Counted from the first letter of the stretch, positions 1 to 40,244 are shown. The stretch: 40,244 nucleotides of DNA from Bacteroidales bacterium (GCA_028282585.1 JANQHR010000153.1:1-40244); one strand, 5' to 3'. Translations and numbers: made by a program. The notes: generated from the letters alone by a model not told the origin.

Positions 1-90
1 CTACTAGTTTTAGTTTTAAAGAACTACAAGATAAACTTTGTGGCACCAGGTTTCAATCTGGAAGACCACTCGGGCCTATGCCTTTATCAT

Positions 91-218
91 AGTGGCTCAT
101 AAATCATGCGGGTGTTTGGTTGTATCCTGACTAAGTATTATATTCGTTAAGGTTTTTGGCGGGTTGACTGATAAAGTTGGATAATAACTCCCGCACGCAT
201 TCATACGCCAGGTTATAA
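91..218 (+). repeat. attC-like hairpin site S1 (left TTATAAC box missing or displaced)
   Basis: Arms TGGC..ATGCGGG / CCCGCAC..GCCA and right box GTTATAA at 212-218. The 30 bp at 127-156 (CTGACTAAGTATTATATTCGTTAAGGTTTT) are identical to 8337-8366 in S7. Confidence 0.75.
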
Positions 219-287
219 AAACATGGTTGTCATTGCGCCAGATTGAAAAGAATTAAATAAAATTGTATTTTTGTAGAAAAAGAAGTT

Positions 288-509
288 ATGAATATTCAAG
301 CAGAAAAAATAGAATTAATGAAACTGATACTTGAGACTGATAATCCAAGTATTCTCAGTTCGATAAAGAAAATCTTAAAGAAAGAGTCAAAGAAAGATTT
401 TTGGGATACTTTACCTCAATCTCAAAAGGACGAGATACTGAAAAGTATTGAAGAAATTGAAAATGGAGAGATAGTAGATTACGAAGATTTTATCAAGAAA
501 CATAAGTAA
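288..509 (+). CDS. Putative antitoxin (addiction module component-like)
   Basis: 73 aa with acidic C-terminus (DFWDTLPQSQKDEILKSIEEIENGE). Stop overlaps the start of a RelE/ParE toxin (TAATG). TATTTTTG -7 box at 266-273. Confidence 0.75.
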   Translation: MNIQAEKIELMKLILETDNPSILSSIKKILKKESKKDFWDTLPQSQKDEILKSIEEIENGEIVDYEDFIKKHK

Positions 510-814
510 TGAGTAGAAAGATTGTCCTCTCCAAACGTGCTTCCAAAAATTTAGAAAAGTTGCTTGAATATTTGGAAACTAAATGGTCAAAAAGAGTAAA
601 AGACAATTTTATTAAAAAACTTGACAGGTCATTACAAATTCTGAAAGATAAGCCTGATAGTTCTCCAAAATCTGGCATTGTAAAAGGATTATGCAGGTGT
701 GTTGTTACGAAACAAACGACCGTTTTTTACAAGTTTGACAGTAAGAATTTGTATGTTGTTACAATCTTTGATACTCGACAGAATCCGGACAAGTTGAAAA
801 AAGAAATTAAATAA
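509..814 (+). CDS. Type II toxin, RelE/ParE family
   Basis: 101 aa basic protein with IVLSKRASKNLEKLLEYL N-terminus and VFYK...YVVTIFDTRQNP C-terminus typical of ParE/RelE. Confidence 0.85.
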   Translation: MSRKIVLSKRASKNLEKLLEYLETKWSKRVKDNFIKKLDRSLQILKDKPDSSPKSGIVKGLCRCVVTKQTTVFYKFDSKNLYVVTIFDTRQNPDKLKKEIK

Positions 815-824
815 CAACCACGTT

Positions 825-958
825 TTATAACAGCATTTCAAACTTAAGCCGGGTGTTTGGTTGTATTCTGACTAAAAATATTATCTTTATTTTTTTAACG
901 GGGGATTGATAAACACGGCGGGAAATCCCGGCCAAAGCTTAAATGCGGGCCGTTATAA
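825..958 (+). repeat. attC-like hairpin site S2
   Basis: TTATAAC (825-831) ... GTTATAA (952-958). GCATTT[C]AAACTT pairs with AAGCTTAAATGC leaving an unpaired C. Inner GCCGGG/CCCGGC. Confidence 0.85.
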
Positions 959-1296
959 GTAAGGCGATTTTTTCAGAAAGGTAAACTGCTTTTTATTTTT
1001 TCAGGTTCGTAAATCAAATAATTTTTCTTTTCGGTTTGGCATCTTTTAGTAAGTTAGAAACTGTATCTCATTCTGACAATGAAAGTATTATTTCCATTCT
1101 TAGCAGTTTGACAGTTTGTTTATTTGAGATTGGTTTGGTAAGTGTGATAATAATAATTTAGTATTCCAGCCCGCTTTTTGTAGCTTTCAGCTGCATTTGT
1201 GCTTGCGTAAAGCACATTTGCTCCGCAAAAAAGCTTTAAGCTAATTGTTTATTTAATTGCGAAATTGAATTCATCTTTTCATTTTTTTAAAAATTA

Positions 1297-1329
1297 TTTG
1301 GAATAAACATTCCAAAATATATATCTTTG
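1297..1329 (+). promoter_or_regulatory. Bacteroidota sigma70 promoter overlapped by a putative TetR operator
   Basis: TTTG (1297-1300)-N21-TATCTTTG (1322-1329). Perfect inverted repeat TTTGGAAT-N4-ATTCCAAA at 1297-1316. ATG only 4 nt after the -7 box. Confidence 0.65.
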
Positions 1330-1333
1330 TAGT

Positions 1334-1885
1334 ATGAAAAGAAGAGAAGTAATATTAAATGCTGCTATTGAACTTCTAATAAAAAAAGGAGTACATAATA
1401 CACCTATGTCGAAAATTGCCAAAGCTGCTGGTACAGGTATGGGAACCATCTATAATTACTTTCCTAACAAGGAAGTACTGATCAATGAGATATACATGGA
1501 TATTAGAGTACAGGAAGAAGCATTGTTTTTGGAACTGAAAACTGATCTGCCCGTTAAAACACAATTTGAGATTTACCTGACTTCTATAATTGACTTTTTT
1601 GTTAAAAATCCTTCATATTTCCATATTATTCAGCAGTTAGAAGTTTCGCCTATAATCACAAAAGAAAATAAAGAAAAGGGTCGAAAACCAGTTGAAATGA
1701 TGGCTAAATTATTGCAAAGTGGTCAGCAGAACAGAATTGTCAAAAACATTGATATTGAAGAAATATTAATATTTATAAGTGGAGCTACTTTATCCTACTT
1801 AAATAGGTTTTGTAGCTTATCTGATAAAAAGCAAACATCACTAAAAAATCATATTCGTATGGTTTGGGATGGAATTAAAGAGTAA
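1334..1885 (+). CDS. TetR/AcrR family transcriptional regulator
   Basis: N-terminal HTH TPMSKIAKAAGTGMGTIYNYFPNKE. Confidence 0.95.
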   Translation: MKRREVILNAAIELLIKKGVHNTPMSKIAKAAGTGMGTIYNYFPNKEVLINEIYMDIRVQEEALFLELKTDLPVKTQFEIYLTSIIDFFVKNPSYFHIIQQLEVSPIITKENKEKGRKPVEMMAKLLQSGQQNRIVKNIDIEEILIFISGATLSYLNRFCSLSDKKQTSLKNHIRMVWDGIKE

Positions 1886-1902
1886 ATTTTTTTATTTATA
1901 TA

Positions 1903-1924
1903 TTGGAATGAATATTCATTCCAA
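1903..1924. promoter_or_regulatory. Putative second TetR operator
   Basis: Perfect 22 bp palindrome TTGGAATGAATATTCATTCCAA sharing the TTGGAAT half-site with 1297-1316. Confidence 0.65.
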
Positions 1925-1962
1925 AGATTATTTTTATATTATTAATTTAAAATTATTAAGCT

Positions 1963-2268
1963 ATGTATGAATTAACAAAAGAAGACATTCAGAATCTTGT
2001 AAACTACAGAGAGTATTTGAAATCGGTAAGAGAAAACTGTAATGACGAAGCGTATAAGTTATTACTAACAAAGAGTATTGAATTATTAACAGGTAATATT
2101 ACTTCAGAGACAATGCTTAAGTATTTAGAAAATGTAAAAAATAGTAAAGACGCTAAAGCTGAACTTAGTGAAGAAACTAAGGCGGCGAACAAAGAAGTAA
2201 TAAAAAAGGCAGATGAATTTCATCTTCATGCGATTATAAACAAAATAGTGAAAAGCCTAAAGAAATAA
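1963..2268 (+). CDS. Hypothetical protein (probable TetR-regulated gene)
   Basis: 101 aa ORF after the operator palindrome and before a terminator. No family recognised. Confidence 0.7.
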   Translation: MYELTKEDIQNLVNYREYLKSVRENCNDEAYKLLLTKSIELLTGNITSETMLKYLENVKNSKDAKAELSEETKAANKEVIKKADEFHLHAIINKIVKSLKK

Positions 2269-2298
2269 ACTGCAATAGTTTTGCTTTTGTAAGTATTG

Positions 2299-2332
2299 AA
2301 AAAGGATTGTTAGAATTAACAGTCCTTTTTTT
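2299..2332 (+). terminator. Rho-independent terminator
   Basis: AAAAAGGATTGTTA-GAAT-TAACAGTCCTTTTT stem-loop with T tract. Confidence 0.75.
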
Positions 2333-2494
2333 AATTATCTGACAAAATCAAACGATTTACAAACACTTTAGTAAGGCAAGCTTACCAAAAGTTTGTAAAC
2401 CAACTCATTTTGTCCCATCAAAATAAATTTGTTCTGAGTTTTCATGTTTAATTCTGTAACTAACTTGTCAAGTATGATAGCTTAAGCGCCCAAT

Positions 2495-2630
2495 TTATAA
2501 CATTGTTTCACCCTAGATTTGGGCTTTTTTGCGGTTTGACAAAGTTTGGGTATCTTCGAGTTTAATTAAACGGTCTGACAGCAAAAGTGCTGTAACTCCC
2601 AAGCGATAGGGTAAACAAAGACTGTTATAA
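2495..2630 (+). repeat. attC-like hairpin site S3
   Basis: TTATAAC (2495-2501) ... GTTATAA (2624-2630). TTGTTT[C]ACCCTA pairs with TAGGGTAAACAA leaving an unpaired C. Inner TTGGG/CCCAA. Confidence 0.85.
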
Positions 2631-2975
2631 GTAAGGCGAAAAAAGTAAAATCTGACAATTTCTACTAAAAGAATAGTTAATACAACTTGACAATTAATGT
2701 ATTTATTTCAATTCGTAGCGGTGTGATAGGTTGTTTTTTGAGCTTGGTGCGGTAGGTTTGATAAATAAAAAATTAGTATTCCAACGCGCTTTGCAGCCTA
2801 ACGTGTAATACTTCATAACTCTACTAATATATCTGTTTCTTATATTGGCCTAGTTGTATCGCAGGCATTCCATATCTGCTCAAATATTGGACTATTTTGA
2901 ACTTCAAGATTATCTGAATAGAATATGGTTGCCAATAGATAATAAAAAAATAAAATTTCGCTAATTAATAGTTAT

Positions 2976-4322
2976 TTATTCTTTTTTAGCAAATTCGGGC
3001 TCACCTCCATGATAGATAACTGTAATGCCAGAAACTTCAGTTCCATCTTTGATAAATTCAATTCTGAAATCATCATCCTTAAGAAAAAATTTTGTCTCCG
3101 ATTGCGCATAAAGCGTCATTGTGTTGTATGGAGATTTAAGTTTTAACGCTTTATCCTCATAAATAATATCGACGGACATCTTAAAAGATTCGATATAATA
3201 TGAACCTATATAATTTTCTATAATGTCCTGTGAAACCTGAACAGTTTCAATTGATTCAGGATCATAAGATTTCTCATTTAGTTTCTCGAATAATTCTTTA
3301 CCATAACAAAAATAACTCTCAATTATTCTTGAATAGACTTTGTCTCCAATATCGCTATTAGTAAAAACTATTATCCCCGATTTAGATTTTGGCATTACAA
3401 TAGCAATGGTTGATATACCCCATTCACCTCCTTCGTGTAGTAATGCAAATTCATCATTTGGTAAATTCCTAACAATTTGCCAACCTAATCCCTGATCTAT
3501 ATCCTCCTTTATATTTGCTTGTATTGAAATCATTTCTTCATATAAACTGTCTGAAAGCCCTGCCTTATTTATTGTATATATACAAAATTTTGCATAATCA
3601 TCAATTGTGGTTAATATTCCTCCGGCAGCTGATACTTTAAATCCTCCTTGATACTTATACTCTTCTCCATCAGAATTATGCCTGAATGCAAAAATTGAAG
3701 AGTCTATTTCCTCTTTCCATCTGAATCTTGTGTTTCTCATCTGCAAAGGATGAAACAAAATGGAATCAGATATTTCTTCAAAAGACTTATTTAGTTTGTT
3801 TTCAATTGCTTTTCGAAGATATTCGAAACCTTCTCCAGAGTAATTGTATCCAGTTCCAGGTTCAAACTGAAATTCAAGTTTTTTGGATTTAAGAGCAGTA
3901 CGCCAATTAGGCAAACCAGATTGATGATTTAAAATATTACGGACTGTAAGTTTCTTATGCCAATCATTATCTGCAATATCAGGGTCGATCCAATATTTAT
4001 ATAAAGGTTCATCTAATCCTAAGATTCCCTCTTCAATTAATTTTAAGATTACTGCTGTTGTAATTGTTTTCGTAACAGATGCGATAGAAAATACTGTGTT
4101 ATTTTTAGCAGGCGTACCTTCTCTAATTTCTCCAAAAACTTTATACTCTGAAAGTTTTCCATTTTTAATTAATCCTATCCCAACAGTTGGAACATTATAT
4201 TCTGTTAACCAATCCTCAATTTCATTTTGGGATTCTAATAAAGTGTTTATATTAGTTTGTGCCTGGATACCTAATACAGAAATAATTACAAAAAGGAAGG
4301 TTAAATTCAATTGCTTTTTCAT
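2976..4322 (-). CDS. Secreted serine hydrolase (beta-lactamase/AmpC-like, peptidase S12) with C-terminal DUF3471-like domain
   Basis: Signal peptide, SxxK (ASVTK), LNHQSGL, YSG and HEGG motifs. Confidence 0.9.
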   Translation of the reverse strand: MKKQLNLTFLFVIISVLGIQAQTNINTLLESQNEIEDWLTEYNVPTVGIGLIKNGKLSEYKVFGEIREGTPAKNNTVFSIASVTKTITTAVILKLIEEGILGLDEPLYKYWIDPDIADNDWHKKLTVRNILNHQSGLPNWRTALKSKKLEFQFEPGTGYNYSGEGFEYLRKAIENKLNKSFEEISDSILFHPLQMRNTRFRWKEEIDSSIFAFRHNSDGEEYKYQGGFKVSAAGGILTTIDDYAKFCIYTINKAGLSDSLYEEMISIQANIKEDIDQGLGWQIVRNLPNDEFALLHEGGEWGISTIAIVMPKSKSGIIVFTNSDIGDKVYSRIIESYFCYGKELFEKLNEKSYDPESIETVQVSQDIIENYIGSYYIESFKMSVDIIYEDKALKLKSPYNTMTLYAQSETKFFLKDDDFRIEFIKDGTEVSGITVIYHGGEPEFAKKE

Positions 4323-4619
4323 TTTCTTTATTTTTATTTTTTTCGATTAGGACGAAAAAAGATTGTATTTTGTTACAATCAGTTTTAATAGCTTGGTAAT
4401 CATTTGGGTTTTCCCAATAATCATACCAATATAATTACTTTAATCTGATTCCTTTTATTTTTTCTTCATTAATAATTGTAAAATCCATAATAATCTATTA
4501 GCTAAATATTAATAACTCTCTGTTCCAGTAGTAAAGAAACCCAGCCCAAATACTAATTTTTTAGTCTTTCATGGATAAGTTTTCGCTAAACTGACAAGTA
4601 TGGTGACACGTCGCCCAAC

Positions 4620-4770
4620 TTATAACATCGGGCCATAAAGCAAGGGGGTTGTTGTGATGGTTTGACAAGCATTTATTATATTTGTTTCTTCCGATAGCTA
4701 TCGGGAGTCAACGGGTGACCTTGAAACACGGCGGCGATCCCCGCCAAATTTTACCCGAAGATCGATATAA
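4620..4770 (+). repeat. attC-like hairpin site S4 (GAT-type right box)
   Basis: TTATAAC (4620-4626) ... GATATAA (4764-4770). TCGGG/CCCGA and GGGG/CCCC arms. Contains palindrome CCGATAGCTATCGG at 4691-4704. Confidence 0.8.
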
Positions 4771-4809
4771 GCAAATTTTATGAACACTCTGCAAATAATA
4801 AACACTAAA

Positions 4810-5901
4810 ATGAAAATAATGAAGAATCCATTTTTTTTAATTCTTATTAGCTTTTTAATTTCATGTAGTCAAAATAAAGAGAATAAATCATTTATTATAG
4901 ATGGTAAAATAGAAGGAATTTCAACTGGAAAAGCATTGATAGAATATTCTGATTTCAAAGACACAGCTGAAATAAAAAATGGACAATTTAATTTCAAAGG
5001 TACAGTTCAAAAACCAGAGATATGTAAAATTATAATTGAAGGATTTGAGCATCAAACAGAATTTTACCTCGAGAATTCCAAAATATCATTCTTAGGATAC
5101 GTTGACTCACTTGATAAGGTGAAAATATCTGGATCAAAAACTGAATATGAAAATTATACATACAACCAAATTCTTAATAAGTATGAGAGAAAGTTTCAAG
5201 ATATTGAAAATGAATATGAAGGAGCTAATGATAGTAGAAAAGAAGAACTTAAAAAACTCTATGAAAAGGCCGATTTAGAAATGGTTAAGGCACAAAAACA
5301 ATTTATAAAAGATAATCCCACATCGTACTTGTGCATAGGAATCTTAATTGAGCTTGATTGGAGTTTTAAAACAGCAAAAGAATACCAAGAGTATATTTCA
5401 ATTCTTGATACATCTCTAAATCAATATAAAAGACTAATTTCTTTAAAAGAACATGTTGGCAGAATGGAAAAGGTAGAACCAGGAAATATAGCTCCCGATT
5501 TTGAAATATCCGATATTAACGGTAATAAAATAAAGCTATCAGATCATTATTCAAAATCTAAGTATACACTACTTGATTTTTGGGCATCAACATGCGGTCC
5601 CTGCAGAATAGAGAATAAACACATACTGAAAGCATACAAAAAATATCATGATAAAGGTTTCGATGTTTTTGGTGTATCGCAAGACTCGAAAAAAGAATTG
5701 TGGCTAAATGCTATAAAAAAGGATAGTCTTGTTTGGACAAACACCTGCCACCTGCAGAAAGAAAGTACAAATGAATTAATTAAGATGTATGCATTAAATC
5801 AGGTATCAGCTAATTTTCTACTCGATAATACAGGGAAAATAATTGATAAAGATCTGCATGGTGAAGATTTGGAAATAAAACTTGCTGAATTATTTAATTA
5901 A
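4810..5901 (+). CDS. TlpA-like thiol:disulfide oxidoreductase lipoprotein (DUF4369 + AhpC/TSA redoxin)
   Basis: Lipobox LISC and LLDFWASTCGPC (CxxC). Start could also be 4780 or 4819. Confidence 0.9.
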   Translation: MKIMKNPFFLILISFLISCSQNKENKSFIIDGKIEGISTGKALIEYSDFKDTAEIKNGQFNFKGTVQKPEICKIIIEGFEHQTEFYLENSKISFLGYVDSLDKVKISGSKTEYENYTYNQILNKYERKFQDIENEYEGANDSRKEELKKLYEKADLEMVKAQKQFIKDNPTSYLCIGILIELDWSFKTAKEYQEYISILDTSLNQYKRLISLKEHVGRMEKVEPGNIAPDFEISDINGNKIKLSDHYSKSKYTLLDFWASTCGPCRIENKHILKAYKKYHDKGFDVFGVSQDSKKELWLNAIKKDSLVWTNTCHLQKESTNELIKMYALNQVSANFLLDNTGKIIDKDLHGEDLEIKLAELFN

Positions 5902-5917
5902 TTCAAATAAAATCAGC

Positions 5918-6050
5918 TTATAACAGCAAGTCACAGCACATGCGGGGTTTTGGTAGTTCACAGACAAAATATTATATTCGTGTTGGTTCTGTTCGGGTGA
6001 TGATGAAACAGAGCGAAACATCCCCCGAAATTCTTCGCTGTCAGGATCAA
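5918..6050 (+). repeat. attC-like site S5, right arm degenerate
   Basis: TTATAAC (5918-5924), CATGCGGGG arm and loop AATATTATATTCGT like S1/S7. No clear right box, so the end is approximate. Confidence 0.65.
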
Positions 6051-6166
6051 AAACAAAGATAGCTTTGAGTTGGTTTTGCCTTTCAGACTACTTGCTATTT
6101 CTATAACTGAAACATTGTTTTACTCCTTTGATCACTAGCTCTGTAATGTTAAGTTGGCCTTTGCTT

Positions 6167-6610
6167 TCAATTTAACAATGGGTAAATTTTAAGCCCTTCT
6201 TCTACCATCGTTTGCTGTCCATCCATATCAGTAACACTTAAACGAAAATCATAACTCCCAATCTGGGCATACACAGGAATCGCAATGCTTTTATTAAAAG
6301 TTGTGTCTTTCAAACCTGAAAATTCAGTAAAAGTTGTATCCACTTCCCATGAGCCATGCTTAACATTTAAACTGCTTTCATGTTCACCTTCAATATGGAT
6401 TTCAATGGTAACGACATCAATTTTTCCGGCTGCAATTATTTCCGCTTCAATAGGTAATTTGTTGCCTAAATACCCAATTTTGCTATTTTTATTACCTAAT
6501 TCATATAAAGTAACAAGTGGTTCTGGGTTTGTTGTATCATCTTTTTCACATGAAATGAAAAATAATCCTACCACAAAACCAATTACAATTAATAATACTC
6601 TGGTGTTCAT
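6167..6610 (-). CDS. Lipoprotein, DUF4625-like
   Basis: Lipobox FISC. IEAEIIAAGKID..IEIH..GEH and GSYDFRLSVTDMDGQQT resemble Bacteroidota DUF4625. Confidence 0.7.
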   Translation of the reverse strand: MNTRVLLIVIGFVVGLFFISCEKDDTTNPEPLVTLYELGNKNSKIGYLGNKLPIEAEIIAAGKIDVVTIEIHIEGEHESSLNVKHGSWEVDTTFTEFSGLKDTTFNKSIAIPVYAQIGSYDFRLSVTDMDGQQTMVEEGLKIYPLLN

Positions 6611-6907
6611 GTTTTACATTTACTTATTCTGTTATTTTTCTTTATTTATTTGTTAAACCAATATTGAAATCTTCAATATAAATTCCTTCGGTACAACTGG
6701 TATGTTTTAGTTTGTATCTACTGAATTATTAATCAGTTTCATTTGTTAAGTTTTAAATATATAGCATGAGGCGTTAAATTTATTAAATTATTTCAAAATC
6801 CCATTTAAAACATATTATTTAGCTCTTTCAAAACAAATTTGTTTTTGCTTCATGGCCAGGTTTATAATTAAATTGAAAAGTATGGTATTTTAGGTGTACA
6901 ATTTGCA

Positions 6908-7053
6908 AAAGCAGGTACTCATAATCCAAGCGGGTAACTTTATGGCCTAACATTTATTTGCTAATCTTATATTTTGGTGTCTGGTGACTCCTGATAGCTT
7001 TGGGAGAAACGCGGCTGCCTTCCACTTCGCTTGATACCCTAAGAACGATATAG
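6908..7053 (+). repeat. attC-like site S6, left arm degenerate, GAT-type right box
   Basis: CTCATAATCCAAGCGGG resembles the S1 arm. GAAACGCGGC...TACCCTAAGAACGATATAG resembles the S4 right arm. Confidence 0.6.
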
Positions 7054-7135
7054 ACAATAAATTTTTTGAAAAATGCTTGTAACCTTTTGGTGGTTAATTT
7101 ATCTAAACCACAATTAAGCATTAAATTTAAACGCT

Positions 7136-7465
7136 ATGATACTTATTCTTCCAATTGTTGCAGTCCTAGTTGTCGGATTTATTCTTTATTACATTAGAAC
7201 AAAAAATCAAGAAAGGTTGAAGCTTATTGAAAAAGGAATCAATCCAGATGGACAGAGTATTTCAGAGTTCCAAAAACAATCCAGTTTGAAAAACGCTGTA
7301 CTTTTTATTTCATTATCATTGGGACTATTTTTAGGTCACATCCTAACTATCAATTTTGAGCAACTTGATAATTTTATTACTTACTTGGCCATGTTTTTAT
7401 TATTTGGTGGTATTGGCTCTTTGATAAATTATTACCAAATGAGAAATTGGAGTTCTAAAAAATGA
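7136..7465 (+). CDS. Membrane protein, DUF6249-like
   Basis: RTKNQERLKLIEKG motif plus three hydrophobic segments. This family is commonly next to ECF sigma factors in Bacteroidota. Confidence 0.75.
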   Translation: MILILPIVAVLVVGFILYYIRTKNQERLKLIEKGINPDGQSISEFQKQSSLKNAVLFISLSLGLFLGHILTINFEQLDNFITYLAMFLLFGGIGSLINYYQMRNWSSKK

Positions 7466-7998
7466 ACAGTTCTGAAATTCTAAAAGAAGCTATCGCTGGA
7501 GACAAAAATGCACTCTCTATTCTTGTTGACAAGTATAAAGATATTGCTTTTAATCTTGCAATAAGTATTGTCAACAAAGAAGAAGATGCAAAAGATATTA
7601 CGCAGGACAGCTTTTTGAAAGTTTTGGAGAATATTGAGAACTTTAGAAATGAGTCTAAATTTTCAACATGGTTATATAGAATCGTATATAATTTATCAAT
7701 TCAATTTATTCGTAGCCAAAGGAAAATGGACTCAATCAAAAGTGTTTCTCATATTTTAACGGAAGCTTCTTCTGACACATTGGAAACTCATGAGAAAAAA
7801 CAAATAATAAAAAGCTCTCTTGATACGCTTGAAGAGAATGAAAGATTGATTATTACTTTATTTTATCTTGGAGAAAAATCTATAAAAGAAATCAAAGAAA
7901 TAACATCTCTTTCAATTTCAAACATTAAAGTTATTTTACATAGGTCAAGAAAGAAAATGGCCAAAAATTTTGAAAGATTGAATTATGAAAGAGTTTGA
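7462..7998 (+). CDS. ECF sigma-70 factor
   Basis: DAKDITQDSFLK, FRNESKFSTWLYRI (region 2) and SIKEIKEITSLSISNIKVILHRSRKK (region 4). Confidence 0.95.
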   Translation: MNSSEILKEAIAGDKNALSILVDKYKDIAFNLAISIVNKEEDAKDITQDSFLKVLENIENFRNESKFSTWLYRIVYNLSIQFIRSQRKMDSIKSVSHILTEASSDTLETHEKKQIIKSSLDTLEENERLIITLFYLGEKSIKEIKEITSLSISNIKVILHRSRKKMAKNFERLNYERV

Positions 7999-8299
7999 TA
8001 ATAAAATAAAAAGTCATGTTAAAGCAAACATGAGTAAAATTGAAGATGAAACTTTTACTTCAAGATTAGTTGCAAGGTATTTGTTGACAAGAAAGGAAAA
8101 AGTAAAAAAGGTTTTCTTCAATTTTGAAGCATTAATATTTTGGATTGTTGCTGTTTTGATAAGTATAGCATTGTTAACAGTGAAATTGATTAACGAGACA
8201 GTATTCTTTGAAATTCAGCTAAAACATTGCTTAATTTTAACTTCGTTGACACTGACAGCTTTGATATATAAATGGTTAGAAAAAATTTACTGTGTATAA
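7985..8299 (+). CDS. Putative membrane anti-sigma factor
   Basis: Overlaps the ECF stop, has two C-terminal TM segments, and its stop TAA lies within the GTATAAC box of S7. Confidence 0.65.
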   Translation: MKEFDNKIKSHVKANMSKIEDETFTSRLVARYLLTRKEKVKKVFFNFEALIFWIVAVLISIALLTVKLINETVFFEIQLKHCLILTSLTLTALIYKWLEKIYCV

Positions 8300-8430
8300 C
8301 GTTGGGTCATAAAGCATGTAGGTGCTTGGTGTTTTGCTGACTAAGTATTATATTCGTTAAGGTTTTACGGTTTGACTGACAAAATGAGAGAATAGCTCCC
8401 GCATGGCTTCATATGCCAGGACCTTTATAA
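8294..8430 (+). repeat. attC-like hairpin site S7
   Basis: GTATAAC (8294-8300) ... TTTATAA (8424-8430). Clear homologue of S1 with a 30 bp identical core and CTCCCGCA..TTCATA.GCCAGG arm. Confidence 0.8.
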
Positions 8431-8444
8431 ACAAGCTATTTAAA

Positions 8445-8487
8445 TGTCTTGTGCTAAAATTATGTCAACCTATTTTAGCACGAGACA
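8445..8487. other. 16-bp-arm inverted repeat in an ORF-less interval
   Basis: TGTCTTGTGCTAAAAT (8445-8460) / ATTTTAGCACGAGACA (8472-8487) with one G-T pair. Confidence 0.7.
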
Positions 8488-8610
8488 ATTTGCCTTAATT
8501 GCAAAAAAGCTTACAGTCAACCCAATTTATCCGACCCTAATACTAATTTTTTAGTTTTTCATATTGAGGTTTCTATTAACTTGACAAGCACGGTGGCATT
8601 GGTGCCCAAC

Positions 8611-8646
8611 TTATAACAGCATTTCAAATAAAATTCGGGTGTTTGT
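8611..8646 (+). repeat. attC-like site S8, left arm only
   Basis: TTATAACAGCATTTCAAA is identical to the S2 start and is followed by CGGGTGTTTG. Loop and right arm are absent. Confidence 0.7.
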
Positions 8647-8814
8647 TATCGGACAATTTAATTATTTATTATTCTCAATAAATTGACAGTGTCTTTTGAA
8701 AAAGGTTTGGTAAGCATGACATGAAAATATTTTAGTATCCTAACACGCTTTTGCCCTGATAGGCAACGTGAAAACTACAATTAAACACTTTTAGCAACGG
8801 AGTGACCAAAACGT

Positions 8815-9747
8815 TTAATCATATTTTAAACTGATCTTCTTGGAACTTATTAGTTTAATGGTTTCAGTATTTACACTATTTTTAGATAAATCGATAGGAT
8901 TACCACCCAAGTTTATTAATGGGCTTTGGTTTATACCTTTTATCCACCAAACTTTATATGAAGTGTCCCTGAACGCGCCATTGTTAATTAATTTACCTAA
9001 AATTGAAATATCGGATACATTATTAAAACTAATATCCAAAATTGTAAGCTTATTCATATTTTGAATAGGACTAATGTCTTCAATAAAGTTATGATTAGCA
9101 ATAAGGTACTCAAGTTTTGTAAAATTTTGAATAGAAGTTAAATCTTTTATATTGTTTCGATTAATCCAGAGTCTTTCAATATTTCCTAATTTTGACAAAG
9201 AACTCAGATTTTCTACTTTATTATCGTAAAATTCTAAAACTCTTAATTTAAGCAAAGAGCTCAATGGACTTATGTCTGTTATTTCCTTAGTATTGTTTAA
9301 ATATAATCGTTCAAGATTTATACAGTTTTGTAGTGGTGTAATATCATAGATTGATGTGCCACTTGCAATAAAAACTTCTAATTTTTTTAAATATCCTACA
9401 GAACTAATATTCTTAATTTCCGGATTAAGAGCAATGTTCAAGTATTTTAGTGAAGTTAAATATTCAAGTTGTTTTATTTCAGAAAGATTGCAATTTTGTA
9501 ATACTAGTCTCTCAAGGTTTATACAATATTCTAATCCGTCTAATGACTGTAATTCAATTTCTTTAACCTCTAATTCTTTTAAATTCAGTAAATCTGATTT
9601 TTTCAATTTATGATTAGTAATTAACAATTGTTCTGAAATAATTTTCTCAAGTTGACCATCTAAACCTATTTTGTTAGAACAATTATTGAAAACTAAAACT
9701 GATATTAAGATAACTGTTATGAATAACAAGCGTTTTGAAAATCTCAC
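8815..9747 (-). CDS. Leucine-rich repeat (internalin-like) lipoprotein
   Basis: 22-aa LRRs (LERLYLNN..ITDISPLSSL) and N-terminal signal with NNC. GTG start. Confidence 0.85.
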   Translation of the reverse strand: MRFSKRLLFITVILISVLVFNNCSNKIGLDGQLEKIISEQLLITNHKLKKSDLLNLKELEVKEIELQSLDGLEYCINLERLVLQNCNLSEIKQLEYLTSLKYLNIALNPEIKNISSVGYLKKLEVFIASGTSIYDITPLQNCINLERLYLNNTKEITDISPLSSLLKLRVLEFYDNKVENLSSLSKLGNIERLWINRNNIKDLTSIQNFTKLEYLIANHNFIEDISPIQNMNKLTILDISFNNVSDISILGKLINNGAFRDTSYKVWWIKGINQSPLINLGGNPIDLSKNSVNTETIKLISSKKISLKYD

Positions 9748-9903
9748 AATGATTGTTTTTATTTATTTTGTTAAAGTAATTATAAATATTTTAATACAAC
9801 CTTATTTTATATCAAATAACAGAAGAAATAGATATAATTCTAAGTATTAACAAAAACTTTGGCAAAATAAACACTGTCAGAATTATTTTATTACTTCTGA
9901 AAT

Positions 9904-10260
9904 ATGAATAGAAAAATAAAATATTATAAGCGGTTTGATAAAACAGGAAGTTGCAAGAATTAACCCAAAAGCTCAAATAATTCTTTACGATTCTCGTGCT
10001 TATAGAAACGAAAGATCAGGTTCTGATTGGGATATTTTAACTGACTATCTTATTAAAATTACAAAAGAAAGACAGTTTCGCAATGCTCTTTATGAATTAG
10101 AACTTGAGACATGAGAATCATTTTCTGTATTTGTTTATTCAAAGAATGACTAGAGACAAAAAGGAGATTATGAAAACTTATAAATTTGACTCAAAATCTG
10201 TTCTTCCTTTATTTGATCTAGTTCTTGAAATGATTCAAGCCATAGAAAAAGAATTAAAAA
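9904..10260 (+). pseudogene. Decayed MNT (nucleotidyltransferase)-HEPN toxin-antitoxin pair fused by deletion
   Basis: One frame reads KAQIILYDSRAYRNERSGSDWDIL...ELELET*ESFSVFVYSKND*RQKGDYENL*, then after a frameshift FDSKSVLPLF...IEKELK. This is a broken GSxAxG..SDxD motif followed by the HEPN (UPF0332-type) RQxGDY motif. Confidence 0.7.
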
Positions 10261-10264
10261 CACT

Positions 10265-10290
10265 TTATAACATGGTTTCAATCTTAAGGC
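10265..10290 (+). repeat. attC-like site S9, left arm only
   Basis: TTATAACATGGTTTCAATCTTAAGGC versus S2 TTATAACAGCATTTCAAACTTAAGCC, directly after the HEPN remnant. Confidence 0.55.
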
Positions 10291-10440
10291 AAGGCCATTC
10301 TATACATAATACCATCCAGAATTTTCTAAATAGAAAACATTCCCTCTTACGCTAACGGACATTTGGAAAAAGAAACATTTTTAGTATAAGTTATCTTTTC
10401 TCTTTTTTATACCTTTATCCGGAATTGTTAAGAAATCTAA

Positions 10441-11193
10441 ATGAAACTCTTATTATCCGTTTTTTTTCTATTTATGTTTGGAATGCTTCAAGGGCAGACG
10501 GCATTTATAAACAGACCATCAAAGACGCAAAGCGCAACTGTTTTGGAAAAAGGAGTACTCCAAATGGAAAGTACTTATGAAATAGAAATTTTAGGTGAAC
10601 CCGATGAAAGGGAAACAGAAATATTATTTCCGGGAATAATGATAAGGTACGGTCTGGGATGGGGCGTTGAATTGAGATTTGCTAATCAATATGAAACGCT
10701 GAAGGATAATTTGGGATCTGTGGATGGATTTACAGATATGGAAATCGGAACTGAAATTCAATTATTCAAGAGAAACGATAAAAAAGCTGAAGTTGCGCTG
10801 ATGAGCCACCTCTTTTTACCAACCGGGAGTGATGGCATTTCGAATGAACGCATTGGAAACGAAACTCTTGTGCTTGTCTGGCACGAAATTACTGAAAAAA
10901 TAGGTATCGAATACAACATTGGATACAGTAATTTCGAAGATGATTCTAAAAAAGGAGATTTTGTCTATTCCTTTGTAACAGAATATGAAATCAATGACCT
11001 GTCGGGAGTTTTTGTTGAAACCTATGGTTACCTGATCGAACTTAACGAACTTGAAGCTAGTATTGACTTAGGGTTTGCATATCAGTTTACCGATAATTTC
11101 GAACTGGATCTGGCTTTCGGAACAGGCATAAATCATAAAATGCTTTTTGCAACGATAGGTTTGAGTTGGAGAATTGGAGAGGAAGAGGATTAA
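10441..11193 (+). CDS. Outer-membrane beta-barrel, MetA-pathway-of-phenol-degradation/transporter family
   Basis: Signal peptide, NRPSKTQSATV..GVLQME, RYGL..VELR, HLFLPTGS and C-terminal GLSWRI. Confidence 0.75.
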   Translation: MKLLLSVFFLFMFGMLQGQTAFINRPSKTQSATVLEKGVLQMESTYEIEILGEPDERETEILFPGIMIRYGLGWGVELRFANQYETLKDNLGSVDGFTDMEIGTEIQLFKRNDKKAEVALMSHLFLPTGSDGISNERIGNETLVLVWHEITEKIGIEYNIGYSNFEDDSKKGDFVYSFVTEYEINDLSGVFVETYGYLIELNELEASIDLGFAYQFTDNFELDLAFGTGINHKMLFATIGLSWRIGEEED

Positions 11194-11521
11194 AAAAACT
11201 ATTTTTTTGCTGAGGTTCAGATAAAAGAAAAGTTAGCTGAAATTTTTACAAGGTAATTGGATATACAAAAAGATGAAAAATTTACAATATGCTTTTCGGA
11301 AGTAACTATCATAATAAGTTTTTTATGCTCTCTTGTTAAGTGCTTAACGAAGATACAACTGAGAAAAATGTAAGTTTAGAAACGAAACAATAGTTTTACT
11401 TTAATATGTTGGACAGGATAAATTAAATCAATTGAATTCTGAATAGATTTTAATAAGAAAGTCTGAGGGTTTAGATAATATAATTGACATTTAAACAAAA
11501 ATATTTAAAGTAAAAAACGCC

Positions 11522-11651
11522 ATATAACAAAGCTTCAAATTAAGGCGGGTTTTATAATGGTCTTACAAAAATGCTATTTTTAGATTTTATTAAAGTGATA
11601 CTGAAACAATGCGGCAGTCCCTTAAAATAGGCTACTCGAAGAATGATATCC
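11522..11651 (+). repeat. attC-like site S10, degenerate, GAT-type
   Basis: ATATAAC..TTCAAATTAAGGCGGG left arm. GTGATACTGAAACAATGCGGC..TACTCGAAGAATGATATCC matches the S4 right half. Confidence 0.6.
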
Positions 11652-11759
11652 ACAAAATAATTTCAATAAAACATTTGTTTAAATAAAAAAATTAATTTAA
11701 TAGTATTTGTATTCTTATAATTAGGTAAATTTGAATTTATTACTAAAAAACTAATAATA

Positions 11760-13121
11760 ATGAAATTAAAAAATCTCTTCAACCTACTTATTTATTTATG
11801 CTTTACTTATTTATTAGCGTCTTGCCACGGTGAAGACAAGTATATAAACCAGTGGCCACAATTTAGAGGACCATATGCAAGCGGTATTGTGGAAACCAAT
11901 AGCTTGCCTGATAAATGGGATGTAAAAACTGGGGAGAATATCCGTTGGGAAACTGAAATTCCTGGCTTAGGACATTCATCACCAGTAATTTGGGATAATA
12001 AATTATTTATAACCACTGCCATAAATACTTCGGGTAATGATTCCCTAAAAGTGGGTTTATATGGCAATGTTGCAAATTACAAAGATTCAGTAATTAAAGA
12101 ATTCCGGTTAATTTGTATTGATAAAAACAACGGACAAATATTATGGAACAAATTAGCACATAAAGGAATCCCAAAAACAAAACGTCATACTAAAGCATCG
12201 CATGCTGATCCAACACCAGCCACAAATGGCAAATATGTAACTGCTTTTTTTGGTTCAAACGGTTTATATTGCTATACGATTGAAGGAGAATTGGTTTGGA
12301 AAAAAGACTTTGAAAAAATGAATGCGGGATATTTTCTCACCCCGGATATAGAATGGAATGTTTCAAGTTCGCCAGTTATATATGATAACACAGTAATAGT
12401 TCAGTGCGACATTTTAGAAAATAGCTTTTTGATGGCTCTAGATGTTGAAACTGGCGAAATCAAATGGCGAGTAGATCGTGACGAAGTTTCTTCATATGGT
12501 GCGCCTACGATTTATGAATATAATGGCATAAAGCAAGTTATTGTAAACGGATTTAAACATATTGGAGCTTATAACTTCGATAATGGTGAAGAAATATGGA
12601 AAATGAGTGGTGGTGGGGATATTCCTGTACCAACTCCGGTAGTTGGTGAAGGATTAATCTTTATACATAGTGCGCATGGTAAAAGTTCGCCCATATATGC
12701 TATTAGCCCCAGTGCAAAAGGAGATATTACTCTTGAAAAGGATAGCCTTACAAATGAATATATTCAATGGAGTATTAAAAGAGGCGCTGGTTATATTCCA
12801 ACAGGCTTTGTTTATGGTAAATATTATTACAATTTAGTAGGTTGGATTGGGCGCCTAACATGCTACGAGGCTAAAACGGGAAAGCAAATTTATCAGGAAA
12901 AGTTACCTGAAACAAGAGGCATTACAGCATCCGGAATTGCTTCAAATGGAAGGCTTTACTTTACATCTGAGCAAGGTGATGTGTATGTTGTAAAGGCAGG
13001 TGAGCATTTCGAAATTCTTGGACAAAATTCTTTACATGATATTGTTATGGCTACTCCAGCTATTTCCGATAATACATTATTTTTTAGAACACAAAATTCA
13101 TTAATTGCCGTGGGACAATAA
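11760..13121 (+). CDS. PQQ-binding-like beta-propeller lipoprotein
   Basis: Lipobox LASC, WPQFRGP, GHSSPVIW and repeated LxA/CxDxxTGExxW motifs. Confidence 0.9.
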   Translation: MKLKNLFNLLIYLCFTYLLASCHGEDKYINQWPQFRGPYASGIVETNSLPDKWDVKTGENIRWETEIPGLGHSSPVIWDNKLFITTAINTSGNDSLKVGLYGNVANYKDSVIKEFRLICIDKNNGQILWNKLAHKGIPKTKRHTKASHADPTPATNGKYVTAFFGSNGLYCYTIEGELVWKKDFEKMNAGYFLTPDIEWNVSSSPVIYDNTVIVQCDILENSFLMALDVETGEIKWRVDRDEVSSYGAPTIYEYNGIKQVIVNGFKHIGAYNFDNGEEIWKMSGGGDIPVPTPVVGEGLIFIHSAHGKSSPIYAISPSAKGDITLEKDSLTNEYIQWSIKRGAGYIPTGFVYGKYYYNLVGWIGRLTCYEAKTGKQIYQEKLPETRGITASGIASNGRLYFTSEQGDVYVVKAGEHFEILGQNSLHDIVMATPAISDNTLFFRTQNSLIAVGQ

Positions 13122-13493
13122 ATATATTAGAAATTTTAAGCAACAGGCCGTAAGCATGAGGAGCGCATTTTGGTCAAATTATACCATTTGTTTGAGCTTA
13201 CATGAGTGATCACCTAACAACCTACAAAGGACGAAGACAGGCGGAAAATGAACTAGGATCATTACAATTAAAAATTAATAGTAAAGGAAAGTCAAATGGA
13301 TAAACTATATTTTAAAATCAAAAAAGATCAATTTTAATAGTAATATACATTCTCTTGATTAATGGATATATTTTGGGTAAACTCCGGTTATGGTTCTTTG
13401 GAAATAACAAATAGGTTTAATACATAGTTAAAAAAATTTAAAGTATGGTTTTGCCATGAATCTTAAGATTCAAAATTTAAAACCCTAAAAACA

Positions 13494-14039
13494 ATGATTA
13501 CAAAAAGCCTACAGCCATGGATTTTAGCAGGATACGAAATATTTGCACTCGAAGGGCCAAATGCACTTAAGGTTGAAGTGCTTTCCCGAAAAGTAAATAA
13601 GAGTAAATCATCTTTCTACCATCACTTTGCTGACTTGGAAGTTTTCACCGAGTTCCTTTTAAAATATCATGTCGAAAGAGCTAAAATATTAGCAGAACTT
13701 GAAGGAAATTGTAAAGCTATTGATCCAGAATTAATAAACGTGATCGTTGACTGCAAACTGGATTTACTTTTTAACAGACGACTTAGAATAGATAGAACAA
13801 ATGAAGCATTTAGAGTATGCTTTGAAAAATCAAACTATCTGGTTGCCGAGGCGGTTATTAGTCTTTGGGCAAATGAACTCGGATTAACAAATGATAAAGG
13901 TTTGGCAAAACTTGTTTTTGGATTAGCGCTTGAGAACTTTTATCTTCAGATAACCGAAGAAACTCTAAATTATGAATGGTTATCAGAGTATTTCAATAAC
14001 ATAAGAAAAATGGTGGAAGGTTTAAAAAGAAATCAGTAA
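13494..14039 (+). CDS. TetR/AcrR family transcriptional regulator
   Basis: LKVEVLSRKVNKSKSSFYHHF HTH. Confidence 0.9.
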   Translation: MITKSLQPWILAGYEIFALEGPNALKVEVLSRKVNKSKSSFYHHFADLEVFTEFLLKYHVERAKILAELEGNCKAIDPELINVIVDCKLDLLFNRRLRIDRTNEAFRVCFEKSNYLVAEAVISLWANELGLTNDKGLAKLVFGLALENFYLQITEETLNYEWLSEYFNNIRKMVEGLKRNQ

Positions 14040-14129
14040 TCAATTGTACGGTAACGTCTAAAATCTGCGTTTTGTTTTCTTCAAATTTGCGTCATTAAGT
14101 TAATGATGTATAATTTAAAAAATAACAAA

Positions 14130-14471
14130 ATGAAGACTTTTCGTATTTATCTGATAATTCTATTTCTAACAGTAACAGTTTATACTATTATTACAGTTAC
14201 TAACCACGGGTGGAACCTAATCCCTATTTTCTTTAATGATATTGCAATTTTTAATTGGTCGGGGCAATTTAACTTCGACCTTTCATTATTTCTGACTTTA
14301 TCGGCTCTTTGGCTGGCTTGGCGAAATCATTTTACCGTAAAAGGTTTACTATTGGGATTATTAGGAGCTATTGGTGGTATGTTCTTTCTTTCAGCTTACT
14401 TATTTATAATGAGTTTCAAAGTAAATAATGATATTCGGATTTTATTAATGGGAGAAAAAAGAGGTAATTAA
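14130..14471 (+). CDS. Small membrane protein (hypothetical)
   Basis: Hydrophobic, with W.GQFN.D and LWLAWR motifs. Start may be 14103. Confidence 0.7.
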   Translation: MKTFRIYLIILFLTVTVYTIITVTNHGWNLIPIFFNDIAIFNWSGQFNFDLSLFLTLSALWLAWRNHFTVKGLLLGLLGAIGGMFFLSAYLFIMSFKVNNDIRILLMGEKRGN

Positions 14472-14508
14472 CAGTAGCAGAAAATCAACACTTAAACGGA
14501 TATAAATA

Positions 14509-14545
14509 AAGTTAGCTCACTTTCAATTGAAGAGTGAGCTAACTT
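14509..14545. terminator. Bidirectional terminator between convergent genes
   Basis: AAGTTAGCTCACT / AGTGAGCTAACTT perfect 13 bp arms. Confidence 0.75.
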
Positions 14546-14593
14546 ATTAATATTAAATATTTAAACGAATGAAATAGGTATTATAAAATAAAT

Positions 14594-17500
14594 TTATTCA
14601 CTTAAGAATACCTTCTCAGTTTTATATACTTTCCCATCATAAACATTTACAAAATAAAAACCCGGAACAACATTCAGTTTTAGAACCTCTTCCTTGTTAT
14701 AAATTGTAGTTTTTGCCACAACATTTCCAGATATATTGTAAACTGTTATAATTGCATCTGAATGTAGTTTGCCGAGTTTTACGTAAATATTATTTTTATA
14801 CGCATACAATACTATTTTTGAATCTTTATTACTTTCAATTCCTGATGTTATATCCTCTTTAAAAACGGCGACTAAAAAAGTATCTTGTAATACGTTATAA
14901 ATTGTAATAGGATTATCAATGCTTACATAATTTCCATCGTTATCCTGCCATTCTGAGAATAAGTATCCGTTATCAGCTATGGCTACAACAGATAATGCGT
15001 CTTCCCCTGTAGATATATATTGCAATGTATCGCCAAAAATACTTCCGTTTAGTCCCGCAGAAAATTTCACAGCATAATTTCTATGTGAAAAATAAGCTTT
15101 TAAATGACCATCTTCTCTTACTGTTACAATATACAGGTGACTTTCTTCTGATTGAATTAAACCGGAAGTAATATTTTCTTCCTGGTAAATTACGGAATCA
15201 ACCACATAACCGGCATTAGGTGTAATGGTATATGTTACCGAAGAATTATAACTTGCCATTAAGTTACTTATTTCTATAGTACCTTCTCCACTTGATACTT
15301 CTGAAGTAAAATAATAAGTATCTCTAAATATAGCTGTTAAGCTACTGTCTTTTGTCACATTAGTAACAATTAAAGGATTTTCACTAGTAATACTTTCACC
15401 CGCAGAAGACTGCCATTCATGGAATTGATAACCATCATCGGCTATTGCCGCCACGGATATGGCATCATCTCCTGCCATAATATATTGCAAAGTATCGCCG
15501 AATATACTTCCATGTGTACCCGCAGAAAAGCGTATTGCATAATTTTTAAATGAGAAATAAACTTTTAAATGACCATCTTCTGCAACTGTGACATTATAAT
15601 AGTAACTTTCTTCCGATTGGATTAAACCGGAAGTAACCTTATTATTTTGATAAAATATGGAATCTATTACATATCCTGCATCAGGTGTAATAGTATACAT
15701 TACAGAAGAGTTATAAGCAGCACTGACACTGCTAATATTTATTGAACCTTTTCCGGTTGCAATCTCTGAGGTAAAATAGTATATATTACTAAATATTGCC
15801 GTTAAACTGGTATCGTTTTCAACTTCTGTAACTGTTAATGGGTTTTCAGTTGTTAAGGTTTCACCATTTCCTGCTTGCCACTCAACAAAATAATAACCGG
15901 TATTTGGAATAGCTTCAACCTCCTGTGCATCGCATCCTATTCCAACCTTTTGTTTTGCATTGCCTGATAGTGCGCCATCACCCTGTACAAAAAAACTAAC
16001 ATTTACCATTTGCCATTGAAAAAATGGCCTTATAACAGAATCCAGTTGGCATTCAAACCCTATGTACCAGATTTCATCAAAATCCCAATCAATGAAATTA
16101 TCAATATTACTAAATAATGAAGAAATATATTCAGGAGCAGCCTGGCTATTATCATCGCTTCCAATACTATTACTTAACCCCGATGTTTCGGTGTCAATAT
16201 AGCACTTAACAACAGAAGAAGAAGAATTATTTCCTATAAAAGCCCCTGTACTTGTATTACCGGCCACCACTCCTGCAGAATAACTATAACTAATGGTTGA
16301 AGACGATGAATTATAACCTGTAAACCCACCTGTGTTTTCATTACCTGTTATATTAACCAATGAGTAACAATTAAAAACGGATGCTCCATGATTAAGACCA
16401 GTTAAACCTCCAGTATTAAGAACTCCGTTCACAGTTCCTGTAACATAGCACTCTTCAATTGCTGAATTTACATGAGAACCTACTAATCCACCTGTACGCT
16501 CATCACCTTCTACAATCCCATTTGAGAAGCAATCGCTAATATTTGTTGAAGTATATGAATACCCAAGCAATCCACCCACAGCCAGTGCTCCTGTTATTGA
16601 ATTGTTATCAAGTACTATATCAGACACTTCCGAACCGGTTACATAACCGGCTAAGCCACCTGTAAAATCATTTCCTTCCATTGAACTATTTACAATACCC
16701 ACATTATAAATTGTTGTTTGGCCTGAGTAACCTATTAAACCAGCAGTATAGTTATTGCCAGTAACCGAACAATTCTCAATTTTAATATTAGAAATTGTAT
16801 CCAAATATGTATAGCCAAATAGGCCTACGTAATCCTGCGATGGACGGTTTATGGTTAAATTATGAATGGTATAACCTTGCCCATCATAAGAACCCGTAAA
16901 TATGTTGGTGCTATTTCCAATAGGAATTAACCCTTTTCCTGCATTTAATGTATCCGAACCTGTTGCATCAATATCAGCGGTTTGGATATAGTGGCCTGTC
17001 CAAACCAAGGAATCTTCAGATGCGTAAATTAAATCTTCAAAATTATTTATTAACCAAGGATTTGTTCTTCTTCCTTCACCTTTTAACGGGGTATTTACAT
17101 AATAAGCTGCATCTCCGAAATAATAGGAGCCTGAAGTGTCAACTGCATAAGGCTGAATAATATATGCTCCATACTCTAAACTATGTAATGATTCTGAAAA
17201 TGTTCCTGCAACATCGCCAGGGCCTTCACTTTGGTATACCCAAATACTTGCTGTATCATACCTGAACCTGATTCCTGTTTCATTTATTTTTGTTTCATCA
17301 AATTCTAATACAAAAGCTTCTAAGGTATCATTTTGCACAATTCCATTGCTAATTGCTGCGGGTTGGTAATAAAAATAAGGCCGCCCATTGCTATTAGCTA
17401 CCCATGGTTGTTCATCACTTGAGCCATATGTAAATCCGGGCATAGAATCTACCTTAAAATCTTCTGCGGTGTAATCAACGGTATTTAACCCACTTTGATT

Positions 17501-19417
17501 TCCAAACCTTTTATATAGTTTTGCAGTTTCAATATCATAATAACAATAAGATACTGTTGAATTATTATCTCCAATTATTCCACCAACATTGCTATTTCCA
17601 TTTACGTAACCAGTAGAATAACAACTATTTATACTGCCACTGCTCAATACTCCTATTAAACCGCCAACATCACTACTTCCTTTAACAAGCCCTGTGTTGT
17701 AGCAATTTGTTAATGTTGAAGAAACCTGATATCCAACTATACCTCCAACATGATCATAACCGTAAACAACACCTGAATTAAAGCAATTCGAGATGGTTGT
17801 ACTACTCTGTAATCCGATAAGGCCTCCAACATTCTGGTTTCCATTTACAAAACCTGTATTGTAACAATTAATTATATCTGAATTATATGAATGCCCTACC
17901 AGGCTTCCAACATAAATATTACCCTCTATGTTTGAATTTTCGAGTGCGATGTTTGCAATTGTTGCTCCATTAATACTACCAAAGAAACCTACATAGGCGG
18001 CAGAAGGGGAATTTACATAAATGCTATCAATAGTATAACCTTGCCCGTTATAATTTCCTGTAAAATCAGTTGATGAATTACCTATGGGTGAAAAGCCTTC
18101 ACCGGAATTCCATGATTTAGTTTCTGCCGCATTAATATTAGCTGTTTGTATAAAATATTTAGTCCATGTGGATGGGTTTTCTGAAATATATTGCAAGTGC
18201 GCTAATGTTGATATACGCCAGGGATCCGTTTCAGTTCCGGAACCGGGAATTTCAGTCTTGTTATAAAAAAAAGCATCTCCATAATAATAATTACCGTTTT
18301 GATCTATTGCATACGCTTGCATAATATACAAAGCTATTTCCAAACTGGGCAATGGTTCTTTAAGAAAACCTTCACTATCCCCCGGACCATTACTTGCATA
18401 AGTCCAGGCTTCAGCAGTATCTATGCGATAGCATAGGCCTGTTTCAACTATATTTATTCCCGCTGCTGCAGTGGTATGGCCAGCAACACTATCATTTGAT
18501 ACCAGCCAATTGCTTATTTTAACATCCTGAAAATATAAATAAGGACGGCCGCTTGTGTCAGCTACCCAGGGATTGTTTTCATCTGCCCCATATTTAAACC
18601 CTGCTAATGAATCGGTTTTAAATTCTTCGGTAGTAAGGCCCGTTAATTCTGAGCTTGAACCAAAACCTATTCCTGAACTTTGATTAGACGTCTCTGTATC
18701 ATAGTAACATTTATTTATACTTCCAGCAAAGTACACTACTCCCATGAAACCGCCACTAGTCCCTCCGGATACTGCTCCTGTGGAATAGCAATTAATGGTT
18801 TTGGAATTAAAATCTCCTTCTCCTATAAATCCGCCGACAGTTCCAGCACCTTGCACATAGCCAGTAGCATAACAATTACTAATTGTATCTTCGTAATTGA
18901 ACCCTATTAATCCTCCAATTGTATTGTTACCAATTACACTCCCTGTGGAATAGCAATTAGATATATTTGTAGAATAATTATATCCTATTAAGCTTCCCAC
19001 AAGATTTTGCCCTTCACAGTAATTATTCTCCATCCCAACATTGGATATGGCTGCATTGCTTGTGTATCCGAACAAACCTATGTGGTTATTAGATGGCCTT
19101 TTTATATAAAGATTGCTAATATGATACCCCTGGCCATTAAATGTGCCGGTAAATTTTGTTGTACTATTCCCTATAGGAGAGAACCCTTCACCGGAGTTCC
19201 AGGTTTTCGTTTCGGATGCATCAATGTTTGCTCCCAAACCCCAATCTTCATCCCAAACCGAATTGGTTTCGCTTAGCCATCTTAGTTCTGCCAAGTTTGT
19301 TATAGTTCCTCCTGTTCCGCTTACCCAATCAGCCGGCTGCTGGGCAACAGTTACTGCATTTGCATTTATGCAATAAAAAAATACAAAAATGATTAACCAA
19401 AGTATACGTTCTTTCAT
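14594..19417 (-). CDS. Large T9SS-secreted surface protein with GLUG motifs and InlB B-like repeats
   Basis: Signal peptide from MKERILW, three modules with PIGNS..FTG.Y/F.GQGY.I and VGGLIG repeats, tandem GY.F.EW repeats, C-terminal T9SS CTD (YNISGNVV...GFYFV...KVF). Confidence 0.85.
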   Translation of the reverse strand: MKERILWLIIFVFFYCINANAVTVAQQPADWVSGTGGTITNLAELRWLSETNSVWDEDWGLGANIDASETKTWNSGEGFSPIGNSTTKFTGTFNGQGYHISNLYIKRPSNNHIGLFGYTSNAAISNVGMENNYCEGQNLVGSLIGYNYSTNISNCYSTGSVIGNNTIGGLIGFNYEDTISNCYATGYVQGAGTVGGFIGEGDFNSKTINCYSTGAVSGGTSGGFMGVVYFAGSINKCYYDTETSNQSSGIGFGSSSELTGLTTEEFKTDSLAGFKYGADENNPWVADTSGRPYLYFQDVKISNWLVSNDSVAGHTTAAAGINIVETGLCYRIDTAEAWTYASNGPGDSEGFLKEPLPSLEIALYIMQAYAIDQNGNYYYGDAFFYNKTEIPGSGTETDPWRISTLAHLQYISENPSTWTKYFIQTANINAAETKSWNSGEGFSPIGNSSTDFTGNYNGQGYTIDSIYVNSPSAAYVGFFGSINGATIANIALENSNIEGNIYVGSLVGHSYNSDIINCYNTGFVNGNQNVGGLIGLQSSTTISNCFNSGVVYGYDHVGGIVGYQVSSTLTNCYNTGLVKGSSDVGGLIGVLSSGSINSCYSTGYVNGNSNVGGIIGDNNSTVSYCYYDIETAKLYKRFGNQSGLNTVDYTAEDFKVDSMPGFTYGSSDEQPWVANSNGRPYFYYQPAAISNGIVQNDTLEAFVLEFDETKINETGIRFRYDTASIWVYQSEGPGDVAGTFSESLHSLEYGAYIIQPYAVDTSGSYYFGDAAYYVNTPLKGEGRRTNPWLINNFEDLIYASEDSLVWTGHYIQTADIDATGSDTLNAGKGLIPIGNSTNIFTGSYDGQGYTIHNLTINRPSQDYVGLFGYTYLDTISNIKIENCSVTGNNYTAGLIGYSGQTTIYNVGIVNSSMEGNDFTGGLAGYVTGSEVSDIVLDNNSITGALAVGGLLGYSYTSTNISDCFSNGIVEGDERTGGLVGSHVNSAIEECYVTGTVNGVLNTGGLTGLNHGASVFNCYSLVNITGNENTGGFTGYNSSSSTISYSYSAGVVAGNTSTGAFIGNNSSSSVVKCYIDTETSGLSNSIGSDDNSQAAPEYISSLFSNIDNFIDWDFDEIWYIGFECQLDSVIRPFFQWQMVNVSFFVQGDGALSGNAKQKVGIGCDAQEVEAIPNTGYYFVEWQAGNGETLTTENPLTVTEVENDTSLTAIFSNIYYFTSEIATGKGSINISSVSAAYNSSVMYTITPDAGYVIDSIFYQNNKVTSGLIQSEESYYYNVTVAEDGHLKVYFSFKNYAIRFSAGTHGSIFGDTLQYIMAGDDAISVAAIADDGYQFHEWQSSAGESITSENPLIVTNVTKDSSLTAIFRDTYYFTSEVSSGEGTIEISNLMASYNSSVTYTITPNAGYVVDSVIYQEENITSGLIQSEESHLYIVTVREDGHLKAYFSHRNYAVKFSAGLNGSIFGDTLQYISTGEDALSVVAIADNGYLFSEWQDNDGNYVSIDNPITIYNVLQDTFLVAVFKEDITSGIESNKDSKIVLYAYKNNIYVKLGKLHSDAIITVYNISGNVVAKTTIYNKEEVLKLNVVPGFYFVNVYDGKVYKTEKVFLSE

Positions 19418-19596
19418 AATAATTAATAATTGATGGTTCGATGCTCGCAAAATATCATAATCAGGCTTATTAATGAAAAAACCTACCTTAACAAAAACTT
19501 AGCAAATTTGAACGGTCAACTGAGAAGTAATTTAGCGTTATGCTATGTGTCTGATTACATGGTATTTAGTTTAGCAGCTAAAAAGAAGGATTTTGA

Positions 19597-20667
19597 CTAA
19601 TATTTATCAAGAAATTGCGAAAATGTATCTTTTTTCTGTAAGCCTAGTTTCTTTCTTAACCTTGAGCGGGACACTTCAATACTGCCTTTCTCCGTATTGG
19701 TAAGAAGGGCAATTTCTTTTGTTGTAAGGTTCAATTTAAGAAAAGCTGCAAGTTTTAATTCTCCGGCTGTAAGCTTGGGATAATCCTTTTTAATATTGGT
19801 ATAAAAACCCTGGTGAATATCTTTGAACCTTACCATGAATTCTTCCCAGTGAGAGCTATTTTCTGATCGTATGTCCCTTGCAATACTTTCTAAATCCTTA
19901 AGCTTTTCCTGTGGTATAAAATTTTCAAGTGCTTCAAGCCTTTTAGCCGAATGATTGGCTTTTTCCTTCTGTTCGGCTAACAGCATGGCCCTGCTAACTA
20001 GTTCCTTATTTTTTATTTCAACAGATTCCTTTAAAAGCTGCACTTGCTCGGCAATTCTTTGGTTTTCTTTTTCAAGGATTTCTTTTTCTTTTTGTGCCAG
20101 TAAAATATTAAGTTTCTCATTGTTCCTGAAGGATGCCCTTAACCTTTTCGAAAACAAATCAATTCCAAACGTAAAACCGCACATCATAATAATAAGGAAT
20201 GCTGCATTCTCTTTAACAAATCCATCCTGTGACAAGTACCACATGATAATAACATCAATACAAAATAATATATTGAGTATGTATACATAAACCCTATGTA
20301 AAAGAAACCCGGAGAACGGAATAAGAATCATATATACCGCAGTATCTCTTAAAAAATAAAATTGCCATAAGGGGTCGTTAACAAGCAGTAAAAAAATATG
20401 TGAAGCAATAAAACATATAACTATAGATAAGATTAATATTAATGATGGAACAACAATATTTCTTTTATCGAAAAGAAAGAATAGCAAACTGACAAGCACA
20501 GCAACTAATGTAATGGCATTAAGGTACATCAGGAATTGTTGATTGTGATCTATGTATTCTGCCAGATCAATGCTTAACCCCACCAGGGAAAAAATAATTG
20601 CTACACCTAAATAAATTTTCAAGGGTTTCTTTAATATTTCCTGAAATGGTACTTTAATCATATACAA
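19597..20667 (-). CDS. Membrane-anchored LuxR-type HTH transcriptional regulator
   Basis: Several N-terminal TM segments, a coiled coil and C-terminal YPKLTAGELKLAAFLKLNLTTKEIA...SRSRLRKKLGL. Confidence 0.85.
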   Translation of the reverse strand: MYMIKVPFQEILKKPLKIYLGVAIIFSLVGLSIDLAEYIDHNQQFLMYLNAITLVAVLVSLLFFLFDKRNIVVPSLILILSIVICFIASHIFLLLVNDPLWQFYFLRDTAVYMILIPFSGFLLHRVYVYILNILFCIDVIIMWYLSQDGFVKENAAFLIIMMCGFTFGIDLFSKRLRASFRNNEKLNILLAQKEKEILEKENQRIAEQVQLLKESVEIKNKELVSRAMLLAEQKEKANHSAKRLEALENFIPQEKLKDLESIARDIRSENSSHWEEFMVRFKDIHQGFYTNIKKDYPKLTAGELKLAAFLKLNLTTKEIALLTNTEKGSIEVSRSRLRKKLGLQKKDTFSQFLDKY

Positions 20668-20889
20668 ACCAGAGTTTATTTGCCTTGATTGTAAATATAG
20701 CTTTTTTTAAAATGAATGTACTTCCGAAACTTACCTGATTGGTTGGAAACAAGAATTTGATGCGCAATTTTGAGTTGAAAATGATAAATTAGTCTCACCT
20801 AATACGGCTTTTGTTTAAAAAAGAGCAAGATTAGTCAAAAAAATTACTCGGCAAACCAATAACTTTGATTTTGTTTAAAACATACGGCT

Positions 20890-21528
20890 ATGAAACACGA
20901 ATGGAAAAAAAAGGAAAAATCTATTTATATACCCAAAAACAAGCCCGAGTTAATAAAAATCCCTAAATTCAAATATTTCACTATCGAAGGTGAAGGTAAT
21001 CCCAACAGCGGGTTGTTCCCTGAATATATTGGAGTTTTGTATTCACTTTCATATGCAATAAAAATGAGCCCCAAAAAGGGAATTGAACCTAAAGGTTATT
21101 TTGATTATACAGTTTATCCTTTAGAGGGTATATGGGATTTAAATGAAAAGGCAAAGAAGAATTATAATGGTGTACTAAACAAGGATGACCTGATTTTTAA
21201 ACTAATGATTCGCCAACCTGATTTTGTTACTGAAGAATTTGCGCAAATAATCATTGAATTAACTAAAGAAAAGAAACCACACGAGTTATTGAGTAAAGTA
21301 AAGTTTGAAAAAATCAGCGACGGCTTGTGTGTTCAAATGATGCATCTGGGAAGTTATGACAACGAACCTGAAAGCTTCAAACTGATGGAAGAATTTGCTT
21401 CTAACGAGGGATACATAAGAAAATCAAAAGTCCACAGGGAAATATATTTGTCTGATGCCCGTAAAGTAGCACCGGAAAAACTAAAAACTATTTTAAGATT
21501 TATAATTGAAAAGAAAAAAGCTCCTTAA
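20890..21528 (+). CDS. GyrI-like small-molecule-binding domain protein
   Basis: GEGNPN, VYPLEGIW, MIRQPDFV, QMMHLGSYD.E and HREIYLSD motifs. Its stop overlaps the dnaB stop (TTAA). Confidence 0.85.
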   Translation: MKHEWKKKEKSIYIPKNKPELIKIPKFKYFTIEGEGNPNSGLFPEYIGVLYSLSYAIKMSPKKGIEPKGYFDYTVYPLEGIWDLNEKAKKNYNGVLNKDDLIFKLMIRQPDFVTEEFAQIIIELTKEKKPHELLSKVKFEKISDGLCVQMMHLGSYDNEPESFKLMEEFASNEGYIRKSKVHREIYLSDARKVAPEKLKTILRFIIEKKKAP

Positions 21529-23075
21529 AATGGAGCTTCATTATCAAAGTTCTTGTTACTTCCCAGATCAAAAATGTCATCATCCGATTTTTGTTGTCCG
21601 GAACTTGAGTCCTCATTTATTTTGGAGCTAAAGGTCTTTGCTCCTCCACCAGGATCATTTTCAACAGGGAAGTCACCGATAAAATCTTCTTCTAAATCCT
21701 CAAACTTAGCCAATTCATTTCTAAACCTTAGTTTAATATCCGCCAATGCACCATTCCTGTGTTTAGCCAGTATAATTTCAGCCATTCCTAACAAAGAATT
21801 ACCTTCTTCGTCCTCTATAAATCCATACTTTTCCGGCCGGTGGATGAACAATACCATATCGGCATCTTGCTCAATAGCACCAGATTCACGTAAATCGGAA
21901 AGTTGTGGCCGTTTGGTTCCCGAACGCATTTCAACCGAACGGTTCAACTGCGATAATGCAATAATTGGTACATTTAATTCTTTTGCAATTCCCTTTAACG
22001 ATCGAGAAATCATACTTACCTCCTGCTCTCGATTTCCCTTTGTTTCAGGCGGACCGGTCATTAATTGTAAGTAATCAATAATTATAATATCTACTTTATG
22101 TTGACTCAATAATCTTCGACACTTGGCACGTAGCTCAAATACAGAGATTGCCGGAGTATCATCAATAAAAATATCAGCTTCGACCATTCGCTTGATCTTG
22201 TACTCAAGTTGTTCCCATTCGAATGGTTCTAATCTTCCGTTTCTGATCTTATCCGAAGATAACTCTGTTTCACTCACAATTAAACGATTAACCAACTGTA
22301 CCGATGACATCTCTAATGAAAATATCGCTACACCTTGTTTATGCTCAATAGCCATATTCCTGGTCATCGATAATACAAAAGCTGTTTTCCCCATCGAAGG
22401 GCGGGCCGCAATAATTACCAAATCGGAACGCTGCCAACCAGAAGTTACGCGATCTAGTTTTGTATAGCCGGAAGGTACACCACTTAAACCATCTTCGCGC
22501 TTCCCCGCTTCCTCAATCTGACTTATCGCTTCCTGTATAATCAGGTTTATCTTGGTAGTTTCCTTTTTTATGTTTCCTTCTGCTACTTTAAATAATTCAG
22601 ATTCAGAAAAATCTATCAGGTCATTTACATCAATACTGTCATCGTAAGCTTTACCTTGTATTTCAGTAGAAACACGAATTAATTCTCGTTGTATATGCTT
22701 TTGTGCAATAATTCTGGCATGATACTCGACATGTGCTGCTGAAGATACTTTACTTGCAAGTTGAGTTATATAAAAAGGCCCCCCAATAAGGTCCAGATCA
22801 TTTCTCTTTCTCAATTCTTCTGTAACCGTTAAAATATCAATAGGTTGAAGTTCTTGTGATAAATCAAGTACAACTTTAAATATCTTTTGATGAGCTTCTT
22901 TATAAAAGCTTTCCGGACGAATAATATCCATTACGGCAATAATCGCATCTTTTTCAAGCATGATTGCACCTAATACAGCTTCTTCTAGATCAATTGCCTG
23001 TGGAGGTAATTTCCCGTAATCCAGCATTTGGTCAATATTTGCCTTTCTTGGAGAGTTTTTATTCGTTCCAGCCAT
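21525..23075 (-). CDS. dnaB: Replicative DNA helicase
   Basis: LPPQAIDLEEAVLG, AARPSMGKT, FSLEMS, IIDYLQL, SDLRESGAIEQDAD, AKHRNG. Confidence 0.98.
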   Translation of the reverse strand: MAGTNKNSPRKANIDQMLDYGKLPPQAIDLEEAVLGAIMLEKDAIIAVMDIIRPESFYKEAHQKIFKVVLDLSQELQPIDILTVTEELRKRNDLDLIGGPFYITQLASKVSSAAHVEYHARIIAQKHIQRELIRVSTEIQGKAYDDSIDVNDLIDFSESELFKVAEGNIKKETTKINLIIQEAISQIEEAGKREDGLSGVPSGYTKLDRVTSGWQRSDLVIIAARPSMGKTAFVLSMTRNMAIEHKQGVAIFSLEMSSVQLVNRLIVSETELSSDKIRNGRLEPFEWEQLEYKIKRMVEADIFIDDTPAISVFELRAKCRRLLSQHKVDIIIIDYLQLMTGPPETKGNREQEVSMISRSLKGIAKELNVPIIALSQLNRSVEMRSGTKRPQLSDLRESGAIEQDADMVLFIHRPEKYGFIEDEEGNSLLGMAEIILAKHRNGALADIKLRFRNELAKFEDLEEDFIGDFPVENDPGGGAKTFSSKINEDSSSGQQKSDDDIFDLGSNKNFDNEAPF

Positions 23076-23409
23076 TGTATTCAGTCCTTAATTTTTTGGA
23101 AAATCAAAGGTAAGCATACCTTTCCCAAAATGAGTTAAATTATCGCTTTTTCTTTCCTTGATTTTTTTAACCGAAGTTATTAACAATTGTTAATTTCTTT
23201 TTGTCATTTTAGTTTGATTCTAGCGTGATTAATTCTTAAAATCTATGAATCAATCTTGTAACGAAGAAATAATAAGTAGTTGTTGGTTTCATATCATTTA
23301 TTATTTGTTGTAGGCTTAACCTATATTATTTATAAATGTTGGAGATTTTAATATTTATGAATACGTCAGGTTAAATTACTACTTTTGTTCTTGATTTAAA
23401 ATTATTGAG

Positions 23410-24219
23410 ATGATCCTATTCCCAAATGCCAAAATAAATATTGGTTTAAATATCATTGAAAAAAGAATTGATGGTTTTCATAATATTGAAACACTTTTTT
23501 ATCCTATTGGATTATCAGATATTTTAGAAATCAATAAATCCAATAAACTAGAATTTAAAAACACAGGCTTAACAGTTGAAAATAATAAGCTTGAATCAAA
23601 TCTCTGCTATAAAGCCTATCAATTATTAAATGATGACTATGATCTTGGATCAATCAATATTCACTTGCATAAGATCATTCCTTTTGGAGCCGGAATTGGT
23701 GGAGGATCTTCAGATGCCACATTTACCCTCAAACTTTTAAACTCTTTGTTTGATTTAAAATTACACAACACTCAATTGCAAAAATATGCCGAAAAAATAG
23801 GTAGTGATTGTTCATTCTTTTTATTAAACAAACCAGCTTTTGCGGTAGAAAAAGGAAATATTTTAACCAAATCTGATTTAAATCTAAAAGGGTATTTTTT
23901 AGTATTAATTCACCCCGGAATTCATGTAAATACAGCTATAGCTTATTCTAACGTTACTCCAAAAAAACCGGAAAAGAGCCTGGCTGAGCTTATTAACATA
24001 CCAATCAAAAACTGGAAAGGTAAGCTAGTTAATGATTTTGAAGAATCGGTGTTTAAAAATTATCCTGAGCTAAGAGTCATCAAAGAAGAATTATATACTC
24101 AGGGAGCAATATATGCTTCCATGTCAGGCAGCGGTTCTGCAGTTTATGGAATATTTAAAGACGAAATAAACTTAAAGCAAATATTTAACAAGTATTTTGT
24201 TTGGTCTGAGTGGTTATAA
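23410..24219 (+). CDS. ispE: 4-diphosphocytidyl-2C-methyl-D-erythritol kinase
   Basis: PNAKINIGL, KIIPFGAGIGGGSSDA, GSDC, MSGSGS. Confidence 0.95.
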   Translation: MILFPNAKINIGLNIIEKRIDGFHNIETLFYPIGLSDILEINKSNKLEFKNTGLTVENNKLESNLCYKAYQLLNDDYDLGSINIHLHKIIPFGAGIGGGSSDATFTLKLLNSLFDLKLHNTQLQKYAEKIGSDCSFFLLNKPAFAVEKGNILTKSDLNLKGYFLVLIHPGIHVNTAIAYSNVTPKKPEKSLAELINIPIKNWKGKLVNDFEESVFKNYPELRVIKEELYTQGAIYASMSGSGSAVYGIFKDEINLKQIFNKYFVWSEWL

Positions 24220-24220
24220 A

Positions 24221-24253
24221 AAAACATCCGAAACAAATTGCTTCGGACGTTTT
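24221..24253. terminator. Bidirectional terminator
   Basis: AAAACATCCGAA..TTCGGACGTTTT between convergent genes. Confidence 0.65.
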
Positions 24254-24261
24254 CTATGAGT

Positions 24262-24636
24262 CTATTCTAATTCGATCATTAAATGATCTTTTGGAACTTT
24301 TTCTTCTTCCGTAACATAGATTTTCTTTACTTTTCCATCTATTGGAAAATAAATCTTATTCTTCATTTTCATAGCCTCCAAAATCATCATAAGGTCGCCT
24401 TCCTTAACCTTTTGCCCTTCTTCAACATAAACTTTAATAACAGTTCCAGGGATCAGCGATTTAATTTTTCTTACATCGGGTTGTTCCCACTTCTTCCTGT
24501 TTTTATATTTCTCGGTAAAAAGTGTTTTATACTTGGCACCTTGTTCCTGAATTACCAGGCTGCTAAAACGAGTTTTCTGAGCTTCTTCTTTATTTGCCTT
24601 TGAAGCTTTATTTTCGGTATTCTCTTTTGTTGCCAT
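24262..24636 (-). CDS. Biotin carboxyl carrier protein
   Basis: EAMKM biotinylation motif. Confidence 0.9.
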
Positions 24637-24648
24637 AAGCTTCCAGGT

Positions 24649-26196
24649 TTAAAATGGAGGAATTCCATGTTTCTTAATAGGTTTCCTATCAACTTTATTC
24701 TGAGACACTTCTAATGCATGAAGAAGCATTTTTCTTGTTTCCTCCGGTTCAATAACCGAATCAACATAACCTTTAGCTGCAGCAACGTAAGGATTGGCAA
24801 ATTTTTCTTTATATTCTTTAACCTTCTGTTTTCTAACTTTTTCCGGATCTTCAGCTGCCATAATTTCTTTCCTAAAGATAATGTTTGCTGCCCCCTCAGG
24901 CCCCATAACCGCAATCTCGGCACCAGGCCATGCAAATACGAAGTCTGCATTTAAGTGTCTCGAATTCATTGCAATGTAACCGCCACCATAAGCTTTTCTT
25001 AAAATTACAGTGATTTTTGGAACTGTAGCTTCAGAATAAGCATATAGTACTTTAGCACCATGACGGATTACACCTGCATGTTCTTGGTCAACACCAGGAA
25101 GATAACCCGGAAGGTCAACAAGTGTTACAATCGGAATATTAAACGAGTCACAATAACGAATAAACCTGGCTGCTTTACAAGATGAATCAACATCAAGAAC
25201 ACCAGCTAAGACAAGCGGTTGATTACAAACGAATCCAACTGTTTGTCCATCAATTCTTCCAAATCCTATTACCATATTAGAAGCCCATAATTCCTGAATT
25301 TCCAGGAAATCGGAATCATCGGTAATTGAACGAACTACGTCTCTAACATCATAAGGTTCTTTTGGATTTCCCGGAACAATCTCATCAATTTTAAACTCTT
25401 CGACCTTAGGTTCTTTAGACTCGAAAGGTTGAGCTTTTTTACTATTATTCCATGGTATGTATGTTATAAGCTTTTTGATCTGATCAAAACATTCAATCTC
25501 GCTTTCTGCGTAGAAGTGGGCATTACCAGTTGTTTCGCTGTGTACTCTTGCTCCTCCTAGATCTTCCATTGAAATTTCTTCGCCAAGAACCGTTTTAATT
25601 ACCTCAGGACCGGTAATAAACATTTTTGATATCTTATCAACAACAAAAACGAAATCTGTTAAAGCCGGAGAATATACGGCTCCACCTGCGCATGGACCAA
25701 GGATTACAGAAATTTGAGGAATAACACCAGAAGCAGTTGTGTTTCTATAAAAAATCTCACCATAACCCGCTAACGAGTTAACTCCTTCCTGAATTCTTGC
25801 TCCACCGGAATCATTAATCCCAATAATAGGAACTCTCATCTTCATGGCATGATCCATGATTTTTGTAATTTTTCTTGCATGCATTAATCCCAAAGATCCA
25901 CCTGCAACAGTAAAATCCTGGGCATAAATACAAATTGGTGCTCCAAAAATGGTACCCGTACCAGTTATAACACCATCACCATGAAGAACTTTTGTTGCCA
26001 TACCGAAGTCACGAGCTTCGTGCTCAACAAACAAATCATACTCATGGAACGAATTCTCATCCAAAAGCGTAATGATTCTTTCACGAGCAGTCATTTTCCC
26101 CATGGCTACTTGTTTCTCTATGGCTTTCTCACCACCACCCTGAAGAACTTTTTCTCGTTTCTTTTGAAGTTCAAGAATTTTTCTTTTCAAAGACAT
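24649..26196 (-). CDS. Acyl-CoA carboxylase carboxyltransferase subunit (propionyl-CoA carboxylase beta / methylmalonyl-CoA decarboxylase alpha type)
   Basis: QDFTVAGGSLG, DSGGARIQEG, GPCAGGAVYSPA, RKAYGG, KKHGIPP. Confidence 0.93.
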   Translation of the reverse strand: MSLKRKILELQKKREKVLQGGGEKAIEKQVAMGKMTARERIITLLDENSFHEYDLFVEHEARDFGMATKVLHGDGVITGTGTIFGAPICIYAQDFTVAGGSLGLMHARKITKIMDHAMKMRVPIIGINDSGGARIQEGVNSLAGYGEIFYRNTTASGVIPQISVILGPCAGGAVYSPALTDFVFVVDKISKMFITGPEVIKTVLGEEISMEDLGGARVHSETTGNAHFYAESEIECFDQIKKLITYIPWNNSKKAQPFESKEPKVEEFKIDEIVPGNPKEPYDVRDVVRSITDDSDFLEIQELWASNMVIGFGRIDGQTVGFVCNQPLVLAGVLDVDSSCKAARFIRYCDSFNIPIVTLVDLPGYLPGVDQEHAGVIRHGAKVLYAYSEATVPKITVILRKAYGGGYIAMNSRHLNADFVFAWPGAEIAVMGPEGAANIIFRKEIMAAEDPEKVRKQKVKEYKEKFANPYVAAAKGYVDSVIEPEETRKMLLHALEVSQNKVDRKPIKKHGIPPF

Positions 26197-26421
26197 AAAT
26201 TGTTCATTTAGTTAATAAATTACTTATGATGTTAGCTTTCTCATAAGCATTCTTTCAAAAAAATAAGTGCAACATTACAAAATCCATCTTATTTATGAAA
26301 ATTTAATCATGATTTAAATTGCACCTTGTAGGTCAAATTACTAATATCCAGACCTATAATTTGTTCAGTGTTTATTCAGATGTCGGAGATAAAGGTATGA
26401 AATAAGTTATATAATAACAGA

Positions 26422-27516
26422 TTATTTTGGAGCTAATCGATATAAGAAAACAGCAATTATTGCATAAAGTAAATTTGGAAACCAAACCGCAAATAAAGCA
26501 TTCATTGTACCGTTTATCGCAAACATTGTTGTAAAACGCATAAAAAGTATATATGAGAAACTTAATAACAATCCGAATCCAATGTGCATTCCGATTCCTC
26601 CTCTAACTTTCCTGGATGATAAAGAAACTCCAATAAGAGTTAATATAAACGTTGAAAAAGGATATGCAAAACGTCCGTACTTATTAATTAGTAATTCGGT
26701 TATATTGTCAGCTCCTTGCATGCGTTGATGATCAATAAATTCATTTAACTCAGGAAGGTTCATCATCTCCGTAAAGTTCTCCATCCTTTCGAATTCTTCC
26801 GGAAGCATGTTCAATGTGGTATCAATTCTTGCTCCGGTTGAAATTGTTTCATTTCCTAAGCTATCAATATCACGTATAAAGTAATTCCGTATAACCCATT
26901 TAGATAGGGTGGTATCATATTTAGCATAGTCAGAAATAAGCTTAGACCTTAAAATACCATTTTCGAATTTCTCTATAGCAAACTTATACCCAATATCATT
27001 TGTGACATTGTAGCTTTTCATATAAACGAATAAACCTGGCTCAATCTGGCGATGAATATCTTTATCAGTATTACGAACGGGTTTCTTGACATAGGTATAT
27101 TCGAATACAATTCTTTCCTCATTTGCTGGCGGAATAACATACGCCATAAGTATAAATGAAAAAATAGCAATAATTAATGCAGAAACAAAATACGGATACA
27201 TCATTCTTCTAAAACTTACACCTGAGCTCAGAATTGCAATTATCTCAGTATTATAAGCCATTTTAGAAGTAAAAAATATTACAGCAATAAAGGTAAACAA
27301 CGAACTAAAAAGATTGGCAAAATAAGGTATAAAATTCATATAATAATCAAATACTATAGCACTCAGAGGTGCATCTTTTTCAATAAAATCTTCTACCTTC
27401 TCCGCTACATCGAATACAACAGCTATGCTAATAATAATAACAATAGCAAAAAAGTAAGTTCCAAGAAACTTCTTTATTATGTAGAAATCAATCTTTTTAA
27501 GTCCTAAAAAACTCAT
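26422..27516 (-). CDS. LptF/LptG family LPS export permease
   Basis: IDFYIIKKFL, TEIIAILSSGVS and multiple TMs. ATG at 27516 overlaps the tgt stop (ATGA). Confidence 0.9.
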   Translation of the reverse strand: MSFLGLKKIDFYIIKKFLGTYFFAIVIIISIAVVFDVAEKVEDFIEKDAPLSAIVFDYYMNFIPYFANLFSSLFTFIAVIFFTSKMAYNTEIIAILSSGVSFRRMMYPYFVSALIIAIFSFILMAYVIPPANEERIVFEYTYVKKPVRNTDKDIHRQIEPGLFVYMKSYNVTNDIGYKFAIEKFENGILRSKLISDYAKYDTTLSKWVIRNYFIRDIDSLGNETISTGARIDTTLNMLPEEFERMENFTEMMNLPELNEFIDHQRMQGADNITELLINKYGRFAYPFSTFILTLIGVSLSSRKVRGGIGMHIGFGLLLSFSYILFMRFTTMFAINGTMNALFAVWFPNLLYAIIAVFLYRLAPK

Positions 27517-28643
27517 AATCTTACCGATAATTTTTGAACCATTCCATGTTTCCATTTATGGAAAGTTCCTTCTATGATTTTTTGCCTTGCCTCATTAACC
27601 AACCAAAGATAAAAACTTAAGTTATGTAAACTTGCAATTTGTGCACCTAATATTTCGCCTGAATTGACTAAATGTCTTAAATAAGCTTTCGAGAATTTAG
27701 TATCTACAAAGGAAGCACCATTTTCTTCAATTGCTGAGAAATCGTTCTTCCATTTAACATTTTTTATATTTATTATACCTTCTTTTGTAAAAAGCATTCC
27801 ATTTCGACCATTTCTGGTTGGCATAACACAATCGAACATATCTATTCCGCGAGATATGGCTTCAAGAATATTTACAGGGGTTCCAACTCCCATTAGATAT
27901 CTAGGCTTATCTTCTGGTAAAACTTCATTAACTACTTCAATCATATCATACATATCTTCAATAGGTTCACCAACCGATAATCCTCCTATGGCATACCCAT
28001 CTCTTTCCTTTGAAGCAATTGTTTTTGCTGATTCAGTACGTAAATCCCTAAAAACACTTCCCTGTACGATTGGGAAAAAAGTTTGATTATGACCATATAA
28101 AGGTTCAGTCCCATCAAACCTTTTAAGTCCTCGCTCCAGCCAACGATGTGTTAACTGCATCGATTTTTTTGCATAATCATAATCGCAAGGATATGGTGTA
28201 CATTCATCGAAAGCCATAATAATATCAGCTCCAATTATTCTTTGTACATCTACTATATTTTCAGGAGTGAAAATATGCTTTGAACCATCAATATGTGATC
28301 TGAAATATGCCCCTTCTTCTTTAAGCTTTCTGTTCTCTGCCAAAGAAAAAACCTGGTAACCTCCGCTATCAGTTAAAATTGGACGATCCCAACTTATAAA
28401 TTGATGTAACCCGCCGGCCATTTTCATAGTTTCCATGCCGGGACGTAAATACAAATGATAAGTATTCCCTAAAATAATTTGAGCCTTAACATCTTCAATT
28501 AAATCTTTTTGATTGACACCTTTCACGCTTCCAACAGTGCCCACCGGCATAAAGATTGGTGTTTGTATTTTTCCGTGGTCAGTACTAATCTCCCCTGCTC
28601 TTGCCTTTGTTTTTGGCTCTTTTGCGAATATTTCGAACTTCAT
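27513..28643 (-). CDS. tgt: tRNA-guanine(34) transglycosylase
   Basis: TPIFMPVGT, GNTYHL, TDSGGYQ, AFDEC, PRYLMGVG, DMFDCV. Likely start MKFEIF. Confidence 0.97.
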   Translation of the reverse strand: MKFEIFAKEPKTKARAGEISTDHGKIQTPIFMPVGTVGSVKGVNQKDLIEDVKAQIILGNTYHLYLRPGMETMKMAGGLHQFISWDRPILTDSGGYQVFSLAENRKLKEEGAYFRSHIDGSKHIFTPENIVDVQRIIGADIIMAFDECTPYPCDYDYAKKSMQLTHRWLERGLKRFDGTEPLYGHNQTFFPIVQGSVFRDLRTESAKTIASKERDGYAIGGLSVGEPIEDMYDMIEVVNEVLPEDKPRYLMGVGTPVNILEAISRGIDMFDCVMPTRNGRNGMLFTKEGIINIKNVKWKNDFSAIEENGASFVDTKFSKAYLRHLVNSGEILGAQIASLHNLSFYLWLVNEARQKIIEGTFHKWKHGMVQKLSVRL

Positions 28644-28771
28644 ATGGATCAAATTTCGTGGCAAAGATAAAAAATGTGAATAAATTTTTATTTATTCGAA
28701 ACACAATTCTTGTTTAACCCAAAAATGTTTAATAAAATTGCCTTTTAACATTTAAATCCCGGCTTATAAAA

Positions 28772-29911
28772 GTGGAATACGTTAGTTTTGTCTTAGAGAA
28801 TCCAATTTACATTATACTTGTACTATTTGGATTAAGTCTATTAGTTCAATTATATTTTTATTTGTTTTACTATTCCCGAATAATTTTTTATCGTAAAAAG
28901 CAAGATTCTAAATCTACTCAAGAACCTGTTTCCGTTATTATTTGCGCACGCAATGAAGAAGAGAATCTTGAAAAAAACCTTCCTTCAATTTTAACTCAAG
29001 ATTATTCCAAATACGAAGTTATTGTCGTAAACGATTGTTCGGAAGACGAAACGGAATTTGTACTGGAACGCTTCCAAAAGAAGTACAAACATTTAAGAAC
29101 AACAACCATTAAACAGGATGAGAAATTTTTCCATAATAAAAAACTTGCTTTAACAATTGGAATAAAAGCTGCAAAAAATGAATTACTCCTTTTAACCGAT
29201 GCAGATTGTGTTGCGGAAAGCAACAAATGGATTGAAAAAATGCAGGAAAATTTCATTAGCGAAAAAGAGCTCGTAATAGGATATAGTGGCTACAAAAAAG
29301 AAAAGAAACTTATTAACAATTTGATTAGGTTTGACACATTATTTATTGCAATACAATATTTAACATTTGCTATAGCTAGAAAACCTTATATGGGTGTTGG
29401 TAGGAATCTGGCGTATAAAAAATCATTATTTTTTAAACACAAAGGTTTTGCAAGTCATAATCATATAGAATCGGGCGATGATGACTTATTTGTTAACGAA
29501 GTTGCAACCAGGAAAAATACAATAATCGAAATTTCAAAGGAATCGTTTACAAGATCCGAAGCTGAAAAGACTTTCTCAAATTGGTTTAAACAAAAGAAAA
29601 GACATACATCAACGGGTAAACTTTATAAATTTGGAACTAAGTGGAGACTATTCCTGGAAAATATAAGCAGAGTAACATTTTATGTTTTATTTGTATTGTC
29701 ATTAATCTTTTTTAAACATTTTTATATTTATATATTAGCAGTTTTTAGCTTTAGAATGTTTTTACAACTAACAATATATAAGACAGCTATGAATCGATTA
29801 GAAGAAAAGAATTTATTAATTCCATCACTTCTTTACGATTTAATAATGCCATATTTAAGTTTTTCATTTATTTTAGCAAATTATTTCACAAGAAAACGTA
29901 AATGGAATTAA
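28772..29911 (+). CDS. Glycosyltransferase family 2, membrane-anchored
   Basis: VSVIICARNEE, VVNDCS, LTDADC, SGDDDL, QKKRH. Confidence 0.9.
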   Translation: MEYVSFVLENPIYIILVLFGLSLLVQLYFYLFYYSRIIFYRKKQDSKSTQEPVSVIICARNEEENLEKNLPSILTQDYSKYEVIVVNDCSEDETEFVLERFQKKYKHLRTTTIKQDEKFFHNKKLALTIGIKAAKNELLLLTDADCVAESNKWIEKMQENFISEKELVIGYSGYKKEKKLINNLIRFDTLFIAIQYLTFAIARKPYMGVGRNLAYKKSLFFKHKGFASHNHIESGDDDLFVNEVATRKNTIIEISKESFTRSEAEKTFSNWFKQKKRHTSTGKLYKFGTKWRLFLENISRVTFYVLFVLSLIFFKHFYIYILAVFSFRMFLQLTIYKTAMNRLEEKNLLIPSLLYDLIMPYLSFSFILANYFTRKRKWN

Positions 29912-30504
29912 ATCCCAACCTATCCGATAAGGCAAAACAAGATTATAAACTTGTAAAATTAGCTATAGCTGGTGATGAGAAAGCCTATGCGGAACTTTTG
30001 GACAGGTATAAAGATGCCATTTATTATATGCTTCTTAAAATGGTTAATAATAAAAGCGATGCAGAAGATTTAACCATTGAGGCTTTTGGGAAAGCATTTA
30101 AAAATATTGCTCAGTACACTCCTAACTATGCATTTAGCACATGGCTTTTTAAAATTGCCACAAATAATTGTATCGACTTTATAAGAAAAAAGAAAGCAAA
30201 TGTAGTTTCTTTGGATCAAACTACTGATGAACAAGAAACAATTGGCACACCACTACAAGCAGATACACCTGATCCCGAAGAAGATATGATAAAAAGTCAA
30301 CGAATGGCATTAATGCGTGATGTTGTAGAAAAATTAAAGCCTCGTTACAGAACTCTTGTTGAGTTAAGATATTTTAAAGAATATTCATACGAAGAAATTG
30401 CTACAGAACTTGATCTTCCTATTGGTACTGTAAAAGCTCAATTGTTTAGAGCAAGAGAATTACTTTTCAATATACTTAAAAGCTCTAATCCAAATATAAA
30501 ATAA
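29902..30504 (+). CDS. ECF sigma-70 factor (SigW-like)
   Basis: DAEDLTIEAF, FSTWLFKIATN, SYEEIA..LDLPIGTVKAQLFRAR. Confidence 0.95.
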   Translation: MELNPNLSDKAKQDYKLVKLAIAGDEKAYAELLDRYKDAIYYMLLKMVNNKSDAEDLTIEAFGKAFKNIAQYTPNYAFSTWLFKIATNNCIDFIRKKKANVVSLDQTTDEQETIGTPLQADTPDPEEDMIKSQRMALMRDVVEKLKPRYRTLVELRYFKEYSYEEIATELDLPIGTVKAQLFRARELLFNILKSSNPNIK

Positions 30505-30511
30505 GTTTTAA

Positions 30512-31132
30512 ATGGAAATTGTAAAAAAATACTTTCCCGATTTAACGGAAAAGCAAAAATTGCAATTCAATTCACTTAAAGAACTATATGAGGAATGGAA
30601 CATTAAAATAAATGTTATTTCGCGAAAAGATATAGAACAACTCTACGAAAGGCACGTCCTTCATTCCTTAGCAATTGCCAAGGTAATTCAGTTTAAAAAC
30701 AGTACAAGTATTTTGGATATTGGAACCGGTGGTGGATTTCCTGGAATACCACTGGCAATTATGTTTCCAGAATGCAAATTCCACCTGATTGATTCAATTG
30801 GAAAAAAAATTAAAGTTGTCGATGGAGTTATAAATTCAATTCAATTAACAAACGCTTCATGCGAACAACAAAGAGCAGAAAAAATAAAGGAACAATATGA
30901 CTTTATTATTAGCCGGGCCGTAACCGCATTTCCTGTATTTTATAACTGGGTAAGAAGTAAAGTAAAAAAGGATTCCAAGAATGATTTAAAAAATGGAATA
31001 TTATATTTAAAAGGAGGCAACCTGAAAGAAGAACTAAAAAATTTCAAATCAAGAATTACAAGTGTCGATATCTCTGAATTCTTTAGTGAATCGTTTTTTG
31101 AAACTAAAAAAGTAATTTATCTGCCAATTTAA
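30512..31132 (+). CDS. rsmG: 16S rRNA m7G527 methyltransferase
   Basis: RHVLHSL, LDIGTGGGFPGIPL, DSIGKK, SRAV, LKGG. Confidence 0.96.
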   Translation: MEIVKKYFPDLTEKQKLQFNSLKELYEEWNIKINVISRKDIEQLYERHVLHSLAIAKVIQFKNSTSILDIGTGGGFPGIPLAIMFPECKFHLIDSIGKKIKVVDGVINSIQLTNASCEQQRAEKIKEQYDFIISRAVTAFPVFYNWVRSKVKKDSKNDLKNGILYLKGGNLKEELKNFKSRITSVDISEFFSESFFETKKVIYLPI

Positions 31133-31155
31133 TTTAATAATATTTTAAAATTCTT

Positions 31156-31185
31156 TTTGCAGGAAAGAAAAAAACATTACTTTTG
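31156..31185 (+). promoter_or_regulatory. Bacteroidota sigma70 promoter of rpmH
   Basis: TTTG (31156-31159)-N18-TACTTTTG (31178-31185). Confidence 0.6.
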
Positions 31186-31227
31186 CAGTTCCAAAAGAAA
31201 AAGTAAAACATTTTAAAAATATTTGAG

Positions 31228-31386
31228 ATGAAAAGAACATTTCAACCTTCAAACAGAAAAAGAAAGAACAAGCACGGATTCAGAGAAAGAATGTCATCTG
31301 TGAATGGAAGAAAGGTACTTGCTGCACGCAGAGCAAAAGGAAGAAAGAAATTGAGTGTATCAGACGAATTCAATTCAAAGAAGTAA
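31228..31386 (+). CDS. rpmH: 50S ribosomal protein L34 (absent from the ORF track)
   Basis: Manual translation gives [52 protein letters not shown]. Confidence 0.98.
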
Positions 31387-31409
31387 TTTAATAGTTCTTA
31401 TATAAAAGC

Positions 31410-31444
31410 AAAGTAAGGGATAGTATTTTATTCCTTACTTTTTT
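31410..31444 (+). terminator. Rho-independent terminator after rpmH
   Basis: AAAGTAAGGGATA / TATTCCTTACTTT followed by Ts. Confidence 0.75.
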
Positions 31445-31551
31445 ATTTTATATCTATCACATCAAGTTTTATCTCAACAAACTCCTCTTATTAGTTGTTT
31501 TCATCTTATATCAAATAAATTTCTTCTAATTTTGCAACAAAAATATTCGTT

Positions 31552-32664
31552 TTGATACAAGATATTATATTATCAAAGAATTTTACTGAATTCCAAAAAG
31601 GAATTGTACATAAGATCCATAATAAGGAAAGATTAAGCAGAGAAGAAGGAATTGAACTTTTTAGCTTCGATCTGGGTACTTTAGGAATTTTGGCATCTTA
31701 TGTAAATAAACAAAAAAATCAGGATAAGGTATATTTCAATAAGAACTTTCACATCGAACCAACTAATATCTGTATTTATGATTGCACATTTTGTTCATAC
31801 CATAGAAAAATAAATGAGGCTGGTAGTTGGGAATATTCCATTGATGATATTCTCGAAAAAGTTAAAGCATACATAAATTCCGAGGTTACAGAAATTCACA
31901 TTGTCGGTGGAGTTCATCCAAACCGTGATATACATTATTATGGTGAGATGATACAAAAAATAAAAGAAATTTTACCGGATATCCATATAAAAGCTTTTAC
32001 CGCTGTAGAACTCGATTTTATGATAAAAAAAGCCAGATTGAGTACAAAAGAAGGCTTATTAAGGCTTAAGGAATATGGATTAGATAGTATCCCTGGAGGC
32101 GGAGCAGAAATTTTTGAGCCTGAAATCAGAAAAAAAGTTTGTCATGAAAAATCAACAGCTGAACAATGGCTTGAAATACATGAAACTGCGCATAATGTTG
32201 GCATACCCTCAAATGCCACAATGCTATATGGTCATTTGGAGAATCATCAACATAGAATTCAGCATTTGTTTAAATTAAGAGAACTTCAAGATAAAACAAA
32301 TGGTTTTAATACATTCATCCCTTTAAAATTTAAAATGGCAAACAACCCCCTATCACATTTGGGTGAAGTAAATACATTTGAGGATCTTAAAATGTTTGCC
32401 GTTTCAAGAATATTTCTGGACAACTTCGATCATATTAAAGCATATTGGCCCATGTTAGGGAAAGATGTATCTCAAATCACATTATCTTTTGGCGTCGATG
32501 ATATTGATGGAACCATAGATGACTCAACAAAGATTTATTCTATGGCAGGCGCAAAAGATCAAAAACCTACTATGACCACTAAAGAACTTATTGAGTTAAT
32601 AAAAACTAGTGGTAAAAGACCCGTTGAACGAGACACTGTTTATAATGTTGTAAAGGAATATTAG
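31552..32664 (+). CDS. mqnE: Aminofutalosine synthase (CofH-family radical SAM)
   Basis: CxxxCxxC (CIYDCTFC), HIVGG, HIKAFTAVE, PGGGAEIF and HIKAYW, which favours MqnE over MqnC. TTG start uncertain. Confidence 0.85.
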   Translation: MIQDIILSKNFTEFQKGIVHKIHNKERLSREEGIELFSFDLGTLGILASYVNKQKNQDKVYFNKNFHIEPTNICIYDCTFCSYHRKINEAGSWEYSIDDILEKVKAYINSEVTEIHIVGGVHPNRDIHYYGEMIQKIKEILPDIHIKAFTAVELDFMIKKARLSTKEGLLRLKEYGLDSIPGGGAEIFEPEIRKKVCHEKSTAEQWLEIHETAHNVGIPSNATMLYGHLENHQHRIQHLFKLRELQDKTNGFNTFIPLKFKMANNPLSHLGEVNTFEDLKMFAVSRIFLDNFDHIKAYWPMLGKDVSQITLSFGVDDIDGTIDDSTKIYSMAGAKDQKPTMTTKELIELIKTSGKRPVERDTVYNVVKEY

Positions 32665-32757
32665 ATTCATTTTGCACCGAATTAATTTTAGTTTATGCTT
32701 ACATAATTTTATATTTGTCTCACCGTTAACTATATTATATAAATTGCACAACTGATA

Positions 32758-33585
32758 ATGACCCTATTCAAATTTTTAGCAAGTAAAACATTTTTTAAAC
32801 ATTTAGGATTTGCGTTTTTAGGAGTTATAGTACTTTTATTTTTTACTTTTCAAATTCTGAGGCTTTATACCCATCATGGCCAGGCACTGGCAGTTCCCGA
32901 TTTTACGGGTATGACTTTAGAAGAAGTACATAAAAAAGCAAAAAAGAACAAACTCCGAATTGAAGTAGCCGATTCTGTTTTTAATAATAACAAGCCAAAA
33001 GGAACTGTTATTGAGCAAAATCCAAATCCTGAATTCAAAGTAAAAAAGAATAGAAGAATATTCTTAATTATGAATGCTTCAAATCCCGAGAAAGTTAAAA
33101 TGCCAAATATCATTGGCGTTTCACACAGACAAGCAGAAGCAGTATTAAGAAATGCCGGCCTTGAGATAGGCAGATTAATTCACGTCCCTGATATTGCTAT
33201 AAATAACGTACTAAGTCAAAAATATAAAGGAGAAGAAATTGAAGAAGGTACTTTAGTACCAAAAGGATCAAAAATCAATTTAGTATTAGGAATGGGATTA
33301 AGCAATCAAAAAACGCAGGTTCCTGATTTAAATTTTTACTCCTTGGGAAACGCTAAAAACAGAATTTTACGTTCAGCTTTAAATTTAGGTGCAATTATAT
33401 ATGATGAATCCATTATTGATAGAACAGATAGTATTGAAGCTAAAGTATGGCGCCAATATCCTTCATACAGAGAAAATAAAATGATTAGATTGGGATCGAC
33501 AATTGATTTGTGGTTAACCGTTGATTCTACAATACTTTACCCTGAAGTTGAAATTGATACGACTAACCTTATTGTTAACGAATAA
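32758..33585 (+). CDS. PASTA domain-containing protein
   Basis: N-terminal TM, YTHHG..VPDF.G, GTVIEQNP.P and three PASTA repeats. Confidence 0.92.
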   Translation: MTLFKFLASKTFFKHLGFAFLGVIVLLFFTFQILRLYTHHGQALAVPDFTGMTLEEVHKKAKKNKLRIEVADSVFNNNKPKGTVIEQNPNPEFKVKKNRRIFLIMNASNPEKVKMPNIIGVSHRQAEAVLRNAGLEIGRLIHVPDIAINNVLSQKYKGEEIEEGTLVPKGSKINLVLGMGLSNQKTQVPDLNFYSLGNAKNRILRSALNLGAIIYDESIIDRTDSIEAKVWRQYPSYRENKMIRLGSTIDLWLTVDSTILYPEVEIDTTNLIVNE

Positions 33586-33589
33586 TAAA

Positions 33590-35560
33590 TTGAAAAAATA
33601 CTATACATATATAATTCCTCTTTTATTGATTTTTACAATTCCTATAAAATCTCAGGAAGTTATAACCGGTTTACAACAAAATCCAAAAATTAAGTCTCTT
33701 TATGTAAAAAAATCGGAGGTAGAATCTTATAGAAAGGTTAAAGCATTAAAATCAAATATTGATTTACCCTTTATTGATGATTTTGCAAAATCTATCGGCT
33801 ATACAGATGATTCTTTATGGATGGATGACTATATATTTGTAAACCAAACTTATGCTATCAATCCCGTAAGTATTGGAGTAGCTACATTAGATGCTATTGA
33901 TGGAACAGGAAATATTCATTCCAATGCAAGCACCTCATCTTTTGGAGCAGATACGTTAACTTCAAATGTCATAAATCTTGATTATCCCGGGGATAATACT
34001 ATTTTCTTAAGTTTTTATTTTCAGCCAGGTGGATTGGGTGATACTCCGGAAACCAAGGATTCGTTGCTTTTGGAATTTCTTTCCTTAGATACTGTCTGGG
34101 TAAAAAAATGGCATGCCGTTTTTAATGCAACCGATTCTATTTTAACCCAGAAATATTTTGGAATTACTGATACAACAACAAAAATCGCGAGTGGCGATAC
34201 TACAACTGATTTGAGAGCTGTTTTTCAACAAGTTATACTCTCTGTCGATGATGAAAAATTTTTACACAAGGATTTTCAGTTTAGATTTAGAAATTATGCC
34301 AGTTTATCAACAAGTTCAAGTATAGAAAGTAAGGCTAGCAACTCCGACCACTGGCATTTAGATTTTGTGATTTTAGATAAGGATCGAAATATTAATGATA
34401 CTGTTATAAATGATATCGTATTTTCTGAACCTATGGGTTCTTTGCTAAAAAATTACGATGCCATTCCATGGTCTCATTATAATCGTGCTTTAGCTTACGA
34501 AATGGAAGATTCTATTTCAATTACATATCGAAATCTAAACGATAATGTAAAAAACGTTGATCGTGAGTTTGAGATTGAAGATCTAATAGGAGCTACCGGA
34601 ATTTATCCATTTACGGGTGAATCTGGAGATAATATTCCTCCTTTTACCGAAGAAACATATAAAAGATTTATAGATTATATTTTCCCTTATGATCCTTTAA
34701 CAGATTCTGCACTATTTGAAATTAGAAGCTTTTTCGATCTTGGAACCAATATTGTCGAAGAATCTTATCGACAAAACGATACTGTGCGTTTCCTTCAGAA
34801 ATTCTATAACTATTATGCTTATGATGATGGAACTGCAGAGAACGGTTATGGTTTAATAGGAGAAGGAACTGAAAGAGCTATGGTGGCAATGAAATTTAAC
34901 ACATACAAAGAAGATACGTTAAGAGCTGTTCAAATCTTTTTTAATTCGGTTTTAAATAACGCTACTCAAACCAATACGTTCAGACTCCATATTTGGAACG
35001 AATCAGCTGGTGAACCTGGAAATATTATTCATACTATTGAAGGACTAAAACCTCAAATTGAAGATAAGTTGAACAAGTTTACAACCTTTGTGCTAGATAC
35101 TGCTATAGCTTTAGATGGCAATTTTTATGTTGGTTGGCAAAAAAATAACACTTCAGAGATGCTAAATGTTGGTTTTGATGTTAATCGAATCAATAACGAC
35201 AAGCTATTTTATAATTTTACAGGAAACTGGGCAAAATCGCAGTTTGAAGGTACAATTATGATACGTCCTCTTTTTGGAGAAAACTTAAATGTTTCTACTG
35301 GAACAACAACTCCTGCTATTGAAACTATTAATTTTAATATTTATCCAAATCCGGCAAGCGATTATTTAAATATTGAACTTAATAATTTAACACAAAATAT
35401 TTCTTACACTATATTTGATGCTTATGGTAAAGTCTATAAAAATGAACACTATAAACAATCACCTATAGACGTTTCCAACTTAAATTCAGGTATATATTTC
35501 ATTCGATTTTCAAATTCGAATCAGAATTTTACAACTAAAAAGTTTATAGTAGTTCGTTAA
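33590..35560 (+). CDS. T9SS type A sorting domain-containing protein
   Basis: Likely TTG start (LKKYYTY signal peptide), LPFIDDF, YYAYDDGTAE and C-terminal IYPNPASD...SGIYFI...KKFIV. Confidence 0.85.
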   Translation: MKKYYTYIIPLLLIFTIPIKSQEVITGLQQNPKIKSLYVKKSEVESYRKVKALKSNIDLPFIDDFAKSIGYTDDSLWMDDYIFVNQTYAINPVSIGVATLDAIDGTGNIHSNASTSSFGADTLTSNVINLDYPGDNTIFLSFYFQPGGLGDTPETKDSLLLEFLSLDTVWVKKWHAVFNATDSILTQKYFGITDTTTKIASGDTTTDLRAVFQQVILSVDDEKFLHKDFQFRFRNYASLSTSSSIESKASNSDHWHLDFVILDKDRNINDTVINDIVFSEPMGSLLKNYDAIPWSHYNRALAYEMEDSISITYRNLNDNVKNVDREFEIEDLIGATGIYPFTGESGDNIPPFTEETYKRFIDYIFPYDPLTDSALFEIRSFFDLGTNIVEESYRQNDTVRFLQKFYNYYAYDDGTAENGYGLIGEGTERAMVAMKFNTYKEDTLRAVQIFFNSVLNNATQTNTFRLHIWNESAGEPGNIIHTIEGLKPQIEDKLNKFTTFVLDTAIALDGNFYVGWQKNNTSEMLNVGFDVNRINNDKLFYNFTGNWAKSQFEGTIMIRPLFGENLNVSTGTTTPAIETINFNIYPNPASDYLNIELNNLTQNISYTIFDAYGKVYKNEHYKQSPIDVSNLNSGIYFIRFSNSNQNFTTKKFIVVR

Positions 35561-35570
35561 CTTAAGCGTT

Positions 35571-36608
35571 ATGAAAGAAGAAATTATCGAAAACGAAGAA
35601 AATGAGTTATTCGAACACTATAGAATTGAAGTAGATCCAGGACAAAAGCCTTTAAGGGTAGATAAGTTTTTAGTTAACCGAATTGAGAATGCATCGAGAA
35701 GTAAAATCCAAAGTGCTGCCGATGCCGACAATATACTTGTAAATAAAAAACCTGTAAAATCAAATTATAAGGTAAAGCCTAATGATATAATTTCCATTGT
35801 TATGGCCTATCCTCCACGAGAAATTGAATTGATCCCTGAAGATATTCCAATAAATATTGTTTACGAAGATGATGACCTGGTTATTGTAAATAAAAAACCT
35901 GGAATGGTAGTACATCCCTCATATGGCCATTATACGGGAACATTAGTAAATGCAATGATGTTTCATTTAAAAGACCTACCTCTATTCAATAACGGAGATA
36001 TGCGTCCGGGTCTTGTTCACAGAATAGATAAAAATACTTCCGGATTACTCGTTTTAGCCAAAACGGAACAAGCACTTAACAAACTGGCAAAACAATTTTT
36101 TGATAAAACTACCGAACGTAGGTATCATGCTCTGGTATGGGGAACATTCGAAGAAAAGGAAGGTACTATAACTGGTCATATTGGAAGGAATACAAAAAAC
36201 AGAAAAGTTATGCAGGTTTTTTCGGATGGATCGCAGGGAAAACACGCTGTAACACACTATAAAGTTTTAGAAGAACTAGGATACATTACCCTTGTTGAAT
36301 GCAGATTAGAAACCGGCAGGACACATCAGATTCGTGTTCATTTTCAACATATTGGTCATCCTTTATTCAATGATTTTGAGTATGGCGGAGATCAAATTTT
36401 GAAAGGGACAACTTTCACAAAGTACAAGCAATTTGTTCAAAACTGTTTCGACATTTTACCCCGGCAAGCACTCCATGCTAAAACATTAGGTTTTATGCAT
36501 CCTTCAACCAAAGAATCTATGCGCTTTGATTCAGAAATACCTGATGATATGACAATGGTAATTGAAAAATGGAGAAGATATCTTTCAGGTCGCGAATCAT
36601 TCGAATAA
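35571..36608 (+). CDS. rluD: RluA-family pseudouridine synthase (RluD-like)
   Basis: S4 domain, NKKPGMVVHP, VHRIDKNTSG, ETGRTHQIRVH, RQALHA. Confidence 0.9.
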   Translation: MKEEIIENEENELFEHYRIEVDPGQKPLRVDKFLVNRIENASRSKIQSAADADNILVNKKPVKSNYKVKPNDIISIVMAYPPREIELIPEDIPINIVYEDDDLVIVNKKPGMVVHPSYGHYTGTLVNAMMFHLKDLPLFNNGDMRPGLVHRIDKNTSGLLVLAKTEQALNKLAKQFFDKTTERRYHALVWGTFEEKEGTITGHIGRNTKNRKVMQVFSDGSQGKHAVTHYKVLEELGYITLVECRLETGRTHQIRVHFQHIGHPLFNDFEYGGDQILKGTTFTKYKQFVQNCFDILPRQALHAKTLGFMHPSTKESMRFDSEIPDDMTMVIEKWRRYLSGRESFE

Positions 36609-36661
36609 TTTTTTACCTTTAAAGTCAATTTTTTGATAAAACCATCCAATAACTAAACATT

Positions 36662-37519
36662 ATGAAACGAATCTTAATAAGCTTGGTTTCTTTTTTGGTA
36701 ATAACAGGAACTGCAACCATATCTTATTGTCAAACAACCGGACCGGAATCAGGAACCTTATTGATCATCGGTGGTAATGCAAGCGACACTTTCTTTTTAC
36801 CAATATTTAAAGATTTAGCAGGTGGTGGACAGGCAGAAATAGTTATTATACCTACAGCAAGAAGTGAAGAAAGCTTATCAAAAGATCCTGATTTTAGTAA
36901 ATTAATTGGCAGGTTTGAAAAATATAATTTCAAAAAAATAACTATTCTACATACTCGAAGCCCCGAAGAAGCAAATTCTCCTGAATTCGTTGAACCTTTA
37001 AAAACAGCAACCGGAATATGGTTTCAGGGTGGCAGACAATGGCGATTAGCTGATTCATATTTAAACACATTAACGCATTTAGAAATTTATGGCGTTTTAC
37101 ACAGAGGCGGTGTTGTTGCAGGAACATCTGCTGGTGCCACAATACAGGGTTCATACCTGGCAAGAGGCGACACCAAAGCAAACACAATAATGATGGGAGA
37201 TCATGAAAAAGGATTATCCCTTATAAAAAATATAGCAATTGATCAGCATTTATTAGCTCGAAACAGGCACTTCGACATGTTCGAAATAATAAACAATAAG
37301 AAAGAGCTATTAGGAATCGGTTTAGACGAAAATACGGGAATTATAGTGCAAGGCAACACTTTTGAGGTTGTAGGTAATCATTATGTTGCTATTTATGACA
37401 GAACCAGGTGGTCAGCAGAAAGAGATACGGTTATAAAATTAAATAGTAGCAGAAAAGAATTCTATTTTCTCAAATCAGGAGATAAATATGATATGTTAAA
37501 CAGAAAAGTTATTGAATAG
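36662..37519 (+). CDS. Cyanophycinase-like peptidase (S51), with signal peptide
   Basis: LLIIGG, IPTA, GGRQ.RL, GTSAGA, DQH and GLDENT. Confidence 0.88.
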   Translation: MKRILISLVSFLVITGTATISYCQTTGPESGTLLIIGGNASDTFFLPIFKDLAGGGQAEIVIIPTARSEESLSKDPDFSKLIGRFEKYNFKKITILHTRSPEEANSPEFVEPLKTATGIWFQGGRQWRLADSYLNTLTHLEIYGVLHRGGVVAGTSAGATIQGSYLARGDTKANTIMMGDHEKGLSLIKNIAIDQHLLARNRHFDMFEIINNKKELLGIGLDENTGIIVQGNTFEVVGNHYVAIYDRTRWSAERDTVIKLNSSRKEFYFLKSGDKYDMLNRKVIE

Positions 37520-38432
37520 ATTCATTTTCCCTTTTAACTAGTTCTTCATGATTCTCTGTTTTAGGAAAAACCCAGGCTTTATTTATTTTAGTTTTCTTAC
37601 CTATTAATTTTAGATATGCTTCAAATAATTCCAATAAAACAGGACGCATTTCTGTCTCCATTTTTAATAAATCAGCTTTAATAGCCTCAATCAAGTTATC
37701 ATAAACACCAACGGTATACCCTGTTTTTCTTGACTTATATTCTTGTACGTCAATTAAGAATAAATCCAGATCATGCCATTCGCCTAGTAAATCTTCAGCT
37801 TTTTTTATGTTCTTAAATTTAAATTTTCCTTTAAAAAGTTTGCTCGATGTTACTTCAAGTTGTTCAGTAGTGAACCTTATGTGTTTTAAATATTTTCTTA
37901 TTTCATGCAAGTAATCTCTGAAGTTTGCTTTCCCAAGCCAGTTGTATGATTGCTCTACCCTTGAATCGACAAACTTCTTGATATTTTTATTAATTGTATT
38001 ATTATTTTTTTTTGCAATTTTTTCTTTTAAATATTCCACACTTCTAAAAACCTCAATAAATGAGATGTTTGTCATTTCACTCCAATACTCTTCTTTGGCT
38101 TGTCCTGACTGACGTAAAATACTCTTTCTGAAATTCTCGAAATTCTGATTTAGTTTTTCTTTATATACCTCCAATAATCCGCTTTTAATTTGATGTTCTC
38201 TTAAATTACCGGAAATTCCAAAAATATATTTTACTTGTTTAAAAGGTTTTAGTTCTTTTTTAGTACATATCTTAGATTCTTCGAATAGATTAAGCAACGC
38301 TCTTAATCTTTTAATTGAAACGCGTAATTCATGTATAGCTTCTTTCTCGTCTGTATTAACTGTATTAATATATTCCTTTTCAAATTCCTGAAGGTATCCC
38401 GTCAATAAAAAACTCAACTCTTTTCTACTCAT
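37509..38432 (-). CDS. CHAD domain protein
   Basis: IHELRVSIKRLRA, LHEIRK..K..R and EDLLGEWHD. Confidence 0.88.
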   Translation of the reverse strand: MSRKELSFLLTGYLQEFEKEYINTVNTDEKEAIHELRVSIKRLRALLNLFEESKICTKKELKPFKQVKYIFGISGNLREHQIKSGLLEVYKEKLNQNFENFRKSILRQSGQAKEEYWSEMTNISFIEVFRSVEYLKEKIAKKNNNTINKNIKKFVDSRVEQSYNWLGKANFRDYLHEIRKYLKHIRFTTEQLEVTSSKLFKGKFKFKNIKKAEDLLGEWHDLDLFLIDVQEYKSRKTGYTVGVYDNLIEAIKADLLKMETEMRPVLLELFEAYLKLIGKKTKINKAWVFPKTENHEELVKRENESIQ

Positions 38433-38647
38433 AGCATGAAATTTAGCTTCAAAAGATAATAAAATACCTTTTATAGTTCAATTATTTCACCTTAAAAATA
38501 GCGAAGTTCTTATACCCGCAGCTTAAATTAATGTGAATTAAATGCACATTAATCATGAAAAAGAAAACGTTCATCATAACGTTTAAACTATTCCATTATC
38601 CGTCCGTAACGTAGCATAGAAACACTATTACTGAACACTATAAAAAA

Positions 38648-39208
38648 ATGACTGATAGAAAACTTAGAAAACTGGATGATGAAATTTGGAAGGAAATTCC
38701 TTTTGCTGATAAAAAATATGAAGTAAGCAATTATGGAAGAGTTAAGAGCTATTGCTATGATAAAATAAAAGGTAAAGTTTTAAAACCGGGATTAACTAAA
38801 GGATTTCATACGGTTACGTTTAAAACAGAGGGGAAAAAAAAGACTTTCCTGGTTCATAAGTTAGTAGCATTGGTTTTTGTCCCAAAAGAAAATGAAGATC
38901 AAACAATTGCCATTCACCTTGATTGGAATAAAAGAAATAATCATTACAAGAATTTAAAGTGGGTTACAAAGACTGAAGCTTATGCGAGGATAATGCCTAG
39001 GCTTCAAGAAATAAATAAAATAAAAAATAAGGGTATAATAAGAAATTCAAAATTAAAACCTGAAGATGTTGAGATCTTAAAAGGAATGTTAGAGAAGGGT
39101 ATTAAGCAAAATGTTATTGCTAAACTTTTTTCAATAAGTGAAATGCAGGTTACCAGAATTAAGAGAGGGGAAAATTGGAGCAAAATTAAAGCTCCGGCCG
39201 AGAATTAA
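38648..39208 (+). CDS. NUMOD4 + degenerate HNH + C-terminal HTH protein
   Basis: EIWKEI..YEVSNYGRVKS (NUMOD4), VHKLVA..F, HLDWNKRNN..NLKWVT and KQNVIAKLFSISEMQVTRIKRGENW. Confidence 0.85.
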   Translation: MTDRKLRKLDDEIWKEIPFADKKYEVSNYGRVKSYCYDKIKGKVLKPGLTKGFHTVTFKTEGKKKTFLVHKLVALVFVPKENEDQTIAIHLDWNKRNNHYKNLKWVTKTEAYARIMPRLQEINKIKNKGIIRNSKLKPEDVEILKGMLEKGIKQNVIAKLFSISEMQVTRIKRGENWSKIKAPAEN

Positions 39209-39221
39209 ACACAACGTTTGA

Positions 39222-39251
39222 AAAATGCTACATCGCCCGATGTAGCATTTT
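39222..39251 (+). terminator. Rho-independent terminator
   Basis: AAAATGCTACATCG-CC-CGATGTAGCATTTT perfect arms. Confidence 0.8.
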
Positions 39252-39357
39252 ACTTTACATCTTTTTGAAAATCAATTATTTACTTTTTTGTTTTTAAATT
39301 ATATTATTTTGGCAAACTATTTGTGATGCTAAAATAGAAATTACAAAAATTTGAAAT

Positions 39358-39963
39358 ATGAAAAAGATATTTATACTATTACTAATTATTACTTCAACAG
39401 GATATTTACTCGCTCAGGATGATGAAGAGATTGATAATATTGAAACATTTTTCGAGAAACCTTCTAAAATAAGGGGCTACGTTGGACCATTAACCGACAT
39501 TACTACAATCGATGGTGAAACAGCTTATATGACAGGAGTGAATGTTGCAGGTATTTTTAATGACCATTTTGTATTGGGCTTTTACAATCTTGATATTGAA
39601 AATGATATAAAATCAGATAACATAAATTATTATGAATCAACAATAGACTTTAATCATAAAGGGATTTGGTTAGGGTACATATTTATGCCTAAAAGAATTG
39701 TCCACTTTAATACGAATGTTATGTTAGGAAAAGGTGATCTGGAGCTTTACGACGATTTCCTTAATGAATGGGTAGAAGATGATTTCATATTTGTTCTAAC
39801 TCCAAGTTTAGAGGCTGAATTTAATGTTGCCAGATTCTTACGTGTCGGAGTTGGAGCTAATTATCGATTTACATTTGATGTAGATCAATTTGTAAATTAT
39901 AACGACAATGATTTTTCTGACTTTGGAGCTTTTATTAGCTTTAAATTCGGATGGTTTAATTGA
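39358..39963 (+). CDS. Putative outer-membrane beta-barrel protein
   Basis: Signal peptide, alternating beta strands and C-terminal SFKFGWF. Confidence 0.7.
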   Translation: MKKIFILLLIITSTGYLLAQDDEEIDNIETFFEKPSKIRGYVGPLTDITTIDGETAYMTGVNVAGIFNDHFVLGFYNLDIENDIKSDNINYYESTIDFNHKGIWLGYIFMPKRIVHFNTNVMLGKGDLELYDDFLNEWVEDDFIFVLTPSLEAEFNVARFLRVGVGANYRFTFDVDQFVNYNDNDFSDFGAFISFKFGWFN

Positions 39964-40003
39964 TATATTTTTGCAACTAAATTTCATAATGAACCGAAAT
40001 CGT

Positions 40004-40029
40004 GGGGAGCTTGTAAAGGCTCCTTTTTT
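40004..40029 (+). terminator. Rho-independent terminator
   Basis: GGGGAGCTT-GTA-AAGGCTCCTTTTTT. Confidence 0.7.
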
Positions 40030-40127
40030 ATTTACCAAATTTCACAATAATCTATATTTTCAATTACTTCTTATCGCATTATCAGCTATAAATCTTATTT
40101 TTGATAATAATTAATTAGATAGTTAGA

Positions 40128-40244
40128 ATGAAAAAAAACATTGCAATTGTAGCCGGAGGAGATTCTTCAGAATATATTGTATCTATTAACAGTGCCGAAC
40201 AAGTTTCAAAATGGATAGATAAAGAAAAATACAATATTTTTACT
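40128..40244 (+). CDS. ddl: D-alanine--D-alanine ligase, 5' part (runs off the window)
   Basis: MKKNIAIVAGGDSSEYIVSINSA matches the Ddl GG.S.E..VS..SA N-terminus. It normally follows rluD in Bacteroidota. Confidence 0.88.
   Translation, partial: MKKNIAIVAGGDSSEYIVSINSAEQVSKWIDKEKYNIFT

Follow-up and report, generated by a model that had tools for sequence, protein, structure and literature searches.

Cassette-specific complementary ends in a large integron-like array of a Bacteroidota genome

The first and last ~20 nt of each cassette in the array described here are complementary to one another, and this complementarity is real and far above chance. In this low-GC Bacteroidota genome, the first 11.7 kb of the window (the whole 40,244-nt stretch of Bacteroidales DNA that was analysed) make up the distal end of a gene-cassette array that is large, sedentary and integron-like. 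In our judgement the cassette arms are probably an extended R arm, read by the array's own Xer/IntI-like recombinase in a new integron variant, and they point to a longer, two-part recognition stem than any known from classical integrons.

The array and its cognate ends

Cassettes are spaced by attC-like hairpin sites of 120–160 nt. The attC-type architecture (R″-L″...L′-R′, conserved AAC/GTT, variable centre) was found at 36 sites of the window's own genome and at ~69 sites of a related complete genome (G008), where they extend across ~134 kb behind a non-IntI recombinase; the same layout recurs beside recombinases only 36–44% identical, both among other species within the genus and in a different family within the order. 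Units are as a rule free of associated transposases and always abut hairpin sites at invariant TAAC and GTTA. An Rfam search of window positions 1–14000 returned no match, and no further site was found in the window downstream of S9. Cargo genes lie mostly on the plus strand; several lie on the minus strand, with the orientation of the arms unchanged. The parts of the window are listed below (the arrow marks a junction; arm scores are defined after the list).

1–90, plus: 3′ end of a cassette truncated at the contig start, with a degenerate left box (TTTATCAT) ending at 90 (site alignment to the model)
91–211, plus: interior of site S0, comprising L″ arm, variable loop and L′ arm, with a short spacer before the right box (CCAG↓GTTA) (nhmmer match 83–220; alignment)
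212–831, plus: cassette A, arms 212–230 and 814–831 (arm score 16; metagenome pieces; L052 and L050 homologues); ORFs at 288–509 (no Pfam family) and 509–814 (ParE toxin family, Pfam)
832–951, plus: interior of site S1 (nhmmer, alignment, fold)
952–2501, plus: cassette B, arms 952–966 and 2487–2501 (arm score 10); TetR-family regulator at 1334–1885 and ORF at 1963–2268 (Pfam); 5′ module common to other cassettes at 1123–1177 (repeat families D4/D5)
2502–2623, plus: interior of site S2, of the type that follows the recombinase as first site on contig C169 (nhmmer, alignment)
2624–4626, plus: cassette C, arms 2624–2639 and 4611–4626 (arm score 12); beta-lactamase-fold serine hydrolase at 2976–4322, minus (Pfam PF00144)
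4627–4763, plus: interior of site S3 (nhmmer, alignment)
4764–5924, plus: cassette D, arms 4764–4781 and 5907–5924, starting GATA in place of GTTA (arm score 12); DUF4369 plus AhpC/TSA thiol-disulfide protein at 4780–5901 (Pfam)
5925–6045, plus: site S4, left box and L″ arm intact, right end approximate, no GTTA-type right box found in the site alignment (nhmmer match 5910–6029, stopping at model position 127)
6046–6909, plus: decayed unit E, both ends off consensus (site alignment); DUF4625 protein at 6167–6610, minus (Pfam)
6910–7046, plus: interior of site S5, with a degenerate left box (TTTGCAAAA) (nhmmer, alignment)
7047–8300, plus: cassette F, arms 7047–7067 and 8280–8300 (arm score 15); DUF6249 protein at 7136–7465, ECF-type sigma factor at 7462–7998 and ORF at 7985–8299 (Pfam)
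8301–8423, plus: interior of site S6, right box TTTA at 8424 (nhmmer, alignment)
8424–8617, plus: short unit G, ends non-cognate (arm score 5)
8618–8690, plus: site S7, 5′ part only, merging into a 5′-module copy at 8695–8751 (nhmmer match 8600–8660, model positions 5–65; D4/D5)
11515–11662, plus: site S9, the last in the window, left box ending at 11528 and right box GATA from 11645 (nhmmer, alignment)

The two ORFs of cassette A probably constitute a toxin-antitoxin pair. Pieces of metagenome contigs start or stop at the edges of this cassette, at 212 and at 830/832, and L052 and L050 contain homologues whose arms are the same; the same cassettes are found elsewhere with identical boundaries and other neighbours. 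Directly after position 21 of its start, unit G carries a ~50-nt remnant of an insertion-sequence end (about 8445–8495), and the same insertion-sequence ends are present in G008.

It had been claimed from the window that five units have mutually complementary ends and that, where neighbouring units differ, the flanks of a single site pair far less well. On recheck all five pairs were present, with 17/18 positions paired and one gap for 212–230 and 814–831 (11/18 when ungapped), 12/15 for 952–966 and 2487–2501, 14/16 for 2624–2639 and 4611–4626, 13/16 for 4764–4779 and 5909–5924, and 17/20 for 7047–7066 and 8281–8300. Complementarity was scored from the right-box G and the left-box C as anchors (+1 per match, −1 per mismatch, −2 per gap, best prefix), which gives 16, 10, 12, 12 and 15 for these pairs and 5 for a sixth window unit, 8424–8617. 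Across the own genome, 20 cassettes with both ends reach a cognate mean of 9.7, compared with 4.0 for 1038 non-cognate start/end pairs (99th percentile 10) and a background-level 4.1 for 30 own-site flank pairs (Mann-Whitney p = 5e-7). The same separation is seen in G008, where 67 cassettes average 13.4 against 5.3 for non-cognate (n = 4490) and 5.8 for own-site pairs (p = 1e-37); 48/67 cognate pairs exceed the non-cognate 99th percentile, and the cognate end ranks first among 68 ends for 48 of the 67 starts. At or below that percentile lie 19/67 cassettes of G008 and 8/20 of the own genome, some of which carry an inserted element or may span a missed site. Sites missed by the model between distant neighbours would yield false cognate pairs, so the statistics are conservative. 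Past position 4, own-site flanks pair at background and cognate ends remain paired, the pattern of a crossover in the right box, in line with the metagenome contig pieces that start or stop at 212.

Arm anatomy and predicted folds

Counted from the junction G, arm positions 1–4 are the invariant GTTA/TAAC, 5–8 are base pairs private to the cassette, 9–12 are a conserved TAAT opposite ACAA in which 10–11 are unpaired, and 13 to about 20 are private base pairs again (consensus GGACC↓GTTA-N4-TAAT and ACAA-N4-TAAC↓A). Pairing does extend well past the classical 7-nt R box, as first suggested: 9 bp are followed by a fixed 2-nt mismatch and by a second paired block (ungapped run 0–14, median 6). Positions 5–9 and 12–15 are paired in 81–96% of G008 cognates vs 24–47% of non-cognates, and the mismatches said to recur around positions 10–11 are evident in pairing rates of only 15% and 1%, respectively. 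In the 57 cognates that pair at 8 or more of positions 1–9, position 10 is A opposite A in 48/57 and position 11 is A opposite C in 53/57, which on the bottom strand corresponds to a T·T mismatch and a T·G wobble, one helical turn from the cut. This AA/CA asymmetry is retained in 94–97% of arms, so the arms are not interchangeable; elsewhere in the arms, mismatch types have no clear strand bias, and in G008 pairing falls off with distance from the cut. Sequence comparison of related cassettes reveals compensatory changes: positions 5–8 read TAGG/CCTA, TGTG/CACA, GTGG/CCAC, TTGG/CCAA and CAGG/CCTG in paralogous ~367-nt cassettes of G008, and in the L050 homologue of cassette A both arms carry G>A at position 13.

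Folding in silico agrees with the proposal that circularising a unit rebuilds one long hairpin, with a predicted stem of ~20 bp that contributes about −8 kcal/mol. In 65 G008 units, joining a cassette's end and site to its own start gives a junction with a predicted bottom-strand energy of −31.9 kcal/mol, and the same sites with their array neighbour −23.6, so that the circularised form is more stable by 8.3 kcal/mol; for 13 units of the own genome the values are −21.2 and −17.2. The bottom strand is predicted to be more stable than the top in 53/65 G008 units. Within the sites themselves (56 folded of 67 listed from G008, plus 4 from the window), the predicted fold comprises an R stem, a 4-nt bulge and an L stem, with compensatory changes in 15/25 L-stem pairs and, on the bottom strand, a conserved unpaired G and two conserved G·T pairs that would be A·C mismatches on the top strand. 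A conserved promoter-like motif in the site interior points into the next cassette.

The recombinase and known systems

The recombinase of this array, encoded on a contig other than the window's, resembles Xer and IntI but has no IntI-specific insertion and is extended by an additional N-terminal domain. It is not a canonical IntI: it scores 214 bits against TIGR02249 (cut-off 265) in two stretches that skip model positions 179–237, and it has 22 residues where the VchIntIA chain (2a3v) has 65. This protein is the best of 10 matches in the genome, which yielded no better candidate for an IntI. Its best-scoring family is NF040815 (XerA/integron integrase), which at 221 bits against a cut-off of 220 is a borderline pass as XerA-type, and the XerA structure 5hxy aligns with it in one piece. 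About 95 residues are additional at the N terminus, the first 65 of them predicted to form beta-beta-alpha-beta-beta-alpha, and no sequence family was found for this domain. In G000, G008, G023, G003 and G015 the gene immediately precedes the array and shares its orientation. By eye, about 14 of 17 loci have an attI-like junction, ...TATAAAC(A/T)A↓GTTA, 100–170 nt past the recombinase stop, and it is matched by the cognate cassette end in G000, G008, G003 and G015.

Classical integrons share with this array co-oriented cassettes separated by imperfect hairpin sites, a left box ending AAC and a right box starting GTT, a crossover that sets a cassette's first bases against its own left box, a covarying L stem and an asymmetric spacer, a predicted unpaired G and a predicted bottom-strand bias, and a tyrosine recombinase adjoining an attI-like junction. 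Unlike theirs, the recombinase here lacks the IntI insertion, has the extra N-terminal domain and points the same way as the cassettes, and the site interiors contain the conserved promoter-like motif. The arms differ too. As far as the relevant portions of two accounts of classical attC go, only two heptanucleotide R boxes are described and the remainder is not conserved (PMC2727003, PMC7439510), whereas here the 9 bp and fixed mismatch lead into a second paired run with the TAAT/ACAA element. Seven class 1 cassettes taken as a control have contiguous cognate pairing of 7, 7, 8, 8, 11, 12 and 12 nt and no second block, the longer values meaning that some extension beyond 7 nt exists in classical cassettes too.

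The family score and the one-piece alignment liken the protein to archaeal XerA and bacterial XerC-XerD, and the arm paired up to the conserved element (about 11 nt) has the length of a Xer arm. The Xer/dif system has as its substrate a single dif site of ~28 bp close to the replication terminus, in contrast to the cassette array of up to 134 kb, the long hairpin sites and the additional N-terminal residues seen here; a role in chromosome-dimer resolution is argued against by context, the gene standing at the head of a cassette array in each of five genomes. Lambda-type integrases bind two kinds of site and have an N-terminal arm-binding domain. Foldseek aligned the full-length recombinase model to full-length lambda integrase chains (5j0n_G, 1z1g_A) over 362–363 columns, a modelled likeness that is only a lead; no arm-type sites of the lambda kind were identified for the present system.

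Possible function of the arms

Under the extended-R-arm reading, strands would be exchanged within the right box's invariant GTTA, the simplest position being G↓TT, the one used by integrons, and the right arm of each array site would then belong to the next cassette. In the array an arm would be a hybrid of two cassettes that pairs only over GTTA; in an excised circle the cassette's ends would meet, and the single-stranded bottom strand could fold the full outer stem atop the L stem. The array's own tyrosine recombinase would bind this outer stem as its R-arm site, and selection on the free cassette, at capture or at re-insertion at attI, would maintain the complementarity. The suggestion in the initial annotation of an extra outer recognition stem fits the TAAT/ACAA motif, the covarying private positions and the lack of a second block in class 1; folding of the single strand in vivo, recognition of the stem by the protein and the step at which it acts are what we infer. 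If every recombination needed the outer stem, array sites, with 4 bp paired, should excise poorly.

That the mobile unit is cargo plus downstream site, another early proposal, stands for duplicated G008 cassettes and not where the left-box junction is the breakpoint. Cargo pairs at least 90% identical in G008 have downstream sites 0.83–1.0 identical and upstream sites 0.64–0.94, against 0.69 ± 0.08 for random site pairs. Yet four copies of a ~490-nt non-coding cassette in the own genome (~90% or more identical by the look of the alignment) carry three unrelated site interiors, similarity stopping 1–2 nt past TAAC, and in one metagenome contig cassette A (212–831) is followed by a different interior from 832. 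The left-box junction is thus also a breakpoint at times, which lies outside the prediction of a pure G↓TT bottom-strand model. It could be that the cargo alone is exchanged, with crossovers at both TAAC↓ and ↓GTTA, the arms serving as inverted half-sites in double-stranded or cruciform DNA and the ~120-nt interior as a separable scaffold. Besides these breakpoints, the other or remodelled interiors beside the cassette A homologues in L050 and L052 favour such exchange, as does the palindrome TAAC↓GTTA that results when the ends are joined without the interior; we nevertheless regard it as unlikely, given that duplicated cassettes retain the downstream and not the upstream site, that the L″ and L′ arms of one site covary strongly, that the AA/CA asymmetry is so consistently kept and that the conserved G·T pairs favour folding of one strand.

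Improbable, too, is an origin of the complementarity as a functionless relic of cassette making, for instance an inverted copy or a long ancestral hairpin cut by the recombinase. The weakening of pairing with distance from the cut is in keeping with it, and we know of no established origin for integron cassettes, which counts in its favour; but copying would not leave a fixed non-complementary AA/CA flanked by semi-conserved T·A pairs, compensatory changes occur in paralogous and orthologous cassettes alike, and the same architecture stands beside recombinases of low identity. We give little credence to the arms acting in RNA, with pairing between the 5′ and 3′ ends of a cassette's transcript serving to process or stabilise unit-length mRNAs: the promoter-like motif directed into the next cassette and the mostly plus-strand cargo suit it, but the conserved wobbles pair only on the bottom (antisense) strand and become A·C mismatches on the sense strand, arm orientation is constant around several minus-strand genes, and the bottom-strand fold is usually the more stable. 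Chance likeness of AT-rich ends with a GTTATAA consensus has next to no probability and was rejected: the TTATAAC consensus is common (31 window matches vs 13.9 expected) and one cassette family with similar arms (GTTATAAGTAAGGCG...) gives the top non-cognate scores, but many arms are not of the TATAA type (e.g., GTTACCAAC, GTTAACGG, GTTGTGCG), and non-cognate and own-site pairs of the same composition and consensus stay at background in two genomes.

Integron recombination is the textbook example of DNA shape, not sequence, being read by a recombinase, with an R box taken to be 7 bp long. The private arms, with their fixed internal loop, form a well-defined structural element that can be tested and, on the extended-R-arm reading, offer a way to learn which features of a folded strand a tyrosine recombinase recognises when it has no IntI domain; they also bear on whether the split or the restored form controls excision versus capture. 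More tentatively, these arrays may be an unrecognised class of very large chromosomal integrons of Bacteroidota, in which an Xer-like recombinase without the IntI insertion uses a cassette-private two-part stem as an 'address' formed only when a cassette's own ends come together. Competence to recombine would then lie with the cassette when free or looped out, not with the array site, and the arms would act as an in-built switch, split and poorly pairing for storage and restored to a stem for mobilisation. Bacteroidota is reported to be almost devoid of integrons: one complete integron is listed there in the pertinent section of the IntegronFinder 2.0 paper (PMC9024848), and a passage of a 2024 preprint places the phylum with the clades that lack integrons. 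The arm rule also locates cassette boundaries where site models fail, as in G031.

Private pairing of cassette ends

The window comprises the entire contig C77 of the genome under study, G000 (4.89 Mb, 32% G+C). A profile of its attC-like sites, iterated with nhmmer, located 36 such sites on 12 contigs of that genome. Those placed by the profile in the window lie at approximately:

83–220
817–970
2483–2642
4611–4781
5910–6029
6891–7065
8282–8443
8600–8660 (partial)
11515–11662

Beyond 11515–11662 the profile found no other site in the window, which therefore carries one array end, and Rfam gave no match at E ≤ 1 over window 1–14000. The window cargo is a typical mixture, encoding a ParE-family toxin (with a small ORF upstream of its gene), a TetR regulator, a beta-lactamase-fold hydrolase, an AhpC/TSA protein, DUF4625 and DUF6249 proteins, an ECF sigma factor and a leucine-rich-repeat protein. 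In six right boxes of G000, GATA replaces GTTA (window 4764, 7047 and 11645; C34:107, C64:185 and C170:11975), with TAAC retained in the corresponding left boxes; GATA occurs in 0 of 68 right boxes of the related complete genome G008, and these sites may be inactive or carry a tolerated variant.

Sites were aligned to the profile and anchored at the C of the left box (...TAAC) and the G of the right box (GTTA...), and the anchored complementarity of each cassette start with each cassette end was scored. The five end pairs proposed in the initial annotation were recovered with the same positions and match counts, the first requiring one gap, and its expectation that cognate ends (both ends of one cassette) pair better than non-cognate ones held in G000 and in G008. 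Own-site flanks are the two sequences bordering one site in the array.

Anchored complementarity of cassette ends
G000, cognate: n = 20, mean score 9.7, Mann–Whitney p = 5e-7 versus non-cognate
G000, non-cognate: n = 1038, mean score 4.0, 99th percentile 10
G000, own-site flanks: n = 30, mean score 4.1
G008, cognate: n = 67, mean score 13.4, p = 1e-37
G008, non-cognate: n = 4490, mean score 5.3, 99th percentile 11
G008, own-site flanks: n = 67, mean score 5.8

The top non-cognate scores in G000 came from a single cassette family with similar arms (GTTATAAGTAAGGCG...). Members of a family with similar arms (GTTATAAGTAAGGCG... / ...CGCCCAAnTTATAAC) share ~200-nt 5′ modules (window 952–1177, 2624–2792, 8695–8751) and ~80-nt 3′ modules (2440–2501, 4545–4626, 8535–8617) around unrelated cargo, and cassettes of 5–8 kb in G008 are bordered by the same arm type; the family looks like a reusable carrier frame.

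G008 lies on one contig, encodes a recombinase 73% identical to that of G000 and carries ~69 sites behind the recombinase gene, all on the same strand and spanning ~134 kb, with no site in the 20 kb upstream of it. The cognate pair exceeded the non-cognate 99th percentile in 48 of 67 cases, and for 48 of 67 starts the cognate end ranked first of 68 ends.

Pairing by arm position in G008
1–4 (GTTA): match 99–100% in all classes
5–9: paired in 87–96% of cognates versus 33–47% of non-cognates
10 and 11: paired in 15% and 1% of cognates
12–15: paired in 81–85% of cognates

The recurrent mismatch noted earlier around positions 10–11 was borne out in G008, and its bases proved fixed: among the 57 cognates in which no more than one of the first 9 positions is unpaired, A stands opposite A at position 10 in 48 and A opposite C at position 11 in 53. 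Most cognates have T.A at positions 9 and 12, on either side of it, which gives arms of the form GGACC^GTTA-N4-TAAT... and ...ACAA-N4-TAAC^A (carets mark cassette boundaries); on the bottom strand the arm loop consists of a T.T mismatch and a T.G wobble. In 54 of 67 cassettes the first 9 nt or more, counted from the G, pair without a break. Beyond the loop pairing continues for another 0–14 nt (median 6), and it declines to background by about position 22. This anatomy is private to each cassette, and the pairing is real and general: the two genomes together show it across more than 80 cassettes, with further examples in at least five other assemblies.

Two irregularities of the G008 array were also observed. 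Region 126027–145867 of the concatenated stretch (L038–L039) contains 20 kb in which no site was detected, between two sites with non-cognate ends; this stretch may represent one very large cassette, an insertion, or diverged sites that escaped the model. In five cassettes an IS3-family insertion sequence directly follows position 21 of the start (loci L031–L037, e.g. L032:7465–8841), three copies being 100% identical across ~1376 nt and one occupying the first cassette after attI. Window unit 8424–8617 holds a ~50-nt remnant of IS3-family ends (8445–8495) at the same offset. Because the target sequences on either side are not alike, position or structure seems to direct the element to the outer arm edge.

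Cassette boundaries in other genomes

A search elsewhere recovered the same cassette boundaries beside other neighbours, as had been anticipated. Contigs of four metagenome runs from another study match parts of the window at 90–99% identity in different surroundings: one piece begins at 212, preceded by 35 unlike letters, another stops at 212 and then continues unlike, and two stop at 830 and 832, all at the ends of cassette A (212–831). On a further contig an S0-type site (the type preceding cassette A) and 17 other letters lead to 950, so that cassette B (952–2501) sits directly behind and cassette A is missing.

Searching with the ParE protein identified cassette A homologues in two further Bacteroidales assemblies. 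At locus L052 (91% amino-acid identity) the arms are kept, and the upstream site and downstream cassette differ; an upstream placement of an L′ arm matching cassette A was ruled out there, the upstream site pairing with itself when folded. At L050 (78%) the arms pair at 21 of 22 positions with position 11 the sole mismatch, and they demonstrably covary, both carrying G>A at position 13 relative to the window. An ungapped arm filter applied to 80 ParE loci of other genomes gave a convincing pair in one (L050), and three weak matches were taken as chance; L052 was missed because of its 1-nt gap and was recognised by eye. With this filter, no arms were seen at L051 (77% identity) or at any of the other loci, and the probable toxin–antitoxin pair thus occurs outside arrays too.

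The proposal that cargo plus downstream site forms the mobile unit stands in part. In its favour, G008 duplicates with cargo at least 90% identical have downstream sites of 0.83–1.0 identity and upstream sites of 0.64–0.94, against a background of 0.69 ± 0.08 for random site pairs. No cassette was common to G000 and G008 (blastn E ≤ 1e-10, at least 50% coverage), the 44 listed pairs all lying within G008. Against the simple unit model, the four G000 copies of a ~490-nt non-coding cassette are followed by three unrelated site interiors, the likeness ending just past TAAC, and on one metagenome contig the interior behind cassette A is likewise replaced. Exchange of the cargo only, in double-stranded DNA, is a less likely rival explanation.

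The ~490-nt cassette has no evident ORF, and its at least four G000 copies (C169:~1370–1860(-), C55:~7930–8423, C85 and C170:2285–2775) look about 90% or more identical by alignment. It is the first cassette behind the recombinase, is partly repeated at the C169 contig end, and could be a structured RNA or regulatory cassette.

Recombinase, attI-like junction and classical integrons

The best integron-integrase family match in the whole of G000 is encoded on contig C169; behind the gene for this 376-aa protein comes a co-oriented site that resembles window site S2 in type. The protein is not a canonical IntI: TIGR02249 matches in two stretches at 214 bits (cut-off 265), skipping model positions 179–237, and the protein has 22 residues where the VchIntIA chain has 65. 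Its best family is NF040815 (XerA/integron integrase; 221 bits, cut-off 220), and it aligns with XerA in one uninterrupted piece. The N-terminus carries ~95 additional residues with a predicted beta-beta-alpha-beta-beta-alpha order, for which no Pfam family and, in an Atlas search, only unnamed clusters were found; Foldseek rows for the protein were mostly driven by catalytic domains. A match at E ≤ 1e-60 occurs in 23 of 41 genomes searched (G000 included) and 10 of 17 genera.

Since a cassette's start complements its end, the first cassette of an array can be located, which shows the recombinase and attI-like context of the arrays. The first cassette begins 155 nt past the recombinase stop in G008, at ...AACTA^GTTATGCAT... 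on C169 in G000, and ~100–135 nt past the stop in G003 and G015. A similar junction, ...TATAAAC(A/T)A^GTT..., was judged by eye to be present at about 14 of 17 recombinase loci, including other families of the order, and arrays obeying the arm rule also lie behind recombinases only 36–44% identical (G003, G015, G031). Contigs at L014 (G017) and L017 (G004) end exactly at the GTTA of this junction and several more recombinase loci are situated at contig ends, the pattern expected in a metagenome assembly when strains differ in their first cassette.

Two papers limit attC similarity to two heptanucleotide R boxes, the remainder not being conserved, with RYYYAAC cleaved between A and C (PMC2727003, PMC7439510). 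As a class 1 control, seven cassettes from three plasmid arrays were selected by a perfect 7-mer match, a rule that guarantees at least 7 nt of pairing and dropped aadA1 (two arrays), which has no such match; a truncated catB3 unit yielded no pair. Cognate pairing in the seven covered 7, 7, 8, 8, 11, 12 and 12 nt, and none had a second block. Pairing beyond the 7-nt R box, noted at the outset, is present in the G000 and G008 arms, but a modest extension is not unique to the Bacteroidota system. Class 1 arms form a single contiguous block, whereas the Bacteroidota arrays have 9 + 2 + N arms with a fixed loop, an arrangement unique to them relative to these seven cassettes; the comparison with classical chromosomal integrons comprises these seven class 1 cassettes and the papers. 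The IntegronFinder 2.0 paper counts one complete integron in Bacteroidetes (PMC9024848), and a 2024 preprint places Bacteroidota among integron-free clades. No published description of the system was found in the full-text literature searched, whose coverage leaves out subscription journals and supplements.

Site fold and the inferred role of the arms

The consensus bottom-strand fold of 56 sites comprises an R stem (TAACG/TGTTA), a 4-nt bulge, an L stem and a conserved unpaired G, with compensatory changes in 15 of 25 predicted L-stem pairs. The wobble pairs are strand-asymmetric: two G.T pairs are retained in 54 of 56 sites, their top-strand equivalents being A.C mismatches. Circularisation in silico, an analysis suggested by the initial annotation, gave a more stable own-start junction than the array junction with the next cassette's start in both genomes, and in 53 of 65 G008 units the bottom strand folded more stably than the top strand.

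Bottom-strand folding of circularised and array junctions
G008 (65 units): circularised −31.9 kcal/mol, array −23.6 kcal/mol
G000 (13 units): circularised −21.2 kcal/mol, array −17.2 kcal/mol

Private-arm arrays are a new variation on the integron principle, for which we infer the following function. The bottom strand of the excised cassette would fold and restore the outer stem, whose loop lies one helical turn away from the cut. A recombinase without the IntI domain would use this stem as its R-arm site, and selection would then act on the free cassette. Less probably, the same paired arms are a relic of cassette genesis or have a role at the RNA level.

Two motifs recur within the sites. 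On the top strand each interior has a conserved TTTG...(about 22 nt)...TAnaTTTG-like motif directed into the next cassette (window e.g. 862–900, 2530–2570, 4660–4700), resembling the Bacteroidetes −33/−7 promoter consensus; if real, every site would provide the cassette behind it with a promoter, whereas classical integron cassettes are promoterless. A second conserved motif, AACGGgtGAc..tGAAACacGGcgg..CCC, lies immediately before the L′ arm (window e.g. 905–935, 4715–4750) and may serve in accessory binding, for example by the extra N-terminal domain.
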